Source of the DNA: a virus
Taxonomy: Duplodnaviria; Heunggongvirae; Uroviricota; Caudoviricetes
Virus record (IMG/VR): IMGVR_UViG_3300045988_157791
DNA: 64,000 nt
Reading direction: 5' to 3' (one strand)
Positions within the stretch are counted from its first letter, which is position 1, and each line of letters opens with the position of its first letter. A program made the position numbers and the translations under genes. The notes under the pieces are model-generated. The model ran no database searches and had not been told where the DNA came from. It was given only the letters and a program-made list of their open reading frames with translations. Below are positions 1 through 64,000 of the stretch, one piece after another.

Positions 1-1
1 A

Positions 2-625
2 TCCATCGTTGAAGCTGCTTCCATTGTATCCGATGAACTGCGCGAAAAAGCAGATCTGGCAACTCAAACATATAACGAACATTATAAAAATGGTACGCAC
101 ACTAAAGCAGACAAAGCAAATATGCAAGCTGCGACCACTAAACTTGCTTACTTCATCAACAACGTTGTAAACGCTGTAGAAGAAGAAAAATTATGCTCTG
201 TTTTCTACTATGCGATCAAAGCAAGTAAACAAGCGCCAGAAGCATTTTTCCGTGATGCAATGGCTAACAGTTATTCTCTGGAAAAACTGGTTTATCTGGT
301 CAAATCAATTAAATCTGGTAAATGCGTTTATTCCGTCGCTGATATGTCAGGATCTCGTGTATTCGCTTTAATCGATATGATTAACGACGAGATCGACACG
401 TTCACCAATGGCGCTGTTTTCGATTTAATGAATGAAGCAAAAAAAGCGTGCGAAATTAAATTGGACGCTGGCTATACTCAAGCCAACCAGTTGATCAATC
501 TTTGCGAACGTCTCGGACTTGTTGAAAAAGTCAAAGGAGCTGGGAGCGCGAAAGCTGGTACTCAGCAATATCGCTTCATTAAAAATGATTTCTATAACTA
601 TCTGGCTGATGCTTTTAAAGCGTAA
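2..625 (+). CDS. hypothetical protein, 5' end outside window
   Basis: Frame is open from position 2 to the stop at 623-625; the ATG at 122 has no convincing SD; followed by a hairpin terminator. Confidence 0.45.
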   Translation, partial: SIVEAASIVSDELREKADLATQTYNEHYKNGTHTKADKANMQAATTKLAYFINNVVNAVEEEKLCSVFYYAIKASKQAPEAFFRDAMANSYSLEKLVYLVKSIKSGKCVYSVADMSGSRVFALIDMINDEIDTFTNGAVFDLMNEAKKACEIKLDAGYTQANQLINLCERLGLVEKVKGAGSAKAGTQQYRFIKNDFYNYLADAFKA

Positions 626-637
626 TTAATGGAATCT

Positions 638-660
638 GGCGCCCACTATGGGCGCTTTTA
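638..660 (+). terminator. rho-independent terminator
   Basis: Hairpin GGCGCCCA-cta-TGGGCGC followed by a T-run. Confidence 0.7.
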
Positions 661-673
661 AGGAGTTTTAATC

Positions 674-904
674 ATGTATGTTCTTATCGCTGGCGTTAAC
701 GTGCGCAATGAATATTTTGTTAATCGCATCGCTGGGATCGCTGGCTACGCTGGGCGCTCAGTCGAGTTTATCGATGAAACAACGCGTAAAATTGACTTAT
801 TGAACGACCAGGAGCGAAAAAAAGCTGAGGTGAACGACGCTGATATATTTTTAATGTTAAAAGCGTTTGTAGAAATGGGATTTGAAATCAGTTTACATAA
901 ATAA
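674..904 (+). CDS. hypothetical protein (76 aa)
   Basis: ATG preceded by AAGGAG SD; followed by terminator. Confidence 0.55.
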   Translation: MYVLIAGVNVRNEYFVNRIAGIAGYAGRSVEFIDETTRKIDLLNDQERKKAEVNDADIFLMLKAFVEMGFEISLHK

Positions 905-909
905 AATCG

Positions 910-935
910 AGCGCCCACTATGGGCGCTTTTTTCG
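910..935 (+). terminator. rho-independent terminator (same stem as 638-660)
   Basis: Hairpin GCGCCCActaTGGGCGC plus T6. Confidence 0.7.
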
Positions 936-954
936 TTTCCAATACTTCCACAAT

Positions 955-980
955 AACGCGCCATTGATGGCGCGTTTTTT
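955..980 (+). terminator. rho-independent terminator
   Basis: Hairpin CGCGCCAttgaTGGCGCG plus T6. Confidence 0.65.
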
Positions 981-1399
981 ATTGTCTTTGACTCACTCCA
1001 ACAACATAAAAATAAGCGCCAAAATAACGCCATAAACGCGCTTTTATATCCTTGCCAGTACATACCCATTACTTAACACATTAACGCGCTTAAAATGCGT
1101 TATATTGCGCTATAACGTATGGCTAATCATTGGCTTTTAGTCTTGCTATGTGATCCGCGTTTATTTGTCGGCGCGGATCGGCATTTTGTGTTGTTTTGTA
1201 TCCGCTCGCATATGATTGCCACGTTGGGCAACGTGTACGCGCTTACAGTGATTTACCCACGGATTCACATAATCACATAGCGAAAGCTATCTGGATGGCC
1301 CAGGGGCTGAAACCCCCACCAGCGATACCCCAGCGCCGCTACGCAATTTCTGGCGCGATTCCGGGTTTCTCCCGCTCAGTTTTCTACATAAAGGCGAAT

Positions 1400-1480
1400 G
1401 CAGCCGTTTCCCGAAAAAATCCTGGCCGTTTCCCGTCGGCTCATGAATGCGTTCCTCGCCGTTTCTGAAAATTTCCCTGC
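1400..1480. repeat. iteron-like direct repeats (GCCGTTTCCCG-like, 3 copies)
   Basis: Copies at about 1403, 1425 and 1457; same unit as the 5000-5140 array. Confidence 0.5.
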
Positions 1481-1528
1481 GGCAGCTGGTGGCTATAGAG
1501 AAAGGGCCGTTTCTGGCCCTCTTCTCAG

Positions 1529-2011
1529 TTACACGCCATCAAGGATGTGGATGCGGTTGCTTGCGTATACATTCAGCATAAAGTTAGCGCAAAACAGTTT
1601 CCATGTGTCAACGCCAGCGGTATACGTAATGTTTTTGCATTTAATTGCATTGTTGGCGATCCGCATCCCCTGCGATACTGCTTCATCGTCGGAAAATTTG
1701 AACGACGATTGAGTTTTAATCCAGACAGAAATCTGCGTAGCGAACTCAATCAGCTTGGACTGGCAGAATCGCCCGGAGCGCACCGGAAAGACGAACGTTC
1801 CGAATCCAGAATTTACCACATATGCTTTCTCAAATACCCGCGAGTAACGACGATTGCCAATGATGTTGCGTACAATAATGCATTTTTCTTGTTCTGACAG
1901 TTCTACCGTCTCATTGTGACGCCAGGCACCAAGTACTCGTTTTTCAATGTCAGAGAACGTTACAGCGATATTGCCATGTGCGGGTGCGTTTACAGTAGCG
2001 ATAAAATTCAT
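1529..2011 (-). CDS. hypothetical protein (160 aa)
   Basis: ORF with AAGGAA SD; conserved promoter/leader motif immediately upstream. Confidence 0.55.
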   Translation of the reverse strand: MNFIATVNAPAHGNIAVTFSDIEKRVLGAWRHNETVELSEQEKCIIVRNIIGNRRYSRVFEKAYVVNSGFGTFVFPVRSGRFCQSKLIEFATQISVWIKTQSSFKFSDDEAVSQGMRIANNAIKCKNITYTAGVDTWKLFCANFMLNVYASNRIHILDGV

Positions 2012-2022
2012 GATTAATTCCT

Positions 2023-2076
2023 TATCGTAAATAACAAATTGTTTTCTTGTTGGCGTTAATTATCGTTGTACGAATA
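2023..2076 (-). promoter_or_regulatory. conserved early-type promoter/leader motif (copy a)
   Basis: Minus-strand reading TTGACG-N15/17-GATAAT followed by a near-palindromic AACAAnTTGTT core just 5' of the RBS. Confidence 0.55.
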
Positions 2077-2215
2077 AGGCGTCAAAGTGGAAAGTTGCGG
2101 TAGCCGGACGGGAACAGGTGGGTTTGTCGGTTGCCTGGAGGTAAGAGGTTGGTGTTTTTAGCCTGAGGGAAACAGGATGGTCATTTAAGGCCACCAGCAT
2201 TGGTGGCCTTAGTCT

Positions 2216-2497
2216 TTAGTGGAGCAGACCGATGTCGATGGTATCCCCTGAATCACCCACACGGATCATCAGCATGGCGAAGGCGTTTAGTGGATAACTG
2301 GCGTGCCATTCAGGGAAGCGGTCATCTCGCATGAAGTCGGCAATGTCGTAAACGCAGCCCTCAAAGTGGAAGAATCGCGTGCTTACCTGCTCGTCATATT
2401 CCACATGATCCATTTCTTGCTGTTCTGTTTCCGGCAAGTCCAGCCATGATTCAAGGAATACATTTTGTGCTTTAGGGGTAATGGTGAAATCAGTCAT
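2216..2497 (-). CDS. hypothetical protein (93 aa)
   Basis: Start re-placed to the ATG with GAGGA SD (MTDFTITPK...), because the motif at 2515-2572 lies inside the longer track ORF. Confidence 0.5.
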   Translation of the reverse strand: MTDFTITPKAQNVFLESWLDLPETEQQEMDHVEYDEQVSTRFFHFEGCVYDIADFMRDDRFPEWHASYPLNAFAMLMIRVGDSGDTIDIGLLH

Positions 2498-2514
2498 GAG
2501 CATATCCTCACTGC

Positions 2515-2572
2515 GTAAACATGTTGTTTTCTTGTTGGTGTAATTATCGCAGTGTAGATAAGGCATAAAAGA
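2515..2572 (-). promoter_or_regulatory. conserved promoter/leader motif (copy b)
   Basis: AAACATGTTGTTTTCTTGTTGGTGTAATTATCGC, same architecture as the other copies. Confidence 0.55.
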
Positions 2573-2832
2573 AGTTAATACAGGCTGAATACACAAGAAA
2601 GGTTCTGGAAGTTGATAACCAGGTTTCAAACTAACCTTCGGTTATTAAAAGTCATTTAAGGCCACCAATGCTGGTGGCCTTAATAATTATCGCCCGATTA
2701 CGCTAAGGATCTTTTCCTCAACTGATTTGTTGTTGCGACTAAACTGCCTTGCGTATCTGATGACAGAAGAGGCGTTTTGCTTTCTGACCATCTCGGCTCT
2801 TTCCTTCAGGCGTTTCTTGAAATCGCCCATAT

Positions 2833-3207
2833 TTACCACCAGGCACGGAACGTCAGTCTATTATTGTGAAAGTCGTGGTTCTTAATCAGATCTTCCACAA
2901 GCTCTTTCAACTCCCCCACATCATGCCAGTAACCTTCATCGTACTCCTGACTGCCGAAGAAAAAACCTTCCCGGGTAGGCAAGTACTCTTCGCAATTACT
3001 TTCGTTTATGTGCATCAAATGAGCCTTCAGAAAACAAATGTCATTCATCGTTAATTCTAAAAGCTCACAATTTTCGACTTCACCTACGTTGCGCTCCATC
3101 CACCCAACGAGCGCATTGAACTTACGGAAGTAAGCAACCTGCTTTCTGGATGCCTCGTTATTCAGATCGTTTTTAGGCTGCGTCTCGATATAGATATCAA
3201 GTCCCAT
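2833..3207 (-). CDS. hypothetical protein (124 aa)
   Basis: ATG with AAGGAAA SD (MGLDIYIE...). Confidence 0.5.
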   Translation of the reverse strand: MGLDIYIETQPKNDLNNEASRKQVAYFRKFNALVGWMERNVGEVENCELLELTMNDICFLKAHLMHINESNCEEYLPTREGFFFGSQEYDEGYWHDVGELKELVEDLIKNHDFHNNRLTFRAWW

Positions 3208-3324
3208 GATGGTTTCCTTATTAAGTTGCTTCAGTGAAATCATTTTCACAAATCAGATAAGGCAGAAAACAGATTGTTATCGGGCATAAGAAAATGGCGC
3301 GGTTTACGCGCCATTCAAAGAGGA

Positions 3325-3720
3325 TTAAGCGAATACGCTTTCAGGGATTAAGGTGTCAGCAGGAATGCCGGAGGTAATGCGCAGGCCGTACTGACCAATC
3401 CAGGTAGTGTTGGTATTCAGGCTGGAGGCGAATACGGTGTTAACCATATTCATCATGGTTTCAAACACCTCTTCATCAACCTGGCGGAAGTAGTTCTCGA
3501 TTTTCAGCAGCAGCGGGTCAGTTGCATCGAAAATAGACTGGTATTGAGTCGCGTACTCGCCGCCGGAGGCATCACCTTTACGCACGATCGTACTGGCCTG
3601 GACTTCGGCACCAGTTTCGGTGTTGTACGTAACAACGGTGATTTTTGCCACATTCTTACCTTCGGCGGTTTCAGAGGCATAGTAAACATCAACTGTCAGT
3701 TTTTCGCGTTTAACGGTCAT
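3325..3720 (-). CDS. hypothetical protein (131 aa)
   Basis: ATG with GGAGAG SD (MTVKREKL...). Confidence 0.5.
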   Translation of the reverse strand: MTVKREKLTVDVYYASETAEGKNVAKITVVTYNTETGAEVQASTIVRKGDASGGEYATQYQSIFDATDPLLLKIENYFRQVDEEVFETMMNMVNTVFASSLNTNTTWIGQYGLRITSGIPADTLIPESVFA

Positions 3721-3782
3721 TTCACTCTCCGTAGTGTATTGGTTATTTTTATATTCTATGATCGTAAGTATGTACTTACAAT

Positions 3783-3812
3783 ACAAAAAAGCCCCGTAAG
3801 GATGGCGGGGCT
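3783..3812 (-). terminator. rho-independent terminator
   Basis: Hairpin GCCCCGtaaggatggCGGGGC followed by a U-run on the minus strand. Confidence 0.6.
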
Positions 3813-3846
3813 GTCGTACGGTCGACTAATTACCACTTGCACATTA

Positions 3847-4158
3847 TCAGGCTATTGCCATCACTGATGCTCTCTGAATCTCTTGCTGGGCCACGCGGTT
3901 AACTTCCATCAAAGCCAGTTCGAGCTGATGTTCCGGCCACATTCTTTGAAATGCCACCCAGCCTTTTCCACGCTGGCGACGAACATTCATTACATAACGA
4001 GTAAAGGTGTTTTTATCGAAAGACACCGCTGTTTCACGGAATAGACGAATAGAGGTTCCATTGGCAACGATATCCAGCAAAGTTAATTGAGCAACCAGTG
4101 CAGGCTTCTCTTTTCTCTTCTGGTCTTTGTCCAGACCAAGAACCAATGATTTTTTCAT
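3847..4158 (-). CDS. hypothetical protein (103 aa)
   Basis: Track ORF begins at a TTG; ATG with GGAG SD chosen (MKKSLVLG...). Confidence 0.45.
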   Translation of the reverse strand: MKKSLVLGLDKDQKRKEKPALVAQLTLLDIVANGTSIRLFRETAVSFDKNTFTRYVMNVRRQRGKGWVAFQRMWPEHQLELALMEVNRVAQQEIQRASVMAIA

Positions 4159-4165
4159 CACAACT

Positions 4166-4215
4166 CCGTAAACAACTTGTTTTCTCAATGGCGTAAATAA
4201 TACCAGTAAGAAAAC
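4166..4215 (-). promoter_or_regulatory. conserved promoter/leader motif (copy c, variant)
   Basis: AAACAACTTGTTTTCTCAATGG. Confidence 0.45.
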
Positions 4216-4311
4216 GGCTACAAAGCATATTGATCAGGTGCATGAGCGATATGCAGGTTCTTCCCTGCGGCTATAGAGAAATTAAGCCAGCAAAGCTGGC
4301 TTTGGTTGGGG

Positions 4312-4641
4312 TTACTCGAATACTTCAAGAAACTCCTGAACGTCCCAATGCTGGACGAGGTGAAGATAGACCTTAGAAATCACGTCATTTTCGCTATCGC
4401 ATGTGAAGTAGTACTTCTGGCTGCGGTTGTATGTGTCCACACAAAATTCGCTCATATCCATAAAGTCAGCATCTTCACCCATGTCGCAAATCATCAAAGC
4501 AGGTGCGTCATCACGAGTCATCAGCTCAAGCACCCACCGCGAATTGATCAGAGTGGAAGACCAACCTTCTAACTCATAAAACTGATCAAACTCTTTTTGA
4601 GTTAATTTCTTGATTTGGTTGATGTCGATATTTGCAAACAT
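4312..4641 (-). CDS. hypothetical protein (109 aa)
   Basis: ATG start (MFANIDINQ...) directly downstream of motif copy d. Confidence 0.5.
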   Translation of the reverse strand: MFANIDINQIKKLTQKEFDQFYELEGWSSTLINSRWVLELMTRDDAPALMICDMGEDADFMDMSEFCVDTYNRSQKYYFTCDSENDVISKVYLHLVQHWDVQEFLEVFE

Positions 4642-4651
4642 AAAGCAACCC

Positions 4652-4708
4652 TTAAACAACATGTTTTCTTATTGGTGTTATTATCGCAATAACGCATAGG
4701 CGAAAAAG
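4652..4708 (-). promoter_or_regulatory. conserved promoter/leader motif (copy d)
   Basis: AAACAACATGTTTTCTTATTGGTGTTATTATCGC...GGCGAAAAAGG. Confidence 0.55.
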
Positions 4709-4999
4709 GATTTTATTCCGGTGAATGTGGTTTTGGCAGTGAGTTTTCAGGTTCAGTACCGAGTACACTTTTTACATTATTCTGATTTAGTAGCCGAAGG
4801 TGGCTGGTGGGCAGAATAATCATCTCCCCGAAAACCTACTGAAATCGATTGTGACCCGTTGGCTGTCTGGCACAATTACGCTGTAGCTGGGCATTCAGAG
4901 GGAATCCAGCGGTAAGTAAGTTCGCCTGCACGTGAGCGCCTCTCTTCTTCCCGCACATTACAGGTGGGTAGCCGCAACTCTCCCTCTCGCTATACCGGT

Positions 5000-5140
5000 A
5001 CGCCGCCGTTCCTGAACCGGCATCGAGCCTTTTCCCGAAATCCACACAGGCAACTCGACCGTTTCCCTGAAAACCTCCAGCCGTTCCCCGAAGGCAACCC
5101 AGCCGTTTCTGTAGCGGGATGCAGCCTTTTCCCTGTATGG
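5000..5140. repeat. iteron-like array, six GCCGTT(T)CCC-GAA units at about 22-bp spacing
   Basis: Units at about 5004, 5027, 5059, 5080, 5102 and 5124; no credible ORF. Confidence 0.55.
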
Positions 5141-5289
5141 ACCGAAGGCTGACCGTAGGGGTGTTACGGGGGATAAAATCAGGAGTTGAATAAATACGAA
5201 AAAGGAGGCGACACCCCTCCTTCCCTCCCAACTTATACATACCTGTCTTGTTCGCTATACATGTTGTGTTTTCTTCGTGTTTTATCTGT

Positions 5290-6110
5290 TTCAACCTCTC
5301 TATAGGCGTTAATGCTCACTCCTTCCAGAACGTTCTATACGGCGACTATTTCTGTTGGTGAATTGGGTGTGTTGTTTTCCCTGTCGGTGTATGTGGTTTC
5401 GTTCGTTTTGCGATGGTTCTTCTATGGGGTGTTCTCGTCGTTTTGGTGATTGTTCTTCTCCGTGTATGGAGTAATGGCAGGTGGGCGATTCCTTTCGTTA
5501 TTGTGTTTGAGTTGTTTGTCTGGAGTGCGTGAAGGGCTTTTGTAGTTATTCGTGTATTGGGTAATGGCGTTTCCCGTGATTGTTATGTTTCGTGTCTTTT
5601 GGGATTGAGAGAAACCTTGCGGTTACAGGCTTCGTTGGGGTTTCAGTGATTCTGATGTTTCTTCGCTGTTTGGGTAATGGCGTGTCGTGGGTATCGCGCG
5701 TATGAATGTTTTCGGATTGCCTGTGAAAGTTAGGTTGGTTGTCCGGTAGCCTGGGAAGAAGAGGTGGGTCTTTTCGGTAGCCTGCCATAAAGAGGTTGGT
5801 TGTTTTTGGTAATGGCATATGTGTTATTTAGTTGTTTTGTTATACCTGAAAATAAGTTGTTTATATGGTTATGTAACGCAACGGGAGCGATTTTGAGCGT
5901 GTGTTTTTGTTGGTAGTGTGTTGGGTCGTCTGTGGTGAAAATTGGACGCTGTGGCGCTGTCTGCTGCGTAGAGTTACGGGTATAAGAAGTGATGTGTGAA
6001 AACGTCAATTTTTTAGACCAAATCGGGTGAAAGCGTTGACGTTTCGTTGATCTGTTATTTAGTTGTTTTCTTATTTGTATAAACAACCATAACCTATTGA
6101 TATTTAATGA
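5290..6110. repeat. strongly GT-skewed non-coding region with degenerate ~100-bp repeats (GGGTAATGGCG cores)
   Basis: Top strand depleted in A and C; GGGTAATGGCG-like cores near 5476, 5562, 5668 and 5805; track ORFs here are low-complexity. Confidence 0.5.
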
Positions 6111-6205
6111 TGTGATTGCTGGTATGGGAGGGGAGTAGTGGCGATCAACGGATTCTTATAGAAAAGAATCAAATTGTGACCGCCATTATCAATGAGTTGC
6201 AACCG

Positions 6206-6775
6206 TTAGTTGTTCAGATAAACATTTGGAACACGGACGTAGAAGTTCCTGTCGCCGGTAAGTTCCAGAGTAATGTTAATGTCATTACCATTGTCTAGTG
6301 TAGCCGTTGCTCTATAGAACTTATCCGTCACCTTGTCCTCTATTGTCACCTTCATACATTTTGGTGCAGTCGAACCGTTATTCTCTTTCAGAATAGTTGT
6401 CACGAGAGGGCAGGCTGCTTCTTCAAGAGCAACCTCGTCCTTGTGTGGGATGCCGATGAAGATAACCCAAGCCAGCGACGCAACGATTATGATAAATGGC
6501 ACTCTGCTGCCTTTTGTAATAGTCGCGCGCTTCCAGAGATAGACAGGCAGGAGGAATACCCCCCATAGAATTGAAGGTGGTTCACAGCCAGACTCCGATA
6601 GAGCCATTCTGTCAGCTACTAACAAACCGATGGTAGTTACACCCCCAATTATAATAGCGTAATTGGTATACTCTTCCGGCGATACTCCAAAGAAGAAAGG
6701 CATGAACGCTAGAATCCACGCATAAATGTTATTCAGAGGTTTTGTTTGTTGGTTCTGGGTTTCCATCACATCCAT
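6206..6775 (-). CDS. membrane protein, about four predicted N-terminal TM helices (189 aa)
   Basis: Long hydrophobic N-terminal segments followed by a soluble C-terminal domain. Confidence 0.5.
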   Translation of the reverse strand: MDVMETQNQQTKPLNNIYAWILAFMPFFFGVSPEEYTNYAIIIGGVTTIGLLVADRMALSESGCEPPSILWGVFLLPVYLWKRATITKGSRVPFIIIVASLAWVIFIGIPHKDEVALEEAACPLVTTILKENNGSTAPKCMKVTIEDKVTDKFYRATATLDNGNDINITLELTGDRNFYVRVPNVYLNN

Positions 6776-6927
6776 TCCATCACATAAAAATCGCGTTTAT
6801 ATATTATCAATTTTCTCACTTGTATAACCTAAATACGCATCCGTTTATCAATCCACCTTCCACAAACATCAGCTTTAGCTATGAAAAATAACAATCTCAA
6901 AGTGAAAACCATTATCATAGGAAACGA

Positions 6928-7113
6928 TTAGATGAGATGGTCTAATTCATCATCTATCATTGCTTTAACACTTGAGTCATTAACCCCGTATTGATTTATG
7001 AACCGTTTCAGCTCCGGTGAAAACTGAAGGTAGATATCGTGAGCGTTTTTCACTGTAGGTTCAACGCCACGCATTTCAAGCGCCTTTAGTAGATATGAGT
7101 CTTCTTTAAGCAT
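6928..7113 (-). CDS. hypothetical protein (61 aa)
   Basis: ORF only. Confidence 0.3.
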   Translation of the reverse strand: MLKEDSYLLKALEMRGVEPTVKNAHDIYLQFSPELKRFINQYGVNDSSVKAMIDDELDHLI

Positions 7114-7149
7114 AAATTCTCCGTTGTCTAGTATGAAGCGATTGCCGGA

Positions 7150-7449
7150 TTACCATTGCCAGCACTCTAGCCCTTCAACGACCGGTGCACCACAATCAAA
7201 ATGTACAGAGTCAAAGCCTACATCAAGTACTTTCTGAATGTTCGCAATCGCGCCCTCGGATATACCATATCGACGCAACTCATCTTTCCAGTCATCGTCC
7301 TGTAACCCGGCGTGGACAATGCAACCGTACTCAATTTGTGAAACCCAATCCAGCTCATTGCTTGCGATCATGAATCGGCGAGCATCTTCCTCTGATGTAT
7401 GAGATGAGCTGATCAATGCCACCTGGTAGGCTTGGGTAATGTTCAACAT
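7150..7449 (-). CDS. hypothetical protein (99 aa)
   Basis: ATG with GGAG SD; motif copy e upstream. Confidence 0.45.
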   Translation of the reverse strand: MLNITQAYQVALISSSHTSEEDARRFMIASNELDWVSQIEYGCIVHAGLQDDDWKDELRRYGISEGAIANIQKVLDVGFDSVHFDCGAPVVEGLECWQW

Positions 7450-7460
7450 TTCAACCACTC

Positions 7461-7525
7461 CAAAACAAGTTGTTTTCTTATGTGGTTTATTATCTCCATC
7501 AACAAAAGGCAGAAAACAAATTGTT
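7461..7525 (-). promoter_or_regulatory. conserved promoter/leader motif (copy e, with a second partial core)
   Basis: AAACAAGTTGTTTTCTTATGTGG plus downstream AAAACAAATTGTTTT. Confidence 0.5.
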
Positions 7526-7565
7526 TTAGGTACTGTGTAAATCAGAAGGGATTGTGTCTATATGA

Positions 7566-7592
7566 AAATGCCCGGCGTGTTGCCGGGCATTG
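7566..7592 (-). terminator. metG rho-independent terminator
   Basis: Hairpin GCCCGGCgtgttGCCGGGC with a U-run on the minus strand, just 3' of the metG stop. Confidence 0.7.
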
Positions 7593-7610
7593 CGAAGAGA
7601 GGTTGTTTAA

Positions 7611-9644
7611 TTACTTAACCTGGTGGCCAGGTTTAGCACCAGCATCCGGGCTTAACAGGAAGATATCTTTCCCGCCGGGGCCAGCAGCCATCACCATGCC
7701 TTCAGAGATACCGAAGCGCATTTTACGTGGTGCCAGGTTAGCCACCATAATGGTGTGACGACCAATCAGTGCCTGCGGATCCGGGTAGGCAGAACGAATA
7801 CCGGAGAAGACATTGCGTTTTTCACCGCCGAGATCCAGTGTCAGGCGCAGCAGTTTGTCAGAACCTTCAACAAACTCTGCGTTTTCGATCAGCGCTACGC
7901 GCAGGTCAACTTTGGCGAAGTCGTCAAAGGTGATGGTTTCCTGAATCGGATCATCTGCCAGTGGGCCAGTAACTGGCGCGGCAGCTGCTTTCACTTCTTC
8001 TTTAGACGCTTCCACCAGTGCTTCAACCTGCTTCATATCGATGCGGTTATACAGTGCCTTGAACGGATTTACTTTATGGCCCAGCAGCGGTTGCTGGATA
8101 CCATCCCAGGTCAGTTCTGTATTCAGGAATGCTTCTGCACGTTCAGTCAGTTTCGGCAGTACCGGCTTCAGGTACGTCATCAGCACGCGGAACAGGTTAA
8201 TGCCCATAGAGCAAATCGCCTGCAGATCGGCATCGCGTCCTTCCTGCTTCGCCACCACCCACGGAGCCTGTTCATCGACATAGCGGTTAGCCAGGTCAGC
8301 CAGTGCCATGATTTCACGGATAGCTTTACCAAATTCGCGGCTTTCCCACGCTTCACCAATCACTTCAGCGGCATCAGTGAAGGTTTTGTACAACTGCGGG
8401 TCAGCCAGCTCGCTTGCCAGCACACCGTCAAAACGCTTATTGATAAAGCCAGCGTTACGGGACGCCAGGTTAACCACTTTGTTCACGATATCGGCATTCA
8501 CACGCTGAACGAAATCCTCCAGGTTGAGATCGATATCATCAATGCGCGAAGAGAGTTTCGCAGTGTAGTAGTAACGCAGGCTGTCAGCGTCAAAATGATT
8601 CAGCCAGGTGCTGGCTTTAATAAAGGTGCCGCGAGACTTGGACATCTTCGCGCCGTTCACCGTCACATAGCCATGAACAAACAGGTTGGTCGGCTTGCGG
8701 AAGTTGCTGCCTTCCAGCATGGCAGGCCAGAACAGGCTGTGGAAGTAAACGATATCTTTACCGATGAAGTGGTACAGCTCGGCGGTGGAGTCTTTCTTCC
8801 AGTATTCATCGAAGCTTACGCTGTCGCCGCGCTTGTCGCACAGATTCTTGAAAGAACCCATGTAGCCAATCGGTGCGTCCAGCCAGACGTAGAAATATTT
8901 GCCCGGCGCGTTCGGAATTTCAAAACCGAAGTAAGGGGCGTCGCGGGAGATATCCCACTGTTGCAGGCCAGATTCAAACCACTCCTGCATTTTATTTGCC
9001 ACCTGCTCCTGCAACGCACCGCTGCGGGTCCATGCCTGCAACATTTCGCTGAAAGAGGGCAGATCAAAGAAGAAGTGTTCAGAATCACGCATTACCGGCG
9101 TAGCACCAGAAACCACCGATTTCGGTTCAATCAGTTCAGTCGGGCTGTAGGTCGCGCCGCAGACTTCACAGTTATCGCCGTATTGATCTGGCGCTTTACA
9201 TTTCGGGCAGGTGCCTTTCACAAAACGGTCCGGCAGGAACATGCCTTTTTCCGGATCGTACAGCTGAGAGATGGTGCGGTTTTTAATAAAACCGTTTTCT
9301 TTCAGGCGAGAGTAGATAAGTTCTGACAACTGGCGGTTCTCTTCGCTGTGCGTCGAGTGATAGTTGTCATAGCTGATGTTAAAGCCTGCGAAATCAGTCT
9401 GATGTTCCTGACTCATTTCGCCAATCATCTGCTCCGGTGTGATACCAAGCTGCTGAGCTTTAAGCATGATCGGCGTGCCGTGGGCATCGTCGGCGCAGAT
9501 GAAGTTGACCTCGTGGCCGCGCATTCGCTGGTAACGGACCCAGACATCAGCCTGGATGTGCTCCAGCATATGGCCGAGGTGGATTGAGCCGTTAGCGTAC
9601 GGCAGCGCGCACGTCACCAGAATTTTCTTCGCGACTTGGGTCAT
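7611..9644 (-). CDS. metG: methionine--tRNA ligase (677 aa)
   Basis: Start at [26 protein letters not shown] (HIGH-type motif), KMSKS present, zinc knuckles CPKC/CEVC, C-terminal tRNA-binding domain; I recognise it as enterobacterial MetG. Confidence 0.95.
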
Positions 9645-9801
9645 AGTAGGCATTACTTCTTTGTAGTGAAAAGGGGCTTGATAGTAACAAAATGGCCTTA
9701 TGTCTGCCATGTGATAACAGCATTTCTCATAAATGATTAAATGTCGTAGCTGGAGTACACTACAAGGCGACAATTGCGCAAATTAAAATAAAGGAGACGG
9801 G
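9645..9801. promoter_or_regulatory. divergent metG / apbC promoter region
   Basis: 157-bp AT-rich interval between divergent starts. Confidence 0.5.
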
Positions 9802-10902
9802 ATGAGCGAGTCCAAATCGCCGGATGCCCTGAGAGCAATGGTAGCCGGTACGCTGGCTAATTTTCAGCACCCAACCCTGAAACACAACCTGACTACGCTT
9901 AAAGCGTTACACCATGTTGCGTTGATGGATGACACACTGCATGTCGAACTAATCATGCCTTTCGTGTGGAATAAGCCTTTTGAAGACCTGAAAGAGCAAT
10001 GTAGTGGTGATCTGCTCCGTATCACTGGCGCAAAGGCTATTGACTGGAAGCTGTCGTACAACATTGCCACGCTTAAGCGCGTCAAAAACCAACCAGGCAT
10101 TAATGGCGTTAAGAACATTATCGCCGTCAGCTCAGGCAAGGGCGGCGTAGGTAAATCCTCCACGGCGGTAAATCTGGCACTGGCGTTGGCTGCTGAAGGT
10201 GCGAAAGTTGGTATTTTGGATGCCGATATCTATGGTCCATCAATTCCAACCATGCTGGGCGCGGAAAACCAACGTCCAACCTCACCGGACGGTACTCACA
10301 TGGCACCTATCATGTCTCATGGCCTGGCAACCAACTCTATTGGTTATCTGGTCACCGACGACAATGCAATGGTGTGGCGTGGACCGATGGCCAGCAAGGC
10401 GCTGATGCAGATGTTGCAGGAAACTCTATGGCCTGATCTGGACTATCTCGTTCTCGATATGCCGCCGGGCACTGGTGATATTCAGTTGACGCTGGCGCAG
10501 AACATTCCTGTAACTGGTGCGGTTGTGGTAACTACGCCGCAAGACATCGCGCTGATCGATGCGAAGAAAGGCATTGTGATGTTCGAAAAAGTCGAAGTGC
10601 CGGTACTGGGTATCGTCGAAAACATGAGTGTGCATATTTGCAGTAACTGCGGTCATCACGAGCCAATTTTTGGCACCGGTGGCGCACAGAAACTGGCCGA
10701 GAAATACAACACGCAGTTGTTAGGCCAAATGCCACTTCATATCTCTCTTCGTGAAGATCTGGATAACGGAACACCAACCGTTATTAGTCGTCCAGATAGC
10801 GAATTTACGGCTATTTATCGTGACCTCGCAGATCGCGTTGCTGCCCAAATGTATTGGCAAGGTGAAGTAATACCTGGCGAAATCGCATTCCGCGCAGTGT
10901 GA
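9802..10902 (+). CDS. apbC: Fe-S cluster carrier ATPase Mrp/ApbC (366 aa)
   Basis: P-loop SSGKGGVGKSS and CSNCGHH motif; Mrp/NBP35 family; divergent from metG as I recall for enterobacterial chromosomes. Confidence 0.9.
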   Translation: MSESKSPDALRAMVAGTLANFQHPTLKHNLTTLKALHHVALMDDTLHVELIMPFVWNKPFEDLKEQCSGDLLRITGAKAIDWKLSYNIATLKRVKNQPGINGVKNIIAVSSGKGGVGKSSTAVNLALALAAEGAKVGILDADIYGPSIPTMLGAENQRPTSPDGTHMAPIMSHGLATNSIGYLVTDDNAMVWRGPMASKALMQMLQETLWPDLDYLVLDMPPGTGDIQLTLAQNIPVTGAVVVTTPQDIALIDAKKGIVMFEKVEVPVLGIVENMSVHICSNCGHHEPIFGTGGAQKLAEKYNTQLLGQMPLHISLREDLDNGTPTVISRPDSEFTAIYRDLADRVAAQMYWQGEVIPGEIAFRAV

Positions 10903-10905
10903 TAA

Positions 10906-10930
10906 AAAGGCGGTGCAATGCACCGCCTAA
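10906..10930. terminator. hairpin terminator after apbC
   Basis: AAAAAGGCGGTGCAatgCACCGCCtaatc. Confidence 0.6.
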
Positions 10931-10939
10931 TCAGTTCTC

Positions 10940-11329
10940 CTACATCACGGGACAATCATCAAACTCGCCACTTCTTGCGTCGTTGATAATGTGAGTGATC
11001 ACACCAAACACGGCATTGCTGCCCGTGCATCCATCGTCATCCTTTGGCAATGCTTCCTTCTTACCGGTTCTTAAATCCTCCAGATGCTGACGTGGGTACT
11101 TCCGGTATCTTTTTACGCGATATTCCCCATCCAGAGCGCATACAAGCAGAGAACCATCAACTGGGGTAAGTGAGGAATCAACCACCAGCAATGCACCCTG
11201 TAATATTCCCTCACGATGATGACTATCAGCTGCCCGCATGAAGTAGGTCGCTGAAGGATGTCTGATTAGTTGCTGATCAAGAGAAATACGGCTCTCTGCA
11301 TAATCCGCCGCAGGAGAAGGGAAGCCCAT
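10940..11329 (-). CDS. UmuD-prime-like S24 peptidase-domain protein, natively truncated (129 aa)
   Basis: Begins M-GFPSPAADY, the residues just after the UmuD Cys24-Gly25 self-cleavage site; Ser (ADSH) and Lys (RVKR) dyad positions retained; stop upstream in frame; no umuC nearby. Confidence 0.75.
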   Translation of the reverse strand: MGFPSPAADYAESRISLDQQLIRHPSATYFMRAADSHHREGILQGALLVVDSSLTPVDGSLLVCALDGEYRVKRYRKYPRQHLEDLRTGKKEALPKDDDGCTGSNAVFGVITHIINDARSGEFDDCPVM

Positions 11330-11428
11330 AGCGTTTTACCTCAATGATACTGTTTATTCATACAGTATACATTGAAAAGGCATAGTTTGTGAAAGCGGGG
11401 TTTGCAGGCGCGCCACGCTGGGGGCTAA

Positions 11429-11821
11429 TCACATTGGTGGCGTGAACTTGCCATTCATATATTGCAAAATGCTTGACTCAATTTTTTCATTAAAATCAGA
11501 ATGATGCTCCTCAAGGACAAAGCGCGCCTTATTGTTGCGCACAATAACCTCCGCCAACGGACTAACCAGAGATGTGGAGTTAGAGATTTTCTCGGCGCGC
11601 TCTACATCGCTTTTAAACGTTACGATGAAGTGCTGGTGGCCTGGTGACCGGCGACACAACATGCGTCGCACTTCCACGGTATCTTCACGGCCTTGAGTAT
11701 GTACAGGAAAGCTATCGACCACCGCTGTATTGGTGCGGATTGTCTGCATAGAACGCGTGTTGTCGTGATAGTTAAGCATGTTTAATGTCTTCCCCATCTT
11801 GCCGTTATTTTCTTGGTGCAT
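11429..11821 (-). CDS. hypothetical protein (start ambiguous)
   Basis: ORF; three candidate ATGs, the third has the best SD. Confidence 0.4.
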
Positions 11822-12056
11822 CCTCGTTCTGATACACCGGATGGCTTCCTTTTGGCAACTGGAGGCTTAACTGCCGGTAGTGCCGTAACCGTTCCATGAA
11901 ATAGGTGCGCAGGTTCTCTGGTTGCTCGCGGGCTACCTGTTCAGCTATGACAGGTATGTTCAATCGCTCTTTGTACGCCACACCGCTGGCAGCCAGATCA
12001 ACGTTAACCTTATCCCGTTCTTCCTGACTTTTAGCTGCAATATTCCAGTCGCTCAT
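11805..12056 (-). CDS. hypothetical protein (83 aa)
   Basis: ORF overlapping the downstream gene by 17 nt (possible translational coupling). Confidence 0.4.
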
Positions 12057-12058
12057 AT

Positions 12059-12331
12059 TTAAGGCTCACATTTCCAGATGGTATTCTGAACACCCGAACC
12101 GGGCGCAAGATTAGGGTTAGCGTTCGCGCTATGCTGATATACTGCTTTAGACTTCCCATATTGCTGACAGGCTTTATCTGCGGTTTTTTGCAGGCTATCC
12201 AGGCCATACCAACCATCTGACTGTATGCTTACCTTTTCACCGTCGTTGTATTGCACCATTGCACACCCAGATATAGCCAGTATCGCGCCGACAATAACGC
12301 TTTTCCATAAAACTCTATGCAACATATACAA
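12059..12331 (-). CDS. putative lipoprotein (90 aa)
   Basis: Signal peptide with lipobox LAISGC. Confidence 0.45.
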
Positions 12332-12370
12332 AAATCCCCTCTGTGAATTGAGGGGATTTTAGCATGGTGA

Positions 12371-13129
12371 TCAGATATCGGCCTTATTCGGAATTTTATC
12401 AGCCACCAGCGGCAATAAAGCCTTCGCCATTTCATGAACCAACATGGCATCAATGACGCCTAGCGTATGGACCGGCTTAATCTTTAATGCGGCCTCAAGA
12501 TAGCCTCTTTCCAGAGTGGTTTTTACGCTTTTCTTGGGCGATTGTTGGGAACTATCCGGAAAATCCGGATGGTTGCCAGCCAGTCTACGCAAAACGGCCT
12601 TAACAGCCTCAATACGGTCATCATCAACTTTTTCTACAATATTGGAATTTAAATACTTCGAAGCCTTGCTATGCCAATCGCTGGTTTTAGGGTCTTGTCC
12701 ATCCATCAAACGCCAAGCTTCAGCGATTAACTCATAGCCAGTAACAGTGGCTTCCTGCGCATCACCAATCAGTTGTGTGATCTCTCTTTCAAGCATGCTT
12801 AGAGCGTTAGGCATTGGTTTTTCTTCCGGTACTACTGGCACTGGAGGGGCGGCGTATACTTCAATTGTCCCATTATCAATAGGCCATTCTCCATCCTTGA
12901 GGTAGTCACTTGTGCCGTCAACTTGCTGTTCTGCAATGTGGAATGCACCTATTGGTTTTGCCTCAAGCGAGGCCAGTGCAATTCGTGCCAGTTTTAGATC
13001 TCGTGCAACCATCTCAATAACAACTTTGCAGTCCGCACCTTCTTTACTAACACGTCCTTTCAAGTCTTCCAGATAACTAACGCTTTCGCGTGCATGGGAG
13101 ATTAACTGTTCTTTGGTTAAGGTGGTCAT
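12371..13129 (-). CDS. hypothetical protein (252 aa)
   Basis: ORF with coding-like composition. Confidence 0.5.
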   Translation of the reverse strand: MTTLTKEQLISHARESVSYLEDLKGRVSKEGADCKVVIEMVARDLKLARIALASLEAKPIGAFHIAEQQVDGTSDYLKDGEWPIDNGTIEVYAAPPVPVVPEEKPMPNALSMLEREITQLIGDAQEATVTGYELIAEAWRLMDGQDPKTSDWHSKASKYLNSNIVEKVDDDRIEAVKAVLRRLAGNHPDFPDSSQQSPKKSVKTTLERGYLEAALKIKPVHTLGVIDAMLVHEMAKALLPLVADKIPNKADI

Positions 13130-13314
13130 TAGGCAGCTCTCTCAACAACAAGCAATTCGTCGTAGTCATAATCCGTTTCGGAACCATCCGTACCGAACAG
13201 AGTCACTTTGTCACCTTCCATCCAGAAAGATTTAACCGCACATCGTTTGCCTTTAGATGTTATGACCACATCACCTTGGGTTACATCTTCAGCGCGAACT
13301 TCTACTGTTCTCAT
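13129..13314 (-). CDS. hypothetical protein (61 aa)
   Basis: ATG with AAGAGGG SD. Confidence 0.35.
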   Translation of the reverse strand: MRTVEVRAEDVTQGDVVITSKGKRCAVKSFWMEGDKVTLFGTDGSETDYDYDELLVVERAA

Positions 13315-13855
13315 AATGCTGACCCTCTTTGGTGAAAACGCCTGATGCAATACTGTTTATGATGCTGTCAGTACAGGGAGTAGAAAGCTGGGCATCTCCA
13401 GCTATTTTCATGACTTCGACATTCGCATATCGAATACCGAGGTGTATCAGACCTGCTATACCTGACTTAAGTCGAACATTTTCCATAAACAGATCCTTTT
13501 CCCGCTGTTTAACGGTCTCCAGCTCAACACGCAGTTTCTCAAGCGTTAGGGCCATCTCTACGTTCTCCTGCTCAAGACGTCGGATGTGTTGCTGTCTTTT
13601 ATCCAGTTCGTCCAGCAGTGCAATCACATCGGGATCACTATCATCAACTACTGTTACGCGTGATTTTTCATAATGTTCATCTGCAAAAGTACGCCCTATC
13701 TTAAAATATCCGTCATCACTCTCACCGGAACAGGCATAAACAACATGTGCTCCAGATATGCGCTGTATTGACATTTCCTCGCCACAAACAGAGCATTTAG
13801 GCGCTGGTTTTGGTGAATAACGTTCACGTAACGTCAGGTAGTAAATCTCATTCAC
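13289..13855 (-). CDS. hypothetical coiled-coil protein with N-terminal CxxC (188 aa)
   Basis: Heptad-rich central region (LLDELDKRQQHIRRLEQENVEMALTLEKL). Confidence 0.45.
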   Translation of the reverse strand: MNEIYYLTLRERYSPKPAPKCSVCGEEMSIQRISGAHVVYACSGESDDGYFKIGRTFADEHYEKSRVTVVDDSDPDVIALLDELDKRQQHIRRLEQENVEMALTLEKLRVELETVKQREKDLFMENVRLKSGIAGLIHLGIRYANVEVMKIAGDAQLSTPCTDSIINSIASGVFTKEGQHYENSRSSR

Positions 13856-14307
13856 TGTTTATTTCCTGTACGAAGCTCAGCGGCAAAAGCTACTGCGTGA
13901 TCATGATGTTCAAGTGTGTATGCGCACTCAGCAAACATCTCCACGCCCTGCGCACGTACTTCAGCCAGAAAAGCATCGGTGGCTGGAGTCTCCGTTAATT
14001 CGCTAACCCAATTATCTCCGTGTTCCTCGGCACACATCGCATCGAATGCTCGCTCAGATTCTTTCAGGGCTGCATTCTCCGCCGCTAATGCGTCTCTCTG
14101 CGCCCGCAACTTCTCAATTTCAGCAGCCATGTAGTAACCAACCATAGCGAAGACGGCAAAAGAGTTGTCTGCCTCATCAGGCGACACTGAGGCCATTAGC
14201 AGGCCATCGTAAAAATCGTGACTCCCATTGGTGATCGCCACCGCATAGGAGTCGTGGTTCTCGCGCTTGTGAATGAGAACTACGGGATTTTCGATTTTGT
14301 TACTCAT
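13852..14307 (-). CDS. possible Ead/Ea22-like lambdoid early protein (151 aa)
   Basis: Coiled-coil plus C-terminal FLAEVRAQGVEMFAECAY-type segment, recalled from Ead/Ea22-like proteins; conserved GGAAAAACAC-ATG initiation context. Confidence 0.4.
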   Translation of the reverse strand: MSNKIENPVVLIHKRENHDSYAVAITNGSHDFYDGLLMASVSPDEADNSFAVFAMVGYYMAAEIEKLRAQRDALAAENAALKESERAFDAMCAEEHGDNWVSELTETPATDAFLAEVRAQGVEMFAECAYTLEHHDHAVAFAAELRTGNKQ

Positions 14308-14445
14308 GTGTTTTTCTCTTCTTTGCTGTTACATAAGCACTACCAAGTGCTGGTTTATTTTCACAAATAAGAAAATGTAGAAAACAATTTATTTAAGGCC
14401 ATAAGTCATGGCCTTTATTTATTCATGCAGAAGGATTTGTAGCGC

Positions 14446-14826
14446 CTAATTGCCGTATAAAATGGGTTGAGGCGCTTGCCAGTAAGCTCCACCGTCCCAT
14501 GTGAACCCCATGCGAATAAGAGTGTTTATTGCGGCTTTGGTAGACTCTGATTCGACGCTGACTTTTCGAAACTCTTGAACCTCTTTCGCCAACTTGTATG
14601 TAATTGTGCAGGGGACGATTGCAGCCCAGCCTTTCTCATGACTGTTAATGACCATCTGGATGTGACCATCCAGAATAGGTTGATCAGGCATGTTATTGAA
14701 AACGTCTGCCTGTTTTTGAATGTGAAGAAAAAGCCTTGCCAGCTCCATTTGCTCACTACGAGACAAGGGATTATCAAGAGGGCTTTTTGCAAAAGCGGCT
14801 ATACGCTGTGCGTCAATGCCAAACAT
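14446..14826 (-). CDS. hypothetical protein (126 aa)
   Basis: ORF. Confidence 0.45.
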   Translation of the reverse strand: MFGIDAQRIAAFAKSPLDNPLSRSEQMELARLFLHIQKQADVFNNMPDQPILDGHIQMVINSHEKGWAAIVPCTITYKLAKEVQEFRKVSVESESTKAAINTLIRMGFTWDGGAYWQAPQPILYGN

Positions 14827-15530
14827 CAGCGCACCTCACCATCTTTATGGCTGGAGTTAACTTCCGTCATTAAATGTCTGACGTAATCGACAAGAGAGCC
14901 GCCTGGTGGAATCTGGCATTCCTCAACTAACTGGAAGTAGATATCCGCTGCATTACGTGTATTGCTACCCGCGCATATTCTTTCTTCCCGAAGTGCATGA
15001 AGCTCGTTGATCAAACGGTCACACTCTCCGTTACGCTGATCCACAACAGCCTCAAGTTCTGCGACGCGTTCACCTGGCGTCTTACCTTCTTTGCGTTGGA
15101 TGGTAACGACGAAATCGCCAATTGCAGGGACGTTGTAATCCAGCTCAAGGTAGTTTTTGGCACCGCTGCGGACGAACTCACCCGCGAACATGGTGGCGAA
15201 CATCGCAGAGGCCACTTCGCCGTTGAAAAGTGACTCCAGATCTAACGGAGTCCCGGCATCAAGAGCCTCTTTTGCTGTATCCATTGCATCCATGAACCGA
15301 TCAAACTCATTGGCGCGCTTTTCCAAGTTTTTCCATTGCTCGCTCCAACGTTTGGCAACGAAGTCTATGAATGTTTTCGCGGATTCATCAAAATCCCCCT
15401 CAAACTTAACGATGCCTTTATCAATAATGATCTGGCCTACCGCATCCTCTGCATAACCTTTCAATGTAAACTTGAAAGGAAAATCAGAATGGCCTGTGAC
15501 GTTAAAATGCTCTAACTGGAGGTTGTTCAT
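14826..15530 (-). CDS. hypothetical protein (234 aa)
   Basis: ORF with conserved initiation context CATGTGTTTTTCTC. Confidence 0.5.
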   Translation of the reverse strand: MNNLQLEHFNVTGHSDFPFKFTLKGYAEDAVGQIIIDKGIVKFEGDFDESAKTFIDFVAKRWSEQWKNLEKRANEFDRFMDAMDTAKEALDAGTPLDLESLFNGEVASAMFATMFAGEFVRSGAKNYLELDYNVPAIGDFVVTIQRKEGKTPGERVAELEAVVDQRNGECDRLINELHALREERICAGSNTRNAADIYFQLVEECQIPPGGSLVDYVRHLMTEVNSSHKDGEVR

Positions 15531-15591
15531 GTGTTTTTCTCTTATCGTTTAGTAACTACATTCTTACACAAATTAGGTAAGTATTTACCTA

Positions 15592-17277
15592 TCATTTAAC
15601 GCGTTTGAAAACGTATACGCTGACTGTGATCCCTGTGTCTTCAAACTCGTTGGTAAACGACTTCCCTCTGGCATAAACGTAATTATCCATCGTCATCCAG
15701 TCCAGTATTGGCGCAGTGCCCGGCAATACTGCTACAAGACGCCCGCCGACTTTCAGATGCCCCAGCGCAGCCAGCGTGTGCTCTCTATGACGACCAAGCG
15801 AGTACGGCGGGTTCATAACGATTTTGTCGAACTGATAACCTACGTTGTCCTCAGACCACTTTATGAAGTCGCAGCAAATCGTGTTCGTATACCCTTTTCC
15901 GCGCAGGATATCAGCGAAGAGAGGTGCGATTTCTATGCAGGTAACATCTTCCAGATCGGCGTTGATATAGGCCAGAAGATCCCCACGTCCGGCTTGAGGC
16001 TCCAGCAGCTTCTCACCAGACTTCAATTCAGTGGCTCTGGCAACGTACTCAGCAATCAAGCGTGGGGTAGGGTAGAACTGGTGTGATTTTGTATCCGGTA
16101 TTAATCCGGTAGCCACAATCGTATTTAGCGTATGGCCGATCTCATACGGGAACTGCCAGTGCTTTTTCTCCTGCACGCCGCCAATGAAGCTCAGTGTGCG
16201 CTCAAGCTCTTCCACCTGCGACTTCTGGAGAGCTGAATCAGAGAAGTACCATACGCCTTTGTCTTTGCTTAATCGCCCGTCACGAAGCGCAGTGCGAACC
16301 GGCACGGAGATCGTCTTCTGGATTAACCCGAACTGCTTTGGTGCCCGTGTTTTTGGCGCGGTGCGACATGGCGCGGGGATTGCAGCAGGCATACTGTAAG
16401 CCAGCACCTCATTCAACTTCCAGGCCACGTCAGGATGTATTTCAAAGTGAACGTTGCCGTTCTTGAACATCTTCACGCGCATTAGATTTCCATCGACGTT
16501 CATCCAGTCACCGGTCTGGCAGTCGTTTGCCCGATACGCAGCTGATAGCACCTCAGCAGTGCGGTTGATGGTAATAAATTCTTTGTGCGCGAAGAAATGA
16601 AGCAAGACACGCAGATCGTCGATATAGTCCTCTTTGCGATAGTTCACACTAACGCTGTCCCGCCAGAAATCAGAAATGCAGTCAGCGATTATCAGACGTT
16701 CGCTGAAACCGTTTGTCTTATTTGTCTTGTGCGCAGGACTCAGCGCCTTAAACAAGCCATACACGCGCTCAGAGAGATATTTGTGCCTGTCATTCAGCAA
16801 ATTAAGCATCGTGGGTATGACCGTTTCTGCTTTGAACTCCGGTACACCAACGAACTCTTTAACCTTCATCTGGTAGCCGGTTCTGTCAGTTTTGATGACT
16901 TCCTGTTTGCCCTCTATAAACTGCTCGCGCCACTCATCTCGACGGGAAGCTGGCATGATCAGCAAAACGTTAGTCATGTCCGTGACCTTCCTCCAGTACT
17001 CGGCCCAAATATTCTGTTTCACCCATTCCAGATCGACTTTATCCAACCAACCTCGATTTAAACGCGAGCGATCTTCATCTGGTCGATGGTTTAGTCTCAG
17101 CAGGCGATTAATCATGTTGTGGCGTTCGTCGCCATAAACGAAGTCGTGTACCTGATACATGAAGGCGATCTCTTTCTCGCACTCGGCCACAATTTCGTGG
17201 ATGACGTTCATTTCCTGCCGATAGTCGATAGCAGTGTTTGAGTTGGCATCGTCGATGATGGAAAGGGCTGTATTCAT
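15592..17277 (-). CDS. fusion protein: uncharacterised N-terminal domain plus C-terminal N6-adenine DNA methyltransferase (561 aa)
   Basis: C-terminal FYPTP...EPQAGRGDLL (SAM-binding-like) and NPPY catalytic motif; roughly 380-aa N-terminal region without recognisable motifs. Confidence 0.7.
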   Translation of the reverse strand: MNTALSIIDDANSNTAIDYRQEMNVIHEIVAECEKEIAFMYQVHDFVYGDERHNMINRLLRLNHRPDEDRSRLNRGWLDKVDLEWVKQNIWAEYWRKVTDMTNVLLIMPASRRDEWREQFIEGKQEVIKTDRTGYQMKVKEFVGVPEFKAETVIPTMLNLLNDRHKYLSERVYGLFKALSPAHKTNKTNGFSERLIIADCISDFWRDSVSVNYRKEDYIDDLRVLLHFFAHKEFITINRTAEVLSAAYRANDCQTGDWMNVDGNLMRVKMFKNGNVHFEIHPDVAWKLNEVLAYSMPAAIPAPCRTAPKTRAPKQFGLIQKTISVPVRTALRDGRLSKDKGVWYFSDSALQKSQVEELERTLSFIGGVQEKKHWQFPYEIGHTLNTIVATGLIPDTKSHQFYPTPRLIAEYVARATELKSGEKLLEPQAGRGDLLAYINADLEDVTCIEIAPLFADILRGKGYTNTICCDFIKWSEDNVGYQFDKIVMNPPYSLGRHREHTLAALGHLKVGGRLVAVLPGTAPILDWMTMDNYVYARGKSFTNEFEDTGITVSVYVFKRVK

Positions 17278-17380
17278 AATTGCACCATTAAGAAGTGATT
17301 TGTTTAATGGTGCAATTATTTCAAAAATGAAAAGGTACTAAATAGAAATAAACAGGCAATCCTTCAAATAAAGGCATTGG

Positions 17381-18279
17381 CTAATCATACTTGGAGGTAT
17401 TTATCACCAGAATTTTGTTTGTATAAATCTTCTTAATATCCCATGTGACATTACCGGAATACCATTGACCGTTATATACTTGGTTTCCAGTTGCACCTGT
17501 CATTGTTACATAGACAGGTCTGTCGTAATCGGTTCGTCTATAGTTATATACCCCAACCATAGCAGGCATTACCGCACATGGATACCCCATATCTATTGTA
17601 AATTGAGGGTCAGAAATAGTGATAAGTTTCGCATCAAGGGGCATCATCTCACCGTGATACACCATTGCGCCTGCGCTGTTATACATGGCAATGCCATAGC
17701 CAGAATGTGGTAACACCATATCAGAAAAAGCATAAACTGTTATTGTTCCGGGGCTACCATTTACCTGATGCAATCTGAGAGCATTGTATCCGTTACTATG
17801 CTCATGAATAAACATCATGTTCGCCTTATTACTGCTTTTTATGAAGAAAAAGCATGATTTGTTTGATGGGATTGATGTTTGAAAAACAGAACCTTTAGAT
17901 GTAGACATTGTCCCTTTATTAATCAGATTTTGCGGAGTAAATTCTGGACTCATCCACAAACTTCCATCTGATTGAGTAATTGACATCCCGAACATAATTA
18001 TCCCCAGTATGTGTATATGTAAGAACCAAGCCCCGTATATAAATTTGACCAACTAACCGTATTTCCATTAATAGTAACTGTTGGAACAGGTAAATTAATG
18101 TAGTTGTCGTTGTTAAGAGGCATCAATGACCACACGGCATGTAGCGATTTACCCGGTGGCGGATTGGAGTACGTCTTAGAGCCTGATGACGCAGTAAATC
18201 GATCAAGAAAAAAAATAGGAGTAAGGAAGCCAGTAACGTTAATTCCTTTATTGTTGTAAATCCCTGTACCGTATGCCAT
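17381..18279 (-). pseudogene. frameshifted gene for a Tyr/Asn/Gly/Thr-rich protein (two overlapping ORFs of 93 and 223 aa)
   Basis: ORFs 17998-18279 and 17381-18052 overlap in different frames with similar unusual composition; AT-rich. Confidence 0.4.
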
Positions 18280-18334
18280 TTTTCATCCTTGTTTTTTATC
18301 AACACAATATGGCCGATCATGCGGCCATATCAGA

Positions 18335-18904
18335 TCAATTAGAGCTTTGAAAGGCTTTGTGTGGCTGTGTTGCGAGGTTATGTCGATGGCTTAACTCACG
18401 CATCATGTCTTCAAGCCGACTCTTTGTGTCGTCGAGTTGGTCGGCCATTGCTCCCAAAAGCTGACGAACGGCCATCGGATCATCGCTGTTTAGTGATGGC
18501 ATTTTATAACCCGCCTGAGAAGACATAAGATTGAACGCAGACATCAACATCGTTAGAGAGGATTTAAGCCCAGCAATTTCACGATCTTTGCTGGCAATAA
18601 TCGCCTCACTCTTGTTAGTGTCATCAGTTCGTTGAGTCTCGCTCACCATATCCAAAGTCGCCTGCAACTTATCAGCGCGCTCTTTTTCAGCAAGATAATG
18701 AACACCGAAATGATGTGCTAAAGCTACAACCTGAGTTGGCTCTTCAAAGGTGGACTCAAAATTAAGTGCTGTAACCACTCTCTCAAATATGGAAACGTCT
18801 TCTATTCCTCGAAGAATGGCTAACATTTTGACCAGTTCATTAGCATCCATTTCTTCGAATAAGGCGTTTTGTTCATCAGCTATCGCTTTGCATTTCTTGC
18901 ACAT
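18335..18904 (-). CDS. hypothetical protein (189 aa)
   Basis: ORF with conserved initiation context; motif copy f upstream. Confidence 0.5.
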   Translation of the reverse strand: MCKKCKAIADEQNALFEEMDANELVKMLAILRGIEDVSIFERVVTALNFESTFEEPTQVVALAHHFGVHYLAEKERADKLQATLDMVSETQRTDDTNKSEAIIASKDREIAGLKSSLTMLMSAFNLMSSQAGYKMPSLNSDDPMAVRQLLGAMADQLDDTKSRLEDMMRELSHRHNLATQPHKAFQSSN

Positions 18905-18918
18905 GTGTTTTTCCTAAT

Positions 18919-18970
18919 GCTTAAACAAGTTGTTTTCTTATTGGCTTTATTGTGATGTGGCATAAAAGGG
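18919..18970 (-). promoter_or_regulatory. conserved promoter/leader motif (copy f)
   Basis: TTAAACAAGTTGTTTTCTTATTGG...GGCATAAAAGG. Confidence 0.55.
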
Positions 18971-19201
18971 GAGCAAGCTAAACGTAAAGGTGCAAACTCT
19001 CTATTTCGGTCAACGAAACACAAGGGCCATTTGGCCCTTGTCATTAACACGTTGCTTTACGGACTAGCGGATAAGCGAAGTAGATCGCCAGACCAATGAG
19101 GACGCCATCAGAAATGACAGACATCATCTTTCCCGTAAAATCCACCAACACCGCCATCACCAGAAGAGCAATGACGGTCACAAGCCGGAATCTCTCAAGC
19201 A

Positions 19202-19627
19202 TTAGAGATAAGCATCCAGTGACAACTGAAGCGCCTGTGCGATCTTTTTCAGGGCCAGCTCTTCTTGTTCGCCAATACCGTCTTGGTCGGCAATATCAAG
19301 GCACAGACACAGTACATCTACTGCATCATTAGTCCCGGCCACATCAGCCAGCTCACGTAAAGCCTGGGCATTAGCGCGGCGCGGTGAGGCTTCGTATTGA
19401 GCACGGATATTGGCGCTCATTTGGGCAATCTCACCAGCAAACGGAGAAAACGCAGGCAGAGCTGCAATTGTTTTCTCAAGAATGGAAATTTCCTTTGCGT
19501 CGCATGTGCCATCGGCATAGGAGATCATGTACGCGCCCCACACGGTGGCTTCAACCGCATCTCGGTTCTCCATTTTTTTGACCTCGATAACAGCTTTACG
19601 AGTTTTCTTTTTGAATAAACCTAACAT
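19202..19627 (-). CDS. TerB-like domain protein (141 aa)
   Basis: All-alpha protein with acidic DxxDG/EQEE pattern typical of the TerB fold (by recollection). Confidence 0.5.
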   Translation of the reverse strand: MLGLFKKKTRKAVIEVKKMENRDAVEATVWGAYMISYADGTCDAKEISILEKTIAALPAFSPFAGEIAQMSANIRAQYEASPRRANAQALRELADVAGTNDAVDVLCLCLDIADQDGIGEQEELALKKIAQALQLSLDAYL

Positions 19628-19647
19628 GTGCTTTCCTTTTGTTATTT

Positions 19648-19700
19648 GTTAAAACAAGTTGTTTTCTAGTTACATGAATTGCTTACGAAAAGACGGTCAA
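19648..19700 (-). promoter_or_regulatory. conserved promoter/leader motif (copy g)
   Basis: TTAAAACAAGTTGTTTTCTAG. Confidence 0.5.
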
Positions 19701-19720
19701 TGCATATGCACTAACAACCG

Positions 19721-19918
19721 TCAGAAATAACCAAGTACCGAACCGACTGGAAAAACAAAAATCCCAACAACACGAGCCAAGGTCATACCAGCCTGAAACT
19801 GGAGATCACCAGAGCAAACGAGTTTTACAATGTTCGATACCCAACCGGCGGCCATGAGAGCTATGAAAGCCAGAATCGCCAGCCAAGTTTTTCCAAAGTG
19901 ATTTGAAAACCAGTTCAT
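19721..19918 (-). CDS. small membrane protein, two predicted TM helices (65 aa)
   Basis: Two hydrophobic helices. Confidence 0.4.
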   Translation of the reverse strand: MNWFSNHFGKTWLAILAFIALMAAGWVSNIVKLVCSGDLQFQAGMTLARVVGIFVFPVGSVLGYF

Positions 19919-20133
19919 ACAACCGCCTTAGTCACAGCATGATCCTGAGTAACTGGATGAACTTGAGGTATCGCATCCACCGTCATCCCATCCAGAGTGA
20001 CAGGACGCTCTACTGGAGTGGTGGTAATTGTCGTCGACGGAGGTGTGGTGATGGATGAACCCGGCATCAAAAGGCTCTGGCCGGCTGGAACGGCTATCGT
20101 CGCCAGTGAAACTATAATGAGAACGTAGGCCAT
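19915..20133 (-). CDS. small exported/signal-anchored Thr/Pro-rich protein (72 aa)
   Basis: ATG with AGAGG SD; N-terminal hydrophobic segment MAYVLIIVSLATIAVPAG. Confidence 0.35.
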   Translation of the reverse strand: MAYVLIIVSLATIAVPAGQSLLMPGSSITTPPSTTITTTPVERPVTLDGMTVDAIPQVHPVTQDHAVTKAVV

Positions 20134-20422
20134 TGGTTTCAGCCTCTTTCTTTGAAAATTTTCCATTCGAACTGTCCTTGTTGTTTTTCTCCTTCACTAA
20201 AGGCCGTGTACTTTTCGCTTCGCGTGAAGAACCAGAGGTAACAATCGCCCCCACGTTCGCAACAACTGACGCTTGCTTATCTAAACGTTCATTCAGCAAC
20301 CGAACGGCAGTCTCTAGTTCATCAAGACGTGACAGAACACGACCGCTAAATAATTCGGCCAAAATTTGACGTAGTGAACGAGGACGTTTAGTTGCAGAAG
20401 TGAAATAGGTTTGACGTGCCAT
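19928..20422 (-). CDS. hypothetical protein; C-terminal half overlaps the previous gene in another frame
   Basis: N-terminal about 90 aa looks protein-like; C-terminal Ser/Cys/His-rich part may be out-of-frame read-through. Confidence 0.3.
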   Translation of the reverse strand: MARQTYFTSATKRPRSLRQILAELFSGRVLSRLDELETAVRLLNERLDKQASVVANVGAIVTSGSSREAKSTRPLVKEKNNKDSSNGKFSKKEAETNGLRSHYSFTGDDSRSSRPEPFDAGFIHHHTSVDDNYHHSSRASCHSGWDDGGCDTSSSSSYSGSCCD

Positions 20423-20567
20423 GTGGACTCCATCCAGTGTCAGAAAGAGTTGCGGCTGGCGATTGCCAGCCGCCTTTCTCGTTCCATCCTGGAACTGTGT
20501 CTTACCGACACATTGTCATCCTGACGCCGATAAGATACATGATTTAAAATGATAGGTAAACACTTAC

Positions 20568-21161
20568 TTACTGTTTGTTGTAAACAAAACCAATATCTTT
20601 CTTGTGAGGCATATCTGCTGCGGAAAAAGCTGCGATCTTCGCGAGTCGATCACATATTTCATTTTCACGATGCCCGGCGTGACCTTTAACCCACTTCCAG
20701 CGAACATTATGTCGACTTGCAGCCTCATCCAGACGCTTCCACAGATCAACATTCTTTACCGGTTTTTTGTCAGAAGTCACCCATCCATTGCGTTTCCACC
20801 ATTTCATCCACTGTGTCATGCCGTTTTTCAGATACTGGCTATCAGAGTGCAAAATAACGTTGCATGGATATTTCAAACGCTCCAGCCCGATAAGTGCCCC
20901 CATCATCTCCATGCGGTTATTGGTGGTGCTATGAAAACCATCTGAGAACTCGCGTTCCTCACCACGATACTGGAGAACTATACCGTAACCGCCCGGGCCA
21001 CCCGGATTTTTAAGGCAAGAGCCATCACTGAAGATTTTCACGGTTTTAAGCTGGGGATTGAACTCTACGACAGGCGTTGTGGAATTGGTGCGGGGAGAAT
21101 TTTTGTTTTTGGCTTTTTTGCGAGTTTTTTCTTGCGATCGGGCTGGTGTCTTCGTCGTCAT
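20568..21161 (-). CDS. ribonuclease H (RnhA-like) with basic N-terminal extension
   Basis: Aligns with E. coli RNase HI as I recall it ([37 protein letters not shown]); ATG with AGGAG SD. Confidence 0.8.
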
Positions 21162-21164
21162 ATA

Positions 21165-21745
21165 AACTCCTGAATCAAGCGCCGCGCCGATTTTTTTCCT
21201 CGCGCGTGCGCACACGCGTGCGTGTTAATAATTATTAAAATAAACAAATTACTTCCCAGAACAGGTTTTTATAAACCTGAACTGAACGAACGAAGTGAGT
21301 GAAGTTCACCTCGAACGAAGTGAGAGGTTGTCTTTTCAGGTAATACTCTCCCAGGGAGGTGAGTATAAAAATCCCTCACCAACCTGGTCGTTTCATAACC
21401 TGAAAAGTTATGGCCTAAGTCTACTGCCAGCTTAGACTTGGGAAGTTATGGATGACAGCACCCCAGAACCGAGATCTTCCCACACTTTATGAAGGGGAGT
21501 ACTGGATTCAACCTCTCGAAACACCCCAGACTCGACAATCATAAAGTGACCCTTGTCTCCGCTCACTTTGGTTCCCCCTTCCCCGACACCTAAACGGCAC
21601 CGGTTCTACGCTGGTAGTGAGCTTTTTTAAACCTGACGCCAGTGACGCTTACCCCCACCCATCAGGTCGAGTCTCCAGTCTACGACTGGAAACTATCAGA
21701 TCTTAGCACTTACAATTCACTTTATGAATAGTTTGTACTTATCTA
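21165..21745. other. 0.58-kb ORF-free region dense in hairpins and short direct repeats (candidate structured RNA or cis-acting site)
   Basis: No ORF of 60 aa or more; palindromes CACGCGTG, CAGGTTTtataAAACCTG, GTGAAGTTCAC, CTCCCAGGGAG, GGTGAG..CTCACC, CCAGTCtacGACTGG; GAACGAAGTGAG x2. Confidence 0.4.
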
Positions 21746-21976
21746 TCATTTCGATTGATTATTTTCTCGACCATGTAGTTGAACATTCAAGGCAAACACC
21801 TCGTTAATCAACTCACCTAAAAGCTGTTCAACAAGTTCGCGATGCTCCCCAAGATGCAAGCACTTAATTGCCCATTCGTACAAGTTGAAAGCCTGCTCGC
21901 GATCTTTCATCATTTCACGGGCCTGGGCCAGAAAATCGCTCTCTACGAGCGCAACGACATTAGTCGGGTATGACAT
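21746..21976 (-). CDS. hypothetical protein (76 aa)
   Basis: ATG with AAGGAAA SD. Confidence 0.4.
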   Translation of the reverse strand: MSYPTNVVALVESDFLAQAREMMKDREQAFNLYEWAIKCLHLGEHRELVEQLLGELINEVFALNVQLHGRENNQSK

Positions 21977-22161
21977 GTTAGTTTCCTTAAAGTGATTCAT
22001 AAAATCGATTTTAAAGCGTCTGGGAAGGGGTTCTAGTGGATTCTGTAGTGATGTTCAGGTCTGGAGTCTCTGATACAAAACAGCCTGCTTCCGTATATTA
22101 ATAATTAATATGTAGTTATTTATATATACAGAAGCAGGCTAATTACAGACGCCAGAACAAA

Positions 22162-22755
22162 CTAAGCAGCCTTCTTTGATGGTCTTTTTTTCCTGATCAC
22201 ATTCGCAGGATCATACCCTCCCAGACTTTTCATGACGTCCAAAGGGATCTTGCTTATAGAGTGCCCAGCGTCCTGACAGAATCCTCGAAAAACAACGAGC
22301 ATACTGCCACCTGGGTTGATGTTTACTTCTACCTGACCCAGATTGACGTCAGGCTCGACAAACGCTACGCGGCCACCAGACAGAATAATCGTCTCATTCG
22401 CACACTCTGTTGCACGCTCATACCACTTTGTATCTAGGGATTGAGGAATTAGCATCACTGTTGTAACTCCGCGAGCCTGCTCACGTATAGCCGCATCAAT
22501 CCAGGGGGAGATTTTGGAGTAGGGTGGATTGAGGAAGGCAATTGTACCTGGCTGTCCCCATTCAGATTTCAAAGCATCACGCTCAACGCCTATGAAATTA
22601 GGCAGCTTTGCATTGTCCTTGTTGCAGGCAACGTCAACATCAAATGTCACTCCAAGATAACGTTGAATGGCAGAAAACAGCCAGTCAGGTGTTCTCCAGA
22701 GGTCACGAAGAGAGTTGTCGCGCTTTCGCTGTTTGATTTTTTCGGCTGCAATCAT
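22162..22755 (-). CDS. phage-type DNA N6-adenine methyltransferase (Dam-like, 197 aa)
   Basis: NPPY catalytic motif (IAFLNPPYSK) in a small phage Dam-family architecture. Confidence 0.7.
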   Translation of the reverse strand: MIAAEKIKQRKRDNSLRDLWRTPDWLFSAIQRYLGVTFDVDVACNKDNAKLPNFIGVERDALKSEWGQPGTIAFLNPPYSKISPWIDAAIREQARGVTTVMLIPQSLDTKWYERATECANETIILSGGRVAFVEPDVNLGQVEVNINPGGSMLVVFRGFCQDAGHSISKIPLDVMKSLGGYDPANVIRKKRPSKKAA

Positions 22756-22831
22756 CTTCTTTCTCGATAGGTAAGTAAATACCTATTTTTGCATTTGATT
22801 TTATGTCTGGCAATCAAATAAAACGCGCCAG

Positions 22832-22900
22832 AAATGCAAACGAGAAGCTCTCTGGCGCGTTTTTGTGGTGCTGGGTATGTGATTGGCTTACCCAGCACTA
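22832..22900 (-). terminator. tandem hairpins, the distal one a rho-independent terminator
   Basis: CGCGCCAGAG...TCTGGCGCG followed by a U-run on the minus strand; second hairpin GTGCTGGGTA...TACCCAGCAC. Confidence 0.6.
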
Positions 22901-22938
22901 TAAAGCTCTCTATGGGCTTTATTTTCAGTAGGGGAACG

Positions 22939-23748
22939 TCATCCAATAGTGTACTCCGCGACAAACTTCTTAACGATCGGTGATTCTTCGTTCAATGTTA
23001 GATTTCCACCGCCTCTAACGGCAATTCCTGTCGCTGGAAATACAGCCATCATTTGCCCAGCCTGAGTTGACGCAGTGTTAAGCGGATACGGTTTTTCTGG
23101 ATTGCTCATTAAAGCAATCTTAATACTATTACTTGTAGCCTTCTTTTCTGTGAGAAGGTGTCTCATGGAAATTACCGTGTAAACACTAATATCTGGACCT
23201 CCGCTAAACCAATTAAGAAGGTTTAATATCTTATCCTTTGCTTTGACAGGCGCGTTATCGTAAGCGTCTAAGAAAATATCTTTTTCTAAGCCCGCTTTAT
23301 TGAAAAACGAATCATCTTTATCACTTAAAGTAAAACGAGGACCTCTTGCAGTACGAGCTTTTTTATTTGTATTGCTATCATTTGACTGTTGAACTTTTAA
23401 TTCATCATTAACCTCAACACACTCTTCAACCTCAATAAATCCCAATTGTTCTGGCTCGTTTTCGGCAGCTTCAACACTTTCAGCGTTAATTACGTTTATA
23501 GGCTCATGCGCTAACTCCAACTCATTTAAAGCAGAGCTGAAATCACCTGCTTTTTCTTCATTGAACAGTTCTTCGGCAACATCATCAGAACTCATGGCTA
23601 CGCCAGCATCTAGGCCGAGCAGCAGATCGTCAATATCATCAGTATTTTCAACCTGTGCAGCTTTTTTTACTGGTTCATCAAGTGATTGCAACATGGCTGT
23701 CAGCTCGTCCAGATCATCATTTGTCATTACATTTTCAACCGAACTCAT
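22939..23748 (-). CDS. acidic hypothetical protein (269 aa)
   Basis: ORF; Asp/Glu-rich N-terminal half. Confidence 0.5.
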   Translation of the reverse strand: MSSVENVMTNDDLDELTAMLQSLDEPVKKAAQVENTDDIDDLLLGLDAGVAMSSDDVAEELFNEEKAGDFSSALNELELAHEPINVINAESVEAAENEPEQLGFIEVEECVEVNDELKVQQSNDSNTNKKARTARGPRFTLSDKDDSFFNKAGLEKDIFLDAYDNAPVKAKDKILNLLNWFSGGPDISVYTVISMRHLLTEKKATSNSIKIALMSNPEKPYPLNTASTQAGQMMAVFPATGIAVRGGGNLTLNEESPIVKKFVAEYTIG

Positions 23749-23906
23749 GTAAGTCTCCTTCTGTTTGGTTACATTTGCGTTTCGATGGCTACATTTTGAC
23801 TAAACCTATCAGGCGGAAAAGTATTAAATACAGGCAGGAAATGATTGAAAGGCGACTGTTCTTTAAAAGAAAGCCTACTTTAAACTTTTTAAAGTAGGCT
23901 TTTGTT

Positions 23907-24464
23907 TTACACAATTTCAGAGGGTAATTTAAAAAATCCGTACTTATTACGTGCCTTAAAGAAGCATTGCATCATTAAGTTTGTGTCATATAAGGCACTA
24001 TGTGCTTTGGCATGATCGTATATAAAGCCAAGAGAGAAGGCCAACTCTTCAAGGCGGGGACGTTTACCGTCTTCTGTGGCCCACAATCCCGATAACATAG
24101 TATCTATAACAGGAACTTCTGGCAGTCTTACTCCATACCCTGAAAACTCGTGTCGAATAAATGGTATATCAAATGCTTCGCCGTTATGAGCAACCCACAC
24201 ACTACATGCCCCCATATAAGCGCCAATTTCGCTGGCATGATTTGACAACAAAGGTTCAGCTGCGAGCTGTTCCAATGAAATGCCATGAACGGCTTGAGCT
24301 TTCGGATCTATGTTTCTGCGAGGGTTAAAACGCATCTCCAGACTATCAATATGTCTCTGTGTCTCCAGTTCATAGCGGGTAATTGCGATTTCAATAATTT
24401 TATGACCAGCAAGGAAATCCAGTCCCGTAGACTCGATATCGATGCCTGCAACAATCGTTGTCAT
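23907..24464 (-). CDS. DnaQ-like 3'-5' exonuclease (DEDDh)
   Basis: Exo motifs DIESTG, HNGEAFD, HSALYD. Confidence 0.7.
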   Translation of the reverse strand: MTTIVAGIDIESTGLDFLAGHKIIEIAITRYELETQRHIDSLEMRFNPRRNIDPKAQAVHGISLEQLAAEPLLSNHASEIGAYMGACSVWVAHNGEAFDIPFIRHEFSGYGVRLPEVPVIDTMLSGLWATEDGKRPRLEELAFSLGFIYDHAKAHSALYDTNLMMQCFFKARNKYGFFKLPSEIV

Positions 24465-24473
24465 CAGAACTCC

Positions 24474-24893
24474 TTACAACTTCTTAGCGCCCTTAAGTAG
24501 TGCGCTACGTACAAATTGAGCCGCTTTTTTCAAAGTTTCTTCACTGGTTTCACAGACAATCGGATCTTTCCACTTACCTGACACAGTGTTGAGAATATTG
24601 ATTTGGTTGCTATCCAGACAAACAGAGATATAAAGCACCGAGCCACCAGCCAGCATCAAATGCATAGGAAACAGAGGCTTTTTACTGCCTTCACTGAACT
24701 GAGACATGGCGATGTTAATGGCTTCACCCACTTGTGTACCAACAAGCCCCTGCGCAGTTTCGAATATGGCACGAATAGCCAGACGAGCCTCTCGATCGCT
24801 CATAAGCGACCGGGAATGTTCGTCCGCTACACGAATCAAAGCCTCTGTTGTTTTCCGATCCAGTTCATCTTCAAGCAACATTTCACTAAACAT
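24474..24893 (-). CDS. hypothetical protein (139 aa)
   Basis: ORF. Confidence 0.45.
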   Translation of the reverse strand: MFSEMLLEDELDRKTTEALIRVADEHSRSLMSDREARLAIRAIFETAQGLVGTQVGEAINIAMSQFSEGSKKPLFPMHLMLAGGSVLYISVCLDSNQINILNTVSGKWKDPIVCETSEETLKKAAQFVRSALLKGAKKL

Positions 24894-24954
24894 TTTTTAT
24901 CCTTAACCCATTTTGAGAGTTTTATTGTCGCAATGTCGAAGAGGCGAACAATTT

Positions 24955-25599
24955 CTAATGAACGGTCACTCGGCCACAGAACCGGTTTTCTATCTTTTCT
25001 ACAGCGTTATCTAGCATTCTCATCACTGATCTGGCTCTTGCTTCAACCGTGCGATATCGGTTGGAAACGACGAAGGTTTGCAGATCTCCCCTTTGCGGAT
25101 GCAGGTGAATTTTTGTCAGTTCCCCGCACATCAACGCATCAATACGAGCGACATACAGACGGTCTAATGATGCTCGTTGTGATCGCAAGTAATCTCGCTC
25201 TGAGAGAGCGACTCCCGGGCGTAAGCCAGCAATGGCGTTAAAGTTTGAAATAGCAGTTTTGTGGCAAAACTTTTCGATATCGAGGGCTAACTCAATACAC
25301 CGATCTTCATTTGTATGGCCGACCAAATCCAACGTGTAGGCCATAACATCAGCAGGTGTGCGATCGATAACAAAGCCTTCAACACCACGCGTAAGTAGCT
25401 CTATATGCTTTGCTATTTCCATTTGAATCTGAAGCCGCTCATATAGAGGCATAGAATCACCTACTCGAACACCGAGGCGGCTCATCAAACTTCCGACACC
25501 AGCATCCACGTAAGGGATTCCGTAATGTTTGTCGATATATTTAGCCAGGGTTGTTTTCCCACTGCCCTGAGCACCAGTGATCCCAATCCGGTAATCCAT
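24955..25599 (-). CDS. P-loop NTPase, putative nucleoside/nucleotide kinase
   Basis: Walker A GITGAQGSGKTT at the N-terminus; located in the nucleotide-metabolism block. Confidence 0.5.
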   Translation of the reverse strand: MDYRIGITGAQGSGKTTLAKYIDKHYGIPYVDAGVGSLMSRLGVRVGDSMPLYERLQIQMEIAKHIELLTRGVEGFVIDRTPADVMAYTLDLVGHTNEDRCIELALDIEKFCHKTAISNFNAIAGLRPGVALSERDYLRSQRASLDRLYVARIDALMCGELTKIHLHPQRGDLQTFVVSNRYRTVEARARSVMRMLDNAVEKIENRFCGRVTVH

Positions 25600-26075
25600 T
25601 ACGACCTTCTGTATACGATCTGCGAAAAGCCAGGCTCTTCCTCGCTGGCTCGTTGGGTATAAGCTGTTTCAACAGGCACAAAGCCTAAATTACGCATCAT
25701 GCTTGCCGGGAAGAATGCATCGGCGTTTGGCACATCAACGCCGATGTGGGAGAGCCAAATCTCTTCAACATGCGGCATGAATAGCGAGTAAATTTGTTCC
25801 CCGCCAATCACCCACACAGGCTCTGGTAATCGCAACACATCATCCACACCAGCAGGGTAGAATCCATTTGGTACAAAGCCATGAGAGCGCGTCAAAACGA
25901 GGTTATGACGCTCTGGAAGAGGGCGTTTGAGACTTTCCATCGTTTTACGCCCCATAACGACAGTGGCGTTTTTGGTGAGTCTCTTAAATAGCTTCAGATC
26001 GGTAGAACAACGCCAGGGGAGTTCATTCGCTATGCCGATCTCATAGTTACGGCCAACAGCAGCGATCATCTTCAT
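25599..26075 (-). CDS. dihydrofolate reductase
   Basis: MIAAVGRNYEIGIANELPW, VMGRKTMESL, VIGGEQIY align to E. coli FolA as I recall it. Confidence 0.8.
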   Translation of the reverse strand: MKMIAAVGRNYEIGIANELPWRCSTDLKLFKRLTKNATVVMGRKTMESLKRPLPERHNLVLTRSHGFVPNGFYPAGVDDVLRLPEPVWVIGGEQIYSLFMPHVEEIWLSHIGVDVPNADAFFPASMMRNLGFVPVETAYTQRASEEEPGFSQIVYRRS

Positions 26076-26485
26076 TTGCTCACCTCATAGATGACCGGTC
26101 GATGGTGAGAGTCGGCTAAAGCGGCACGGAGTCGAGGATCGTGCACCAGCGCAGCGATAAGCAGATCGCCTTTATGCTCCGCTAATGTGCGCTTAATATG
26201 CTTCTCATAACTGGTGCCATTCGGTACGAGATGAAGCCAGTCATAATCAACGCCAAAATCTTTCAGCCATCGTTTAGTTGGCGCTTCAAGAGTTTCAGAG
26301 CGGCTACTGATAAGCACCACTTCAGCCCCTGAGCGAGCAAAACCACGCAACATACGGCTGGTGGGGAAAATGAGTTCATCACCGGCAATGAGCTGGCCTG
26401 CATCCGCGTCAGATACTGATTTACGATGGCTGGCATTTGCCAGCACACCTTCAATTTCGCATAAGACATACATACCTCTTGCCAT
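26072..26485 (-). CDS. hypothetical protein, weak HAD-like pattern
   Basis: Start placed at MARGMYVL; a DxDG-like position reads EIEG, so catalytic competence is doubtful. Confidence 0.3.
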   Translation of the reverse strand: MARGMYVLCEIEGVLANASHRKSVSDADAGQLIAGDELIFPTSRMLRGFARSGAEVVLISSRSETLEAPTKRWLKDFGVDYDWLHLVPNGTSYEKHIKRTLAEHKGDLLIAALVHDPRLRAALADSHHRPVIYEVSK

Positions 26486-26486
26486 A

Positions 26487-27590
26487 TCACACCGCCACTG
26501 GAACCTTGATCCACGATAGAGGGTCATAGCCAAGAATTAAAACCTCGTCCCATTTGAAATCATCCAACTCTGACCATTCATGAGGGAAAATAACGACCGG
26601 ATCTGAATGCTCTGGAGCCTGTCGTTTCATTAGCTCACACACACCTTCCATGTGGTTGTTGTACAAATGCACGTCAAAGCCAAAATGCACAAATGCACCG
26701 GCCATGTGACCCGTAATCTTCGCGAGAAAATGAGTGAGAATGCCATAGCCAGCAATATTGAATGGCATACCAACAAAAGTGTCTACGCTACGCTGTACGA
26801 GGCAGGAGTTGAGGATGCGTTTGGGGATTCCAAGTTCATCCAGTTCAGCTTCAGTAACACTGCCGTCCATCTCCAGATCGTATAGCATCTTGGTGTAGAT
26901 AGACTCGTAACCGAGGCGACTGTGTTGAAGACCAATGTCAGTTGCCATCGTTAAACGGGTTTCAAAATCCAGCTCACGACTCCACAAAGAGAAGACAAAG
27001 TGGCAAGGTGGCAGTTTCATATCCTCAAGCTCGCCTACGTTCCATGCGTTAAGCATGATGCGACGATCGGTAGGGTTCGTGCGCAGTGTATCGACAATAC
27101 GCTGTAGCTGATCGATTTCACGGGACAGCACTACGCGATCTTCACTGATACCCAGGTATCCCTCGACTTTGTACCCGCGTTCACGGAAAGTAGCGATCTT
27201 GCTCAGATATTCACTATGGCTCACGATGCGGGTATCTTCCCATCGACGCCACTGCTTACCGTAAACCGGCCCCAAATCGCCATTCTCATCGGCCCATGCA
27301 TCCCAAATCTTAACGCCGTTATCCTTGAGAAATTGGATGTTGCCCGTGCCTTTCAGATACCACTCAAGTTCGACAAGCAGTGGCTTAAGATTTACCGCCT
27401 TTCCAGAAATAAGCGGCACAGTCCCACCAGTAAGCATGTAGTAAGAGGGAACGTAGCAGGTGCTTAAAGTACCAGTGCCTGTGCGATCATCAGCCTGCAC
27501 GCCGCTTTTAAGCACCGTCTCAATAACTTTTGCATACGATGCGTTTGTTACCTGACCGTTCGTATGCTCACGATTCAAAAGGAGTGACAC
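26487..27590 (-). CDS. thymidylate synthase family enzyme with two large insertions (start uncertain, probably GTG)
   Basis: DRTGTGT, WADENGDLGPVYGKQWR, AWNVGELEDMKLPPCHF (catalytic Cys), QRSVDTFVGMPFNIAGY, GYDP..IK.PVAV; about 100 residues more than E. coli ThyA. Confidence 0.8.
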   Translation of the reverse strand: MSLLLNREHTNGQVTNASYAKVIETVLKSGVQADDRTGTGTLSTCYVPSYYMLTGGTVPLISGKAVNLKPLLVELEWYLKGTGNIQFLKDNGVKIWDAWADENGDLGPVYGKQWRRWEDTRIVSHSEYLSKIATFRERGYKVEGYLGISEDRVVLSREIDQLQRIVDTLRTNPTDRRIMLNAWNVGELEDMKLPPCHFVFSLWSRELDFETRLTMATDIGLQHSRLGYESIYTKMLYDLEMDGSVTEAELDELGIPKRILNSCLVQRSVDTFVGMPFNIAGYGILTHFLAKITGHMAGAFVHFGFDVHLYNNHMEGVCELMKRQAPEHSDPVVIFPHEWSELDDFKWDEVLILGYDPLSWIKVPVAV

Positions 27591-27761
27591 AAAAACCTCA
27601 CAAAGATAAGTAACCACTTATTCATTGCGTGAGTTTACATTTATTGAGAGAACAAGACCAGATAGATAAAAAAATGGTGGCCATAGGCCACCAAAAACGA
27701 ATAGTTGTTTCAGAAATTTAACGCGCCAACGCAATATACACAGATAGATAACTACCTACAA

Positions 27762-28631
27762 TTATTTTTTGATCATTCCGTACATTGCTGAGGCTTTAGC
27801 TTGCTCAACAAAGGAGGATAAATCGACATCACTATAGGTTGGAGACTTCAGAATCTTTCCATCGGAAATTCGAAAACCGATCATCTTATCGGTGCCATCA
27901 GCATGGCGGAATCCCAGATCTGAAGAGTCGTATTTGCAGTTGGCCACAGCCTGGCGACGTTCCTCAACATCAGCAGGCCATAATTTTGTCATGTTAGACC
28001 GATGAATTTCGCCAACCAGCTCGACTACATTGATACCGAGGAAATCAGCCAGTCGATAGGTCATCATGCACGCCACATAGATTTTGTTCATGACACGGCG
28101 CAGTTCCTGAATCAGCTCAGAATCCTTAACAGTCTTGTTCTCAAGTTTATCTGCCAGCTCTTCGAGCATACATGACGCCTCACGAGCTTCCTGAAATGGC
28201 ATTGCCATATCATCGAAAACAGTGTTACCGGGCACAAAAATTGTCTGCATAAAGCGATCAATGCTCTGTTCCTGCGTGTAATAGGTCATGCCGGTAGAAA
28301 TACCACCTTTGATGGCGACCATCGTACCAACACCAACGTATAAAAAGTCGGCCATTGCATCCAGCAGTTGCTCAATATCCCCATTCATTGCGGCTGGAAT
28401 ACCTTCCACTACAGCTTCTTCATGAATCAGGCTTGCACGGAGACGAAGCAGCTCTGGTGTCGGCATAACGCGTCTCGGATGCTGGAAGAGTTCATGAAAC
28501 TGATCGACCATCTTGTAAATACTTTCAGTAGCTACACCATGACCTTCATGCAACTCATATGGTTCTGGCTTAAATCCAATGAGTCGATCGGTGGCAAGTT
28601 TCAGGTGGTCAGTCAGTTTGGTAAAGTTCAT
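27762..28631 (-). CDS. hypothetical protein (289 aa)
   Basis: ORF in the nucleotide-metabolism block. Confidence 0.45.
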   Translation of the reverse strand: MNFTKLTDHLKLATDRLIGFKPEPYELHEGHGVATESIYKMVDQFHELFQHPRRVMPTPELLRLRASLIHEEAVVEGIPAAMNGDIEQLLDAMADFLYVGVGTMVAIKGGISTGMTYYTQEQSIDRFMQTIFVPGNTVFDDMAMPFQEAREASCMLEELADKLENKTVKDSELIQELRRVMNKIYVACMMTYRLADFLGINVVELVGEIHRSNMTKLWPADVEERRQAVANCKYDSSDLGFRHADGTDKMIGFRISDGKILKSPTYSDVDLSSFVEQAKASAMYGMIKK

Positions 28632-28708
28632 GCTAGTTTTGTTCCTTCTTAATTCTTGTGATCCATTGTGGCCCAGCGTTGCCAGGCCACATAATGCTTT
28701 GTATCGGT

Positions 28709-29851
28709 TTACAGGTCAGCAAACTGGCTTAGAGAAGCCTTATCCACGGTAGAATCGATCTGACCTACCAGATATGTGCTTTGCTCTGCCTCTTGTGGTG
28801 CAATTTGCAGTGTGTCGGTTAACAACCACTTGTTCATCCAGACCAGCGGATCGGTGGTAACCTCTGGAAATAAAGCCTTCAGGCCAAGACGATTCATAGC
28901 CAGATTGGTGCGGTATTTTACATAGGTTTTGAGAATATCCGCGTTTAAACCAATCATCGAACCGTCTTTGAAGAGATAGTCTGCCCAGTTCATTTCTTGT
29001 TCGGCGACTGATTTCATGGTGTCGTAAATGACGTTTTCTTCATCAGCAGCAATCTCTTTCCACAATAAACCTTCGCGACCGGTACGCATGAAGCGGATCA
29101 TGCGTTCAGTTCCTTCGCAATGCAGAGCTTCATCACGGGCAATAAAGCGCATAATTTTGGTGTTACCCTCAAGCAACTTCCGTTCGCCAAAGGCAAACGT
29201 ACATGCAAAACTTACATAGAAACGGATCGCCTCAAGCGCATTAATGGACACCAACGTGCGGAAAAGCTGACGGTGCAAAGGGTATGGCTCCCAGCCATAT
29301 TCATTTACGTACAGACGTTCAAACTCCTTCTCACCTAACGACTGGCGCTCGCAGGTCATCCCATAAAGCCTGTCATATTCAGCAGAGATACTGATCGCTC
29401 GGTTGATGATTTCTTCATCCGTAACAATACCGTCAAAAACAATGCTCGGATCGTCCACCATGCCACGAATAATGTGGGTGTAGCTGCGGCTATGGATAGT
29501 CTCAGAGAAAGACCATGTTTCAACCCACGTTTCCAGTTCAGGAATAGAGATAAGCGGCAGCAGCGTTGCATTTGGGCTACGTCCCTGAACTGAATCGAGT
29601 AACGTTTGATAACGGAGATTGCTCAGAAAAATGTGACGTTCGTGGTCCCGCAGCTTCGTGTTGAAGTCGATACGATCGCTCGAAATATCAACTTCTTCCG
29701 GCCGCCAGAAGAAAGACAATTGACGTTCAATCAACTTTTCAAAATCACGGTATTTTTGCTGATCGTAACGTGCCACGTTGACAGATTGTCCGAGGAACAT
29801 AGGCTCTTTGGTTGCATCATTAGCACCCAAACGGAACGTTGAATATGACAT
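28709..29851 (-). CDS. nrdB: ribonucleotide reductase class Ia beta subunit
   Basis: Near-collinear with E. coli NrdB as I recall it ([66 protein letters not shown]). Confidence 0.9.
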
Positions 29852-29878
29852 GTGTTTTTCCTTTTTCTTTTTTGGTGC

Positions 29879-29925
29879 GTTTAAACAAGTTGTTATCTTA
29901 TGTGTTTAAACAAGGCTTACAAATC
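29879..29925 (-). promoter_or_regulatory. conserved promoter/leader motif (copy h)
   Basis: TTTAAACAAGTTGTTATCTTATGTG. Confidence 0.5.
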
Positions 29926-29957
29926 AAAGAGAAGGTGGGGATATCCCCCACCATATG

Positions 29958-32273
29958 TCAGATTTTGCAGGCTCCGTCGCACTCATCTTCTGGCTCGACG
30001 GCTACAGCTTGCGTCAGTGGATTCTGCGGTTCGTCGTCATCACGCTTTCCTGCCCCATCTCTGGTGTTGTGGTAGTAAAGCGTTTTAACTCCCATCTTGT
30101 AGGCGAGAAGCAAATCTGACAGTAGCGTCATCATTGGGACTTTATCGCCTTCAAAGCGAGAAGGGTCATAGTTGGTATTGGCTGAAATAGCCTGGTCAAA
30201 GAACTTCTGGATGATCGCCACCTTTGTCAGATAGCCGCGGTTGTCCGGCATATCCCACAGGTATTCATACTGTTCCTTCAGTTTTTCAAACTCAGGCACG
30301 ACCATCTTAACGATGCCGTCCTTAGAAGATTTCACCGACACCGGTCCACGAGGCGGTTCGATGCCGTTGGTGGAATTAGTGATCTGGCTGGAAGTCTCGC
30401 ATGGCATTTGTGCCGTCAGTGTGGAGTTGCGAAGTCCGTATTTTGCAATACGTTCACGCAGTTCTTCCCACGGCATCTTTAACTCAAAGTTGGTTTCGCC
30501 ACTTTCGTCTAATGAAGAACGGTAATGGTCGATCGGCAACTGACCAATTGCGTACTTGGTCTGCTCAAACCAGTCACACTCACCTTTTGCTTCAGCAAGT
30601 CGGCAGCTGGCATCAAGAAGGTAATACTGGATAGCTTCGAACGTTTCATGCACCAGTTTATTGCCAGCGGTATCAGAATAACGAACGCCATTCTTTGCCA
30701 GGTAATAAGCAAAGTTGGTTACACCAATTCCCAAGCTACGACGAGCTTTGGCAGGCACTTCGGCTGCCTCCATCGGATAGTCTTGATAATCCAGTAACGA
30801 ATCCAGTGCAGCAACGGCATAGAACGCCACCTCTTTAAGAGACTCCAGTGAACGGATGGCTCCGAGGTTAAAAGCGGATAAAGTGCATAGCGCGATCTCA
30901 CCGTTCGGGTCGTCGGTAAATGCCAGTGGACGAGTGGGTAGAGTGATCTCCATGCACAGGTTTGACTGGCGAACAGGTGCAAGAGCAGGAATGAAAGCGC
31001 CATGCTCGTTAATATGATCGACGTTCGCAATATAAATTCGGCCCGTGGACGCTCGTTCCTGCATCAGAGATGAGAACAGCTCAATGGCAGGTACTGACTT
31101 CTTGCGAATTGAATCATCGGCTTCGTATTTATGGTACAGCTTTTCAAACAGCTCCTGGTCTGTGAAGAAGGCTTCGTACATATCAGGCACATCATGCGGG
31201 CTGAACAGAGTGATGTTCTCGCTTCTGACGAGTCGACGGTACATTAGACGGTTACTCATGACGCCGTAATCAAGATGGCGAACGCGGTTTTCATCAATAC
31301 CACGGTTATTTTTCACCACCAGCAGACTTTCAACTTCAAGATGCCAGATCGGGTAAAACGCTGTTGCTGCGCCACCACGAACACCACCTTGCGAACAAGA
31401 TTTAACAGCCGTCTGGAAATGCTTCAGGAATGGAATAACTCCAGTATGGGTGGCTTCACCATTGCGGATCTCGCTGCCCAGCGCACGGATACGGCCAAAA
31501 CCAATACCAATTCCAGCACGACGTGAAACGTAGTCGATAATTGCGGCTGAAGCTGCACTAATCCCTTTCAGACTATCGCCAGACTCAATCAGCACACAAC
31601 TGGAGAACTGACGGGTTGGAGTACGGACGCCGGCCATGATTGGTGTGGGCAGAGACAGTTTGAACGTACTTGTAACGTCATAGAAACCTTTGACCATCTC
31701 CATACGTGTTTTGCCAGCGCAGTCGTCTTCCCAATTCTGGAACAGACACATGCCTACCAGCATATAGATATGTTGCGGCCCCTCATGAATCTCACCAGTA
31801 ACACGGTTTTGAACGAGGTATTTGCTTTGCAACTGCACCGTAGCTGCATAGCCAAAAAGATCGTCACGTTTCGGCTTAATGTAATTGCCGAGTTCTTCGA
31901 TCTCTTCAAACGAATAATGTGTCAGCAAATCCTTGTCATAAACGCCCTTGTTAACGTTCTTGACAATGTGTTGGTAGAAGTTCGGATAGTCGTAACGACC
32001 GAAGGCATCTTTGCGGATTTTAAAAATGTTCAGGCGGGCAGCCACCTGTGAGTAATTTGGTGCTTCTGGTGAGATCAAATCAGCGGCAGATTTAACCAAA
32101 GCCTCATGCAACTGGCTGGTGGTAATCCCATCAAAAATGCTGGCCGCAGCTCCCATTGCTACAGCGGATGCGCTTACACCACGAATGCCTTCTACGCCAT
32201 ACATTACGACGCGGTTGTATTTTTCTTCGGATAACGGCTCTGTTTGGCCGTTACGTTTTACGATGCTTATCAT
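29958..32273 (-). CDS. nrdA: ribonucleotide reductase class Ia alpha subunit
   Basis: Collinear with E. coli NrdA as I recall it (QNRVTGEI, PTPIM.GVRTPTRQFSSCVLIE, NLC.EI.LPT, C-terminal CxxC tail). Confidence 0.92.
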   Translation of the reverse strand: MISIVKRNGQTEPLSEEKYNRVVMYGVEGIRGVSASAVAMGAAASIFDGITTSQLHEALVKSAADLISPEAPNYSQVAARLNIFKIRKDAFGRYDYPNFYQHIVKNVNKGVYDKDLLTHYSFEEIEELGNYIKPKRDDLFGYAATVQLQSKYLVQNRVTGEIHEGPQHIYMLVGMCLFQNWEDDCAGKTRMEMVKGFYDVTSTFKLSLPTPIMAGVRTPTRQFSSCVLIESGDSLKGISAASAAIIDYVSRRAGIGIGFGRIRALGSEIRNGEATHTGVIPFLKHFQTAVKSCSQGGVRGGAATAFYPIWHLEVESLLVVKNNRGIDENRVRHLDYGVMSNRLMYRRLVRSENITLFSPHDVPDMYEAFFTDQELFEKLYHKYEADDSIRKKSVPAIELFSSLMQERASTGRIYIANVDHINEHGAFIPALAPVRQSNLCMEITLPTRPLAFTDDPNGEIALCTLSAFNLGAIRSLESLKEVAFYAVAALDSLLDYQDYPMEAAEVPAKARRSLGIGVTNFAYYLAKNGVRYSDTAGNKLVHETFEAIQYYLLDASCRLAEAKGECDWFEQTKYAIGQLPIDHYRSSLDESGETNFELKMPWEELRERIAKYGLRNSTLTAQMPCETSSQITNSTNGIEPPRGPVSVKSSKDGIVKMVVPEFEKLKEQYEYLWDMPDNRGYLTKVAIIQKFFDQAISANTNYDPSRFEGDKVPMMTLLSDLLLAYKMGVKTLYYHNTRDGAGKRDDDEPQNPLTQAVAVEPEDECDGACKI

Positions 32274-32346
32274 GTATCACCAAATAAAGAGGGCCACTAA
32301 ATATAGTGGCCCATGTTAATAGATAAGCACTTACCTATCAATGAAA

Positions 32347-32916
32347 TCAAATGAGAGACTTAAGAACATCGCGCACCTGGCGGAACTGATCTGTTTGCAT
32401 ACCGGTATGGATGGCAGCCACCGCATCAGCCAAATGTTCGTTTTTGTTCACGAGAACATCCTGTCCAGATTGCTTACGACGCAGCCACGGTGCTTTAGGG
32501 TGTTTTTTCGTAGCCCACTGGATAATCTCTTCTTTCGATGTAGTAAGTTTATTGCCGACAAAATGCTTGATTTCGTTTGGAGTAACCTGGATCAATGGCT
32601 TATCCACACACGCAAGTACACCGATACAAATACCGTAAGACGTCTGCGAACGAGAGTTTTGGCTCCCAACCGGTAGCTCACAAAAAACCATATTTGCCTT
32701 ATCAATGATTGGCTTCGCAACACGCCATATTTCACTGGCGCGGCGCAGATCGTCACTGTTCACACGAACGGTCTTTTTGTTACTCCCCGCTTTAGTCTCA
32801 ACAAGAGTAAGGCCGTGAATCTCAAGTTCGTCCGTCTCAAGGTCTAAAGTGCCCACAGCAAGCCCAAAGTTGCTCATTGAGGGATCAACACCAACTACGC
32901 TGATTTTTTTACTCAT
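32347..32916 (-). CDS. putative RuvC-like Holliday junction resolvase
   Basis: N-terminal VVGVDPSMSNFG resembles the RuvC-fold first catalytic Asp region. Confidence 0.4.
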   Translation of the reverse strand: MSKKISVVGVDPSMSNFGLAVGTLDLETDELEIHGLTLVETKAGSNKKTVRVNSDDLRRASEIWRVAKPIIDKANMVFCELPVGSQNSRSQTSYGICIGVLACVDKPLIQVTPNEIKHFVGNKLTTSKEEIIQWATKKHPKAPWLRRKQSGQDVLVNKNEHLADAVAAIHTGMQTDQFRQVRDVLKSLI

Positions 32917-32925
32917 ATAGTCTCC

Positions 32926-33669
32926 TTACCATGTTCCCCATATAGGGTTTTCCAATAATCTCGCCTCCAACGAATTGGCTACTATTGCCGTTTGCAACGT
33001 TGGTTGGGGATAGTTTGCAAAGTCTGAATACTCATTTTCCTGCGTGACACGTTTATCTGCGGCATGTTTAACACCACTTGCTATGAAATGACGCATGATG
33101 CCCAATAGCCTCCGACTGTCTGCACTATCGTTTGCTAAAACATGAGGGAGCTGAAGTTCGATTTCTACCATTTCTCCATACTTACCAACAAACTGTAGTT
33201 TGTCCGCACTGTACTTTTTATCCCTCCTTTGGATAAGGAAACCAGTAAAAGCATCACCTGGCGATGCCAAACTATCCACCCGCTTATTGGCAAGTCGAAT
33301 AAGGTTCGTGAAAGCCATACAGTGATGCGCACCCATTCCCCCAAAGAACCCTTCGCTATTAATGTTAAGATCTTCAGTTTCATGGGATGCAATAAACCCA
33401 GGCCCGACGTTGGGAAGATATCCCCCCTCAACAAAAGGATTAATCAGGATCGGCGCAATACATCCAGGTGGTAGTGATTTCAAACTTTGCATCAATGGCG
33501 TCTCGGATATTAGACCAAGCAACGCGGCGAATTGTACTCCGTCAATATTGTTGCTGCCCCACAGAATACGTGGAGCCGCACCATTGGAAGTATGCCCATT
33601 GATCAGTTTTATCGACTGCATCACTGCAAATACCTGCAAAAACTGCGAGCGGCTTAATTTAAACGACAT
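32926..33669 (-). CDS. hypothetical protein (247 aa)
   Basis: ORF. Confidence 0.45.
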   Translation of the reverse strand: MSFKLSRSQFLQVFAVMQSIKLINGHTSNGAAPRILWGSNNIDGVQFAALLGLISETPLMQSLKSLPPGCIAPILINPFVEGGYLPNVGPGFIASHETEDLNINSEGFFGGMGAHHCMAFTNLIRLANKRVDSLASPGDAFTGFLIQRRDKKYSADKLQFVGKYGEMVEIELQLPHVLANDSADSRRLLGIMRHFIASGVKHAADKRVTQENEYSDFANYPQPTLQTAIVANSLEARLLENPIWGTW

Positions 33670-35575
33670 AGCTGCGCCCCTCTTTAACTTCCAGCGTAAT
33701 AGTTTCCCGGAACCATGACTTCATCTCTTTATGGGAGATAATCAGCACAGTACCTCGCTCGCGAGCTTTGGACTCCAGAATACCCATGAGGCGTTCAAGA
33801 CCGGCTGTATCGAGTGCATCGTCAATTTCGTCGCCGATAAACAAATCGATGTTTTTACTCGCCCGGTTACTAACCAGATCCTGCAATGCCAAAGAACACG
33901 CAATGCGAACCTTCCGCTTCTCACCACCAGAGAGGGTCTGGAACGACTTACTTGAACCTTTCTTCTGCACACTAATGTTGAATTTGTCGCGATACTCACC
34001 TTTTTTAGTGACATCCATCGTCGACCACTCAGCAGTAATATTCCCGTCAGACAACGTATTGAGATACTCGGCAGTGCGTGTATTCAGGAAAGGCGTAACA
34101 GACGTCAAAATATGAGAACGCACCCCGGCAGGAGAGTAGACCTGACGAGCTTTTTCCAATAGCAACGTTTGTTCCTGAATAGCCTTCAACTCATCTTTTA
34201 AGGACTTGAAGGTAGACTTACTGGATACCAGGTTATCTTCGTGTCTGGCGATAAGAGCAATAAACGGATTAATCTCTTTTGATATACGATCGACCTCAGT
34301 ACGAGCACGAGTCACAAGAGACTCAATAGCAACAACCTCCTTCTCACGATGACGCAAAGATGAGAGTTGTTTCGTAAGCTCTTCAATCCGGGCAATGATA
34401 GCCGTTACATCAGGTGTCGTTTTAACAAGGGCAGACTCAATGCTTAACGCTTTCTCAAGATTCGTTTTGTGTTTAGCCATTGCCTCTGCAAGTGTCTTCG
34501 CCTGACCAATTTCATGACGTGCTTGTTCAATGAAACTCTCCTTCACCGTTGATAGATCTTCTTCGCAGTAGGCTTTGCCACAAGTAGGGCATGGTGATCC
34601 CACTTTAGTACCAACCTCTTCTGCTTTGGTCTTAAAATTACGCGCGCGGTTCATTGCATCAGCCTGACTATTTTCTGTAGCTTTGATGCTTGCCCGAATA
34701 TCAGTTATCGCACCACGAACTTTGAGCAACTTGGCGTCATGTTCTTCTTTTGAGGCTAACTTTTTGCGCTCACTTTCGATTGCCTTCTCGGTATCACGTA
34801 TCTGTTCGGGAAGAGTGCGGATCTCAAGTTCAACTTCCGTTAACTCAACTTCGGCACTGGCCAGCCCAGCCAGGGCATCGTCATAACGTTTAGAACGCTC
34901 TTGCTCCCATGATTCAGAGGAGGCTTTCGCTGACTCAATTTCTGACTGTGTTGCCTCAATGGTCGAGATTGTCGACTCCAATTTGGTTTTAACCACATCC
35001 ATACGTGCGGCAGCTGCATTAGCTCGCTCACGAGCAATAGCGTAGGCGCGTGTCAGTCTGTCAACGCCAGCGGCTTCTTCTACGATGGTTTTGAGGTTTT
35101 TGTCGGACATTCCAGGTAAATCTGGCATAGCTTCTTGGCTCGCATAGATGGAAGCCATGAAAACCTCTTTAGATGCACCGATCAGACGCTCGACGAACTC
35201 CTGCGTCAGCGCATCTTTGCCTTTCGTCATATCGCCATCTTCACCACGAACGATAAGACGATTTTTGAACTCTTTGTGTTTACGGTGACGAATGATTGCG
35301 TATCTCTTGCCTTCATCCTCGATGGTTACTGCAACACGACAGTTCTTTTCATGGTCGGTAGACAACACATCGTCACCCTTCACACCATGAGCTGTTTCGC
35401 CATAAAGACACCACATCAGGCTATTCATTAGAGTTGACTTTCCAGAGCCATTACTTGATGCGGAACTATCATCACTATTAACACCCTGAATAAGCACTAA
35501 ACCACGCTGATCTAACTCGACCTCCGCGCTGGCGATAGCCATAAAATTCTCAACCTGGAGCTTTAAAAACTTCAT
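33659..35575 (-). CDS. SbcC/Rad50-like ATPase (gp46-like)
   Basis: N-terminal Walker A GVNSDDSSASSNGSGKST, long coiled-coil centre, C-terminal signature/Walker B (LSGGE...LFIGDE). Confidence 0.7.
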   Translation of the reverse strand: MKFLKLQVENFMAIASAEVELDQRGLVLIQGVNSDDSSASSNGSGKSTLMNSLMWCLYGETAHGVKGDDVLSTDHEKNCRVAVTIEDEGKRYAIIRHRKHKEFKNRLIVRGEDGDMTKGKDALTQEFVERLIGASKEVFMASIYASQEAMPDLPGMSDKNLKTIVEEAAGVDRLTRAYAIARERANAAAARMDVVKTKLESTISTIEATQSEIESAKASSESWEQERSKRYDDALAGLASAEVELTEVELEIRTLPEQIRDTEKAIESERKKLASKEEHDAKLLKVRGAITDIRASIKATENSQADAMNRARNFKTKAEEVGTKVGSPCPTCGKAYCEEDLSTVKESFIEQARHEIGQAKTLAEAMAKHKTNLEKALSIESALVKTTPDVTAIIARIEELTKQLSSLRHREKEVVAIESLVTRARTEVDRISKEINPFIALIARHEDNLVSSKSTFKSLKDELKAIQEQTLLLEKARQVYSPAGVRSHILTSVTPFLNTRTAEYLNTLSDGNITAEWSTMDVTKKGEYRDKFNISVQKKGSSKSFQTLSGGEKRKVRIACSLALQDLVSNRASKNIDLFIGDEIDDALDTAGLERLMGILESKARERGTVLIISHKEMKSWFRETITLEVKEGRSYVV

Positions 35576-35804
35576 ATAACACCTCTGATACCGTGTGTTA
35601 GCTTTTGGCCTTCTTTCAATCTGAACTCCGTATGCGCCGGGAAGGATCTGCGCCTCAATACGCCTTTTCTTGTTAACCTTCCAAGATAAAACGCTACGGG
35701 ATTTCCTTGTGGCGGGTAGGGCTTGTGAAACATCACCGTCTGGCCTCGTTCAAGTCTTTTCATCGTGATGGCAAAGTCTCGAAAGCTCCCATAACGACTT
35801 TGCT

Positions 35805-36890
35805 TCACACAGCCTCCGAACTCTCCGCTTCGGTGAGGATTTCCTGACACAAAATATCCAATTTGCTCAGATCAAATCCGCCGTCAGTATCGTGGACAAT
35901 CTTGCAATAAGCAGATACCGACTCTCCCAGGCTATCGATTTTGCTGGTTTCAGTTGTGCTGGCTGTACCTTCCATCATTGATGACTTACGGATGAAGTTG
36001 CACACGACACCTTTTGCACCCATTGTTTTGAGGATGTTCTGGTACTTAATGCCTTCTTCATCGTTCTCAATTACGGCGCGGAAACGCACGTAGTTGCCGC
36101 GAATTTGGTCATCAGCAACATCATCTTCCAGGTTAATGAATTTAGGCGCACTGGTTTCGTAGTGACTGAAACTGCCGTCCGGGTTTACGATCATGTAGCC
36201 AGCCAGAGATCCAACATCTCCCCAATTTTGATGAGTCAGTGCACCGACACTGATAACTCCAGGAATGACCTCTTTGTGGTTGTGGTAATGCCCACTAAGC
36301 ACGAGACGAAAGCCGATATCCTTTAACTCCTGCGCATCGATACCGACGTCAGGCATTGTTGGAATGGCTTTGTTAATGGATGTATGGATAACAACGTCAT
36401 GATTATCACCTTCTACGCTCTTACGTAATGCTTTCAGATCGCTGATAAGCTCCGCATGATTGTTACGCCAGCTAATCAGGTGGACAGTCACATCACCAAT
36501 TTTTATTGAGTGTGGGCGCTTGCCACATACGATTACCACGCCGATAGAACTCAGCGATGCTGCTGCGTTGGCGCTATATACTGAATCGTTGGTTTCAAGA
36601 TCGTGATTACCGGCCAGCATTACTACTGTCAGATCAAGCTCGTTGATAATCCACTTGTACGTTTCAGTTACGTAATGCAAAACAGAAGGGGACACAGTTC
36701 CTCGGACGTGAAATGTATCACCGGCAACCAACATGTACTTACAACCGGCCTTCTTCATGGCGATGGCTGCTTCTTTCGTTGCTTCCAACTGTATTTCAAG
36801 TCTGGAGTTAAGCCCCTCAGCGTTCGTCGTGGAGAACGCATCCCATTTGTGGTAGTGGCAGTCAGAAATGACGCCGTATGGCAAAGTCAT
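35805..36890 (-). CDS. SbcD/Mre11-like nuclease (calcineurin-like phosphoesterase)
   Basis: Metallophosphatase motifs DCHYH, GDTFH, GNHD, GHYH. Confidence 0.75.
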   Translation of the reverse strand: MTLPYGVISDCHYHKWDAFSTTNAEGLNSRLEIQLEATKEAAIAMKKAGCKYMLVAGDTFHVRGTVSPSVLHYVTETYKWIINELDLTVVMLAGNHDLETNDSVYSANAAASLSSIGVVIVCGKRPHSIKIGDVTVHLISWRNNHAELISDLKALRKSVEGDNHDVVIHTSINKAIPTMPDVGIDAQELKDIGFRLVLSGHYHNHKEVIPGVISVGALTHQNWGDVGSLAGYMIVNPDGSFSHYETSAPKFINLEDDVADDQIRGNYVRFRAVIENDEEGIKYQNILKTMGAKGVVCNFIRKSSMMEGTASTTETSKIDSLGESVSAYCKIVHDTDGGFDLSKLDILCQEILTEAESSEAV

Positions 36891-37144
36891 GTGTTTTTCC
36901 TTTGTGGTTATTTTGATACAAATTCTAAGAGCAATGAGGAGGTAAACAACTATGCATAACGGTATGTTAGGAATGAAACGAGCGCCTTAATATACAAAAT
37001 TTATAAGTAAGTATATACCTATTTATCGTGGCGCAACTTTGCTTGTCTGTATGACTAAAAATAAGACAGGATCACTGTAGAACGCTATGAGAGCTATTTT
37101 GAGGGGGCGTAGATTCTATCTACGCCAATATACGATCTGGAGGG

Positions 37145-37789
37145 TTACAGCGCGTCAGTGGGCTTTTTACGCGCTGCATTTATGCTTATGACGCCAGCTT
37201 TAGGACGTGGATCGACAAGGTTCAGTTCTTCTTCGCTATGGTATTCAAGGTCGAACTCACGTTTTACATGTCTGATGTAGATTGCAGTGAGCAGGCTATC
37301 TTTGGTCAGGAAGTGTCCGTAGGATTTGCGGATCACTTCTTCAACCTTCTCGATTTTCTCACCACCCATGCAGAGGTGATTAAACCGGCTGTGTTTCCGC
37401 AACATCTCGTCAACTGGGCCTGAGTAAACCTTGTCTACTTTCCCAAAACGAATGATTTTTCCTGTATCTGCGGATACAAGGCAAATCAGTTTGTCTGGTG
37501 ATAAACGATCTCGCCACGTTACTCCTGAACGGAGTGTGTTGAAGTAGGGCGCATCCAATCCGATGATCGGTTTACGAAATGCGAGCAATGGAACGTACCT
37601 GATACAACTATTCAAATGAAAGTTCACACCAGCCTTATCAAGTTTAATTCTGGTTTCGTAGATCGGGCACTTCGCCGCTATACCGCAGATATCACAAAGT
37701 AACTTCTGCTTATTCAGGTTGGAATTTGATTCGATAGTGTAGGAGCCGTCCTCAAGACGACGAACCCAGCGCGTGCGTTTTAGATCCAT
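37145..37789 (-). CDS. hypothetical protein (214 aa)
   Basis: ORF. Confidence 0.45.
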   Translation of the reverse strand: MDLKRTRWVRRLEDGSYTIESNSNLNKQKLLCDICGIAAKCPIYETRIKLDKAGVNFHLNSCIRYVPLLAFRKPIIGLDAPYFNTLRSGVTWRDRLSPDKLICLVSADTGKIIRFGKVDKVYSGPVDEMLRKHSRFNHLCMGGEKIEKVEEVIRKSYGHFLTKDSLLTAIYIRHVKREFDLEYHSEEELNLVDPRPKAGVISINAARKKPTDAL

Positions 37790-37864
37790 AATCGTTTTTT
37801 CAGTAGTTATTGGCCGATGCTACGATAACTCATTAGGCATACCTTAATCTGCATTTGCCTGTTT

Positions 37865-38505
37865 TACTTATCCCAGTTATCCACTGGATAGATCCAAATA
37901 AGAGATCCCAAGTAAGATCAAATAGAAGATCCAAAGAGATCCCCGATCGCCTCTAGCCGTTGCGGTTACTGGTCTGAAAGGGTGTTGCCATCCACTATGG
38001 AGAGCAAAGAAACCTCTGTAGAGAGCTGAATAACCGCTATGAAGAGTAAAACAACCACTCTGGAGAGCTGTATATATCCACTGTAGAGAGTAGAGCACAT
38101 TGTCTTTTATGGATAACTTAATGACTTAATTCTTCATTAACATACTGATATACATAGATATATTTTAAACTCTACTCTTAGTCATGATTCTTATGTCCTT
38201 AAATATCCACAGAAGAGTAGAGTTACCTGTTCTTGAAATCCTCTGATTTTTATCCACAGGCCCGATCCAGTAATTCAGATCACAAAGAGAACCAAAGAGA
38301 CCCATAAAGACCCAATAAGATCCCCGCCCACCTCAAACCGTTGTGCCATCTGCCTTCAGACATGATCGATATCCACTATAGAGAGCGAATAATCCACTAT
38401 AGGGAGCAAAGCAACCACTATAGAGAGGAGAAAAACCACTATAGACGGTAGGATAACCGCTGTGATGAGTGCTACTATCCACTGTAATCAGCAAAGGCCA
38501 CCAAA
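37865..38505. repeat. plasmid-type replication origin: DnaA boxes, GATC cluster, AT-rich tract and about 11 iterons upstream of repA
   Basis: TTATCCACA at 38250-38262 and a near-copy at 37876; GATC clusters at 37900-37950 and 38277-38330; iterons (A/T)(T/A)CCACT(A/G)TAGAGAG at 37990-38090 and 38374-38490. Confidence 0.8.
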
Positions 38506-38532
38506 GCCGTCGAATAACAAGAGACATTTGGA

Positions 38533-39588
38533 ATGAGCGAAAACGGCAATAAAAACATAGCGATCGTTGAAGCATTTTCAGAAACAGATAAAAAGACAGG
38601 CGAAGTTGTTACGTTGGTTCCTAACACTAATAACACTGTTCAGCCTGTTGCTTTGATGCGTCTGGGCCTCTTCGTTCCGACGCTGAAATCGACATCCAGA
38701 GGAAGAAAGGGGCAAATGGTCTCTATGGATGCCTCTGCTGAACTCAAACAGCTGTCTCTGGCAAAAGCCGAAGGGTACGAAGACATAAGGATCTCTGGCC
38801 TTCGGCTTGATATGGATAACGACTTTAAAACGTGGGTGGGAATAATCCACGCGTTTGCCAAACACAAGGTCGTTGGCGATACTGTCACGTTGCCGTTCGT
38901 TGAGTTTGTAAGGCTGTGTGGCATTCCGACCGCCAGGTCATCAGCGAAGTTACGCAAACGCCTGGACAGTTCGCTAAGCCGTATTGCCACAAATACCATC
39001 TCGTTCCGTAGCAAAGGCTCTGATGAGTTTTACGTAACGCATCTTGTGCAAACGGCAAAATATAGTGTCAAGCACGATACGGTCGAACTGAAAGCAGATC
39101 CCAAGATTTTCGAACTCTACCAGTTCGACAAAAAGGTTCTTCTGCAACTCCGGGCTATAAACGAACTCTCAAGAAAAGAATCCGCTCAGGCGCTTTATAC
39201 TTTTATTGAAAGTTTGCCGCCTGATCCGGCACCAATATCACTAGCCCGTTTACGCGCCAGACTTAATCTGACAAGTCGCACTATTACTCAGAATGCGACG
39301 GTAAGAAAGGCTATGGAACAGCTGCGAGAGATAGGATATCTCGATTACACGGAAGTTAAGCGCGGAAACTCGGTCTACTTCGTCATCCACTATAGGCGGC
39401 CAAAGTTACGCCAGGCACAAATATCAACAAAAATCGATAATGATGAGACGGAATATAGCCTCCCAGATGAGAATCAAGATGACATTATCGACGTTGTGCC
39501 TGACGAAAAAGAAGGCAAAATGGTCATGTTGAGTAAAGAAGAACTGGCGCTTCTCGAAGAGTTGCGCAAGGCAAAGACTCGCAAATAG
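38533..39588 (+). CDS. repA: RepFIB-type replication initiator RepA
   Basis: Matches RepFIB RepA as I recall it ([60 protein letters not shown]...[43 protein letters not shown]); iterons on both sides. Confidence 0.85.
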
Positions 39589-39589
39589 C

Positions 39590-40075
39590 CCAACCACTGT
39601 AGTTAGTAGTAAGGCTCACTATCCACTGTAGTGAGCCTTACTTATATCTGTAATTCGCTATCCACTATAGTGAGTATCGTTATCTGTTGATAACCACTGT
39701 AGGCAGTAGAATGCAAATACTGAATTAAATGTTAGTGATCACTAACACTGATGAAACAAGGGCTGCGAGGTTAGTGGTCACTGGGTATCTTGGAAAATTT
39801 ACTGTCTATAGTGGTTGTTGTCGCCCTCATCTTTGAGCGTATCCACTGTGGCGAGTGGATATCCACTGAAAACAGCAAAGGCTTACTCACCATAGTGGAT
39901 ACCCGCTGGACATCTCACTCCAATACTCACCATAGTGGTTGTTTGATGCGAATGAAAGGCTGTCTACTCGCTACAGTGGTTAGCAGATATGTAGGAAGGT
40001 TTTGTTACTGACTACAGTGGATAATGAGCTGGATACGAATGCGGTGAGTAGTCTGCTCACCGCAGTGGTTGGTGC
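39590..40075. repeat. downstream iteron array in both orientations
   Basis: At least 12 copies of (T)ATCCACTGTAG / CTACAGTGGTT-like units. Confidence 0.8.
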
Positions 40076-40077
40076 TA

Positions 40078-40290
40078 TTAGTGTATTTTCTTCAACAGAC
40101 CCCAAAGTGTTCCGGCTTTTGTAGTCAGTTTTCCTGTTTCTGGATCGTACATACGCCATTCACGCCGCTGGTGGACGATATACCCATCTTCACGTTCCAG
40201 ACGCTCAAGAATGCCAGGCTGCTTGAAACCCTTAGCACGCCAGTAGCCGCTTGTTTTCTCGATTTCCAGACCTGCCAGTGTTAATGCCAT
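40078..40290 (-). CDS. hypothetical protein (70 aa)
   Basis: ORF. Confidence 0.4.
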   Translation of the reverse strand: MALTLAGLEIEKTSGYWRAKGFKQPGILERLEREDGYIVHQRREWRMYDPETGKLTTKAGTLWGLLKKIH

Positions 40291-40625
40291 TATCCAACCT
40301 CCTTGCAGTCATCGAAAAGGTAGCTTTGCTGAGAAGCGTGAACGCCATAGAAGCCCTTGTATTTGTTGTATACGAAGTGGTCTTCTCCGACGCCGGTTAA
40401 TTTGCCATTACGATTTGTGAGATATGGGGATGACAACACTCGATCGTCACGCACAACATAGAACTGGTCGCCGCTGTCTACGACCATCGCTCCATATGGT
40501 GCTTTTATGACGTCGGTAAGAGCGCCATTCTTAACGTCGGCTACAGACATTTCACACTGATAAACAGTGGTGTCGGCCACAACGATCGAAGAAAGGAACA
40601 ACAGCGCGAATAGGATGGCCTTCAT
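40290..40625 (-). CDS. secreted hypothetical protein (signal peptide, 111 aa)
   Basis: N-terminal MKAILFALLFLSSIVVA signal-like segment. Confidence 0.45.
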   Translation of the reverse strand: MKAILFALLFLSSIVVADTTVYQCEMSVADVKNGALTDVIKAPYGAMVVDSGDQFYVVRDDRVLSSPYLTNRNGKLTGVGEDHFVYNKYKGFYGVHASQQSYLFDDCKEVG

Positions 40626-40800
40626 GCTGCCACCTCTTTGATTACATCAAATGCTGAATTAAATACGAGCACGATAGCCAAAGCGTTTATGACTACGTCG
40701 TGCACCGGGGAAAAGACTTTACGAATGACACCAGTGAAAATGCAGTCGATGACAAAAGCTATTGAAACGATGAGTAACAAGTATTCAATAAAAATCTTCA
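40622..40800 (-). CDS. small membrane protein (58 aa, not in the ORF track)
   Basis: ATG at 40798-40800, two hydrophobic helices, stop overlaps the next gene's ATG. Confidence 0.35.
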
Positions 40801-40840
40801 TGATAGGTAGATACTAACTTATATAAATTTTACTGTAAAC

Positions 40841-41116
40841 TCACTCAAAAGTGCTGATGCTTAAAATACGCTCAAGATGTTCGGCATCTTCATCACTGAT
40901 TTGTTGAGTCTCTTCTACGTACCAACAGTTGCCGTTATGCCAACAAACACCATCATCATCAACCATCACTGAATCAGCGTCATGACCTGTATATTCAACG
41001 AGAATACGCTGGATCAGCGCGTCAGTTTCTTCGTCGTTAAGGCCATCGGCTTTGACCATAAAAAGCGGAAACACGTCATAGACAGTGCTGGTAACGATTC
41101 GAACTAAAACTCTCAT
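40841..41116 (-). CDS. hypothetical protein (91 aa)
   Basis: ORF with conserved initiation context. Confidence 0.4.
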   Translation of the reverse strand: MRVLVRIVTSTVYDVFPLFMVKADGLNDEETDALIQRILVEYTGHDADSVMVDDDGVCWHNGNCWYVEETQQISDEDAEHLERILSISTFE

Positions 41117-41171
41117 GTGTTTTTCCTTTTGTGGTTAGTGTTTACTTATTTTGTTAGTTATGAATAGGCGA

Positions 41172-41597
41172 TCAATCTTCTTGTTTAGGGAAAAACTGTT
41201 CAATAACTCTGTCAACGGCTGTGTCTATATGGAGTAGATGCCACACAACCATATCTTTGCTTCCCATGCCTTGTGTGAATATCACGTCATACTTACGCCA
41301 TGCGCAGTGGAACCAATATGCTGAGTCATCAATTGGTAAATCCTCTCCCGCCTCTTTGAAGTATTTCAGCAGCATTGCCTGCTCTGCCGTTGGCGTTGGA
41401 CCTATTTCCTGAGCGTACATACGGATGAATCGCTGCCAGTCTGTCTCGTCGGGGGTTGGATCTGGTGGGGTCATTTCTGCGATAGCGTTTCGTAGCTGAT
41501 GCGCCCAATCAGGTTCAGGAAAGCCTTTTGCTACTTCATCATCAATAACATCCAGAGCCACGTTTGCGGCATCGTAGAGTTTCTTAATAGCTGTCAT
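41172..41597 (-). CDS. hypothetical protein (141 aa)
   Basis: ORF; motif copy i upstream. Confidence 0.45.
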   Translation of the reverse strand: MTAIKKLYDAANVALDVIDDEVAKGFPEPDWAHQLRNAIAEMTPPDPTPDETDWQRFIRMYAQEIGPTPTAEQAMLLKYFKEAGEDLPIDDSAYWFHCAWRKYDVIFTQGMGSKDMVVWHLLHIDTAVDRVIEQFFPKQED

Positions 41598-41612
41598 GTT
41601 TTCTTATCCTTT

Positions 41613-41650
41613 TAAACAAATTGTTTTCTTAATAAGATAATTGCGATAAA
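41613..41650 (-). promoter_or_regulatory. conserved promoter/leader motif (copy i)
   Basis: TTTTAAACAAATTGTTTTCTTAATAAGATAATTGCGATAA. Confidence 0.5.
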
Positions 41651-41651
41651 A

Positions 41652-41672
41652 AAGGCGTCCAACTGGACGCCT
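41652..41672 (-). terminator. rho-independent terminator (GGCGTCC...GGACGCC family)
   Basis: Hairpin followed by a U-run on the minus strand, 3' of the SPFH gene. Confidence 0.6.
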
Positions 41673-41688
41673 GAACTTTTTAGGGGAG

Positions 41689-42519
41689 TTATTTCACTGT
41701 AATGAAAGGAGTGTTAGCCCCTTGAGTCATGTACTGCGGTAACTGGCCATTCCATTTATTGATGGCTTCCAGTTCCATAACGTTCGGGTTTTGACGCAGA
41801 GCTTCACCGCGCAGACGAATGGCGTCTGCTTCTGCTTGCGCACGAGCACGGATAGCATCAGCTTCACCATTAGCCTGTTCACGTAGCATATTCGCCTCAG
41901 CTTTACGTTGTTCAACTTCCTGCTGACGTTGCAGAGTACGCTGGTTAGCCGTTACTTTGGCGTTAATAGATTCAATGACAGTTTTTGGGTAATCAGGCTT
42001 TCCAACCCATGACAGGCTCAGTACCTCAATACCAACCGGAGACATCTCTTTCTGAATATCTTTCAGTGCGTTGTCCAGCAATTGTGCCTTACCACCGTCG
42101 ATAAATGAGTCAGTGGTCATACGGCTGGCCAAACGGTTTAGAGAGTCGGCAATTTTCTGACGCAGATCTGATTCGGTGATATCGTCTACGCCTTTGCGAT
42201 AGGTCTGGAACACCGTCGTTACCTTGTCACGATTAACCAGATACGCAACGCCAATTTTGTGACCAATAGCAGTACCGTCACTCATCTGGAATGTGAACGG
42301 CTCGTCGTAGGTCTTCATTTGTTTGAAGGTCGGGAATACGTAAAGTTCGGTGTTAAGACCTGTCCATTGGCGACCAACGCCAACCACTTCACCAATCCCT
42401 TTGTCTTCACCTAATTTGTTTACTTTGATGCCAACGTATCCAGGCTCCACGCGATCACAGCCAGTAAGACCCATTGTGCAAATAGCCGCCAGAGCAACTG
42501 CAAGTAAACCTTTCTTCAT
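41689..42519 (-). CDS. SPFH/band-7 (prohibitin/HflC-like) lipoprotein
   Basis: Lipobox LTGC; SPFH-like core followed by an Ala/Glu/Arg/Gln-rich coiled coil. Confidence 0.6.
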   Translation of the reverse strand: MKKGLLAVALAAICTMGLTGCDRVEPGYVGIKVNKLGEDKGIGEVVGVGRQWTGLNTELYVFPTFKQMKTYDEPFTFQMSDGTAIGHKIGVAYLVNRDKVTTVFQTYRKGVDDITESDLRQKIADSLNRLASRMTTDSFIDGGKAQLLDNALKDIQKEMSPVGIEVLSLSWVGKPDYPKTVIESINAKVTANQRTLQRQQEVEQRKAEANMLREQANGEADAIRARAQAEADAIRLRGEALRQNPNVMELEAINKWNGQLPQYMTQGANTPFITVK

Positions 42520-42522
42520 TAC

Positions 42523-42723
42523 TTATTTCCCCTTTGCTTTGATTAATGAGTTGATAAACTTACGACCAGCAATAAGACCGATTACAGGAGCACCAAAACC
42601 AACGATAACTCCAAACATGACGGCTAAATCACTCTTGGTAGAAATCAGCGACGGAACCAGTAAACCGTAGATGAGAGCCACTGAAAGGCCTGTGGCTACT
42701 GCCAATAGATAGATTTTGATCAT
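42523..42723 (-). CDS. small membrane protein (66 aa), likely co-transcribed with the SPFH gene
   Basis: Two hydrophobic helices; 3-nt gap to the downstream gene. Confidence 0.45.
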   Translation of the reverse strand: MIKIYLLAVATGLSVALIYGLLVPSLISTKSDLAVMFGVIVGFGAPVIGLIAGRKFINSLIKAKGK

Positions 42724-42789
42724 GTGTTTTCCTATGTGGTTGTTATGCGAAAATAATAAGTAAGTACTTATATATTTTCAAGAGATAAA

Positions 42790-42814
42790 CAAGGCGTCCT
42801 GTGGACGCCTTGTG
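42790..42814 (-). terminator. rho-independent terminator (GGCGTCC...GGACGCC family)
   Basis: CAAGGCGTCCtgtGGACGCCTTG followed by a U-rich tract on the minus strand. Confidence 0.6.
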
Positions 42815-42815
42815 T

Positions 42816-43889
42816 TTACTCTTCTACTGACTCGGTGGGGTTGTCTTTTGCTCTTCGGTCGTCGATTGCCTGCAAAGCCGCAATGATTTCAGCCAGTGGC
42901 TTCTCCCGATACATCTCAACGATCTGCGATTTGGTGTATTTCTTGTCACCAATTTCAACTCGCCCGCTGGCGTTCTTTGGCAGGTATCCTTCTTCCAGCA
43001 TGTACTCGACGAGCGATTCGATAACGTCGAGGCCACGAGTAGGATCGAAGTAGAATTTCCAGGTGCATTTGCCATACGGTGGTGCAACTTTGTTTTTGAT
43101 GCATTCTGCGCCTACGTCCTGGCCGATCTTCTCTTTACCATCCTTCATCACCGATGCACCAAGACGGATACGTACAGAAGCGTAGAACTTCGGTGAATCT
43201 CCACCTGGCGACGTAGTAGGGTCGCCAAACATTACACCGATTTTTGTGCGAACCTGATTCAAGAAGATGATGCAGGCGTTGTATTTGCGTGCCCACAAAG
43301 CCAGAGTAGGGAAGTTCGCACTCGTCGCACGAGCCAGTGCCGTATTGTCGTTCATGTTTAGCTGATCTTTGTCTTTGGCAGTGCCTTCAGCCATCTTTTC
43401 GAACTTCTCGGCTTTGGAGTTCGGAACCATAGACGCAAGAGAGTCAGCCACGATACAGATAGGTGCTGATTCGGGGATAAGCTCTTCATCACGAACCAAT
43501 TTAAGTATTGTGCCGATCAACTCTACAGAGTCTTCGAAGGTATCTGGCTGCTTGTATACCCACTGACCGTCATCCTCATCTGCGTTCAGGCCATTGGCTA
43601 CAGCCAGGCCAACGTCAAAACTGTTTTCATGATCGAGGAATACCGCCAGACCATCTTGTTTTTGAGCGGAGATCATCGCTGCTGTTGCAAGGAACGTTTT
43701 CCCTGCACTTGGAGGACCGAATACTTCGACGATACGACCACATGGGAAGCCGCCATCGTAACGACCAGAAATAGCTTTGTTTAACGGTGGAAAGCCTGTA
43801 TCAATCCAATGAGTTACTTTCTGAATTTCGTCGTTGCTACCGATTTTCTTTTTCAGAGCAAGTGCCAGTGCGGATTTTCCTTTTGCCAT
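42816..43889 (-). CDS. RecA/UvsX-like recombinase
   Basis: Walker A GRIVEVFGPPSAGKTFLA in a RecA-like N-terminal context. Confidence 0.7.
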   Translation of the reverse strand: MAKGKSALALALKKKIGSNDEIQKVTHWIDTGFPPLNKAISGRYDGGFPCGRIVEVFGPPSAGKTFLATAAMISAQKQDGLAVFLDHENSFDVGLAVANGLNADEDDGQWVYKQPDTFEDSVELIGTILKLVRDEELIPESAPICIVADSLASMVPNSKAEKFEKMAEGTAKDKDQLNMNDNTALARATSANFPTLALWARKYNACIIFLNQVRTKIGVMFGDPTTSPGGDSPKFYASVRIRLGASVMKDGKEKIGQDVGAECIKNKVAPPYGKCTWKFYFDPTRGLDVIESLVEYMLEEGYLPKNASGRVEIGDKKYTKSQIVEMYREKPLAEIIAALQAIDDRRAKDNPTESVEE

Positions 43890-43891
43890 GA

Positions 43892-44164
43892 TCAGGCTCC
43901 TTTTGTTTCGTTGATTCGTTTTAAAGCGGCGGATTCATCGAATACAATCGCATCGTGGTTAAGGAGTCTGGATACACGAGCGAGGATTTTTACGACCTGC
44001 TCGCTGACTAATCCAAACTCGCGATCTGTCGCTTTCATTCCGGCAGCGCCTAGAATTGACGGCAGTGCGATGACAGCGTACTCACCGTGATAAAAGACAA
44101 TCTCTTTTGCCAGTTGGGCAGGGGTGGTTGTAGCGCCATTGATAATCGATTTAAGCATTAGCAA
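43892..44164 (-). CDS. hypothetical protein (90 aa)
   Basis: ORF between the FEN and RecA-like genes. Confidence 0.4.
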   Translation of the reverse strand: MLMLKSIINGATTTPAQLAKEIVFYHGEYAVIALPSILGAAGMKATDREFGLVSEQVVKILARVSRLLNHDAIVFDESAALKRINETKGA

Positions 44165-45102
44165 TACCTTTCGAATGGAAGAACAAACACTTCAAGGTCT
44201 TCAAGGAACGAACGGAAATTCAGCTCGTAGCACAGTTGCTCGAATGCTTTCACGTCACGATTGCCTTTGATTGTTTCGATTTCGGTAGGCGGAAACTTCG
44301 TCTCAATCAGGTTCATTAGCGTGATGTTTCTCTTGAACGCTTCGAGCATTCGACAGCCTGTTTTCTCGTTGAAGGCATTCTTCGCTAGTTTGTTGAAGGC
44401 GGTCTTATGACGCCCTTTATTAACCACGATTGAGCCGTCGTTGATGCCGCGTACCATCGTTGCGACACTTCCCCATTCATGCAGCAGCTCTTTCGCACCG
44501 CCAGCACCAATGCCACCAACACCGCTAATGTTGTCCGAGTTATCGCCTTGTAATGCTTTTGCTTCCAAAAATGCGCGAGGCGTGGCGAATCCTGTCAGCT
44601 CCGCAAATTGCTCAAAATTAACCTGCTTGTTTTTGGCGTCTTCACGCAGGCTTACCCAGCTTACGTTTTCACGAACTAACTGAAGCCAGTCGCTATCGCC
44701 TGTTAACAGATAGATGTGTTCAACGGTTGGCTGCGGTGCCATGCGGGATACCAGCAGCCCGGCCAGATCATCCGCTTCTGCATCTTTTGCAATGAGTTGG
44801 GTAACTCCAAGCGCGGTCATCATTTTGAGGATGTATGGCTTCTGGATAGCAAAGCCTTCCTTCATCTTTTTCATATCAGGATCGTCGTCGCGATTTGCTT
44901 TGTAGTCCGGGTAAAAGTCGCGACGCTTGTCACTAAATCCATCCCAAAGAATCATAGGTCGGGCATGGAGGATGGAGGCATAACGACGGACGTTCTTAAC
45001 AAAGCCGAAAGCAGCCTGTACTTCCATTTCGCCGTTGTGCAATTTGTCAGATTGTTGGTGGTAATAACCCAGGCTATTGCCATCTACGAAGAGATAATTC
45101 AC
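44158..45102 (-). CDS. 5'-3' exonuclease / flap endonuclease (start re-placed to a GTG)
   Basis: FEN motifs FVDGNSLGY, EADD, GDSDWLQL, helix-hairpin-helix GVGGIG; the longer track ORF would run through the upstream terminator. Confidence 0.75.
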   Translation of the reverse strand: MNYLFVDGNSLGYYHQQSDKLHNGEMEVQAAFGFVKNVRRYASILHARPMILWDGFSDKRRDFYPDYKANRDDDPDMKKMKEGFAIQKPYILKMMTALGVTQLIAKDAEADDLAGLLVSRMAPQPTVEHIYLLTGDSDWLQLVRENVSWVSLREDAKNKQVNFEQFAELTGFATPRAFLEAKALQGDNSDNISGVGGIGAGGAKELLHEWGSVATMVRGINDGSIVVNKGRHKTAFNKLAKNAFNEKTGCRMLEAFKRNITLMNLIETKFPPTEIETIKGNRDVKAFEQLCYELNFRSFLEDLEVFVLPFERYC

Positions 45103-45126
45103 CGGTACATTCCTTCCAAAAAGTAA

Positions 45127-45150
45127 GGCGTCCGTAGACGCCTTACTGGT
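45127..45150 (-). terminator. rho-independent terminator (GGCGTCC...GGACGCC family)
   Basis: TAAGGCGTCcgtaGACGCCTTA followed by a U-run on the minus strand. Confidence 0.6.
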
Positions 45151-45162
45151 CACGTAATGGGA

Positions 45163-46191
45163 TTACAGAGAGTCCAGCTCTCTCAGTAGGTCATCCAGAC
45201 CTTCGTCTTCCGTCGCAGATGCGGCTGCTACAGATGTCGCTGCGACTGCTTCAGACTCTTTGACTGATACGGCAACGGCAGCGGAACTTGCTTCTGGTTT
45301 AAATTCAGTTTCAACGGCACGGAGGATTTCTTCATCAACCAGACTGGTTGGTTCAGAAGCTGGGGTGTGAGCGGTTGCTACAGCAGTCGCACCCTCCGTA
45401 TGACCAGTGACAGAGCCAAATCCAGGTAGTGCCGCAGCCGATGTTTTCGCGGTTGAGGAAATTGCTGGTGCAGATGCTGCGGCAGTTGGTGCAGCGATGC
45501 CAATCAGACGACCCATAGTGCGAACTGTCGACAGAAGACGAGTTTCATCAGCCTGATTTGCGTATGCGATCAGATCATGCTGGGTGTTCCAGAATTTATC
45601 TTCGATATCGCCTTTGTAGACTTTACGCTTAGGCGAGACGTCATATTTGGTATCGCGACCAGAGCCAGTACGTTTAATCAGGAATGCGTAGCCTTCCTCT
45701 TTGCTCAGTGGATTGCCGATATCATCAGCGATGTCTTCGGTGATTGCTTTGCAGATATCATCGAATACAGTAGACGGCAGCTCGATTAACTGGCATTTCT
45801 CAGCATCTGCGAAATCCTCACGAGCAGAAAGAATGCCGTTGACCAGGTAGCGAGGAGTGGCACGCATTTGACCGATGCGTTCTTCCATTGCTTTGTTACC
45901 CTTGTGACGAGCGCGACCTTCCATAACCATTTCGCATAGCTGACAAGCGCGACCGTGAGTATGTTGCTCACAAATATAAGCGTTGGTTGCTTCTTTACCT
46001 TCCTCGTTCTGATACTTAACGTAGTGCATACCGAAAGTCTGGAAGAACTTACCGTTTGGGTCGTCTTTATTCGGGAAGATGCGGATATAGTTGACGCCGT
46101 CTTTTAAGCGAGTCAGATCAACGTTGTTGCCACGTTTGGCGGCAATGTCTTCACGAGTTTTGTTAAGCAAATCAAGTAATGTCTTAGACAT
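45163..46191 (-). CDS. putative ssDNA-binding protein (gp32-like)
   Basis: Cys/His cluster CEQHTHGRACQLCE, Ala/Ser/Thr-rich linker, acidic C-terminal tail. Confidence 0.5.
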   Translation of the reverse strand: MSKTLLDLLNKTREDIAAKRGNNVDLTRLKDGVNYIRIFPNKDDPNGKFFQTFGMHYVKYQNEEGKEATNAYICEQHTHGRACQLCEMVMEGRARHKGNKAMEERIGQMRATPRYLVNGILSAREDFADAEKCQLIELPSTVFDDICKAITEDIADDIGNPLSKEEGYAFLIKRTGSGRDTKYDVSPKRKVYKGDIEDKFWNTQHDLIAYANQADETRLLSTVRTMGRLIGIAAPTAAASAPAISSTAKTSAAALPGFGSVTGHTEGATAVATAHTPASEPTSLVDEEILRAVETEFKPEASSAAVAVSVKESEAVAATSVAAASATEDEGLDDLLRELDSL

Positions 46192-46308
46192 GTGTTTCTC
46201 CTTGTTGTGATTTGGCCGATGGCGCTATGCGCGTTGGGCTTTCGTTCATTCGTGGCTCTTTCGAGCTGTTAAATGATAGATCAGTACTTACTTATTATCT
46301 ATCAAAAA

Positions 46309-46740
46309 TCAACGGGGAGTAATAAAGCGTTCAGAGCCTAATCGCTCTAATTCAACGATGGCCATCTTTGACGCCTGAACGATCATGTCTCGGCGATGCG
46401 AAAAGGCGGCGACAGCATGTTTGTATATGTCTGCGATGTGCCGTGCTTCATCCAACTTCTGCCGTTTAGACAGATACTGTGGGTTTGTTTTAACCTTAGC
46501 GTCCAGTACAGACTCGTTGAACTTAATGCCGTTCATACTCAAGTTCTTACGCTCTGTGTCGTATAGCTTTGCTTCAACAGCTTCAAGGTTAAGTTTTGCC
46601 TCTGCGACATCTCGATCTGCCTGCGCTAGTTTTGACCCATACTCCATTAAAAGCCGTGGCTGTTTACGCCATACTTCCTCAAGGTTGTCGCGGTCGAACT
46701 CCAGATCGGCCATGATTTTAGAAAAAATATCAGTGTTCAC
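46309..46740 (-). CDS. hypothetical protein (143 aa)
   Basis: ORF. Confidence 0.45.
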   Translation of the reverse strand: MNTDIFSKIMADLEFDRDNLEEVWRKQPRLLMEYGSKLAQADRDVAEAKLNLEAVEAKLYDTERKNLSMNGIKFNESVLDAKVKTNPQYLSKRQKLDEARHIADIYKHAVAAFSHRRDMIVQASKMAIVELERLGSERFITPR

Positions 46741-46994
46741 TCTAATAGGTTCCTACTTATAAAATCTGTATCAATTATATCAAACAGAGAACGGGTTTAT
46801 GGCGTCATGTCAACTTTGTTCAGGGGAAAATATTGAGATCACCGAAGATAATTAGTTGTCTTATTTTGGTAAGCTGTGCTGACCATCTTTAGGTCACATA
46901 CATGAGATGGATGGGGGTGTGGCATGAACGGATGAAATTCAGTCGCCGTTGACAGATGTCAACACTGTGAATAGAATACTATTATCGGAGGCGA

Positions 46995-47219
46995 ATGAAG
47001 CAACATCCGAATAAGCATATTCAAGCAGCCATTGACTATGCATTAAGTAAAGGCTGGATCTGGGTAGCAGCTGGTGGTGCTGCACATTGTTTTTGCAGAC
47101 TGCGATGCGGTAATCCAGAAGGTGAACACAAAACTCACCAAATGAGCGTATGGTCGACTCCGGGTAATCCCGAAAACCATGCCAAACAGATCAAACGAAT
47201 GGTTGATCGTTGTAAATGA
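46995..47219 (+). CDS. hypothetical small protein (74 aa)
   Basis: ORF followed by a hairpin terminator; a weak HicA-like resemblance was not accepted. Confidence 0.4.
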   Translation: MKQHPNKHIQAAIDYALSKGWIWVAAGGAAHCFCRLRCGNPEGEHKTHQMSVWSTPGNPENHAKQIKRMVDRCK

Positions 47220-47223
47220 TTTC

Positions 47224-47250
47224 AAGGCGGCATTAGCCGCCTTTTGCAGA
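47224..47250 (+). terminator. rho-independent terminator
   Basis: GGCGGCattaGCCGCC plus TTTT. Confidence 0.55.
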
Positions 47251-47279
47251 AACTGTCCAACTATCTTCAAAGGAAAACT

Positions 47280-47843
47280 ATGGCGCTTTATAACTTCACT
47301 CTGACGCTCTCAGGCGTATCGTATGAGACGGAAGGACTGGAAGACGCGCTGTACCAAAACGGCTGTGACGATGCGCTAATTTGCGCATATGGAAACTCCG
47401 TCTATGTAGAATTTGACCGCGAAGCACAATCACTTGATGCAGCTATCGCATCTGCGGTCGACAATATTGAATCAGCCGGTATCGGTGCAATTGTTGAATC
47501 CGTCGACTCGGCTCTTGTGGGCTTAAGCGATATCGCGGAACTGACAGACCTGTCTCGCCAGGCAGTGGCGTTGCTCAAAGACGGTAAGCGCGGAAGCGGC
47601 GACTTCCCTTGCCCTGTACAACGCATAAAAGGCCAGTCTCCTCTCTGGGATTGGGCTGATGTGGCTGAATGGCTCATGAATAACGGACGACTTAAAGAGG
47701 GCGATCAAATTGTCCAAAATGCCCGAACTTTGAGTAAATGGAATCTGGCGCTTCGAAACAGCGTCTCGAAAGATTTCAACGAAATAGAGCAAATTGCGGA
47801 GAAACTGATTAAACGCCGCAAAGATATTGCGAAATGCGCATAA
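47280..47843 (+). CDS. hypothetical protein (187 aa)
   Basis: ATG with AAGGAAA SD; terminator hairpin 47846-47872 downstream. Confidence 0.45.
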   Translation: MALYNFTLTLSGVSYETEGLEDALYQNGCDDALICAYGNSVYVEFDREAQSLDAAIASAVDNIESAGIGAIVESVDSALVGLSDIAELTDLSRQAVALLKDGKRGSGDFPCPVQRIKGQSPLWDWADVAEWLMNNGRLKEGDQIVQNARTLSKWNLALRNSVSKDFNEIEQIAEKLIKRRKDIAKCA

Positions 47844-48172
47844 TGATGCCCGCCAATTGGCGGGCATCTGTTCTCTGTAAAGGTGTCTGGCATCGTCTGG
47901 TTCGTTAACGTTTACTAAACCAATGGTGACAAAAATTAGTTATCTTTGAAAAATAAAGGTTGCATGAAAAGAAGGGGTATGCGTTAATAGCATCGTTGGT
48001 TTGCAAGACAGACCTTATGTAAGCAGTTTTAGTAAAGCAGTCTCAGTTCAGTGTTATCTTCTGATTTCCCTTCTTCGTGAGTCTCCTCCTTAAGTGCCTA
48101 AGTAAGTCCCAATCTATACAGATCAAATTCTCGCCGCACTATGTGGCTCACAAAATTAAGAAGGTAATATCT

Positions 48173-48388
48173 ATGTCTAATAAAATGACTGGTTTAGTAA
48201 AATGGTTTAACTCTGATAAAGGCTTTGGCTTTATTTCTCCTGCTGATGGCAGTAAAGATGTTTTTGTACATTTTTCGGCAATTCAGAGTAATAATTTCCG
48301 CACTTTGGAAGAAGGCCAGCAGGTCGAATTCTCTATCGAGAATGGGGCTAAAGGCCCAGCAGCAGCAAATGTCGTTGCTCTAAGCTGA
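48173..48388 (+). CDS. cold-shock protein (CspA family)
   Basis: [19 protein letters not shown]...[13 protein letters not shown]1/RNP2-like motifs, 71 aa. Confidence 0.85.
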
Positions 48389-48666
48389 TTCAACGCTGAT
48401 GATCCTCATTTCTACAATAACGAAGACGGTGTAAGCCTGAGTGGATAGATTTGCAGGATTGTACAAGTTGAATAAATTAGCATGGTAAGGCCATGCTAAT
48501 TAAATCGACACAACGGCCAGTTTATTCCATAAAAGTGAATTGCCCATTGTGGCGAAATGCGGGGTTGCCGCATGAATAGTCAAAGGCAGAAGCTAACTGC
48601 CGGCATGGCAAAACAAAGTGCGTAAGAGGAGTGACTTCCTCAACAAGCGCCATAATTCTTTATAAA

Positions 48667-48690
48667 CCCGCCAACAGGCGGGTTTTCTTT
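48667..48690 (+). terminator. rho-independent terminator
   Basis: CCCGCCaacaGGCGGG plus TTTTCTTT. Confidence 0.55.
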
Positions 48691-48691
48691 A

Positions 48692-51600
48692 TTACTTATT
48701 TATTGTCTCCGCGATATCAGCCAGAATGGCCTCCAGTCGCTCTCCTTCTTCCGGTCGGAAGTACAGGATATTCGGGTTAAATCCGTAGAAGACGGTTGCA
48801 TCAAGCTCTGGGAAGTACTCCTTACGACCAATCAGATCTGATGGTTTACTCTTATTGTTAAATAGTGCGGTTGAACGACTACCACACGTCAAAATGTAGG
48901 TTGGTCGTACAAGATTAATTTCTTCCCGCATAAAGTCTGTGAACTGGCCTATCTCGTCTTTGGTATAGTCTTTCTCTTTGTCCTTAACCTTCTTACAAAC
49001 ACCCGTGACATAAAGATCGCCCATGCGCAGATCTCCAACTGTCAGTAGTTTTGCCTTAAAGTCGTCGTATCCGTTCTCCATGAAGTAGCCGGTACGAGCG
49101 TCATTGCCGTTCGCATTGTCCAGAATGATCATGATTTTGGGTTTAATACCAATAGTCGGGCGTATCAACTCCTCACCCAAGCCCATTTCAGCCGCCATAC
49201 GTGTCATGAGTACGTTGATTTCGGCAGAACGCTTAGGATTCATTTCGAACGGACGTGATGCTTTAACAGCGTCAATGATGAGATTGCCCATCAGCTCAGC
49301 CTGGTCGCGCAGTCGTTCAGGATCAGTTGCTGGCAGACTGCCTGGCTCAATTGACGCAAAAGCCCCTACTTTATGAAGCGACTCGCGTACACGACTGTTA
49401 CATGCACGCTTCTCGACCGCTTCATCGAATTGTGCCACTGACTCGAATTTGCCACCAACTTTCTCACGCGCACGCATAATTGCCTGACAACCATTTTCAG
49501 AACAGCCTTTCACAGCAGAGAATGGCGCATACAGTGCCTGACTGCCGTCTTCGAGTGTGCGGATCTCAATTCGGTTAGATGACACATTAACGTCTGGTGG
49601 CAATACGCGAATGCCATAGGTCAGCGCATCCTTCACCAGCCCCTGATGCTTATCCTCGCCCAGAATGGTGAGCGCAGCTGCGAAGAACTCAGCAGGGTAG
49701 TGCGTCTTTAGCCACATAGACTGATAACTGATTAAAGAATAAGCAACGGAGTGTGATTTATTGAACTGATAGGCTCCGTTTTTCTCAAATGCGGTCCAGA
49801 TCTCCTTCGCTTTCATCTCTGATAGCCCTGGATGTGACGCTGTAACGCGTACTGCGTTTATAGGTAGTTTTGCGCCGTGCTCAAGTGCCTCTTCGACAGT
49901 TTTCAGAGTTCCGTCTTCGCATTTAAAATGTTCCGCACGGTGAATGCGCTGTGTAGTGCCATCTTCCAGCTCAACGTCTATCCAGCCAGCTTGAGCCTGA
50001 ACGATGAACTTCTCGCCCATGCTCTTCATTTTTTCCATGTTCTTCTTACCGATTGCGGAACGCACAGCGTCAGCTTCAGCCATTGTGAAGCCGGCAAGCA
50101 ATCGAGTCGCGTTCATCGTCTGTTCCTGATAGAGAATCACGCCATTTGTTTCCGCGGTAAGTTCATCAAGAACGGGGTGTAATGATTCCGGCGTCATAAA
50201 GCCTTTGGCGACAGAAACATAGTCATCCAACATGCCTGATTGAATTGGCCCCGGCCGGAAGAGCGCAGTTGTAGCGACGACCGTTTTAAAGCTCATTGGC
50301 TCAATTCCACCACCTAAATCTTTAAGCAGCTTGCGCATTGGGCCTGATTCAAGCTGGAAAACACCTTGAGTGTACCCAGCAGCAAAACCATCCAGCACCT
50401 TGCGATCTTCAAGAGAAATGGCATCAAGATTGATATCTTCACCTGTGTTCTCTTTTATGTAGCGTTTTGCACTATCGAGCAAATCGAGAGTTGCCAGGCC
50501 AAGCACGTCCAGCTTAATTAGGCCCATAGCCTCGCAGTAACGCTTGTCAAATGCGATACAACGCGCGTCACCACGGCGCTCAACCGGTGTACGTTCTGTC
50601 AGAGGAACACCTGCTACGATCATCCCTGCCGCATGTCTACCAAAGCCACGCATAAGGCTTTGTAACTTGCAGGCTGCATTGAATGCATCAGGATATTTTG
50701 TTGCGTATTTGTCGAGACTTGCCAGTTGTTCGCGCAGTTCTTCCAATGGAAGGCTATCATCCTCAGCGTTCTTCAGTTCTTTTGATACCGCCATATCTGC
50801 GGACTCCACACCATAAATACGAGCGGTGTCACGTAGTGCAGAGGCTGCGCCCAGGTAGGTGAAGTTCGGAATGCCTGCAACGTAATCTTCGCCGTAGCGT
50901 TCATTCAGATACTCGATCACCTCATGGCGACGTGCCTGGCTGAAGTCCAAATCCGCATCTGGCAAGTCGAGACGCTCAGGGTTGATGAAACGCTCAAACA
51001 GAAGACCGTGACGGATTGGGTCGACGTTGGTTATGCCTATGCACCACGCCACCAGAGAACCGGCAGAGGAACCACGACCAGGCCCAACGGGAATGCCAGT
51101 TTCACGACTATGATTCATCAGATCGCGCACCATCAGGAAGTAACCACAGAATCCCAGGCGAGTCAGCGTGTCCATTTCGTACTTTAGCCGCTCAACATAA
51201 ACCCTGTTCTCAGAAGCAGGTGGTGTGTATCCAAACTCTTTTGTGGTAAGACGTTTACGCAGCCCTGCAACAGCCAGTTTCATAAGCGTTGCAGGCTCGT
51301 CGTCTGCCATCTTTGGCAGTGCTGGCGGCAATTCATGCCAGCGCCATGTGCAGGCATCGATAATGGTATCCTGCGTTGTTGAGGCCATTGCAGCTGTTAC
51401 CGGCACATCCATGCGAACGGAGAAGGCTTTAAGCGCCTCAAGGAGATGGCGGCGACCATTGACGGCGTTATCTCGCTGGTGGGGGATACGCAGACGATGC
51501 GGCTGGTCGATTTTGATGTTGTTCGTAACCATGTGCGCAATGTCTTTAATGTCTGCATCGTCGATCGATTCGTAATAAGCGGGATAGAACGCCACTGGCT

Positions 51601-52210
51601 CTATTTTCAATGCGCTGGCGACTTTCATCGCCCGGACGTTAATCTGGTCGTAGAATGGGGTAGGGTGCGGATAAACCACACTATAGAAGTTGTCTTTTCC
51701 ACCCGCTGTAATCAGTGTGCTTATGATTTTTGCAAAATCGTTGCGTTGGAACACGCTACCGATGTCGGAAGTAAGCAGGATGATGTTGCCTTTGGCATAT
51801 GTAGAAACCAACTGTTCGAGCGAGAGACGCGGTACAAAGTAGAACTGTTCTCGTGTGTTGGCCGCCGTCATTAGTTCGCAGATGTCGCGATATCCTTGCT
51901 CATTTTTAATTAGAGCGGTAAACGAGTAGTTACGTCCCCGCTCTAATGATTCCATACATCTCATAGATTCTTTAGCAAGTTTAGCCCGGTGCTCGTATGT
52001 GGGATCATCAACAATGTTTAGTTTCACACCACAAATAACCGCCATGTCGTCACCAGCGGCACGTTGTAGTGGAATAACGCTCGCAATATTCATGCTATCT
52101 GCTGAAATTACAGCGGTGTAGCCAGCTTCTCTGGCAATCTTCACCGCGTTTTCTGCTTTTAGAGCCGACTCCCCAAGTGAGAAGTCAGTTCGAACCATCA
52201 GTGCCTTCAT
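48692..52210 (-). CDS. DNA polymerase III alpha subunit (DnaE-type, 1172 aa)
   Basis: N-terminal PHP domain; motif GYFLMVRDLMNHSRETGIPVGPGRGSSAGSLVAWCIGITNVDPI typical of DnaE. Confidence 0.85.
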   Translation of the reverse strand: MKALMVRTDFSLGESALKAENAVKIAREAGYTAVISADSMNIASVIPLQRAAGDDMAVICGVKLNIVDDPTYEHRAKLAKESMRCMESLERGRNYSFTALIKNEQGYRDICELMTAANTREQFYFVPRLSLEQLVSTYAKGNIILLTSDIGSVFQRNDFAKIISTLITAGGKDNFYSVVYPHPTPFYDQINVRAMKVASALKIEPVAFYPAYYESIDDADIKDIAHMVTNNIKIDQPHRLRIPHQRDNAVNGRRHLLEALKAFSVRMDVPVTAAMASTTQDTIIDACTWRWHELPPALPKMADDEPATLMKLAVAGLRKRLTTKEFGYTPPASENRVYVERLKYEMDTLTRLGFCGYFLMVRDLMNHSRETGIPVGPGRGSSAGSLVAWCIGITNVDPIRHGLLFERFINPERLDLPDADLDFSQARRHEVIEYLNERYGEDYVAGIPNFTYLGAASALRDTARIYGVESADMAVSKELKNAEDDSLPLEELREQLASLDKYATKYPDAFNAACKLQSLMRGFGRHAAGMIVAGVPLTERTPVERRGDARCIAFDKRYCEAMGLIKLDVLGLATLDLLDSAKRYIKENTGEDINLDAISLEDRKVLDGFAAGYTQGVFQLESGPMRKLLKDLGGGIEPMSFKTVVATTALFRPGPIQSGMLDDYVSVAKGFMTPESLHPVLDELTAETNGVILYQEQTMNATRLLAGFTMAEADAVRSAIGKKNMEKMKSMGEKFIVQAQAGWIDVELEDGTTQRIHRAEHFKCEDGTLKTVEEALEHGAKLPINAVRVTASHPGLSEMKAKEIWTAFEKNGAYQFNKSHSVAYSLISYQSMWLKTHYPAEFFAAALTILGEDKHQGLVKDALTYGIRVLPPDVNVSSNRIEIRTLEDGSQALYAPFSAVKGCSENGCQAIMRAREKVGGKFESVAQFDEAVEKRACNSRVRESLHKVGAFASIEPGSLPATDPERLRDQAELMGNLIIDAVKASRPFEMNPKRSAEINVLMTRMAAEMGLGEELIRPTIGIKPKIMIILDNANGNDARTGYFMENGYDDFKAKLLTVGDLRMGDLYVTGVCKKVKDKEKDYTKDEIGQFTDFMREEINLVRPTYILTCGSRSTALFNNKSKPSDLIGRKEYFPELDATVFYGFNPNILYFRPEEGERLEAILADIAETINK

Positions 52211-52388
52211 GTGTTTTTACCTTTCTGGTTTTTTTGATTTTGTCATTGGGGAAGCCTACGAACTTCCCATGCATCGAAATCGCAACTTCTTTTGCTGATT
52301 GGTGACAATCGGGCTTGTCTGGACACACCAGACAAGCCTTACCAGTTTCAGAAGCAGCGATAAGAGAGCCGAAACATCCTTTACGCAC
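52185..52388 (-). CDS. small Cys-rich protein (67 aa), uncertain
   Basis: CxxC-containing ORF overlapping the dnaE start by 26 nt. Confidence 0.3.
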   Translation of the reverse strand: MRKGCFGSLIAASETGKACLVCPDKPDCHQSAKEVAISMHGKFVGFPNDKIKKTRKVKTHEGTDGSN

Positions 52389-52390
52389 GA

Positions 52391-53626
52391 TTAACCAAAT
52401 ATTTTTTGAACAACTTCACGAGCCGCTTGCGCAGAAGCTGAAGGGAGTTTGTTAATGAAAGAACGCTCAATACCTGTCACAAAGTCGCCTCGCATCATTC
52501 CAATCTTGGCCGACAACAAAAGTTCACGAGGGCCAATTGGCTGACTGATAAGGTGTTCTTCGTATCCATCGCGAACGATACCGGCAAACTTAACCATCTT
52601 TTCTGCGTATTCATCCACGATACCGGCATTTATCAACATGTTGATCTCTGCCTCTTTGCTCATGTATTTCACATTCGAAACGATGCCAAAACGCGAAAAG
52701 TTCGCGGCGTTCTGGATGTTTGTACCCTGGTACAAGCCGGTTTCATCACCAGATCCGTTCGTGTTGCCAGTGCCAATGAAAGCAAACCGTTCATGCGGAG
52801 TAATGCGACGCCATTCTGGAGTCGCCTCTTTGATGACCAACGCTTCACCTTCCAGCACTGGCTGATACACGCCAAGAATCTGTGGAAACGCAAAGTCGTA
52901 TTCATCCGCGAGGTAAACCCAGCCATGCTTCATTGCGAGCGCAAGCAAGCCAGGCTCGAAATACGTAGAGCCATCACGCGCCAGAATTTGCCCCGTAACA
53001 TGTGCCTCTTCCATTGATGCTGTATGTTGGGCACGGATCAACGGACGATTGAGCAAAGCACATAGCTGTGTAGGCAATGACGATTTGCCTGTTCCTGCAT
53101 GACCCCACAAATAGCCAGGTATGCCAAGTTCAAGCATCATGAAAATATCTTTGATCAGTTCGAAGTCGCCATATACGTAGCCCTTCTTCACTTCTGGAAC
53201 GAACTCTGGATACGGCGTATTGACGTTGACGCTAACCATGAGCGGCGTCCCACGTTTTGTTCCGAGTTCTTCCACCGTTACGTTTAGCAGTTCGTGAGCT
53301 GCGACCAGATCTGTCTTGTACTCAACTGTGCCTGTGTAGCCTGGGCTACTGGTCAAGCCAGAAGATTTCGCCATTTCGCTTTTTTGCTCGGCACGTTTAG
53401 CTTGAATTGCATCAAGTGCCTTTTTCGATAGCGTTGGTTCATCTGGAAACTGCGTTGTGTACATTTTCAGTACGGTGTCAGGATCGGCATCTTTTACTGA
53501 CTCAGGAATGCCCTCGCAATTACCATTGGCTACATGGGACTTAAAATAGTGAAATGATTTGCCGCACCACTTGCAAACAAGGTAATCAGAAGGATTTTTA
53601 TCATTTTGCAGTGCAGTAGTAGTCAT
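52391..53626 (-). CDS. CobS-like AAA+ ATPase (MoxR family)
   Basis: Walker A GHAGTGKSSL in an AAA_5-like context; adjacent to a vWA protein as in phage CobS/CobT pairs. Confidence 0.6.
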   Translation of the reverse strand: MTTTALQNDKNPSDYLVCKWCGKSFHYFKSHVANGNCEGIPESVKDADPDTVLKMYTTQFPDEPTLSKKALDAIQAKRAEQKSEMAKSSGLTSSPGYTGTVEYKTDLVAAHELLNVTVEELGTKRGTPLMVSVNVNTPYPEFVPEVKKGYVYGDFELIKDIFMMLELGIPGYLWGHAGTGKSSLPTQLCALLNRPLIRAQHTASMEEAHVTGQILARDGSTYFEPGLLALAMKHGWVYLADEYDFAFPQILGVYQPVLEGEALVIKEATPEWRRITPHERFAFIGTGNTNGSGDETGLYQGTNIQNAANFSRFGIVSNVKYMSKEAEINMLINAGIVDEYAEKMVKFAGIVRDGYEEHLISQPIGPRELLLSAKIGMMRGDFVTGIERSFINKLPSASAQAAREVVQKIFG

Positions 53627-53721
53627 GCGCTTTTCCTTTGTTCTCTAATGAGCGTTCAAGTTCTTATATAAATATACCATTAACTATGGTAAGTAGTTAC
53701 TTATCATTAAGGCTGTTTTAA

Positions 53722-55830
53722 TTACTTCAAAATGATACGAGATAGTTCAGTAACTACAGATGAACCAAGACTATCAACACTAGTTACCAGGGCATGATTT
53801 GCGTAAAATCTCTCCGGTGCATCAGTCATGATGCCAATTGCCATCAAATCAATGTCAGTCTGCGTTTCAATTTGCTTCGTAACCGAACGCAAATGGGCGT
53901 CAAAACCTCTCCCAACAGCCCACGGCGCGCCATCGCTCAGAACAAGCATGATCTTCCTGTCCTCCAAGCGACCGGAAAATAACGATGCAAGGCTGGCTAT
54001 GCTTTCACCATCCACGTTATTAAGAAGTGGGAATGTGTAGCCTACGCACCCCATACGTGAGCGAACTTCGCGAGAATTTGCTTTTTCATTCCAATTTTTG
54101 ATGATAGGTAGCATTAAAGATTCAAAGCGAGAGAACTCATATTTGATAGCCTTAAGTTCTCCTGCTGCCATATGACTGCCAAATGTAGTGAAGCCGGTGA
54201 TAATGTTGGGAACATTTATTCGATCAAGTGCATCGGCGATGGTATATGCACTTGCAAGAGCTAGTTTTATCGTTTCGCCACTCATTGAACCCGATAAATC
54301 AATCACTTGTTGAACACAGGCGTTAACGGCTTTAGATTCTTCTTTTTTACGAAACACGCGATCATCATTCATTGTTAATCTGTAGATACTTGAACCATGA
54401 ATGCGCCCCCGACGCTGGCCAGGTATAAACTGAACTCTGTTTCTGCTTGCTATTGCACGTTCCAGGTCTTTTGCCAGCGTCGACGAAACACCTGACGAAA
54501 GGTGCTTTTCAATATATTTGTCGAAGAGTTGGTTGCCTTCAGGAACGATGCGATAACGGCTGATTGGATATCCACCTAAATCAATATCGGAGAATGTTTT
54601 AATAAGCCGTTTGATATGGGCTTCTGCCTGATCAATCGAGCCGATGAAGTCGTATGAGCGATTGTATGGCCTGTATTCGCTTTTCGAGCTTTCTGTTAAC
54701 TCGCTTTTAATCGTTTCGGATAGCGCATCTTCTGTCATGCCTCCGACTTCATCTTCCATGCTATCCAACTCCTCTAAAGCCTCTTCCAGACTCATTTTTG
54801 ACGGAGTTGGAATGTCTGAAGAGCCGTCTTCTGTCGTTTTTCTTTTTTCGTGGTCAGCGGTTAATGATTCTGACGCCGCGTTATCAGAAGCATCAGAATC
54901 TGATACCGCTTTATCATTTTCTGTATCATCGAATATTGTTTCTGATGATTCAGGATTATCTGAATCATCACTGTCGTTATTATCATGTTTGTGCTTACTA
55001 TGTGACTCTGATTTAATAGATTTGTGATTATCTAACGATGAGGGTGTCTCATGATCTTCGTTGTCTTCATTGTTTTCTCCAGAGGCATCCGTCTGGTCAG
55101 CGTCTGAAGGATCGGAAGTTTTTCCCGGAGCTGACTCCTTACCTTTGCTTTCACTTTCAGTGTCTTTGAGGATCTTAGCTATGGTCGCAGCCACCTTTAC
55201 ACAATCCTCGGTGCAAGACATGTTACGCACGGCCACATCGATACCATGTTCTTTTAATAATGAAATTGGTTTCTCAATGACAGGCCAATATTCATCCATG
55301 AAATCTACGAACGGTGCTTGGCCATCCCAGGCTCTTACAACCGGACAGAGAAAGAAGTTTAGAAAAAGCGCGCGCTGATCTTTGCCACAATAAGCAATAG
55401 CCTCTGAAGCCTTTGGTTTAAAGACTTTTTCGATTATAAGGCGCTGAGTTGCCATCAGATTACGTCTTGTTCCGTTAAAGACCTGACCCATTTTTCGCTC
55501 GATGAACACGTCTTCTAAGGCATTCCATAGCGACCAGGAAGGAACGCGTCCTTTTTCTCTCATTTTGTTGGACACACGAATATCGGTAAACAAAATGTGA
55601 GCAACCTCATGATCGAGAAATCCGCGCACAGCATTCATCAATGCCGGTGTTGCGTTATCCGGGATTGATGGGATGTTTACGAGAATTGGCTCTCCATCAT
55701 CGTTATAGCGTACATAAGCGTCGTCCCCTCGTTCTGCAACAGGGATGTTTTTACCTGAAAGGAGAGCGACTACTCGTTTTACACTGTCACGGAAGTCCTG
55801 AACCTCTTTGATGGAACGTTTTTTAGACAT
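53722..55830 (-). CDS. CobT-like protein with C-terminal von Willebrand A domain and acidic central region
   Basis: MIDAS motif DLSGSMSG; long Asp/Glu/Ser-rich low-complexity region. Confidence 0.55.
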   Translation of the reverse strand: MSKKRSIKEVQDFRDSVKRVVALLSGKNIPVAERGDDAYVRYNDDGEPILVNIPSIPDNATPALMNAVRGFLDHEVAHILFTDIRVSNKMREKGRVPSWSLWNALEDVFIERKMGQVFNGTRRNLMATQRLIIEKVFKPKASEAIAYCGKDQRALFLNFFLCPVVRAWDGQAPFVDFMDEYWPVIEKPISLLKEHGIDVAVRNMSCTEDCVKVAATIAKILKDTESESKGKESAPGKTSDPSDADQTDASGENNEDNEDHETPSSLDNHKSIKSESHSKHKHDNNDSDDSDNPESSETIFDDTENDKAVSDSDASDNAASESLTADHEKRKTTEDGSSDIPTPSKMSLEEALEELDSMEDEVGGMTEDALSETIKSELTESSKSEYRPYNRSYDFIGSIDQAEAHIKRLIKTFSDIDLGGYPISRYRIVPEGNQLFDKYIEKHLSSGVSSTLAKDLERAIASRNRVQFIPGQRRGRIHGSSIYRLTMNDDRVFRKKEESKAVNACVQQVIDLSGSMSGETIKLALASAYTIADALDRINVPNIITGFTTFGSHMAAGELKAIKYEFSRFESLMLPIIKNWNEKANSREVRSRMGCVGYTFPLLNNVDGESIASLASLFSGRLEDRKIMLVLSDGAPWAVGRGFDAHLRSVTKQIETQTDIDLMAIGIMTDAPERFYANHALVTSVDSLGSSVVTELSRIILK

Positions 55831-55928
55831 GGCTAATCCTTTGTTATGAAAACAAATTATTTACTAGTGTGTTTAATGTAGCACTGCGCGAACAGGGAAC
55901 TAAGCCATTCGCGCAGGGAGAAGAGGGG

Positions 55929-56141
55929 TTAACAGATTCTGACAGCTAAAGACCCGGAGCCGGTATTGAGAAGCGTGAAGCGTTTGTTGTTAAGTTCGAA
56001 TATAAATCCAGTTGTGTCATTCACACCAACCTGAATCTGCTCATTCGGTAGATCGGTGAGGATGTCAGCTACACACTCATCAGCTAATTTCTGTACGTGT
56101 CCGATCTCAAGAGCGATTAGGCTGGAAATAGTGGTGTTCAT
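55929..56141 (-). CDS. hypothetical protein (70 aa)
   Basis: ORF. Confidence 0.35.
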   Translation of the reverse strand: MNTTISSLIALEIGHVQKLADECVADILTDLPNEQIQVGVNDTTGFIFELNNKRFTLLNTGSGSLAVRIC

Positions 56142-56392
56142 TCAATCAATCCATTCTAACTTATACTATGGTAAGGAATACTACTAAAATTTGTATCAAT
56201 ACTGAATACATTCATATCATATGCAAGTTGATTTTCTTACCTGTTTTGGGCTAATTTTTCTCCGTGCAATGGCCTTTAACCGGTCTTTTAAGTGCCTATC
56301 GAAAAAAATGATAATAGCTTTACAACCCTAACCTTTGATGTAATATCGGTAAGCACTTACCAGAGAGAATTGAACGCGCAAAGGTTGTAACC

Positions 56393-56779
56393 ATGTCTGA
56401 TAACAAGATTGAATTTATAGAAAGTCGCTACGCTGCTTTTATCGCAGGGTTGATTGAATCCTCACCTATGAGCCAGGCCCAGATAGCCAAAACAATTGGG
56501 TATAAAAACGCCAACAACCTTTCTTTAATTAAAAGCGGCAAAATTCCTTTGCCTATCGATAAGGTTCGTCCGCTGGCGCTGGCACTGGGCATTGAGCCAA
56601 GTCGTCTTATGATGATGGTGCTGGAAGAACGCCAACCCGAACTCGCAGCATTTTTATACAAAGAAGGCACTGCTCCTCTTAACGAGGACGAAAAACAGGT
56701 TCTTGCTGCATATAACGAGCGATTCGGTAAAGAGAAAGGCGCATCACAAAAGGTTGTTGAGGCCATAAAGTCTCTATGA
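56393..56779 (+). CDS. XRE-family helix-turn-helix regulator
   Basis: HTH-like segment MSQAQIAKTIGYKNANNLSLIKSG. Confidence 0.55.
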   Translation: MSDNKIEFIESRYAAFIAGLIESSPMSQAQIAKTIGYKNANNLSLIKSGKIPLPIDKVRPLALALGIEPSRLMMMVLEERQPELAAFLYKEGTAPLNEDEKQVLAAYNERFGKEKGASQKVVEAIKSL

Positions 56780-57877
56780 AAAATTTACACGAATAAGCTC
56801 TGTTGATAGACGATCTCCCTTAAATTTGTGGTCAATTTCGTCTAAATCCGGTTGCTCTACGATTGATGCGATGTACGTCGAGAAACTTTCTAAGGCGTCT
56901 CGCATCTCGTCCATATAATCGTGCCGGTCGTAGACCCGATCTATCCCCTCAAGACTGTGGTTCATGATTTTACGTGATACCTCCTGGCTTATGCCTAATG
57001 CTGGGAAGTAACTACGCGCAGTACGGCGCAAATCTCGGGGTGTAAATGGCTCAAGCTCCATCAGTTCTGGTCGTTCCAGAATACGACGTAATGCCTGGGC
57101 TATTGCCACTTTAGACATAGGAAGGTCTTTCCCGATTTTTTTATTCGAAGGCACGAGCCACTGGCTGTCTTTACCATATTCGAACAACTCTTCAATACAA
57201 GTGCGCATTAATGAGCTTAAAGGCAGAGAATGCTCACGGGCAGATTTGTTCCTCTTGCCTTGATTCCAAACCCCACGCTTAAGATTGAACTCACTTTTTT
57301 TAGCCCGCAGTACTTCGTCAGGTCGTCTTGCGGATACAAGACATAGCCTGGCCGCCCATTTTGTACCAGCGCACACATTGAAGTAGTCCCATATATTCCA
57401 GAACACCCATACCTCTGCGTCGGTCAGCTTCCGCTCGCGAGGTGTGGGCTTTGCGCCACCGGCAACTTTGTTAAGTGACATATCGTTTAACGGTGACACG
57501 TCTATCATCCCCTGGAAGGCGCACCAGCTAAGGAACTGCTTCATCAGAGAGAAAACGCGGCGGCCCATAACAATTTTGCCATCCAGTATTAGTGGGTTGA
57601 CCAGTTGGTTCACCATGAACCTATTAATGTCACTTACTTTTACATCGGCAATGTGCGGCAAAACATGTATCAAAATACAATGAACAGCGATCTCTGGCCG
57701 ACGTCTGGTTATCAGCAGAGATAAGCGAGTGAATAACATGAATGCGTCCGAGAATCTCATGTCATTGCTGACCTGGGAGATCATAACGGCCTGCATTTGA
57801 GATGCTCTTTCGAGATACTCTATCGCCTCTTTTGAGGTGTTCTCCGCAGCGCGTGCTCTGTCAAAGCTATTTTTCAT
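56774..57877 (-). CDS. tyrosine recombinase / integrase
   Basis: C-terminal catalytic pattern TPRDLRRTA ... HSLEGIDRVYDRHDY (R, H-x-x-R, Y). Confidence 0.75.
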   Translation of the reverse strand: MKNSFDRARAAENTSKEAIEYLERASQMQAVMISQVSNDMRFSDAFMLFTRLSLLITRRRPEIAVHCILIHVLPHIADVKVSDINRFMVNQLVNPLILDGKIVMGRRVFSLMKQFLSWCAFQGMIDVSPLNDMSLNKVAGGAKPTPRERKLTDAEVWVFWNIWDYFNVCAGTKWAARLCLVSARRPDEVLRAKKSEFNLKRGVWNQGKRNKSAREHSLPLSSLMRTCIEELFEYGKDSQWLVPSNKKIGKDLPMSKVAIAQALRRILERPELMELEPFTPRDLRRTARSYFPALGISQEVSRKIMNHSLEGIDRVYDRHDYMDEMRDALESFSTYIASIVEQPDLDEIDHKFKGDRLSTELIRVNFS

Positions 57878-58050
57878 ATGACAATCACCGAGTTACGCCG
57901 ATGCACTGTATAAGTAAACAGTATATTAGGCATAGATTCTTATAGGATCAAGAGTAAAAGTAACTCATTTTCAGCAATGATTCCATACATAGTAGGTATG
58001 GAATCATTTAAGGGAGGAATTTAAATTCTGAGGCGTTATTAATATGATTG

Positions 58051-58461
58051 TTAAGGGTTAGTGAGAGCTTGAAATGCGGCCGCGTAGGTAGCGATATCGA
58101 CCATAATTTTTGGATCTTTCGCGTGCTGATGTGCGTTGTTAGGGAAGATTGCCAATAGGCTATACACATCTTGGAAATGTGCATGTTGACTGTAAACGAG
58201 TGCACGGTCGCTTGTGCAATTGAATCTGCTGCGGCTGCTGGTTCGTTCTTGCTTCGTGAACAAGAGATGAACGTGATAGACGCGGGAGGACACGATAGCA
58301 CCAGGAGCCGTATACGGGCCATCTTTGCCGAATATGGCTGGGTACATGCCTTGTTTAAACGACTTGAAATCGTTGAGTAACGTAATCTCTAAGTCAGGCT
58401 TTATATCGAAGGTCGGCTTTAAAAATTGGGCGTAACTATCACTGTTCCATGTGATCTTCAT
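58051..58461 (-). CDS. YafO-family toxin-like protein
   Basis: Aligns with E. coli YafO as I recall it (DF.S.K, FG.D, H.HL, LVY, LLAI..P..H, AEAF spacing). Confidence 0.55.
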   Translation of the reverse strand: MKITWNSDSYAQFLKPTFDIKPDLEITLLNDFKSFKQGMYPAIFGKDGPYTAPGAIVSSRVYHVHLLFTKQERTSSRSRFNCTSDRALVYSQHAHFQDVYSLLAIFPNNAHQHAKDPKIMVDIATYAAAFQALTNP

Positions 58462-58470
58462 CGTTCAACC

Positions 58471-59079
58471 TCAATGGAATGAGAAGTTGGCGAAGACGTC
58501 CTCATCAATGAGGCCAGTCTGCGATTCGATGACGTCTACGTCGTTAAAACACTGATTTAAAATCAATAGCAGATCAGAGATAGCTAAACGATACTCAGTT
58601 ACAGAATCGCTCAAGCGTTTCAAATATGGATGAGGTTGCTCAGAGTCGCGAATCAACTTGTTAACGAATCCCTCCAAACCACGAATGGTCAGGTCAACGT
58701 TCTTCAGTTCTTCGTAACGACTTTCACCGAAGTTGCTGCGAATCTTTTCCGCTTTCCATCCAGAGATGGCATGGGCTAAGCGAACGTGTTTCGCCGTCAA
58801 TTCTGCGAGCTTGCTTTCAATCTTTGCCAGCTGTGCCGCATCGCGGTTTTCTTGAACAGGAATAGCCGCAGTGCTCACATAGGTTTGTGTTTTGAATCCT
58901 GTGAATTTCGCAGAGGGCTTCATCGTGCCACGGAAGCGTCGATATCCACGCGGTTCAATAAAATCACGCCCAGATTTAGCTGTAGGCTTTGCGTTTGAAA
59001 AGCGTGAAGCGTTAGAGGTCACAGTAGCAAGGGCATTGCTAATGACACTCATATCTTCTAGGCAATTTTCTAAACGCAT
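58471..59079 (-). CDS. hypothetical protein, candidate non-canonical partner of the YafO-like toxin (202 aa)
   Basis: Ends 10 nt before the YafO-like start; no YefM/Phd-like features. Confidence 0.45.
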   Translation of the reverse strand: MRLENCLEDMSVISNALATVTSNASRFSNAKPTAKSGRDFIEPRGYRRFRGTMKPSAKFTGFKTQTYVSTAAIPVQENRDAAQLAKIESKLAELTAKHVRLAHAISGWKAEKIRSNFGESRYEELKNVDLTIRGLEGFVNKLIRDSEQPHPYLKRLSDSVTEYRLAISDLLLILNQCFNDVDVIESQTGLIDEDVFANFSFH

Positions 59080-59174
59080 AAAACCTCTTAACTACTCAAT
59101 GGCTCGTAACTAAGTGTACGCTGTGCTGATGAAAGCTACAAATAATAAATGGCCCCAAAAGGAGCCGTATTGTA

Positions 59175-59420
59175 TTACAGAGTGCTCGCAAAAGCAGCAA
59201 ATTCTGTGTATCCGCCAATCGGCTGGCCATCGATCAGCACTTGGGGGATAGTCTCTACCGGTTTACCAACAATTTCACTAAGTTTTTCCTTGTCGATACC
59301 GGCAGTGGTGATGTCGATGTACTCATAATCACTGTAGCCATGTCCCTTTAGTTGCTTCGCCAGCTCGACCGCACGTTTGCAGTATGAGCAGTTATCTCGT
59401 CCGTAGATAGTGATCGTCAT
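59175..59420 (-). CDS. glutaredoxin-like protein
   Basis: Thioredoxin-fold redox motif CSYC near the N-terminus, 81 aa. Confidence 0.7.
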   Translation of the reverse strand: MTITIYGRDNCSYCKRAVELAKQLKGHGYSDYEYIDITTAGIDKEKLSEIVGKPVETIPQVLIDGQPIGGYTEFAAFASTL

Positions 59421-59593
59421 AACTTAACAAATACCTTTATAAATATTGATTCGAACATATCAGACTATACTACAAACAGATTTTTTTGATAAGTATGTAG
59501 TAACTTATTGGTTAACTAGTAAACAATTGAAGTGATTACGACAATAGATTACAGTAAGGATTGCCTTGAAATGTACATTTTATAGAGGTTTTA

Positions 59594-60502
59594 ATGATTG
59601 GTAAGTTGTCTGATTCTTTGATTGAAAATAAATACAACGAATTTAGAGAAGAAATATCTTTACTTTTTGACTATTTAAATCAGATAAATGATACAACAAA
59701 GAAAAATATAAAACGTCTTCTTAAAGAAGTGGAGTATGCACAGAATCCAGATACTATTATTAATATTAATGAAACTATTAAGATTAAGTGTGGCACAACA
59801 TTAGCTCGCCATTTATGTTCAAACCCATATACAGGTTCAACATTAGAGATAGGTAACAGCGCCATTGATTTAGAAGAAAAGATAAGATTGTGTAATACTT
59901 TGAAAAATAAACAATATCAGTGGGTTATTACTGAAGCCTATGAGTTACTGGAAGACTATATTGAGGCAATATATGTCTATACTGTATGTGTTCGAAATGA
60001 TTTATGGTCCTCAAGTGATTTTGGTAAGGTTGAAGATGATGAAATTGGGAAAAGGGAAGTTTATTACAGATTATTAAAAGCAAAAAGTAACCCATCGAAA
60101 AAAATAACTAAAATTTTCAGAAATAAAATACCTGGCTTCAAAGAGATAGAAACAAACAACAAGATTGGCAAAAACTATCGCTTTAACATCAAGCTAATTG
60201 AACTACTAAGACATACAATAGTACATAATGGTGGACGATTCAACAACACAGAAAAATTTATAACTAAGGTCTTGGATGAATCTGAAATAAGCGGAAAAAA
60301 AAGAGTTATTGGAGAAAGAGTTGTTAGAAACTACATTGCTAAAGTACAAGAAGATGATATTGTAATGCTATTAGAAAGACCATCAGAAATTTTAGGTTCT
60401 TTTGGTTGGCATTTCAATAGAGCAAAATATTTACTAAGTGATATTTTAGAATACTCACTAATCATTAAAGAAGAACTAATATCATATCTAGATAATTATT
60501 AA
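59594..60502 (+). CDS. AT-rich hypothetical protein with an R-x4-H (HEPN-like) motif; possible abortive-infection protein
   Basis: About 30% GC gene in a 48-50% GC backbone; motif ELLRHTIVHNGG. Confidence 0.4.
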   Translation: MIGKLSDSLIENKYNEFREEISLLFDYLNQINDTTKKNIKRLLKEVEYAQNPDTIININETIKIKCGTTLARHLCSNPYTGSTLEIGNSAIDLEEKIRLCNTLKNKQYQWVITEAYELLEDYIEAIYVYTVCVRNDLWSSSDFGKVEDDEIGKREVYYRLLKAKSNPSKKITKIFRNKIPGFKEIETNNKIGKNYRFNIKLIELLRHTIVHNGGRFNNTEKFITKVLDESEISGKKRVIGERVVRNYIAKVQEDDIVMLLERPSEILGSFGWHFNRAKYLLSDILEYSLIIKEELISYLDNY

Positions 60503-60921
60503 TTAAAAGGGCAGAAGCTCCTTTGGTTATTGCGTTGGAAACTATATCATTACAATAATAAACGATGTTTTCAACGCATAAAACATCAGTGAATAAATTG
60601 ATGCTTGCTGTAACGATGGTACGCTACGTAATATCCGAGATTTATGAGGCTGATTACAGATAAGGACTTACATAGCACACAAAAACGTTGCGACTTATAA
60701 GAATATCTGCTGATATCAGACGCAACGTATGTTTTATATCAAATTATTACTTTATAGTAATAAACAATATTAAGTTGAAAAGCCATCATCAGCGGCAACC
60801 TTATTATGAACTTCAGCTAAATACTCAGCTGCCGCTATTTGTTGCTCTGCAAAAGAAGCGCCATGAGCTTCCATTGAACCAGCATAAAGCATTAGAGAAT
60901 GATGTAAATCTTTATTAAGCA

Positions 60922-61611
60922 TTATACGAGATAACACAATACTGGCACACCATTGCGTTCGGCTAATTTATTAACGCTGTAAAGAAACTCAACGACTTTG
61001 TCCTTATTCCCTGCCCACGATGGCAGCCGACCATTTCCAGAGGCGACATCCTTCGCTGAATGAATCTTATTCGCATGATGCATTCTGGTTTTAGCCTTAA
61101 TGTATCCCTGAAAGAACAGAAAGGCGATATACGCAATAATTGATATGCCTTTTGTTGGCCACGCAAAAAACAAAGCAGGAAAAAAGAGAAGAGTAGTTAT
61201 CATACCAATTTTTAGTGAAAGTTGAGCAATAATAAAAAGTATAAGCGCAATCCCGAGAGTCCACATAGTGAAAGGTACACCTTCAGTCTCTCCATTCAAG
61301 ATATACACACTATCGTCCATAGCTGCAAGGTGAACATATAAGAACACAACAGGGGTGATAAATGTTCGCACCTCTTTAAATCGTGTAATCATCTTGGCAA
61401 TCCAGTAAGCTAAAAGAACACTGGCAAATGACTCTGCAAGGATTTCGGCAACTATCGTGGATGTAACTTCAATAAAAATAAACGACAAGAGAAGATACAG
61501 GGTAATACAGTATCCAAAGTATATTGATTTATTGAATAGAATTTTCTTCACAAAAATTCCTGGTGAAAGAATCATTAATCGAAAATTATATAACAATCTA
61601 ATAACCTCCAA
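60922..61611 (-). CDS. multi-pass membrane protein (AT-rich)
   Basis: Several hydrophobic helices; low GC. Confidence 0.5.
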   Translation of the reverse strand: MEVIRLLYNFRLMILSPGIFVKKILFNKSIYFGYCITLYLLLSFIFIEVTSTIVAEILAESFASVLLAYWIAKMITRFKEVRTFITPVVFLYVHLAAMDDSVYILNGETEGVPFTMWTLGIALILFIIAQLSLKIGMITTLLFFPALFFAWPTKGISIIAYIAFLFFQGYIKAKTRMHHANKIHSAKDVASGNGRLPSWAGNKDKVVEFLYSVNKLAERNGVPVLCYLV

Positions 61612-61833
61612 ATTGTATCAACACAGTACGCTTCACCTCGCTGCTAGGCTGCAACTAGGAATAATCTCATTGTAAATCAAATGTAAAAATCCTTAAAGAT
61701 TCTTTTTAATTTGATTAAAATATGTCCTTGATAAACGGAAATTTCCTATACCTAAATGGAACACACTATATGCACGGATTAGTAATTGTAAGAAAATAAA
61801 CAATAATCAATGATGTTTTCATAAGGAAAGAAT

Positions 61834-62733
61834 ATGAACAAGGCCAGAAACCACCATTACCTTTCTCAATGCTATTTAAGAGGATTTACGAAAAATGGAG
61901 GGGTTAAATCAAATATAATAGCTTTTGATTTGAAGAAAAAAACAACTTTTGAGGCAAAGCCTCGAAATGTTGGCGGTATAAGAGATTTTAACAGAATAGA
62001 TATTGAGGGAGTCGATCAAAATATCCTTGAAAGTACATTGGCAAATTTCGAGGGTAATGTTGCAACTGAACTTAAAAACTTAAAACAGGGTATGCCTTTC
62101 TCTGGTCAAACTAAGGATATAATCCTTTCTTTCATTTCGTTACTGGCCGTCAGAACACCAGCTATGCGTGATCACATGGAATCACAAATAGTTAAAATGG
62201 TAGATATGGTCGCGAAAATGACAGCTTCAGATGAAGACAGATACAACGATACTATTCGAGAAGCTGCTTTTACTGTTGATGTATCATTTGAAAAGATAAA
62301 AAACTTTATTGGAGGCAGTCAATACTCTATTTCTGTCAAGCGTGAGTTTCTTATCGCTGCTGAAATGAAAATATCTCGAGCCATTGACAATGCACTTCAT
62401 TGTCGCGACTGGCGTCTCTTCCGTTCTACAGAAGAATCAGGAACTTTCATAACTTCAGATAATCCAGTAGGTCTGATGTGGACAGATGAAAGTGACGGAT
62501 CACCTGGTTTTTTGGTTGAAAATACATGTGTTCTTTTCCCTATATCCAAAGATATTATTTTGTTTGGAGACTACGGTGGTAGAACTGGTGAACATTATGC
62601 GAACAAAAATATAGCTTCACATTTTAATGCATGTGTCATTTCTAATGCAGTAGAAAGAGTATTTTCTGCAGATCGAACATTTAATTACATTAACGTAGAT
62701 GGTGTAATTAAGCAGGGAAATAACCTCGTGTAA
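61834..62733 (+). CDS. DUF4238-like protein (candidate single-gene antiphage protein)
   Basis: N-terminal HHYLSQCYLRGF resembles the HHY..Q.YL+.F signature I recall for DUF4238; low GC. Confidence 0.5.
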   Translation: MNKARNHHYLSQCYLRGFTKNGGVKSNIIAFDLKKKTTFEAKPRNVGGIRDFNRIDIEGVDQNILESTLANFEGNVATELKNLKQGMPFSGQTKDIILSFISLLAVRTPAMRDHMESQIVKMVDMVAKMTASDEDRYNDTIREAAFTVDVSFEKIKNFIGGSQYSISVKREFLIAAEMKISRAIDNALHCRDWRLFRSTEESGTFITSDNPVGLMWTDESDGSPGFLVENTCVLFPISKDIILFGDYGGRTGEHYANKNIASHFNACVISNAVERVFSADRTFNYINVDGVIKQGNNLV

Positions 62734-62764
62734 AAGTTTGATAGGGGCATATACGCCCCTATCA

Positions 62765-63319
62765 TTATTTTATTTTATCTTCTTCTAAACGAGAAAATTT
62801 AAATTGTTTATCGGTGATGGTGAGTAGTGTTACACCTTCCTTTTCGTGTAAAAAACCGGCACCGTTTGACACCATAATCAATCTATCCTTCCCTCGAAAG
62901 ATTTCATAATATTTACCACCTCCACAAGTTTTAGTTTCAATACAGTCCATGCCAGATACTGCTTCTCTGTTAAAAATACGATCTTTTGTAGCAACGGGTT
63001 TTCCGTACTCCTTTGTCAGCATTTCACTTATCTGGATGAATGTATACTTACCAACATTACTGGTTAATGACATTTCGACTTTTCCGTCGATCAGATTGCC
63101 ATTCGTATGCGGTTCTTTTTCAGTCGGGGTATTTTTATCTTGAAGAACAAACACTTCAACATTTTGTGTTAGCTTCTTGAATTGGGCTTTATAATTTTGT
63201 TCAAGTTCACTTTTATCTTTGCCTATTAACGTTAATTCATCTATTTCAGATTCGTTACACCCTGTTAGCGTTAACGCAATTATTAGAGATGCGAAAATAT
63301 TGAGATGGCACTTCTTCAT
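62765..63319 (-). CDS. lipoprotein (AT-rich, 184 aa)
   Basis: Signal peptide with lipobox LTGC. Confidence 0.5.
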   Translation of the reverse strand: MKKCHLNIFASLIIALTLTGCNESEIDELTLIGKDKSELEQNYKAQFKKLTQNVEVFVLQDKNTPTEKEPHTNGNLIDGKVEMSLTSNVGKYTFIQISEMLTKEYGKPVATKDRIFNREAVSGMDCIETKTCGGGKYYEIFRGKDRLIMVSNGAGFLHEKEGVTLLTITDKQFKFSRLEEDKIK

Positions 63320-63437
63320 TAATTTGTCTCCATGTTTAACTGCTGCGATCTAATCAGGAACATGAAGGCAGTCTAACGCTGCCTCTGATCAAAGCGATAA
63401 AACGATACGTGAATATAACTAAGTGTCAACAAAACAA

Positions 63438-63462
63438 AAAAGGGGCCGAAGCCCCTTTGAAT
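63438..63462. terminator. bidirectional hairpin terminator
   Basis: AGGGGCcgaaGCCCCT flanked by A-run and T-run. Confidence 0.6.
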
Positions 63463-63532
63463 TTTGCGCTGAAAAAAGTGTTGCTAGGATGTTAGCAAGC
63501 TATGGTTAAGAACGTCTGCCGTAATTGTCTAT

Positions 63533-63610
63533 CACAGCGTTGAGCGGTCTGGTTTATGTTAGCGGAGTCTTAATCTGGTTGATTAAAAGGCCAAACCGCT
63601 CAACGCTGTG
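63533..63610. other. perfect 16-bp inverted repeat enclosing a 46-nt loop, abutting the 3' end of tRNA-Ser
   Basis: CACAGCGTTGAGCGGT ... ACCGCTCAACGCTGTG. Confidence 0.5.
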
Positions 63611-63612
63611 TC

Positions 63613-63699
63613 TGGCGGAGAGTAATGGAATCGAACCATCATCGCTTGCGCAATGGGACGGTTTTCAAGACCGCTTGAGCACCATGCTCCCTACTCTCC
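63613..63699 (-). tRNA. tRNA-Ser (anticodon UGA), class II with long variable arm
   Basis: Folded by hand: 7-bp acceptor GGAGAGT/ACTCTCC, anticodon loop CUUGAAA, variable arm CATTGC-GCAA-GCGATG, T-loop GGTTCGATTCC, 3' GCCA; D-arm atypical. Confidence 0.6.
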
Positions 63700-63923
63700 G
63701 GCCGTTGTGGTGGCCGGTACTGAATCTCCGGCATACGGTGCAGCCAATTAGGACTACGGACGATCACCGCTCGCGAAAGGGAAGATTTGCGGCCGCATTT
63801 CCCTAACATCCAAGAAAGCTATCGCATCAGTCTGCGAATCCACCACAACGGTAAGATCACTACCTTTCGACCAGTCATTGTGCACATGAACGACGATTAA
63901 CCGTAATGATCTTATCGTTGTAT

Positions 63924-63999
63924 TGGTGCCGGTTAGCGGACTCGAACCGCTGACATCCTGCTTACAAGGCAGGCGCTCTACCAACTGAGCTAAACCGGC
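63924..63999 (-). tRNA. tRNA-Thr (anticodon UGU)
   Basis: Folded by hand: acceptor GCCGGTT/AACCGGC, D-arm GCTCAGTTGGTAGAGC, anticodon loop CUUGUAA, T-arm AGCGGTTCGAGTCCGCT, discriminator A plus CCA. Confidence 0.7.
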
Positions 64000-64000
64000 A

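Follow-up and report, generated by a model that had tools for sequence, protein, structure and literature searches.

The window, a 64,000-nt stretch of viral DNA, encodes a homologue of thymidylate synthase (TS) that is about 100 residues longer than Escherichia coli ThyA. The question raised by this locus is which nucleotide such an enzyme would make, either ordinary dTMP or a hydroxymethylated pyrimidine destined for hypermodified DNA. The evidence points to the former: the gene very probably encodes a functional, canonical ThyA-type TS of an SSU5-like phage-plasmid, placed in a dTTP-supply module and bearing inherited, selectively maintained insertions.

A ThyA-type gene on an SSU5-like phage-plasmid

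The TS coding sequence occupies 26487..27590 of the minus strand and specifies 367 amino acids from a GTG start, as supported by the open reading frame, by Pfam and phmmer matches and by cluster identity. The longest frame at the locus spans 26487..27617; the GTG at 27590 is the supported start because a GAGG ribosome-binding site, read from the sequence at 27596..27599 (minus strand), stands 5-6 nt 5' of it. The same length of 367 residues is found in the annotation of Escherichia phage Cyrano, in database cluster P0001 (1101 member sequences), to which the window protein is 100% identical, and in PGAP calls on RefSeq E. coli plasmids, where the identical gene is labeled 'thymidylate synthase'. 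Start codons differ among orthologues, with GTG used in the window (27588-27590) and in Cyrano, TTG in Salmonella phage SSU5 (L005 4001) and in a Klebsiella phage (L006 4001), and ATG in none of the orthologues examined.

The Pfam search returned PF00303 as the sole domain (E=7.6e-78, 261.8 bits against a cutoff of 24.3), with the match broken into two stretches, and the ThyX domain PF02511 was absent. A flavin-dependent ThyX identity was therefore rejected, and the public label 'ThyX Thymidylate synthase' carried by the Cyrano gene (record OV696614, CDS CYRAN_72, equivalent to window 26487-27590) is a misnomer. With the exception of that label, the gene is already correctly annotated in hundreds of public records.

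A phmmer search against the PDB aligned E. coli ThyA to the protein in three blocks and left two query segments unaligned. By global alignment, 118 identities are distributed across all 264 E. coli positions (45%), and the window protein exceeds ThyA by 103 residues. In E. coli numbering, these comprise 15 residues at the N terminus (27546..27590, minus strand, from the pairwise alignment), 1 at ~55, 34 after ~104, 51 net at A155-K158 and 2 near 225. The sequence-only reading had described a TS homologue with an intact core and about 100 extra residues in two insertions. The core is as described, with DRTGTGT at residues 35-41, PPCH containing Cys196 (codon at 27003-27005, minus strand) and QRSVDTFVGMPFNIA at 266-280. 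The total of extra residues is also close to that estimate, but the insertions themselves account for only 85 of the 103, the rest being the 15 N-terminal residues and 3 in small indels.

Over the TS gene the window shares 99.6% identity with Cyrano and about 78% with SSU5, which identifies it as a piece of an SSU5-like phage-plasmid. An identical or near-identical TS gene was found in 204 of 5,426 complete E. coli genomes, and 206 of the 208 places at which it occurs are plasmids of about 107-115 kb.

Residues that set the chemistry are those of ThyA

To read the chemistry from the sequence, we compared the protein with E. coli ThyA (PDB 2TSC and 1TYS; EC 2.1.1.45) at catalytic, substrate and folate positions, among them three diagnostic ones taken from PMC13326640 and PMC8670742 (N177, L143 and D169 in E. 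coli numbering). Asn at position 177 directs the enzyme to dUMP and Asp to dCMP (PMC8670742; PMC13326640). A bulky hydrophobic residue at L143 keeps water out, hydroxymethylases having Asp or Glu there, and position 169 is Asn in 5-hydroxy-dCMP synthases (PMC13326640). The window protein has the ThyA residue at 20 of the 20 positions checked. The three discriminators are N278 (=N177, in the PFNIA motif), L193 (=L143) and D270 (=D169). The catalytic set is Cys196 in its P-C-H motif, H197 (=H147), E74 (=E58) and Y110 (=Y94), and the set contacting the phosphate and ribose of dUMP is R36, R176, R177, R267, S268, H308 and Y310 (=R21, R126', R127', R166, S167, H207 and Y209). Folate binding and solvent exclusion are represented by I95, W96, W99, L193, D270 and F277 (=I79, W80, W83, L143, D169 and F176). 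The C terminus is PVAV, a closing tail as in ThyA, and the L172 equivalent is Val, a conservative change. In the 62-sequence family alignment 41 columns are invariant, and these include C196, R36, R176/R177, R267, D270, N278, H308 and Y310.

The comparators for hydroxymethylase activity were SPO1 gp29 (dUMP), M6 gp58 (a TS homologue from a phage with a 5-hmdU-derived modification) and T4 gp42 (dCMP; PDB 1B5E), the T4 sequence used being identical to PDB 1B49. These proteins share with the window TS the superfamily fold, the catalytic Cys, E58, R166/S167, H207 and Y209. They differ from it in having Asp at L143 and Asn or Thr at H147, where the window protein has Leu and His, and in lacking the W80/W83 pair, F176 and the ThyA tail, although T4 gp42 keeps W80 alone. 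T4 gp42 in addition has Asp at N177, where the window TS has Asn. Overall identity of the phage hydroxymethylases to the window TS is about 20% (21% over a partial alignment for M6 gp58). SPO1 gp29 (383 aa) and M6 gp58 (351 aa) are also long, but their extra length is a C-terminal extension of ~100 residues in place of internal insertions. The NCBIfam thymidylate-synthase equivalog TIGR03284 separates the two kinds of protein at its cutoff of 108.35 bits, with the window TS passing at 217.2 bits and SPO1 gp29 falling below at 58 bits.

Two internal insertions are predicted to fold and are shared with other phage enzymes

Insertion 1 (~34 aa, residues ~121-154; 27129..27230, minus strand) lies between E. 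coli ThyA positions ~104 and 105. Insertion 2 (residues ~205-259; 26814..26978, minus strand) places 55 aa where E. coli ThyA has the 4-residue hairpin tip A155-K158, a net gain of 51. E. coli ThyA lacks both, as well as the 15-residue N-terminal extension. An AlphaFold2 model built from the 62-sequence alignment had a pLDDT of 95 and a pTM of 0.93, with the insertions also very confident and the first 10 residues at a pLDDT of 72. In a Foldseek comparison, the model matched E. coli ThyA with a TM-score of 0.94 normalized to the target and 0.68 normalized to the query. Insertion 1 is predicted to form beta-strands and two short helices, and insertion 2 three helices (residues 209-225, 231-242 and 247-253) following the strand of the catalytic Cys. 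The net charge of insertion 2 is about -7 by direct count, and such strong acidity is evidence against nucleic-acid binding. The strands flanking the hairpin that insertion 2 replaces bear dimer-interface residues in human and E. coli TS, and, judged from established TS structures, insertion 2 is probably located on the rim of that interface. No solved structure spanning insertion 2 was found, and a literature search returned no published description of the TS insertions. Insertion 2 is a widespread, structurally uncharacterized addition to an enzyme fold that is among the best studied.

The two insertions are not a chance pattern, because the same sites are occupied in dozens of homologues. 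Insertion 1 aligns without gaps to Burkholderia thailandensis TS (PDB 3V8H; NCBIfam PRK13821/NF010393 type). That enzyme is only 28% identical to the window TS overall. Because the NF010393 profile matches the window TS in two stretches on either side of insertion 2, the B. thailandensis type has no counterpart of that segment; the window TS scores far under the NF010393 family cutoff. Insertion 2 is present in all SSU5-like homologues, which come from Salmonella, Klebsiella, Enterobacter, Raoultella, Morganella, Providencia and Xenorhabdus elements of ~100-120 kb, and also in jumbo phages, examples being SPN3US, Erwinia phages Machina and Wellington, and Cronobacter CR5. Distant copies retain the anchors (S/T)xE..ER at the start and LD..(I/V)PxR.L at the end. 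The jumbo-phage enzymes (SPN3US, Machina, Wellington and CR5-like) have both sites filled, carry the insertion-2 anchor motifs and are 37-40% identical to the window TS over 95-98% of its length. The TS of Pseudomonas 201phi2-1 was one of the two best matches in a library of viral structures (TMq 0.83-0.85), and the PHROG 160 profile gave one unbroken match to the window TS across the insertions. Jumbo-phage TSs differ in the lengths and sequences of their insertions (15-35% identity within them; the 201phi2-1 TS has 457 aa) and reside in lytic jumbo phages, whereas the window TS belongs to a temperate phage-plasmid. By alignment, then, insertion 1 is common to PRK13821-type bacterial ThyA and insertion 2 to jumbo-phage TSs.

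Against distant homologues, the insertions are 15-35% identical and the core 42-49%. When the window, SSU5 and the Klebsiella phage-plasmid were compared, pN within the insertions was 0.035-0.24 and pS was 0.59-0.99, the two being given in place of dN/dS as synonymous sites were saturated. By this measure, both insertions are under purifying selection. A neighbor-joining tree of the core columns recovered the SSU5-like clade, with the other insertion-bearing TSs interspersed among 264-aa ThyAs. Searched alone with phmmer against 1.84 billion representatives, insertion 2 (63 aa), a short and divergent query, gave 3 matches, one of which was its own cluster.

Homologue P0002 is 94% identical to the window TS in the core and 54% in insertion 1 (27129-27230), where it resembles P0005; this gives the TS gene a mosaic look and suggests intragenic recombination or unusually rapid change within insertion 1. 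P0019, a 505-aa protein from a 2.4-kb contig, matches 73% of the query at 76% identity and has ~140 more residues in its C-terminal half, a surplus that may reflect duplication, fusion or faulty assembly. The distant insertion-bearing homologue P0042 is encoded among small phage-type ORFs, next to thymidylate kinase and ribonucleotide reductase (RNR) genes.

The gene lies among genes with a probable role in deoxynucleotide supply

On the same minus strand, the TS gene is preceded by genes for the alpha (29958-32273) and beta (28709-29851) subunits of class Ia RNR, called from the ORFs and from how the collinear loci of Cyrano, SSU5 and the Klebsiella phage are annotated, and by a gene for a MazG-like nucleotide pyrophosphohydrolase of 289 aa (27762..28631; PF01503, phrog_671). 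Downstream of TS, a gene for a HAD-fold, PNKP-phosphatase-like protein of 137 aa (26072..26485) begins 1 nt past the stop codon and overlaps by 4 nt a dihydrofolate reductase (DHFR) gene of 158 codons (25599..26075; PF00186 at 1.6e-34), which in turn overlaps by 1 nt a gene for a P-loop NMP-kinase-like protein of 214 aa (24955..25599; AAA_28 at 1.4e-9). Cyrano, SSU5 and Klebsiella phage ST13-OXA48phi12.3 share this gene order.

In the interval separating the MazG-like and TS genes, a consensus scan placed a GC-rich terminator-like hairpin with a trailing T-run (27675..27693, minus strand), the only convincing one in the region. A sigma-70 scan detected no minus-strand promoter ahead of TS; its two consensus matches in the region were fewer than in shuffles. 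An Rfam scan of 24500-29000 returned no family, riboswitches included.

The MazG-like protein also matches DR2231 weakly. DR2231 is a dUTP-preferring MazG; this similarity would fit a role in dUMP supply, and the protein is a candidate supplier of dUMP by dUTP hydrolysis. The P-loop protein gave a weak PHROG match to thymidylate kinase, together with weak adenylate- and cytidylate-kinase matches, and is by sequence a candidate dNMP/dTMP kinase. A separate assignment of this neighbor as a 5-hmdU DNA kinase was rejected, as only the Walker A motif matched M6 5-HMUDK (gp54).

A true TS needs a DHFR downstream because it oxidizes folate, a requirement that a hydroxymethylase does not have. T4 has DHFR and TS as well as a hydroxymethylase, and the linkage is for that reason not decisive by itself. 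The orthologous reductases of SSU5 (dfrA51; AFL47010.1) and the Klebsiella phage (dfrA50; QBP27508.1) confer trimethoprim resistance on expression and are therefore active (PMC12217456).

The HAD-like protein, a member of PHROG 5387 with no function assigned, appears to depart from its own superfamily. HAD phosphatases usually have a DxDGT nucleophile motif. In its place the window protein (26072-26485) has E-I-E-G/D-V, by a tentative alignment to the DxD positions, and E10 and E12 are invariant among the orthologues from the window, SSU5 and the Klebsiella phage. The protein may thus be a HAD variant with Glu in place of Asp, or else a pseudo-phosphatase.

Alternative functions and the preferred assignment

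A dUMP hydroxymethylase at this locus would supply 5-hmdUMP, which would take the place of thymidine and undergo further hypermodification in the DNA of the element. In favor of such an enzyme, the element is phage-derived, and its TS-family protein is unusually long and flanked by MazG-like, HAD-like and P-loop kinase-like proteins. By analogy, these pyrophosphohydrolase, phosphatase and kinase neighbors may count against the ThyA assignment, as the same classes are used by thymine-replacing phages. The residues argue otherwise, because the signature of a dUMP hydroxymethylase (acidic L143 and loss of H147, W80, W83 and the tail) was not found in the window TS, which has L193, H197, W96, W99 and PVAV and also keeps F176. 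At the diagnostic position L143 (PMC13326640) it has Leu, opposed to Asp in all three comparators. Also against it are the low, partial match to M6 gp58, the failure of SPO1 gp29 at the equivalog cutoff that the window TS passes, the DHFR within the operon, active by its orthologues (PMC12217456), and the persistence of the element in plasmid form in 204 complete E. coli genomes. The annotation of Cyrano 30000-108379, a region that spans the whole window and contains many hypothetical proteins, lists no hypermodification gene, be it for a glycosylase-fold pyrophosphorylase (aGPT-Pplase), a PLP or radical-SAM enzyme or a glycosyltransferase, and a literature search returned no report of modification of SSU5 DNA. 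We consider a dUMP hydroxymethylase highly improbable. Phage TS homologues that methylate or hydroxymethylate dCMP, or that make 5-hydroxy-dCMP, also exist. By the criteria of PMC8670742 and PMC13326640, neither the dCMP hydroxymethylase signature (Asp at N177, acidic residue at L143) nor that of the 5-hydroxy-dCMP synthases of the RB69 gp48 and DLP3 gp80 type (D169N with N177D) was found in the window TS, where Asn278, Leu193 and Asp270 occupy these positions, and a dCMP-acting enzyme is close to inconceivable here. The sequence-only reading had offered, from the length of the protein, a pyrimidine hydroxymethylase feeding base hypermodification and, more conservatively, an insertion-bearing ThyA. 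The first proposal finds no support, the specificity residues being those of canonical ThyA at every tested position, and the extra length gives no tie to the SPO1 and M6 enzymes because their surplus is C-terminal. It is the conservative version that is borne out, both by these residues and by the equivalog score.

Loss of activity is no better a description of the protein. An inactive TS-like pseudoenzyme with a structural or regulatory role has nothing specific in its favor beyond the large insertions near the catalytic strand, and with every catalytic residue conserved family-wide (41 invariant columns in 62 sequences) it is very hard to credit. A different proposal keeps the ThyA activity and gives the insertions a second role; insertion 2, for example, might dock DHFR, RNR or the kinase in a dNTP-synthesizing complex, or alter dimer stability or regulation. 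Insertion 2 is kept with conserved anchor motifs in SSU5-like elements and jumbo phages, is confidently predicted as a folded unit, is by the pN and pS values under purifying selection and would emerge between two strands with dimer-interface residues in the human and E. coli enzymes. Its sequence nevertheless diverges much faster than the core, the core phylogeny is compatible with one origin of the insertions or with several, and they could be neutral decoration. We therefore regard a second role as unlikely; were it true, insertion 2 would be a functional add-on specific to phage TSs, more than neutral decoration.

The canonical ThyA assignment draws on the sequence and its residue identities, on the superposition of the model, on gene order and on the activity of orthologous DHFRs. 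From these we infer that the enzyme is active and coupled into a pathway, as well as whatever role the insertions have. As a ThyA, the enzyme would convert dUMP and 5,10-methylene-tetrahydrofolate to dTMP and dihydrofolate by Michael addition of Cys196 and hydride transfer from the cofactor. The dihydrofolate would be reduced again by the DHFR, whose gene is the second one downstream. With RNR, the MazG-like pyrophosphohydrolase and the P-loop kinase-like protein, TS and DHFR would form a module raising canonical dTTP for replication of the element, and both internal insertions would be surface elaborations of the ThyA fold that leave the chemistry unchanged. Ordinary thymidylate would then be expected in the element, giving no reason to anticipate restriction-resistant or sequencing-refractory DNA in SSU5-like phage-plasmids, and the gene would have little importance past its correct annotation. 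The TS-DHFR operon is also the setting in which dfrA50 and dfrA51, trimethoprim-resistance genes named recently, natively occur.

Other features of the element

Several features elsewhere in the window and in Cyrano were noted in passing. A full-length methionyl-tRNA synthetase is annotated at Cyrano 90996-93029, corresponding by collinearity alone to approximately 7200-9200 of the window, and the Cyrano annotation also lists CobT/CobS-like genes, a DNA polymerase III alpha subunit and a HicAB toxin-antitoxin pair. The synthetase, the CobT/CobS-like genes and their companions are unusual cargo for a temperate element. The G+C content of the window falls to 33.5% at 60001-62000, compared with about 45% elsewhere, near a tRNA-Asn/Thr/Ser cluster placed by collinearity with Cyrano.

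The RecA/UvsX-like recombinase of Cyrano (L004 25066-27405) is annotated at 779 aa and has an intein-like insertion in Walker A (GPPSAGK|C...SHN|TFLATAAM). The window copy (42816-43889, minus strand) is uninterrupted at 357 aa (GPPSAGKTFLATAAM). From these two sequences, the difference is a presence/absence polymorphism of a putative intein between otherwise near-identical phage-plasmids, and it offsets window-to-Cyrano coordinates upstream of the recombinase.

Follow-up and report, generated by a model that had tools for sequence, protein, structure and literature searches.

A self-contained phage-plasmid cassette of an SPFH lipoprotein and a coupled two-helix membrane protein, with a possible role in protecting the inner membrane

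The universal membrane scaffolds known as SPFH proteins (stomatin, prohibitin, flotillin, HflK/C) have poorly defined roles in bacteria. Why phages should carry an SPFH gene 'remains unclear' according to a 2026 paper, and in the literature up to 2026 we found speculation only and no experiments on any family member (one 'band 7' match referred to a gel band and not to the domain). An SSU5-like E. coli phage-plasmid, analysed here as a 64-kb stretch of 64,000 nucleotides (the window), raises the question in a compact form. An earlier note, made from the letters of the window, had described a prohibitin/HflC-like lipoprotein and a 66-aa two-helix membrane protein lying 3 nt apart between replication genes. 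Both open reading frames are as described, with the minus-strand junction of the two genes reading TAA-GTA-ATG across a 3-nt gap, and the structural reading of a co-transcribed, translationally coupled SPFH lipoprotein and two-helix protein on a phage-plasmid holds. The surroundings refine the note: the pair is flanked on one side by recombination genes (RecA/UvsX-like, 5′-3′ exonuclease and gp32-like SSB) and on the other by small unknown ORFs, with repA another 2 kb away. The features of the locus are as follows.

41653–41672, minus strand: intrinsic terminator hairpin B, 8-bp stem with 6 GC pairs, then TTTTTTAT
41689–42519, minus strand: gene for the 276-aa SPFH/Band-7 lipoprotein, supported by ORF, Pfam PF01145, PHROG 200, AlphaFold (AF2), Foldseek and family alignment
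42523–42723, minus strand: gene for the 66-aa two-helix membrane protein, supported by ORF and PHROG 1130, with an AGGA ribosome-binding site at 42730–42733
42753–42781, minus strand: sigma-70-type promoter TTGAAA-17-TATTAT, the best consensus match (10/12) within 39.5–46.5 kb
42756–42771, no strand assigned: putative operator, a perfect palindrome ATAAGTAcTTACTTAT that covers part of the promoter spacer and runs into the start of the -10 element
42789–42813, minus strand: terminator-like hairpin A, 11-bp stem with 7 GC pairs, 3′ of the recA/uvsX-like gene

Together these elements form a cassette of 1.1 kb in the order terminator hairpin, promoter, two coupled genes and twin hairpin, and with its own promoter and terminator the coupled pair is self-contained. 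The GGGGA Shine-Dalgarno sequence of the SPFH gene sits within the end of the 66-aa gene, and hairpin B lies 16 nt past the SPFH stop codon. Hairpin A marks the upstream boundary of the cassette and hairpin B, its twin, the downstream boundary; their GGCGTCC...GGACGCC core occurs at these two hairpins and nowhere else in the 64-kb window, with 0 occurrences expected. Alignment with a Klebsiella plasmid that lacks the cassette shows a precise indel at these boundaries, with a single hairpin connecting the two flanks in that plasmid; the indel was placed by local alignments, as a global MAFFT alignment of the window with the cassette-less plasmid misplaced a flank. Because the cassette is missing from most Klebsiella SSU5-like plasmids, and because the pair also occurs in unrelated phage backbones, it is not the universally conserved core or morphogenetic pair that the earlier note had named as the outcome that would count against it.

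The promoter palindrome, ATAAGTA-NN-TACTTAT, is perfect, and the corresponding pattern ATARGTANNTACYTAT has 14 sites in the window at two mismatches or fewer, compared with 0.41 expected. Most of these lie shortly upstream of minus-strand DNA-metabolism genes, and the sole perfect site in the window is the one in the cassette promoter. In nearly all SSU5-type relatives the -35 element, spacer and -10 element keep a fixed distance from the ATG, with diverging flanks. We take the palindrome as a putative operator serving a regulon that spans the element.

Published RNA-seq on Cyrano, a 94%-identical phage in E. coli LF82, covers the homologous pair CYRAN_56/57 (PMC9928086). Both genes are at or near the detection floor in an LB overnight lysogen culture and reach log2 7.3–7.7 in macrophages at 6 h, where the flanking RecA and CYRAN_58 genes remain near log2 4 (PMC9928086 Table S1); from these published data the pair is induced ~10–40-fold, independently of its neighbours. 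Cyrano capsid and tail genes also go up in the same macrophage sample, the induction of the pair occurs without detectable Cyrano virion production, and CYRAN_56/57 do not appear in the authors' list of morons (PMC9928086). In its anatomy the cassette resembles a moron, having its own promoter and terminator and varying in presence among related phages; the expression from a repressed prophage that also belongs to the definition was not seen for the Cyrano homologues in LB overnight culture. The silence in LB, together with a palindrome common to DNA-metabolism promoters, argues against constitutive prophage defence or exclusion and for a role after derepression, such that the cassette would be turned on alongside the DNA-metabolism genes of the element and not in quiet lysogeny. 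Taking architecture and regulation jointly, we consider the locus likely to be an accessory envelope cassette of two genes carried by a phage-plasmid.

The second product of the cassette is a lipoprotein with the full cage-type SPFH architecture. Profile search bore out the SPFH domain claimed in the earlier note: Pfam Band_7 (PF01145) matches residues 23–209 at 106.2 bits (cutoff 23.6; E=2.6e-30) and spans profile positions 2–176 of 176, and PHROG 200 'lipoprotein' is matched over the full length of the 276-aa protein (E=3e-108). The AF2 model (pLDDT 79.6) has an SPFH alpha/beta core and a 65-residue helix, with strands at 20–95, helices at 97–162, a strand at 164–176 and a helix at 179–243; the core thus covers approximately residues 23–176 and the long helix residues 179–243, and the C-terminus carries a conserved KWNGxLP...PF motif. 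The best Foldseek matches are erlin1/2, HflK/C, prohibitin, stomatin and flotillin (E to 6e-13, probability 1.00), and the lone sequence-level PDB match is HflK. The description 'HflC-like' is thus apt at the level of the SPFH superfamily but fails at that of the HflC/HflK equivalogs, and we rejected orthology to either protein because the NCBIfam scores fall far below their cutoffs (HflC TIGR01932, 30.2 against 134.4 bits; HflK TIGR01933, 18.7 against 159.4; NF008259, 16.8 against 427). Homologues have also been labelled 'serine protease' or 'transposase', and neither Pfam nor fold search finds such a domain in the SPFH protein.

As read from the sequence, the N-terminus is a lipoprotein signal, MKKG-LLAVALAAICTMG-LTGC, consisting of a basic start, a hydrophobic stretch and a lipobox at residues 18–21. 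Lipidation would fall on Cys21, which is followed by Asp22 at +2 and Arg at +3 (CDRV). A lipobox-like motif precedes the Cys in 72 of 77 unique family members, 'DR' follows it directly in 42 of the 77, and Ser, Gly, Glu or Asn takes the +2 position in others. From the E. coli +2 rule we infer that Asp at +2 retains the protein on the periplasmic side of the inner membrane, although the +3 Arg may weaken this retention.

The first gene of the cassette encodes a two-helix membrane protein, whose 66 aa comprise two hydrophobic helices and a basic C-tail without any soluble domain. Its predicted topology in the inner membrane is N-in/C-in with a periplasmic loop, VPSLISTKSD, and it matches PHROG 1130 'membrane protein' over its full length (E=2.1e-25). 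We regard this short ORF as a real gene because 129 of 171 related loci have a homologue of it in the same place upstream. The loop motif [LV]xPx[LM][IV]S.. and a Pro in the second transmembrane helix are conserved across phyla. Single-sequence searches with the 66-aa protein recovered close relatives only (32 matches word-indexed, 8 exhaustive), and the wider set of partners was found with a locally iterated HMM on the loci of SPFH relatives. The partner matched no Pfam family significantly and no PDB entry in a profile search at E≤10, and NfeD (PF01957) had no match at E≤1 among 25 diverse partner sequences; we therefore rejected its assignment as an NfeD protein, as the YbbJ chain of 8z5g was among the PDB entries that it did not match. 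A class II holin or pinholin would be compatible in topology, but the holin Pfam families gave no significant match (best E=0.12, in 3 of the 25 sequences) and the neighbours of the pair are recombination genes, both of which speak against this candidate; the lysis genes of the relative Cyrano are placed elsewhere, at CYRAN_22-25. A natural in-frame fusion of partner and SPFH protein, P0021, gave a single-sequence AF2 model with pLDDT 49, which is uninformative on the complex.

The pair is an old, mobile module, inherited as a linked unit by hundreds of widely differing phages. The SPFH family is represented in 413 phage records, and 737 of the 5,426 complete E. coli genomes carry a member of it; the pair is also found on phage-plasmids of pandemic lineages, among them Yersinia pestis pMT1 and Salmonella pHCM2-type plasmids. 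The partner is present in all 82 close viral loci (82/82) and in the 129 of 171 diverse loci mentioned above, where it is always upstream on the same strand and lies within 40 nt in 120 of the 129. These loci come from N4-like, rV5-like, T7-like, P1-like, P2-like and Stx phages and from some chromosomes, and Caulobacter holds extra partner variants below the reach of the HMM. LUZ24-like and FelixO1-like lineages have the SPFH gene without the two-helix partner, which counts against the cage-and-client proposal made below. Where both proteins are present they co-diverge (r=0.79, Mantel p≤0.001), with the partner evolving ~2x faster than the SPFH protein (mean identity 28% vs 54%). In all, the module ranges over Desulfovibrio, Leptospira, Bacteroidales, Caulobacter and enterics, and includes non-phage-looking chromosomal contexts.

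Homologous pairs with the same gene order, coupling and PHROG 1130/200 assignments are N4 gp19/gp20 (via Shigella phage Moo19 gp30/gp31), P88 gp11/gp12, P1-like Ro157c2YLVW gp85/gp84, 4MG gp235/gp233 and ProddE gp009/gp010, with SPFH identities of 37–79%; they differ in sitting in other backbones under their own regulation. Strictly lytic phages hold the pair in early or replication blocks (N4-like gp19/gp20, rV5-like, T7-like ProddE), and in a Vibrio phage it adjoins the DNA polymerase gene. In phiP27 (L05) and its Stx2-phage relatives the SPFH gene is the one labelled 'serine protease', and no small upstream gene is annotated. In P1-like phages the pair fills the slot that classical P1 gives to tciABC ('tellurite or colicin resistance'), so P1 CRISPRi essentiality data do not apply to it, and classical P1 'plp/upl', considered as named homologues, were unsupported for the same reason. 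We found no published function for any of these homologous phage pairs.

Other SPFH systems are among the closest known to the pair. HflK/C (7vhq, 7wi3, 9cz2) shares with the phage protein the SPFH1/2 core, a long coiled-coil helix, a C-terminal cap segment, an N-terminal membrane anchor and a bulk that is predicted to be periplasmic. The two differ in that identity is 15–18%, in that the phage protein is anchored by lipid and HflK/C by a transmembrane helix, and in that the K/C heteropair is replaced here by one SPFH gene and a 66-aa two-helix neighbour. The SPFH-NfeD pairs (QmcA-YbbJ, 8z5g; YqiK-YqiJ; archaeal PH1511-PH1510) are likewise operons of an SPFH protein and a small multi-helix inner-membrane protein; YbbJ sits with the QmcA cage, and QmcA is itself a Foldseek match of the phage protein, at rank 38. 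However, the phage partner lacks an NfeD/OB domain and matches nothing in Pfam or the PDB, YbbJ included, and QmcA faces the cytoplasm whereas the phage lipoprotein must be periplasmic.

A functional analogy of a different kind is offered by T4 Imm and Sp, T5 Llp and phi80/T1 Cor, early superinfection-exclusion envelope proteins that are small inner-membrane proteins and/or lipoproteins. Like the pair, they are dispensable accessory envelope genes of the infected cell, but they have no sequence or fold relation to it and act on specific receptors or entry steps, whereas conservation of the phage SPFH family extends over phages from many phyla. None of the PADLOC-DB v2 defence models matched either protein at E≤0.01 (0 families), and a known defence system was rejected after a PADLOC search of the pair and five neighbours came back empty save for a chance-level Cas5 match on another ORF.

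From these comparisons we propose that the lipoprotein, held in the inner membrane through its Asp at +2 and facing the periplasm in the orientation known from HflK/C, prohibitin and erlin, would oligomerise into a dome over the outer leaflet of the inner membrane and would enclose the two-helix protein through the conserved periplasmic loop of the latter. Such an arrangement would be analogous, not homologous, to that of SPFH-NfeD pairs, QmcA-YbbJ for example. A cell that is infected or induced would thereby gain a phage-built inner-membrane microdomain that keeps the membrane sealed through the lytic programme and keeps out insults such as DNA entry by a superinfecting phage, colicin-type damage or premature depolarisation, an early-gene role of protection or exclusion like that of T4 Imm and Sp. 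Homologous pairs in the early or replication blocks of strictly lytic phages are consistent with a function in lytic growth; conservation from Desulfovibrio to enterics, and the presence of the module in chromosomal contexts that do not look phage-derived, argue against exclusion of particular phages and for a generic membrane role. We hold a protective or exclusion function of the pair in lytic growth only tentatively, as a plausible reading that falls short of being probable, and the whole statement, combining cassette, cage and protection or exclusion, deserves the same caution. It is somewhat doubtful that the pair represents an undescribed SPFH class, in which a lipid-anchored, periplasm-facing cage with a non-NfeD two-helix client would be deployed early by lytic and temperate phages across phyla for remodelling or sealing of the inner membrane (to keep out rival genomes or time lysis, for example), here within a repressor/operator regulon.

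The likeness to HflK/C raises an alternative in which the cage, mimicking HflK/C, captures or shields FtsH, or shields phage membrane proteins from it, and so alters the stability of phage regulators (CII-like) or membrane proteins during development. The top structural matches are exoplasm-facing cages of membrane proteolysis (HflK/C-FtsH in 7vhq, 9cz2 and 7wi3; prohibitin; erlin), the single PDB match at sequence level is to HflK and the weak NCBIfam matches are to HflC and HflK, the presence of FtsH in all bacteria would account for the great breadth of hosts in which the family is found, and the authors on Burkholderia phage CSP3 have speculated along similar lines. We nevertheless regard FtsH modulation as unlikely, since equivalog scores stay far under the cutoffs (30 vs 134 bits for HflC, 19 vs 159 for HflK), the protein has no N-terminal transmembrane anchor and is encoded by one SPFH gene where HflK/C has two, its dedicated, co-evolving two-helix partner suggests a phage-encoded client, and the family is frequent among strictly lytic phages, where no lysogeny decision is made.

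The partner invites a second alternative, in which the SPFH cage holds a 66-aa holin-like pore former inactive until another phage or envelope stress releases it to depolarise the membrane, resulting in abortive infection, which the earlier note had also raised, or in competitor killing. A class-II-holin-like partner of ~65 aa with two transmembrane helices and a basic C-tail, the tight gene coupling and co-inheritance, and an accessory, mobile spread through prophages, phage-plasmids and chromosomal islets would all suit such a caged toxin. We think it improbable, because neither protein matches a PADLOC model, no holin family in Pfam is significant, the lysis cassette lies elsewhere in the element (Cyrano CYRAN_22-25), the pair is widespread in early or replication blocks of strictly virulent phages, and it is silent in the LB lysogen, where defence should be on. 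The same expression data bear on a third reading, that of a lysogenic-conversion or virulence lipoprotein made by the lysogen under host-associated stress and acting on the cell surface or in vesicles, whether as a TLR1/2 agonist, for instance, or by raising envelope stress tolerance, to the benefit of the bacterium and not of the phage. Moron-like anatomy and the macrophage induction at 6 h in LF82 without detectable Cyrano virions (PMC9928086) point this way, as does PM0222 (Pmorf0222), an HflK/C-like SPFH protein of a Pasteurella multocida prophage, ~25–35 kDa, which is found in OMVs, activates TLR1/2 and adds to mouse virulence (PMC9872710). PM0222 is at most a putative homologue of the phage family; its TLR1/2 agonism would fit a triacylated lipoprotein, but it differs from the present pair in being reported in outer-membrane vesicles and expressed in culture (PMC9872710). 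Since the promoter palindrome is common to DNA-metabolism promoters, since the rise of capsid and tail genes in the same macrophage sample means that the signal may be partial derepression in a subpopulation, and since the family abounds in strictly lytic phages, for which there is no lysogen to convert, conversion seems to us a poor prospect, on a par with the caged toxin.

Returning to the protective reading, the locus shows that the phage version of SPFH comes in a fixed module of two genes, together with a small membrane partner of its own, and its 1.1-kb size, clean boundaries, defined promoter and operator and natural cassette-minus relatives make the function directly testable. If the module does exclude phages or stabilise infected cells, this would be relevant to phage therapy, to the ecology of phage-plasmids, which spread resistance genes, and to SPFH cages in general. 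The vesicle location of the Pasteurella prophage protein, a putative relative of the phage family, runs against an inner-membrane location. We counted two further observations for protection, namely the slot shared with tciABC in P1-like phages and the fast evolution of the partner.

The two open reading frames lie on the minus strand exactly where the earlier note had placed them, and together with their flanking signals they are laid out as follows:

42813-42789, minus strand, hairpin A, directly 3′ of the recA-like gene
42781-42753, minus strand, sigma-70-type promoter (TTGAAA-17-TATTAT), the best in the 7-kb neighbourhood
42723 to 42523, minus strand, partner gene, 66 codons, stop TAA
42519 to 41689, minus strand, SPFH lipoprotein gene, 276 codons, start ATG
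41672-41653, minus strand, hairpin B, a strong intrinsic terminator with a T6 tail, 3′ of both genes

The two genes form a coupled unit, and their junction reads TAA, GTA, ATG. AGGA precedes the ATG of the partner gene, and the GGGGA Shine-Dalgarno of the SPFH gene, as read from the sequence, sits within the 3′ end of the partner gene. Profile searches bore out what had been proposed for both products: the 276-codon product scores 106 bits for the Pfam Band_7/SPFH domain (cutoff 23.6, E=2.6e-30) and matches PHROG 200 ‘lipoprotein’ (E=3e-108), and the 66-aa partner, with a basic tail and two hydrophobic helices, matches PHROG 1130 ‘membrane protein’ (E=2.1e-25). The N-terminus of the SPFH product, MKKGLLAVALAAICTMGLTG-C-DR, as read directly off the sequence, is a classic lipoprotein signal whose +2 residue is Asp, in agreement with the proposed lipoprotein.

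Both hairpins share the stem GGCGTCC/GGACGCC, which occurs only twice in the 64-kb window against 0 expected occurrences. Only one such hairpin occurs in a Klebsiella SSU5-like plasmid without the pair; the sequence before it aligns to window 42835..42793 and the sequence past it to the DUF7238 gene at 41585..41491, so that the unit of promoter, two genes and hairpin is a clean insertion/deletion polymorphism. The twin hairpins, with one left at the empty site, suggest gain or loss via recombination at the hairpin. Among Klebsiella plasmids the SPFH protein was found in only 56, against 347 with a gp32-like marker, whereas in Yersinia plasmids both numbered 63. The pair is therefore accessory and lineage-variable, outside the core, and not the universally conserved core gene pair that the earlier note had named as the contrary outcome.

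The promoter carries a perfect 16-bp palindrome, ATAAGTAcTTACTTAT, which takes up the spacer together with the start of the -10. Allowing up to 2 mismatches, ATARGTANNTACYTAT matches the window 14 times (0.41 expected), and no more than 3 times in any of 100 shuffles:

3764, 15577, 20552, 22108, 22771, 27606, 27744, 32323, 37007, 40803, 42756, 46280, 46745, 53689, 16-bp sites of the form ATARGTA-NN-TACYTAT

Ten of the inspected sites have a gene start nearby, in each case that of a minus-strand gene at most ~120 nt downstream of the motif; these genes include ribonucleotide reductase, SbcD, the gp32-like SSB and a small ORF at 40801. The SSB promoter holds the motif at the same spacer position as the cassette promoter, making two promoters with the motif between -35 and -10. 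Nearly every SSU5-type relative keeps the -35, palindrome and -10 at -48 from the ATG, even the Kluyvera/Yersinia pestis type despite its diverged flanks. The palindrome is thus probably an operator or promoter element of a putative element-wide early/DNA-metabolism regulon.

Expression values were available for Cyrano, an SSU5-like phage-plasmid of E. coli LF82 that is 93.9% identical to the window at the pair region (log2 values from PMC9928086 Table S1, with conditions following our interpretation of the column names BLB, B1, B6, MB1 and MB6). The partner homologue CYRAN_56 is at the floor in LB (2.32/2.32) and reaches 7.61/7.70 in macrophages at 6 h, and the SPFH homologue CYRAN_57 goes from 4.30/3.02 to 7.25/7.42, against 4.06/4.05 for the upstream neighbour RecA and 4.2/3.94 for the downstream neighbour CYRAN_58 in macrophages at 6 h (PMC9928086). 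Set against both neighbours, these values support the pair as an independent transcription unit, and they show that it is outside the gene set expressed in the quiet lysogen in LB; it is also absent from the moron list of the Cyrano authors. CYRAN_60-62 are co-induced with the pair, as are some capsid and tail genes (PMC9928086), so the macrophage signal could come from induction by stress or from a subpopulation that is partly derepressed. The second unit with strong induction in macrophages is CYRAN_60-62 (log2 2.3-3.8 in LB to 8.3-9.0), whose homologues in the window lie downstream of the motif site at 40803:

40622..40801, minus strand, hydrophobic product of 59 aa
40290..40625, minus strand, middle gene of the three
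40078..40290, minus strand, annotated ‘P1 Cra’

Relatives of the SPFH protein were found in 413 phage records. Temperate examples include P2-like P88 (gp11/gp12) and phiP27 and Stx2 phages, with the SPFH gene in the int-xis-proximal region. Strictly lytic ones include N4-like Moo19 (gp30/gp31, annotated as similar to N4 gp19/gp20), rV5-like 4MG, LUZ24-like TL, phiCbK, FelixO1-like Erwinia phages, a Burkholderia phage, a Vibrio phage in which the SPFH-family gene adjoins DNA polymerase, and the T7-like Desulfovibrio phage ProddE, with the gene flanked by DNA polymerase and exonuclease. In P1-like phage-plasmids, which are likewise temperate, the pair occupies the slot of tciABC in classical P1, making the two alternative cargo of a single locus. 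This site lies between tRNA genes and tRNA-Met/ban, with the module at 3184-4228 in P1-like Ro157c2YLVW (locus L084) and tciA-tciB-tciC at 3189-3894 in classical P1 (locus L083).

Most of these phages have a small two-helix protein gene immediately upstream of the SPFH gene. The partner is present in 82/82 close viral loci and, after HMM iteration, in 129 of 171; its gene never lies downstream or on the opposite strand, and in 120 loci no more than 40 nt separates it from the SPFH gene. Several Caulobacter loci scored negative by HMM hold recognisable variants. The synteny of the two genes is obligate across phyla. Its family conserves an inter-helix motif, (L/V)-x-P-x-(L/M)-(I/V)-S-x-x-(S/D), and a Pro in helix 2. 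Pairwise divergences of partner and SPFH protein correlate (r=0.79, Mantel p≤0.001, 77 unique pairs), with the partner evolving at ~2x the rate. A one-genome-per-species scan placed the family in Enterobacterales, Sutterella, Pseudomonas, Xanthomonadales, Leptospira, Bacteroidales, Caulobacterales, Sphingomonadales, cyanobacteria and Acidobacteria, with some copies inside prophages and others in non-viral-looking contexts, and 737 of 5,426 complete E. coli genomes carry a member, about evenly on chromosome and plasmid. Loci in Leptospira (L116), Saprospirales (L114) and Xenorhabdus (L104) place the module beside ordinary cellular genes (EAL-domain protein, HMG-CoA reductase, MFS transporter, FlhA), so it is not strictly viral.

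In an AF2 model of the SPFH protein (pLDDT 79.6), a signal helix is followed by the SPFH core, which starts just 3-4 residues past the Cys predicted to be lipidated. Next come a 65-residue helix (179-243) and a short helix, and the C-terminal tail, modelled with low confidence, carries KWNGxLP...PF, the most conserved motif of the family. Every module of a cage former is present. The best Foldseek matches were erlin1/2, HflK/C, prohibitin and stomatin, then flotillin, QmcA-YbbJ (the E. coli SPFH-NfeD operon pair) and major vault protein. The ‘HflC-like’ label given at first reading survives only in part: HflK/C, the cage around protease FtsH, is among these matches, but orthology to HflC or HflK was ruled out by scores far under the NCBIfam cutoffs. 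Pfam and PDB searches found no relative of the partner and led us to reject it as an NfeD protein, and PADLOC defence models matched neither protein. We class the locus as an SPFH scaffold encoded together with an operon partner; in this case the scaffold carries a lipid anchor and the two-helix client is not of the NfeD kind.

From the positive-inside rule, the partner's termini would be cytoplasmic and its conserved loop periplasmic. The Asp at +2 and the missing linker would keep the SPFH core on the outer leaflet of the inner membrane, where the protein may form a homo-oligomeric dome above the partner, QmcA-YbbJ-like in logic and HflK/C-like in orientation. P0021 (347 aa, 8 member sequences) is an in-frame fusion of a P1-type partner and the SPFH lipoprotein across a 20-nt gene overlap, topologically feasible solely with the partner C-terminus in the cytoplasm; it could be a frameshift or sequencing artefact instead of a natural fusion.

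We tentatively propose that the pair forms a microdomain with a protective or exclusion role, by which the producing cell's inner membrane would stay intact and closed in lytic development, as hinted by its early/replication-block position in lytic phages, by the tciABC replacement in P1-like phages and by the fast-evolving partner; phylum-wide conservation and non-viral chromosomal copies argue against this and toward a more generic membrane role. That the SPFH protein is instead an FtsH-directed mimic of HflK/C seems unlikely. We consider it improbable that the pair is a caged holin-like toxin, and equally so that the protein is a stress-induced lysogenic-conversion or virulence lipoprotein, for which a parallel is reported in PM0222, a prophage HflK/C-like SPFH protein of Pasteurella multocida. 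The remaining probability goes to something not yet imagined.

Sequences of the pair are already in databases as ‘SPFH domain-containing protein’, ‘lipoprotein’ or ‘serine protease’, the last without visible support, and PHROG families exist for both. Recent papers call SPFH genes in phages unexplained, and our literature search found no paper giving the pair a function or describing the conserved partnership. Our analysis adds clean cassette boundaries, a putative operator-bearing promoter tying the cassette to an element-wide regulon, published evidence that the pair is off in the lysogen, and its demonstration as a widespread conserved phage module.

The pair region is 99.9% identical to many ~110 kb E. 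coli plasmids and 94-99% to phages CMS-2020a, PhiR41_1 and Cyrano; the locus also occurs in Yersinia plasmids (62 records by DNA search, 63 by protein search) and some Salmonella plasmids. Its upstream neighbours are a RecA/UvsX-like recombinase, a 5′-3′ exonuclease and the gp32-like SSB; downstream are the DUF7238 protein, several small uncharacterised ORFs and a Rep3-type RepA. Elsewhere we noted the following:

42816..43889, minus strand, RecA/UvsX-like recombinase, 357 aa, intein-free in the window
7611..9773, minus strand, host-like metG (methionyl-tRNA synthetase)
9802..10902, plus strand, host-like apbC/mrp
61834..62733, plus strand, DUF4238 protein ORF (E=2e-40)

The recombinase gene looks like an intein presence/absence polymorphism: Cyrano's version has 779 aa, many near-identical plasmids annotate a ‘LAGLIDADG family homing endonuclease’ at this position, and the match to PHROG 9666 (779 positions) is confined to its C-terminal part. 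The metG and apbC/mrp stretch has raised GC (0.50), and both genes are also in ~200 related plasmids. Window 58000-64000, with low GC (0.33-0.40) and several ORFs without a Pfam match, is a candidate accessory or defence island.

What the first reader, a model, noticed from the sequence alone, without database searches (positions are those of the whole stretch)
58051..59079. YafO-like toxin paired with a non-canonical 202-aa upstream protein
The downstream gene aligns with YafO, a ribosome-dependent mRNA interferase. In E. coli YafO is neutralised by the small YefM/Phd-type YafN encoded upstream. Here the tightly coupled upstream gene (10-nt gap) encodes a 202-aa protein with no YefM-like features. 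It may be a new antitoxin type or a fused regulator, placed next to the integrase and XRE regulator as an addiction or abortive-infection module.
Basis: partly seen in the sequence, partly recalled or inferred. Interest (0 to 1): 0.58.

Follow-up and report, generated by a model that had tools for sequence, protein, structure and literature searches.

The report
YafO-type toxin with undescribed helical partner
A two-gene cassette on an E. coli phage-plasmid pairs a RelE-like RNA-cutting toxin of the YafO family with an unnamed 202-residue helical protein that always travels with it and is most likely a new kind of antitoxin: a modest extension of a well-known theme.

Summary
On the minus strand a 202-aa ORF (58471-59079) sits 9 nt upstream of a 136-aa ORF (58051-58461).

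**Toxin.** The 136-aa protein is a clear Pfam YafO_toxin member and keeps every family-wide invariant residue. Its model (pLDDT 96) has the RelE/HigB/YoeB fold. It is 36% identical to E. coli YafO and forms its own clade.

**Partner.** The 202-aa protein has no Pfam, NCBIfam, PADLOC or PDB match and no similarity to YafN. Its model is an N-terminal helix, a variable basic linker, a three-helix bundle and a disordered but highly conserved acidic-aromatic C-terminal tail.

**Linkage.** The partner family is tiny: 11 cluster representatives among 1.84 billion. Every member whose context I could read lies directly upstream of a YafO-family gene, in phage-plasmids and in unrelated chromosomal sites. 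The two proteins co-diverge (r = 0.89), with the partner evolving faster. A second group of long upstream partners in Pseudomonas and phage contigs may be remotely related.

**Context.** The window is an SSU5-like phage-plasmid. The cassette lies in a variable cargo region beside the integrase.

**Verdict.** Most likely a type II toxin-antitoxin module with an undescribed antitoxin family. Neutralisation and toxicity are inferred, not shown. RefSeq already names the toxin. This is a new variant of a known kind, of moderate interest.

The parts
58471..59079 (-). 202-aa partner, the putative antitoxin. Model: N-terminal helix (3-28), variable basic disordered linker (about 29-74, pI 10.7), three-helix bundle (75-178), and a disordered but highly conserved acidic-aromatic tail (181-202, ESQTGLIDEDVFANFSFH).
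   Evidence: ORF and SD. No Pfam, NCBIfam, PADLOC or PDB hit. PHROG 13546, function unknown. AF2 model. Foldseek gives only generic helical bundles, E >= 0.3. Conservation pattern. Charge profile.
58051..58461 (-). 136-aa YafO-family toxin with a RelE/ParE (BECR) fold, a putative mRNA endonuclease.
58462..58470 (-). 9-nt intergenic gap. The partner's TGA stop overlaps the GAGG ribosome-binding site of the toxin, which suggests translational coupling.
   Evidence: Read directly from the sequence. Gaps of 7-12 nt are seen in all homologous loci.
59113..59141 (-). Promoter-like element: TTGTAG (59141-59136), 17-nt spacer, TACACT (59118-59113), upstream of the partner gene.
   Evidence: Too weak for the consensus scan to report. 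However, TTGTCG-17-TACACT/TAAACT is conserved at the same place in Kluyvera, Klebsiella phage, E. roggenkampii and Erwinia loci. The promoter role is inferred.
59151..59166 (-). Terminator-like hairpin after grxA. It separates the cassette from the upstream glutaredoxin gene.
   Evidence: Consensus scan. The hairpin and a grxA 3' remnant travel with the cassette into chromosomal sites.

Best explanation
This is a bicistronic type II toxin-antitoxin cassette carried as accessory cargo by an SSU5-like phage-plasmid. The downstream 136-aa protein is a YafO-family member of the RelE/ParE superfamily. When free, it would cleave mRNA and arrest translation. The upstream 202-aa protein is its cognate antitoxin and belongs to a previously undescribed, all-helical family that replaces the Phd/YefM-type YafN of the canonical system. 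The two genes are made from one transcript, probably by coupled translation. I infer that the partner binds and blocks the toxin, most likely through its most conserved part: the end of bundle helix 3 plus the disordered acidic-aromatic C-terminal tail. That tail would fold onto the basic toxin in the way RelB, YefM and YafN tails do. On a low-copy phage-plasmid the expected outcome is post-segregational killing (addiction), possibly also abortive infection. What is shown: gene structure, toxin family and fold, absence of known domains in the partner, strict linkage and co-divergence. What is inferred: toxicity, direct binding, which segment neutralises, and the biological role.

For: Linkage: the partner family has only 11 representatives among 1.84 billion clusters. 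Every member with readable context lies 7-12 nt upstream of a YafO_toxin gene. In the other direction, every toxin of this clade found in 185,579 species genomes has the partner upstream. Contexts differ: phage-plasmids, and Brenneria, Samsonia, Pectobacterium, Erwinia, Pluralibacter and E. roggenkampii chromosomes.

Co-evolution: pairwise identities correlate at r = 0.89, and the partner is less conserved than the toxin in 44 of 45 pairs, as is typical of antitoxins. Both genes show dN/dS below 0.2. In Acerihabitans both genes are truncated together.

Partner architecture: the best-conserved segment is a C-terminal tail predicted to be disordered and acidic (pI 4.05) against a basic toxin (pI 9.0).

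Other points: canonical YafO relatives carry a Phd/YefM gene at the same position. Leplae et al. 2011 already recorded YafO toxins paired with non-Phd 'guilt-by-association' partners. Toxin-antitoxin systems are part of the SSU5 shell genome (PMC7969092).
Against: There is no direct evidence of toxicity or neutralisation. A complex prediction could not be run. The partner has no recognisable DNA-binding domain, and no palindromic operator was found, so the usual autoregulation is unsupported. At 160-205 aa, with a folded helical bundle, the partner is larger than most antitoxins, which leaves room for an additional or different role. The resemblance of its tail to the YafN C-terminus is only visual and is not recovered by profile comparison. 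Part of the context diversity is not independent: the E. roggenkampii and Pluralibacter copies keep a grxA remnant and so derive from a phage-plasmid-like source.
Confidence: 0.65

Rival explanations
1. The partner is not a simple sequestering antitoxin. Instead it is a sensor or switch for a defence system. Its helical bundle would bind a phage protein, or be a protease target, releasing the YafO-like RNase to abort infection. The cassette would then be mainly an anti-phage module and not an addiction module.
For: The partner is large and has a folded domain with no DNA-binding signature. The cassette sits in a variable cargo region with a PADLOC DUF4238-Pers gene. In Brenneria it lies beside a KAP/STAND-like NTPase. 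A related pair sits as a moron inside a phage tail gene block. RelE-superfamily TA modules are known to act in abortive infection (PMC11980606).
Against: No PADLOC model matches either protein. Nothing in the sequence identifies a ligand or a phage trigger. This reading still requires the partner to neutralise the toxin, so it refines the main explanation and does not replace it.
Confidence: 0.15
2. The two genes are linked but are not a toxin-antitoxin pair. The YafO-like protein would be non-toxic or act on a specific target (for example a phage or plasmid transcript), and the 202-aa protein would be a co-factor or adaptor that works with it.
For: Toxicity is untested. The clade is only 36% identical to E. 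coli YafO and carries a clade-specific N-terminal segment. The partner resembles no known antitoxin.
Against: All family-wide invariant residues, including three histidines and a tyrosine, are retained. The fold is that of ribosome-dependent RNase toxins. The upstream position, short gap and faster-evolving partner fit the antitoxin pattern. Canonical relatives have an antitoxin in exactly that position.
Confidence: 0.12
3. The cassette is decaying or orphaned. The toxin would be held in check by something else, such as host chromosomal YafN or an unseen RNA, and the 202-aa ORF would be an unrelated conserved hypothetical gene.
For: E. coli carries chromosomal yafNO. Truncated copies of either gene occur in some plasmids.
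Against: Hosts include Klebsiella, Enterobacter, Citrobacter, Erwinia and Brenneria. Linkage is strict in every context seen. Both genes show purifying selection. No Rfam RNA is found in the region. No other ORF is conserved across loci.
Confidence: 0.05

Closest known systems
E. coli YafN-YafO (dinB-yafN-yafO-yafP operon), a type II TA system
   Same: The toxin belongs to the same Pfam family (PF13957) and keeps the same invariant residues. The gene order is the same, antitoxin then toxin, with a very short gap (2 nt in K-12, 9 nt here).
   Different: The toxin is only 36% identical and falls far below NCBI's YafO equivalog cut-off (58.8 against 153 bits). It forms a separate clade with a distinct N-terminal segment. 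The partner is 202 aa and all-helical, with no Phd/YefM domain and no detectable similarity to YafN. The cassette is on a phage-plasmid and not in an SOS operon.
RelE/ParE (BECR-fold) superfamily toxins: HigB2, HigB1, YoeB, YafQ, RelE
   Different: Sequence identity to these toxins is 5-16%. Their antitoxins (HigA, YefM, DinJ, RelB) all carry HTH, Phd or RHH DNA-binding domains, and the partner here has none.
Long upstream partners of a second YafO clade (Pseudomonas sp. 148P and phage-derived metagenome contigs; loci L026, L027, L112, L113)
   Same: These are 165-186-aa helical proteins without Pfam matches, lying directly upstream of YafO-family toxins that share the N-terminal extension. 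Profile-profile alignment to the partner family is collinear over 70 columns, covering bundle helices 2-3 and the Q-x-F ... SQ motif, at E 1.8e-4 and probability 48%.
   Different: Homology is only suggestive. They lack the FANFSFH-type tail and end in a different conserved helix.
Antitoxins without a DNA-binding domain, such as PaaA2 of PaaR2-PaaA2-ParE2 or Panacea-domain antitoxins (recalled from general knowledge, not tested here)
   Same: There is precedent for neutralising proteins that lack an autoregulatory DNA-binding module, and for free swapping of antitoxin domains between toxin families.
   Different: No sequence or fold relation was found. No third regulator gene is conserved with this cassette.

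Membership tests
YafO toxin family (Pfam PF13957) | Matches the family HMM above the gathering threshold | tested here: met
   79.1 bits against a cut-off of 25, E 2.8e-22, covering profile positions 2-100 of 101.
YafO toxin family (Pfam PF13957) | Ortholog of E. coli YafO (NCBIfam equivalog NF007377) | tested here: not met
   58.8 bits against a cut-off of 153. Identity is 36%. It forms a separate clade in the NJ tree.
YafO toxin family (Pfam PF13957) | Retains the residues that are invariant across the family | tested here: met
   F32 P41 G45 H63 H65 L88 Y90 H111 are invariant in 47 diverse members and present here. Their catalytic role is inferred.
YafO toxin family (Pfam PF13957) | RelE/ParE (BECR) fold | tested here: met
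YafO toxin family (Pfam PF13957) | Growth inhibition by mRNA cleavage | not testable with these tools
   Needs an expression assay and RNA mapping.
YafN-YafO system | Phd/YefM-type antitoxin (YafN) encoded upstream | tested here: not met
   No PF02604 hit, no BLASTP alignment, and hhalign E 0.27 on an irrelevant segment. Canonical relatives do have this antitoxin.
Type II toxin-antitoxin module | Two adjacent co-oriented genes with a minimal gap, inherited as a unit across contexts | tested here: met
   9-nt gap with the stop overlapping the SD. The pair is found intact in phage-plasmids and several unrelated chromosomal sites.
Type II toxin-antitoxin module | Antitoxin evolves faster than the toxin and co-diverges with it | tested here: met
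   r = 0.89. The partner is less conserved in 44 of 45 locus pairs. Mean identity is 46% for the partner and 58% for the toxin.
Type II toxin-antitoxin module | Antitoxin carries a DNA-binding domain and represses its own promoter through an operator | tested here: inconclusive
   No HTH, RHH, Phd or AbrB signature. No inverted repeat in the promoter region. A conserved promoter-like element exists. A basic linker (pI 10.7) is present but poorly conserved.
Type II toxin-antitoxin module | Antitoxin protein binds and neutralises the toxin | not testable with these tools
Co-expression and pull-down assays are needed.
Known anti-phage defence systems (PADLOC-DB v2) | Either protein matches a defence-system model | tested here: not met
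   No PADLOC family for either protein.

The most novel reading that the evidence does not exclude
The 202-aa protein founds a new antitoxin superfamily for the YafO branch of RelE-like toxins, possibly including the remote Pseudomonas and phage group. It would have no DNA-binding module, would neutralise through a conserved acidic-aromatic C-terminal peptide, and would use its helical bundle as a sensor that releases the RNase on phage infection or plasmid loss. That would make it a widespread but unrecognised stabilisation or defence determinant of the roughly 110-kb Klebsiella and E. coli phage-plasmids.
Probability: 0.3. Interest if true: 0.55.

Novelty: new variant of a known kind. Interest (0 to 1): 0.4.

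Why it matters
YafO is one of the least studied RelE-type toxins. It has no solved structure, and only one antitoxin type (YafN) has been studied. A second, unrelated partner family for the same toxin fold would add a data point on how antitoxin domains are swapped. It would also offer a natural system for finding which toxin surface must be covered.

In practice, the cassette is present in 317 PLSDB plasmids, 273 of them Klebsiella and nearly all SSU5-like phage-plasmids of about 110 kb, which circulate in clinical Enterobacteriaceae. If it is an addiction or abortive-infection module, it helps explain their persistence.

Conceptually it stays within the well-established picture of modular type II TA systems.

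Tried and rejected
- **Complex prediction.** I tried the in-frame read-through of both genes and a paired alignment of linker-fused sequences from 10 loci.
- **Relation of the partner to YafN.** BLASTP found nothing. hhalign gave E 0.27 and did not align the tails. Both proteins end in an acidic stretch followed by Φ-x-x-F: YafN ends in [ST]D.[DE][LF].[DEQ]F.E and the partner ends in IDEDVFANFSFH. I treat this as a lead only, because the partner does not match a pattern derived from YafN alone.
- **Fold of the partner.** Foldseek against the PDB gave only generic or designed helical bundles at E >= 0.3. I rejected these as uninformative.
- **Weak Pfam hits of the partner.** Hits such as Bunya_nucleocap and CMS1 are below threshold and inconsistent across family members. 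Rejected.
- **Operator search.** There are no inverted repeats upstream. Two direct repeats, TAGTTA[CA]GAG, are not conserved beyond close relatives.
- **Hidden RNA component.** No Rfam match in 57000-60000.
- **Survey of the whole YafO family in genomes.** The mixed alignment was too divergent for pattern search, so only the clade-specific scan was run.
- **Natural knock-outs.** I tried to find plasmids with a disrupted partner and check the state of the toxin. No usable record was located, and the context look-ups were exhausted.
- **XRE regulator and integrase as parts of the module.** Rejected, because both are present in relatives that lack the cassette.

Full report
**What is in the sequence**

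On the minus strand, a 202-codon ORF (59079 to 58471) is followed after 9 nt by a 136-codon ORF (58461 to 58051). AAGAGG lies 4 nt upstream of the first ATG. The TGA stop of the first gene overlaps a GAGG that serves the second ATG, an arrangement typical of coupled translation. Against the Kluyvera copy both genes have dN/dS of 0.16-0.19, so both are real coding genes under purifying selection.

**Where the window comes from**

The region is 99.5-99.8% identical to E. coli plasmids of about 110-120 kb (for example pRM9975-1) and to 'Escherichia phage CMS-2020a'. It is about 79% identical to Klebsiella phage-plasmids such as pJN2-26. These are SSU5/pHCM2-type phage-plasmids. RefSeq annotates the pair as 'hypothetical protein' plus 'type II toxin-antitoxin system YafO family toxin'. 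It is flanked by a GrxA glutaredoxin on one side and a tyrosine integrase and an HTH regulator on the other.

**The downstream protein**

- It matches Pfam YafO_toxin at 79 bits against a cut-off of 25.
- It reaches only 58.8 bits on NCBI's E. coli YafO equivalog model, whose cut-off is 153.
- It is 36% identical to K-12 YafO over residues 28-131.
- In a family-wide search (119 clusters) there is a clean break. The present clade is at 44% identity or more over the full length. Canonical YafN-linked proteins are at 39% or less and cover only about three quarters of the query. An NJ tree separates the two.
- All eight residues invariant across 47 diverse family members (F32, P41, G45, H63, H65, L88, Y90, H111) are present.
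- No YafO structure has been solved.
- The AlphaFold model built from that alignment is very confident, at pLDDT 96.2.

This agrees with the literature. A 2025 review lists PF_YafO among the 13 BECR-fold RelE/ParE families and gives the gene order as antitoxin then toxin. It describes YafO as an mRNA-degrading toxin and notes that its ribosome dependence is still debated (PMC11980606). So the 'YafO-like toxin' part of the finding is solid at the level of family and fold. Toxicity itself is untested.

**The upstream protein**

It has no significant match in Pfam, NCBIfam, PADLOC or PDB sequences. Its only family is PHROG 13546, 'unknown function'. It shows no BLASTP alignment to YafN, and a profile-profile comparison with nine diverse YafN sequences gives E 0.27 on an irrelevant segment.

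The AlphaFold model shows four parts:
- a helix at residues 3-28;
- a disordered stretch at 29-74;
- a three-helix bundle at 75-178 (pLDDT 77-87);
- a disordered tail at 181-202.

Alignments show that the N-terminal helix and the C-terminal 45 residues are the conserved parts. The linker is basic (pI 10.7) and variable in both sequence and length. The tail ESQTGLIDEDVFANFSFH (pI 4.05) is retained even in a homolog that is only 25% identical overall. Foldseek finds nothing beyond generic helical bundles. No DNA-binding motif is evident.

**How tightly the two genes are linked**

The partner family is very small.
- A word-indexed search found 27 clusters, all at 58% identity or more.
- An exhaustive profile search of 1.84 billion cluster representatives found only 11 hits.
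- Every member whose neighbourhood I could read lies 7-12 nt upstream of a YafO_toxin gene, including the most distant members at 25-41% identity.
- In the other direction, a scan of one genome per species (185,579 species) with the toxin clade found five loci: Kluyvera, Erwinia, Samsonia, Pectobacterium and Acerihabitans. All have the partner upstream. In Acerihabitans both genes are truncated.

Contexts range from phage-plasmids to chromosomal sites next to unrelated metabolic genes. Two of the chromosomal copies (E. roggenkampii and Pluralibacter) still carry a remnant of the grxA 3' end and its hairpin, so they derive from a phage-plasmid-like source and are not fully independent.

Across ten loci, the pairwise identities of partner and toxin correlate at r = 0.89. 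The partner is the less conserved of the two in 44 of 45 comparisons, the usual asymmetry of antitoxin and toxin.

**Regulatory signals**

A terminator-like hairpin follows grxA at 59166-59151. Between it and the partner gene lies a weak promoter-like element, TTGTAG-17-TACACT. It is conserved as TTGTCG-17-TACACT/TAAACT in four other loci, including non-phage-plasmid ones. I found no inverted repeat that could serve as an operator and no known RNA family.

**Wider picture of YafO partners**

- Canonical relatives (E. coli, Klebsiella, Vibrio and metagenomic) all have a roughly 97-aa Phd/YefM protein upstream.
- A Pseudomonas beijingensis member has unrelated small ORFs upstream.
- A further clade (Pseudomonas sp. 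148P and phage-derived contigs, one of them inside a tail-gene block) has 165-186-aa helical partners without Pfam matches.
- The toxins of that clade share the N-terminal extension seen in the present clade.
- Their partners align collinearly with the present partner family over 70 columns. The E-value improved from 0.0021 with two sequences to 1.8e-4 with four, at 48% probability. This suggests, but does not establish, an older superfamily of long helical YafO partners.

Leplae et al. (2011) had already noted that YafO toxins pair with Phd and also with unclassified 'guilt-by-association' partners. I found no paper that describes this partner family.

**Most likely mechanism**

The best reading is a type II TA cassette in which the 202-aa protein sequesters the RelE-fold RNase. 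Which part neutralises is an inference from three facts. The tail and the end of helix 3 are the most conserved segment. The tail is predicted to be disordered on its own. It is acidic, facing a basic toxin. In RelB, YefM and YafN-type antitoxins the C-terminal tail is the toxin-binding element (general knowledge; RelB is described in PMC11980606).

YafN and the partner both end in an acidic run followed by Φ-x-x-F. This likeness is post hoc and is not supported by profile comparison. The role of the helical bundle and the N-terminal helix is open. They could mediate oligomerisation, give a second toxin contact, sense a trigger, or carry a cryptic regulatory function.

**Biological role**

- The cassette is accessory. 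Close relatives (phages Cyrano and PhiR41_1) share the integrase side up to window position 58008 and then carry different genes.
- The same variable stretch in the window holds a DUF4238 gene that matches a PADLOC candidate defence model.
- The partner gene is found in 317 PLSDB plasmids (273 Klebsiella, 15 Enterobacter, 13 E. coli, 11 Citrobacter) and in four phage records.
- TA systems are reported as part of the SSU5 'shell' genome (PMC7969092).

Addiction of a low-copy phage-plasmid is the simplest role. Abortive infection is a plausible addition. Neither was tested.

**Verdict**

The toxin is a known kind that is already annotated. The partner is an undescribed family with the genomic behaviour of an antitoxin but no experimental support. 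This is a new variant of a known kind and is of moderate interest.

Noticed in passing
window 57976-58008: A lox-like site, AATGATTCCATAC-ATAGTAG-GTATGGAATCATT, has perfect 13-bp inverted arms around a 7-bp spacer and lies between the toxin stop and the integrase start. It occurs once per genome, next to the integrase, in all SSU5-like phage records hit. It marks the exact point where similarity to cassette-free relatives ends. The arms are conserved but the spacer varies (Kluyvera), and in PhiR41_1 the spacer is the reverse complement relative to the integrase flank. It is probably the integrase's recombination or dimer-resolution site, and possibly a cargo-exchange boundary. In the transcript it would also form a 13-bp hairpin (z = -4.3).
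   Followed up: partly
window 61834-62733 (+): A 299-aa DUF4238 protein (Pfam E 2e-40) matches the PADLOC candidate defence model 'DUF4238-Pers' at E 3.4e-95. It lies in the same variable region as the cassette, together with unknown ORFs at 59594-60502, 60922-61611 and 62765-63319.
   Followed up: no
L012 3343-3463 (Pluralibacter gergoviae chromosome) and L006 3259-3379 (Enterobacter roggenkampii): Chromosomal copies of the cassette keep a remnant of the grxA 3' end and its terminator hairpin upstream. This shows they were acquired from an SSU5-like phage-plasmid context. In Pluralibacter the promoter-like element is deleted.
   Followed up: partly
L026 1980-2941, L027 2003-2935, L112 302-1297, L113 1430-2444: A second clade of YafO-family toxins (144-147 aa, from Pseudomonas and phage-derived contigs) has its own 165-186-aa helical upstream partners without any Pfam match. 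One pair sits inside a phage tail gene block. Profile comparison suggests remote homology to the partner family of this window (E 1.8e-4, probability 48%).
   Followed up: partly
proteins P0158, P0160, P0161, P0165, P0166, P0168 (Klebsiella contigs of about 110 kb); P0020, P0027: N-terminally shortened versions of the partner (136-159 aa, starting at internal Met codons) are annotated in more than 20 Klebsiella phage-plasmid contigs. C-terminally truncated versions are single occurrences. If real, this means the N-terminal helix and linker are dispensable and the C-terminal part is not. The state of the toxin gene in those contigs was not checked.
   Followed up: partly
window 58462-58473: The two ORFs are in the same reading frame, separated only by TGA-GGT-TGA-ACG. 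The same in-frame arrangement with a 9-nt gap recurs in the Brenneria, E. roggenkampii, Kluyvera, Erwinia and Samsonia loci, but not in L014 or L016. It is probably a by-product of the coupled stop/SD/start arrangement.
   Followed up: no
L030 (K. variicola plasmid CP133154.1) 2500-3520; L024 (Acerihabitans) 2704-3237: These are degraded copies of the cassette in which both genes are broken by frameshifts or truncations. This fits joint decay of the pair.
   Followed up: partly
L003 5708-7258 (Brenneria goodwinii chromosome): In the Brenneria, Samsonia and Pectobacterium context the cassette lies two genes away from a 517-aa KAP/STAND-like P-loop NTPase (weak Pfam hits). This hints at a defence-island setting there too.
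   Followed up: no

Follow-up and report, generated by a model that had tools for sequence, protein, structure and literature searches.

The segment at positions 59,594 to 63,319 of the window (the whole 64,000-nucleotide stretch of viral DNA analysed here) is probably the cargo of a recombination hotspot that, in an E. coli phage-plasmid of the SSU5/pHCM2 type, is flanked by grxA on one side and the tRNA cluster on the other; at least three independent modules would have been exchanged there via conserved flanks and would be protective for the lysogen. We see in the slot a defence hotspot of familiar type, and gene A is its one good uncharacterised candidate. It is a useful lead but no new system type, because it holds a validated DUF4238 gene, the candidate A, the orphan membrane-protein operon B2-B and a lipoprotein.

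A variable slot bounded by grxA and the tRNA genes

Checking of the open reading frames on the sequence placed the four genes described in an earlier note (A to D) exactly where it had put them, and added a fifth ORF, B2, that its inventory had missed (Table 1). The island itself (59421-63432) is AT-rich as described, with 33.8% GC; the 48–50% given for the backbone was slightly too high, as the window outside the island averages 46.0% (sd 2.9%, 900-bp windows), which puts the island 3–6 sd low. By gene, GC amounts to 28.9% in A, 38.2% in B, 36.3% in C and 35.0% in D. The integrase, YafO and tRNA genes were all confirmed as neighbours, but a glutaredoxin gene separates the YafO module from the island. 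Rfam searches for non-coding RNA found none in the island, including in the spacer that follows A.

Table 1. Features of the slot and its surroundings (window positions).
Feature	Position	Strand	Description
Integrase	56774-57877		tyrosine recombinase, confirmed
YafO	58051-58461		confirmed
grxA	59175-59420	-	glutaredoxin (Pfam Glutaredoxin, 3.2e-11); conserved backbone gene
Gene A	59594-60502	+	302-aa HEPN-like protein
Module-boundary sequence after A	60499-60534		similar to 63433-63468
Spacer	60514-60685		non-coding, ~170 bp; 82.6% identical to p20170902CC-1, there 3' of a different cargo gene
B2	60770-60922	-	acidic 50-aa ORF; TAATG overlap with the B stop codon, translationally coupled
Gene B	60922-61611	-	229 aa from TTG; ATG at 61575 gives 217 aa
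B-C divergent intergenic region	61576-61833		258 bp, AT-rich (28.7% GC)
Promoter-like site between B and C	61792-61765	-	
Gene C	61834-62733	+	299 aa, DUF4238 (Rst_DUF4238 / PADLOC DUF4238 type)
Hairpin terminator	62739-62764		bidirectional, between convergent C and D
Gene D	62765-63319	-	184 aa, lipobox LTGC at residues 18-21
Promoter-like site upstream of D	63402-63429	-	TTGACA-16-TATCGT, consensus match only
tRNA operon terminator	63439-63458	-	right-hand module boundary of the cargo
tRNA-Ser (UGA)	63613-63699	-	ARAGORN and Rfam; first gene of the phage-plasmid's own cluster, right flank
tRNA-Thr	63924-63999		confirmed

The flanks of the island are 98–99% identical to non-mobilizable IncFIB plasmids of ~110 kb and to phages CMS-2020a and Cyrano. 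On the left, the slot is bounded by grxA, with homology to pYLMB30c and pU_B2_3 ending at 59420; on the right, homology to these two plasmids and to pRM9975-1 restarts at 63433-63438. Even so, no record covered 80% or more of the 8-kb query. Alignment against related phage-plasmids upheld the suggestion that the segment is variable cargo: all of the relatives examined either lack this content or have a different one, with at least eight distinct contents between conserved flanks among the ~10 elements examined. The slot holds A only in pRM9975-1, Gp49 only in both pU_B2_3 and phage Cyrano, a 431-aa protein and D in p20170902CC-1, AbiGi and a 403-aa protein in pYLMB30c, an endonuclease-effector protein and a D-like gene in pERB3f3, a lipoprotein, a DUF4238 protein and a HEPN-like 241-aa protein in contig L006, and an A allele with an ars operon in Citrobacter. 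Defence-profile matches among these alternatives comprise AbiGi (6.8e-47), the endonuclease effector (PDC-M68A, 5.7e-25; SduA-like, 1e-16) and an RTasHEPN-like match (1.4e-3); DUF4238 is a further known defence gene among the contents. Both marks of a phage-encoded defence hotspot are thus present: conserved flanks with differing content, and known defence genes among the alternatives.

As in the P2/P4 hotspots and in phage-plasmids that carry defence cargo (Pfeifer & Rocha 2024), conserved flanks surround variable AT-rich content that includes AbiGi, DUF4238 and an endonuclease effector; unlike in P2/P4-type hotspots, some of the cargo here is non-defence, for example the Citrobacter ars operon. 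The literature searched yielded no description of the grxA-to-tRNA location in SSU5/pHCM2-like elements.

The slot genes form a mosaic of independently distributed modules. Positions 7502-7537 of pRM9975-1 align with both 60499-60534 and 63433-63468 of the window, and the former is, judging from these alignments, a probable site of cassette exchange. We propose that AT-rich accessory cassettes are swapped via the conserved flanks and via terminator-like sequences that the module boundaries share, with no part for the adjacent integrase. In the copy analysed here, A would represent module 1, B2-B together with C a nested 2-kb insertion (module 2), and D module 3. Blocking of rival phages would protect the lysogen, and hence the plasmid-prophage too. 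Clinical E. coli, Klebsiella and Salmonella commonly carry SSU5/pHCM2-like phage-plasmids, and turnover of anti-phage genes in the slot (DUF4238, AbiGi, nuclease effectors, the A family) would affect phage-therapy outcomes and phage-phage competition; looking in the grxA-to-tRNA interval is also a simple way to find new defence genes.

Gene A, a candidate single-gene defence

The earlier note had pointed to a HEPN-like R-x4-H motif in the 302-aa protein. The motif is genuine (R206-H207-T-I-V-H211, with a polar residue after the arginine), and R206, H207 and H211 are invariant across 73 family members, most of them 18–35% identical to A, as is an additional glutamate, E117. Invariance of these four residues at such low identity argues for catalysis by A. 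The AlphaFold2 model built from the 73-sequence alignment (a 6-sequence version was too poor, pLDDT 58) lends moderate support to a HEPN-type fold, and Foldseek comparison of the model with PDB and BFVD returned no significant match. Neither A alone nor the 73 members gave a meaningful match in Pfam, PADLOC, NCBIfam or PHROGs; among the members there was a lone weak match to Csx1/Csm6 (0.0033) and none to a Pfam HEPN family. HEPN membership is accordingly not established at the sequence level, because no curated HEPN profile matches. Searches of PDB sequences with phmmer and the A-family profile also returned nothing meaningful, the top-scoring CmlS and SNAP-25 being spurious. The 241-aa protein of L006, which bears an R-N-x3-H motif, was rejected as a homologue of A, as hhalign paired the motif alone at 9% probability and homology was not shown.

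A differs from characterised HEPN proteins in several respects. HepT/DUF86 toxins are ~130 aa, whereas A is ~300 aa and has a beta-hairpin, a long helix at its N terminus and an extension at its C terminus; unlike in MNT-HEPN modules, no MNT antitoxin is adjacent; and in contrast to HepT and HEPN proteins of the AbiD/F, AbiJ, AbiU2, AbiV and ApeA types, A matches no Pfam or PADLOC HEPN model and carries the extra invariant E117. At 50% identity the family falls into ~414 clusters, and it reaches from Enterobacteria to Campylobacterota, Treponema and Aminicenantes. Chromosomal homologues reside in defence-island and mobile-element settings unrelated to tRNA clusters; for one distant homologue (P0007) the contigs break at the gene, so its neighbourhood is uninformative.

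We infer from these observations that A is a stand-alone candidate abortive-infection RNase, whose R206/H211 pair would cleave RNA upon sensing of a competing phage. A broader reading, which we offer tentatively as plausible though short of probable, is that A represents a widespread family of stand-alone ~300-aa HEPN-type RNases, a new single-gene defence by abortive infection that Pfam, PADLOC 2.0 and PHROG annotation lack; phage-plasmids would carry rapidly diversifying alleles of it against rival phages. It is unlikely that A instead serves a non-defence purpose, either as a factor in the phage-plasmid life cycle or in counter-defence (such as a protein for RNA processing or host takeover tied to the tRNA cluster) or as a helical protein with a chance R-x4-H. 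Against this, A is dispensable, because the functional phage Cyrano does without it, and its family is rare, found in 58 of the 72,556 PLSDB plasmid records as against at most 1,312 with a match anywhere in the 8-kb backbone query (records matching in the tRNAs alone are counted in this upper figure). The chromosomal settings of its homologues and the invariance of the R, H, H and E residues also speak against it. As an abortive-infection candidate with four invariant residues, A is cheaply testable, and confirming it would add a system invisible to annotation pipelines, since the family is missing from defence-finder libraries.

The DUF4238 gene, the membrane-protein pair and the lipoprotein

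Profile HMM searches bore out the DUF4238-like assignment of gene C over its full length. Residues 6-281 match positions 1-280 of 281 in Pfam PF14022 (2e-40; score 139.4 against a cut-off of 27), and residues 1-299 match positions 1-309 of 309 in PADLOC PDLC03000 DUF4238-Pers (3.4e-95). C is 47% identical, over its full length, to the DUF4238 protein of the P2-like phage pro483 (E. coli type) and retains each of the 32 residues that are invariant in an alignment of 36 sequences, including R5, H7, H8 and Q12, as well as R50-D51-F52-N53-R54, E177, R191 and P211. DUF4238 is a single-gene defence that protects against T7 (Rousset 2022, PMC9122126). The expectation that the island carries a defence gene is therefore satisfied by C, which belongs to this known, validated type and not, as had been thought, to an uncharacterised system. 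By analogy with its homologue, C may act alone against T7-like phages. Like Rst_DUF4238 of the P2-like hotspot, it sits in a variable slot of a temperate phage element; it differs in being a divergent subtype (only one identical and one 70% identical cluster are known) on a phage-plasmid rather than a P2 prophage, beside an orphan membrane-protein operon. No published mechanism for DUF4238 was found in the literature searched, and the allele provides a divergent second example for mechanism work.

Several hydrophobic segments in its sequence agree with the description of B as a multi-pass membrane protein. B is a near-orphan, with only two relatives among 5.8 billion proteins; blastn in distant mode found no match in plasmids, and megablast against 5,426 complete E. 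coli genomes gave nothing but a 125-bp spacer match. Gene callers on other contigs chose the ATG at 61575 as its start. A TTG at 61596, 8 nt past GGAGG, is an alternative start. B2 matched nothing in family searches; it is also called as a gene on contigs L008 and L009 and is 100% conserved in contig L007. We view B/B2 as an orphan membrane-protein operon, most likely a passenger in the nested insertion with C.

That the four genes constitute one system, as the earlier note implied, did not hold: many plasmids have A alone, D is found beside other partners, and a separate nested insertion comprises B2, B and C. A related possibility, that a single multi-gene defence is made up of B2-B-C or of all five genes, with DUF4238 as sensor or effector, B as membrane effector and B2 as a small regulator, we judge quite unlikely. 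Abortive-infection systems commonly include membrane effectors, a single AT-rich intergenic region lies between the divergent B and C, one indel relative to p20170902CC-1 takes in all three genes, and these are contiguous on every contig with an identical B. These contigs are not independent samples, however, because they are near-identical copies of the same island; L007, considered as an independent context for B, proved to be a copy 96.5% identical in which B is frameshifted. The exact C allele is seen only with B/B2, again on copies of this one island, whereas its homologues in L006 (70%) and pro483 have unrelated neighbours and no B/B2. The single-gene protection reported for DUF4238 (PMC9122126) and the separate distributions of A and D also speak against a joint system and favour a mosaic.

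D was correctly recognized as a lipoprotein: its translation begins with a signal peptide and lipobox, MKKCHLNIFASLIIALTLTG followed by C, under the criterion [LVI][ASTVI][GAS]C. It matches phrog_15156 (5.7e-108), is 98.6% identical in p20170902CC-1 and ~77–80% identical in many plasmids, and in some of the relatives is semi-conserved beside the tRNA cluster, with differing partners. No similarity to a named family was detected, and tblastn against 50,697 phage records found no match. T5 Llp and phi80/N15 Cor are phage lipoproteins that mediate superinfection exclusion, and their likeness to D is one of analogy. D is likewise a small lipoprotein of a phage element with a canonical lipobox and its own promoter-like site, although it lacks sequence similarity to named families; it might, by this analogy, be an envelope or superinfection-exclusion factor.

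Integrase and tRNA genes of the backbone

The position between integrase and tRNA genes, which the earlier note called classic for acquired cargo, is misleading. A classical genomic island, mobilised by an integrase and inserted at a tRNA gene, is barely credible as a reading of the segment: a tyrosine recombinase does lie 1.7 kb to the left of the cargo and tRNA genes directly to its right, but the integrase is 98–99.9% conserved (DNA) in relatives with other cargo or none, grxA and the YafO module intervene, a search of the island ends for direct repeats of a tRNA 3' end found none, and the island is bounded by grxA and by a terminator ~155 bp beyond the tRNA. With neither a co-varying integrase nor tRNA-derived repeats, a tRNA-targeting integrative island was rejected. 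The integrase and tRNAs are backbone genes, not island markers, and the tRNAs are the phage-plasmid's own and not a host integration target; a tRNA-Ser/Thr/Asn cluster is annotated in phage Cyrano.

An AT-rich slot between grxA and the tRNA operon

The earlier note proposed an uncharacterised defence island of four AT-rich genes (A to D) lying between a tyrosine recombinase/YafO module and tRNAs. The positions of all four ORFs were reproduced by our annotation, as were both tRNAs, the recombinase and the toxin, but a fifth ORF, B2, had been missed. The stop codon of B overlaps the start of B2 (TAATG, 60924-60920, minus strand), B2 being translationally coupled to B, and gene callers also predict B2 on independent contigs. 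The flanking genes are present as described, except that grxA stands between the YafO module and the island and is its true left boundary. The drop in GC content is genuine, with 33.8% across 59421-63432 (A 28.9%, B 38.2%, C 36.3%, D 35.0%), although the remainder of the window averages 46.0% (s.d. 2.9%, 900-bp windows) and not the 48-50% suggested. Two further mild low-GC spots (~37%) may represent more accessory or anti-restriction cargo.

Features of the island and its surroundings
Feature	Position	Strand	Description
DUF4942 region	15592-18904		low-GC spot; DUF4942 protein (561 aa), three unannotated ORFs
Dam region	22162-24464		low-GC spot; Dam methyltransferase, 269-aa unknown, RNase T-family exonuclease
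Integrase	56774-57877		tyrosine recombinase
Second slot	58011-59174		between integrase and grxA
YafO	58051-58461		toxin
YafO partner	58471-59079		upstream ORF, 202 aa (phrog_13546, no Pfam match)
grxA	59175-59420		glutaredoxin
A	59594-60502	+	302 aa, HEPN-like
B2	60770-60922	-	50 aa, acidic
B	60922-61611	-	multi-pass membrane protein
C	61834-62733	+	299 aa, DUF4238
D	62765-63319	-	184 aa, lipoprotein
Inverted repeat	63533-63610		20-nt arms, 38-nt spacer
tRNA-Ser	63613-63699
tRNA gap	63700-63923		224 bp
tRNA-Thr	63924-63999

The sequence bordering the island shares 98-99% identity with IncFIB plasmids of E. coli (~110 kb, non-mobilizable), with 'Escherichia phage CMS-2020a' and with phage Cyrano. 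Nearby lie CobT/CobS-like genes, a DNA ligase and the phage tRNA cluster; the element belongs to the SSU5/pHCM2 type of phage-plasmid. Across collections of phages, plasmids and complete E. coli genomes, no record spanned 80% of the 8-kb region. Slot limits were drawn from local BLAST of the window against fetched relatives, in which homology stops at grxA (59420) and restarts at ~63433, a terminator that directly follows the tRNA operon. As anticipated, the cargo is variable among related phage-plasmids, differing in almost every element examined.

Contents of the grxA-tRNA slot in related elements
Element	Contents
pRM9975-1	A alone
p20170902CC-1	unrelated 431-aa protein, D
pYLMB30c	AbiGi (PADLOC 6.8e-47), 403-aa partner
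pU_B2_3; phage Cyrano	Gp49-family gene alone
pERB3f3	protein with N-terminal defence-type endonuclease domain (PDC-M68A 5.7e-25, SduA-like 1e-16), D-like lipoprotein
Contig L006	different lipoprotein, 70%-identical DUF4238, 241-aa protein with 'IRNIMAHNDG' (weak RTasHEPN match, 1.4e-3)
Klebsiella, Citrobacter relatives	A alleles (38-42% identity), position and orientation unchanged; Citrobacter adds ars operon

B2-B-C-D (~2.9 kb) is missing from pRM9975-1, with the junction falling within similar sequences at 60499-60534 and 63433-63468, and B2-B-C (~2.0 kb) is missing from p20170902CC-1, where D and the 170-bp spacer 60514-60685 remain. By these nested absences, each of A, B2-B-C and D has a history of its own. 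Because the integrase belongs to the conserved backbone of all slot relatives compared, and no tRNA-derived repeats were found flanking the cargo, the 'integrase plus tRNA' position that had drawn attention to the island is coincidental; the cargo is more likely exchanged by homologous recombination acting on the boundary sequences and the conserved flanks. In operation the slot resembles the P2/P4 defence hotspots, and it agrees with what is known of phage-plasmids, which tend to carry defence cargo; our literature search found no paper describing it, and it is a site for mining. Its cargo is not limited to defence: Citrobacter plasmid pRHBSTW-00127_3 (6218-9891) has a complete arsRDAB operon for arsenic resistance there, along with a TolA-like fragment and an allele of the A family.

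On L006 (Logan SRR28095489, an SSU5-like element), positions 4366-6801 carry an analogous trio from other families: a 185-aa lipoprotein, a DUF4238 protein 70% identical to C, and the 241-aa protein, whose R-N-x3-H-N-D-G motif resembles the R-H-x3-H-N-G-G of A. The likeness may be due to chance or point to a combination that recurs.

Gene A, a HEPN-like family

A word-indexed search returned only seven relatives of A, and their alignment served as query for an exhaustive HMM search that expanded the family to 414 representative clusters (297 at E <= 1e-10), mostly of 290-310 aa. In a 73-sequence alignment, most members of which are 18-35% identical to A, the sole invariant residues are E117, R206, H207 and H211. 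The R-x4-H motif noticed at the outset is thus invariant as R-H-x3-H, the HEPN type with a polar second residue. The family went unrecognised by Pfam, PADLOC, NCBIfam and PDB-sequence profiles, and its PHROGs entry is annotated as unknown; A is an uncatalogued, HEPN-like candidate.

A is carried by 58 of 72,556 PLSDB plasmids, all 58 non-mobilizable, as strongly divergent alleles; the enterobacterial carriers listed are phage-plasmid-sized (~108-119 kb). Phage Cyrano lacks A. Genes found within 4 kb of A homologues in 23 unrelated genomes include PD-T7-1, PD-T7-5, AriA-like, type IIG and type I RM, GajB, Avs4 and AbiEii genes, together with resolvases and phage genes, each partner family occurring in at most three loci. 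Among individually scanned neighbours, a type IIG enzyme (6e-189) overlaps an A homologue by 4 nt, and others include an HmaA-like helicase (2e-160) and LmuB-like and mad3-like ATPases. Plasmid rarity, allelic divergence, absence from Cyrano and defence-gene neighbours together make a genomic context that supports a defence role for A. We infer a candidate stand-alone HEPN-type abortive-infection RNase; that the family constitutes a new, widespread single-gene HEPN defence is a serious possibility, if somewhat short of an even chance. This testable candidate family and the slot as a site for mining are the main value of the finding.

Gene C and its companions

The suspected DUF4238-like protein, C, spans both the Pfam DUF4238 model (2e-40) and the PADLOC 'DUF4238-Pers' model (3.4e-95) end to end. 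Full-length identity is 47% to the E. coli/P2-like DUF4238 type, which in phage pro483 is flanked by replication gene A and the portal gene, presumably the P2 hotspot on which Rousset et al. worked. C retains every one of the 32 residues that are invariant across 36 aligned DUF4238 proteins. A single DUF4238 protein from the P2 hotspot was shown to give strong T7 resistance, its molecular function being unknown (Rousset et al., PMC9122126); our literature search found no later mechanistic paper. Given the end-to-end matches and this published resistance, C joins a known and validated defence system as a new, divergent member. The proposal of an uncharacterised system therefore fails for C. This exact C allele is rare. 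A set of 5.8 billion proteins contains one cluster identical to it and one at 70%, and at the DNA level nothing matched in PLSDB, in INPHARED or among 5,426 complete E. coli genomes.

B is confirmed as a membrane protein. It has just two relatives, an identical cluster and a copy with a frameshift that comes from the same island, and none was found for B2 beyond the island. A functional link of B/B2 to C is rather unlikely: they accompany C on all contigs seen, but these are copies of one single island, and other DUF4238 genes lack B/B2. In a metagenomic island copy (L007, 338-949, 96.5% identical), B is frameshifted after ~residue 162 and B2 is 100% identical, reflecting either assembly error or decay of B.

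D has the canonical lipobox expected of a lipoprotein, a promoter-like site, and a bidirectional terminator in common with C. It matched no named family and nothing in phage genomes; a role like that of superinfection-exclusion lipoproteins would be only an analogy.

Neighbouring sequences

In the second slot, which is also variable, YafO and its 202-aa partner occur in some relatives and are missing from p20170902CC-1 and pERB3f3; in phage Cyrano and pSLy3 a 184-aa hypothetical protein takes their place. One relative from Klebsiella additionally carries a colicin-E1-type immunity gene. The gap between tRNA-Ser and tRNA-Thr measures 8 bp in phage Cyrano; here, ARAGORN and Rfam identified no gene in it, and it may be the remains of a tRNA or a further small insertion. 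A near-perfect inverted repeat (arms 95% complementary) lies directly 3' of tRNA-Ser, before the operon terminator.
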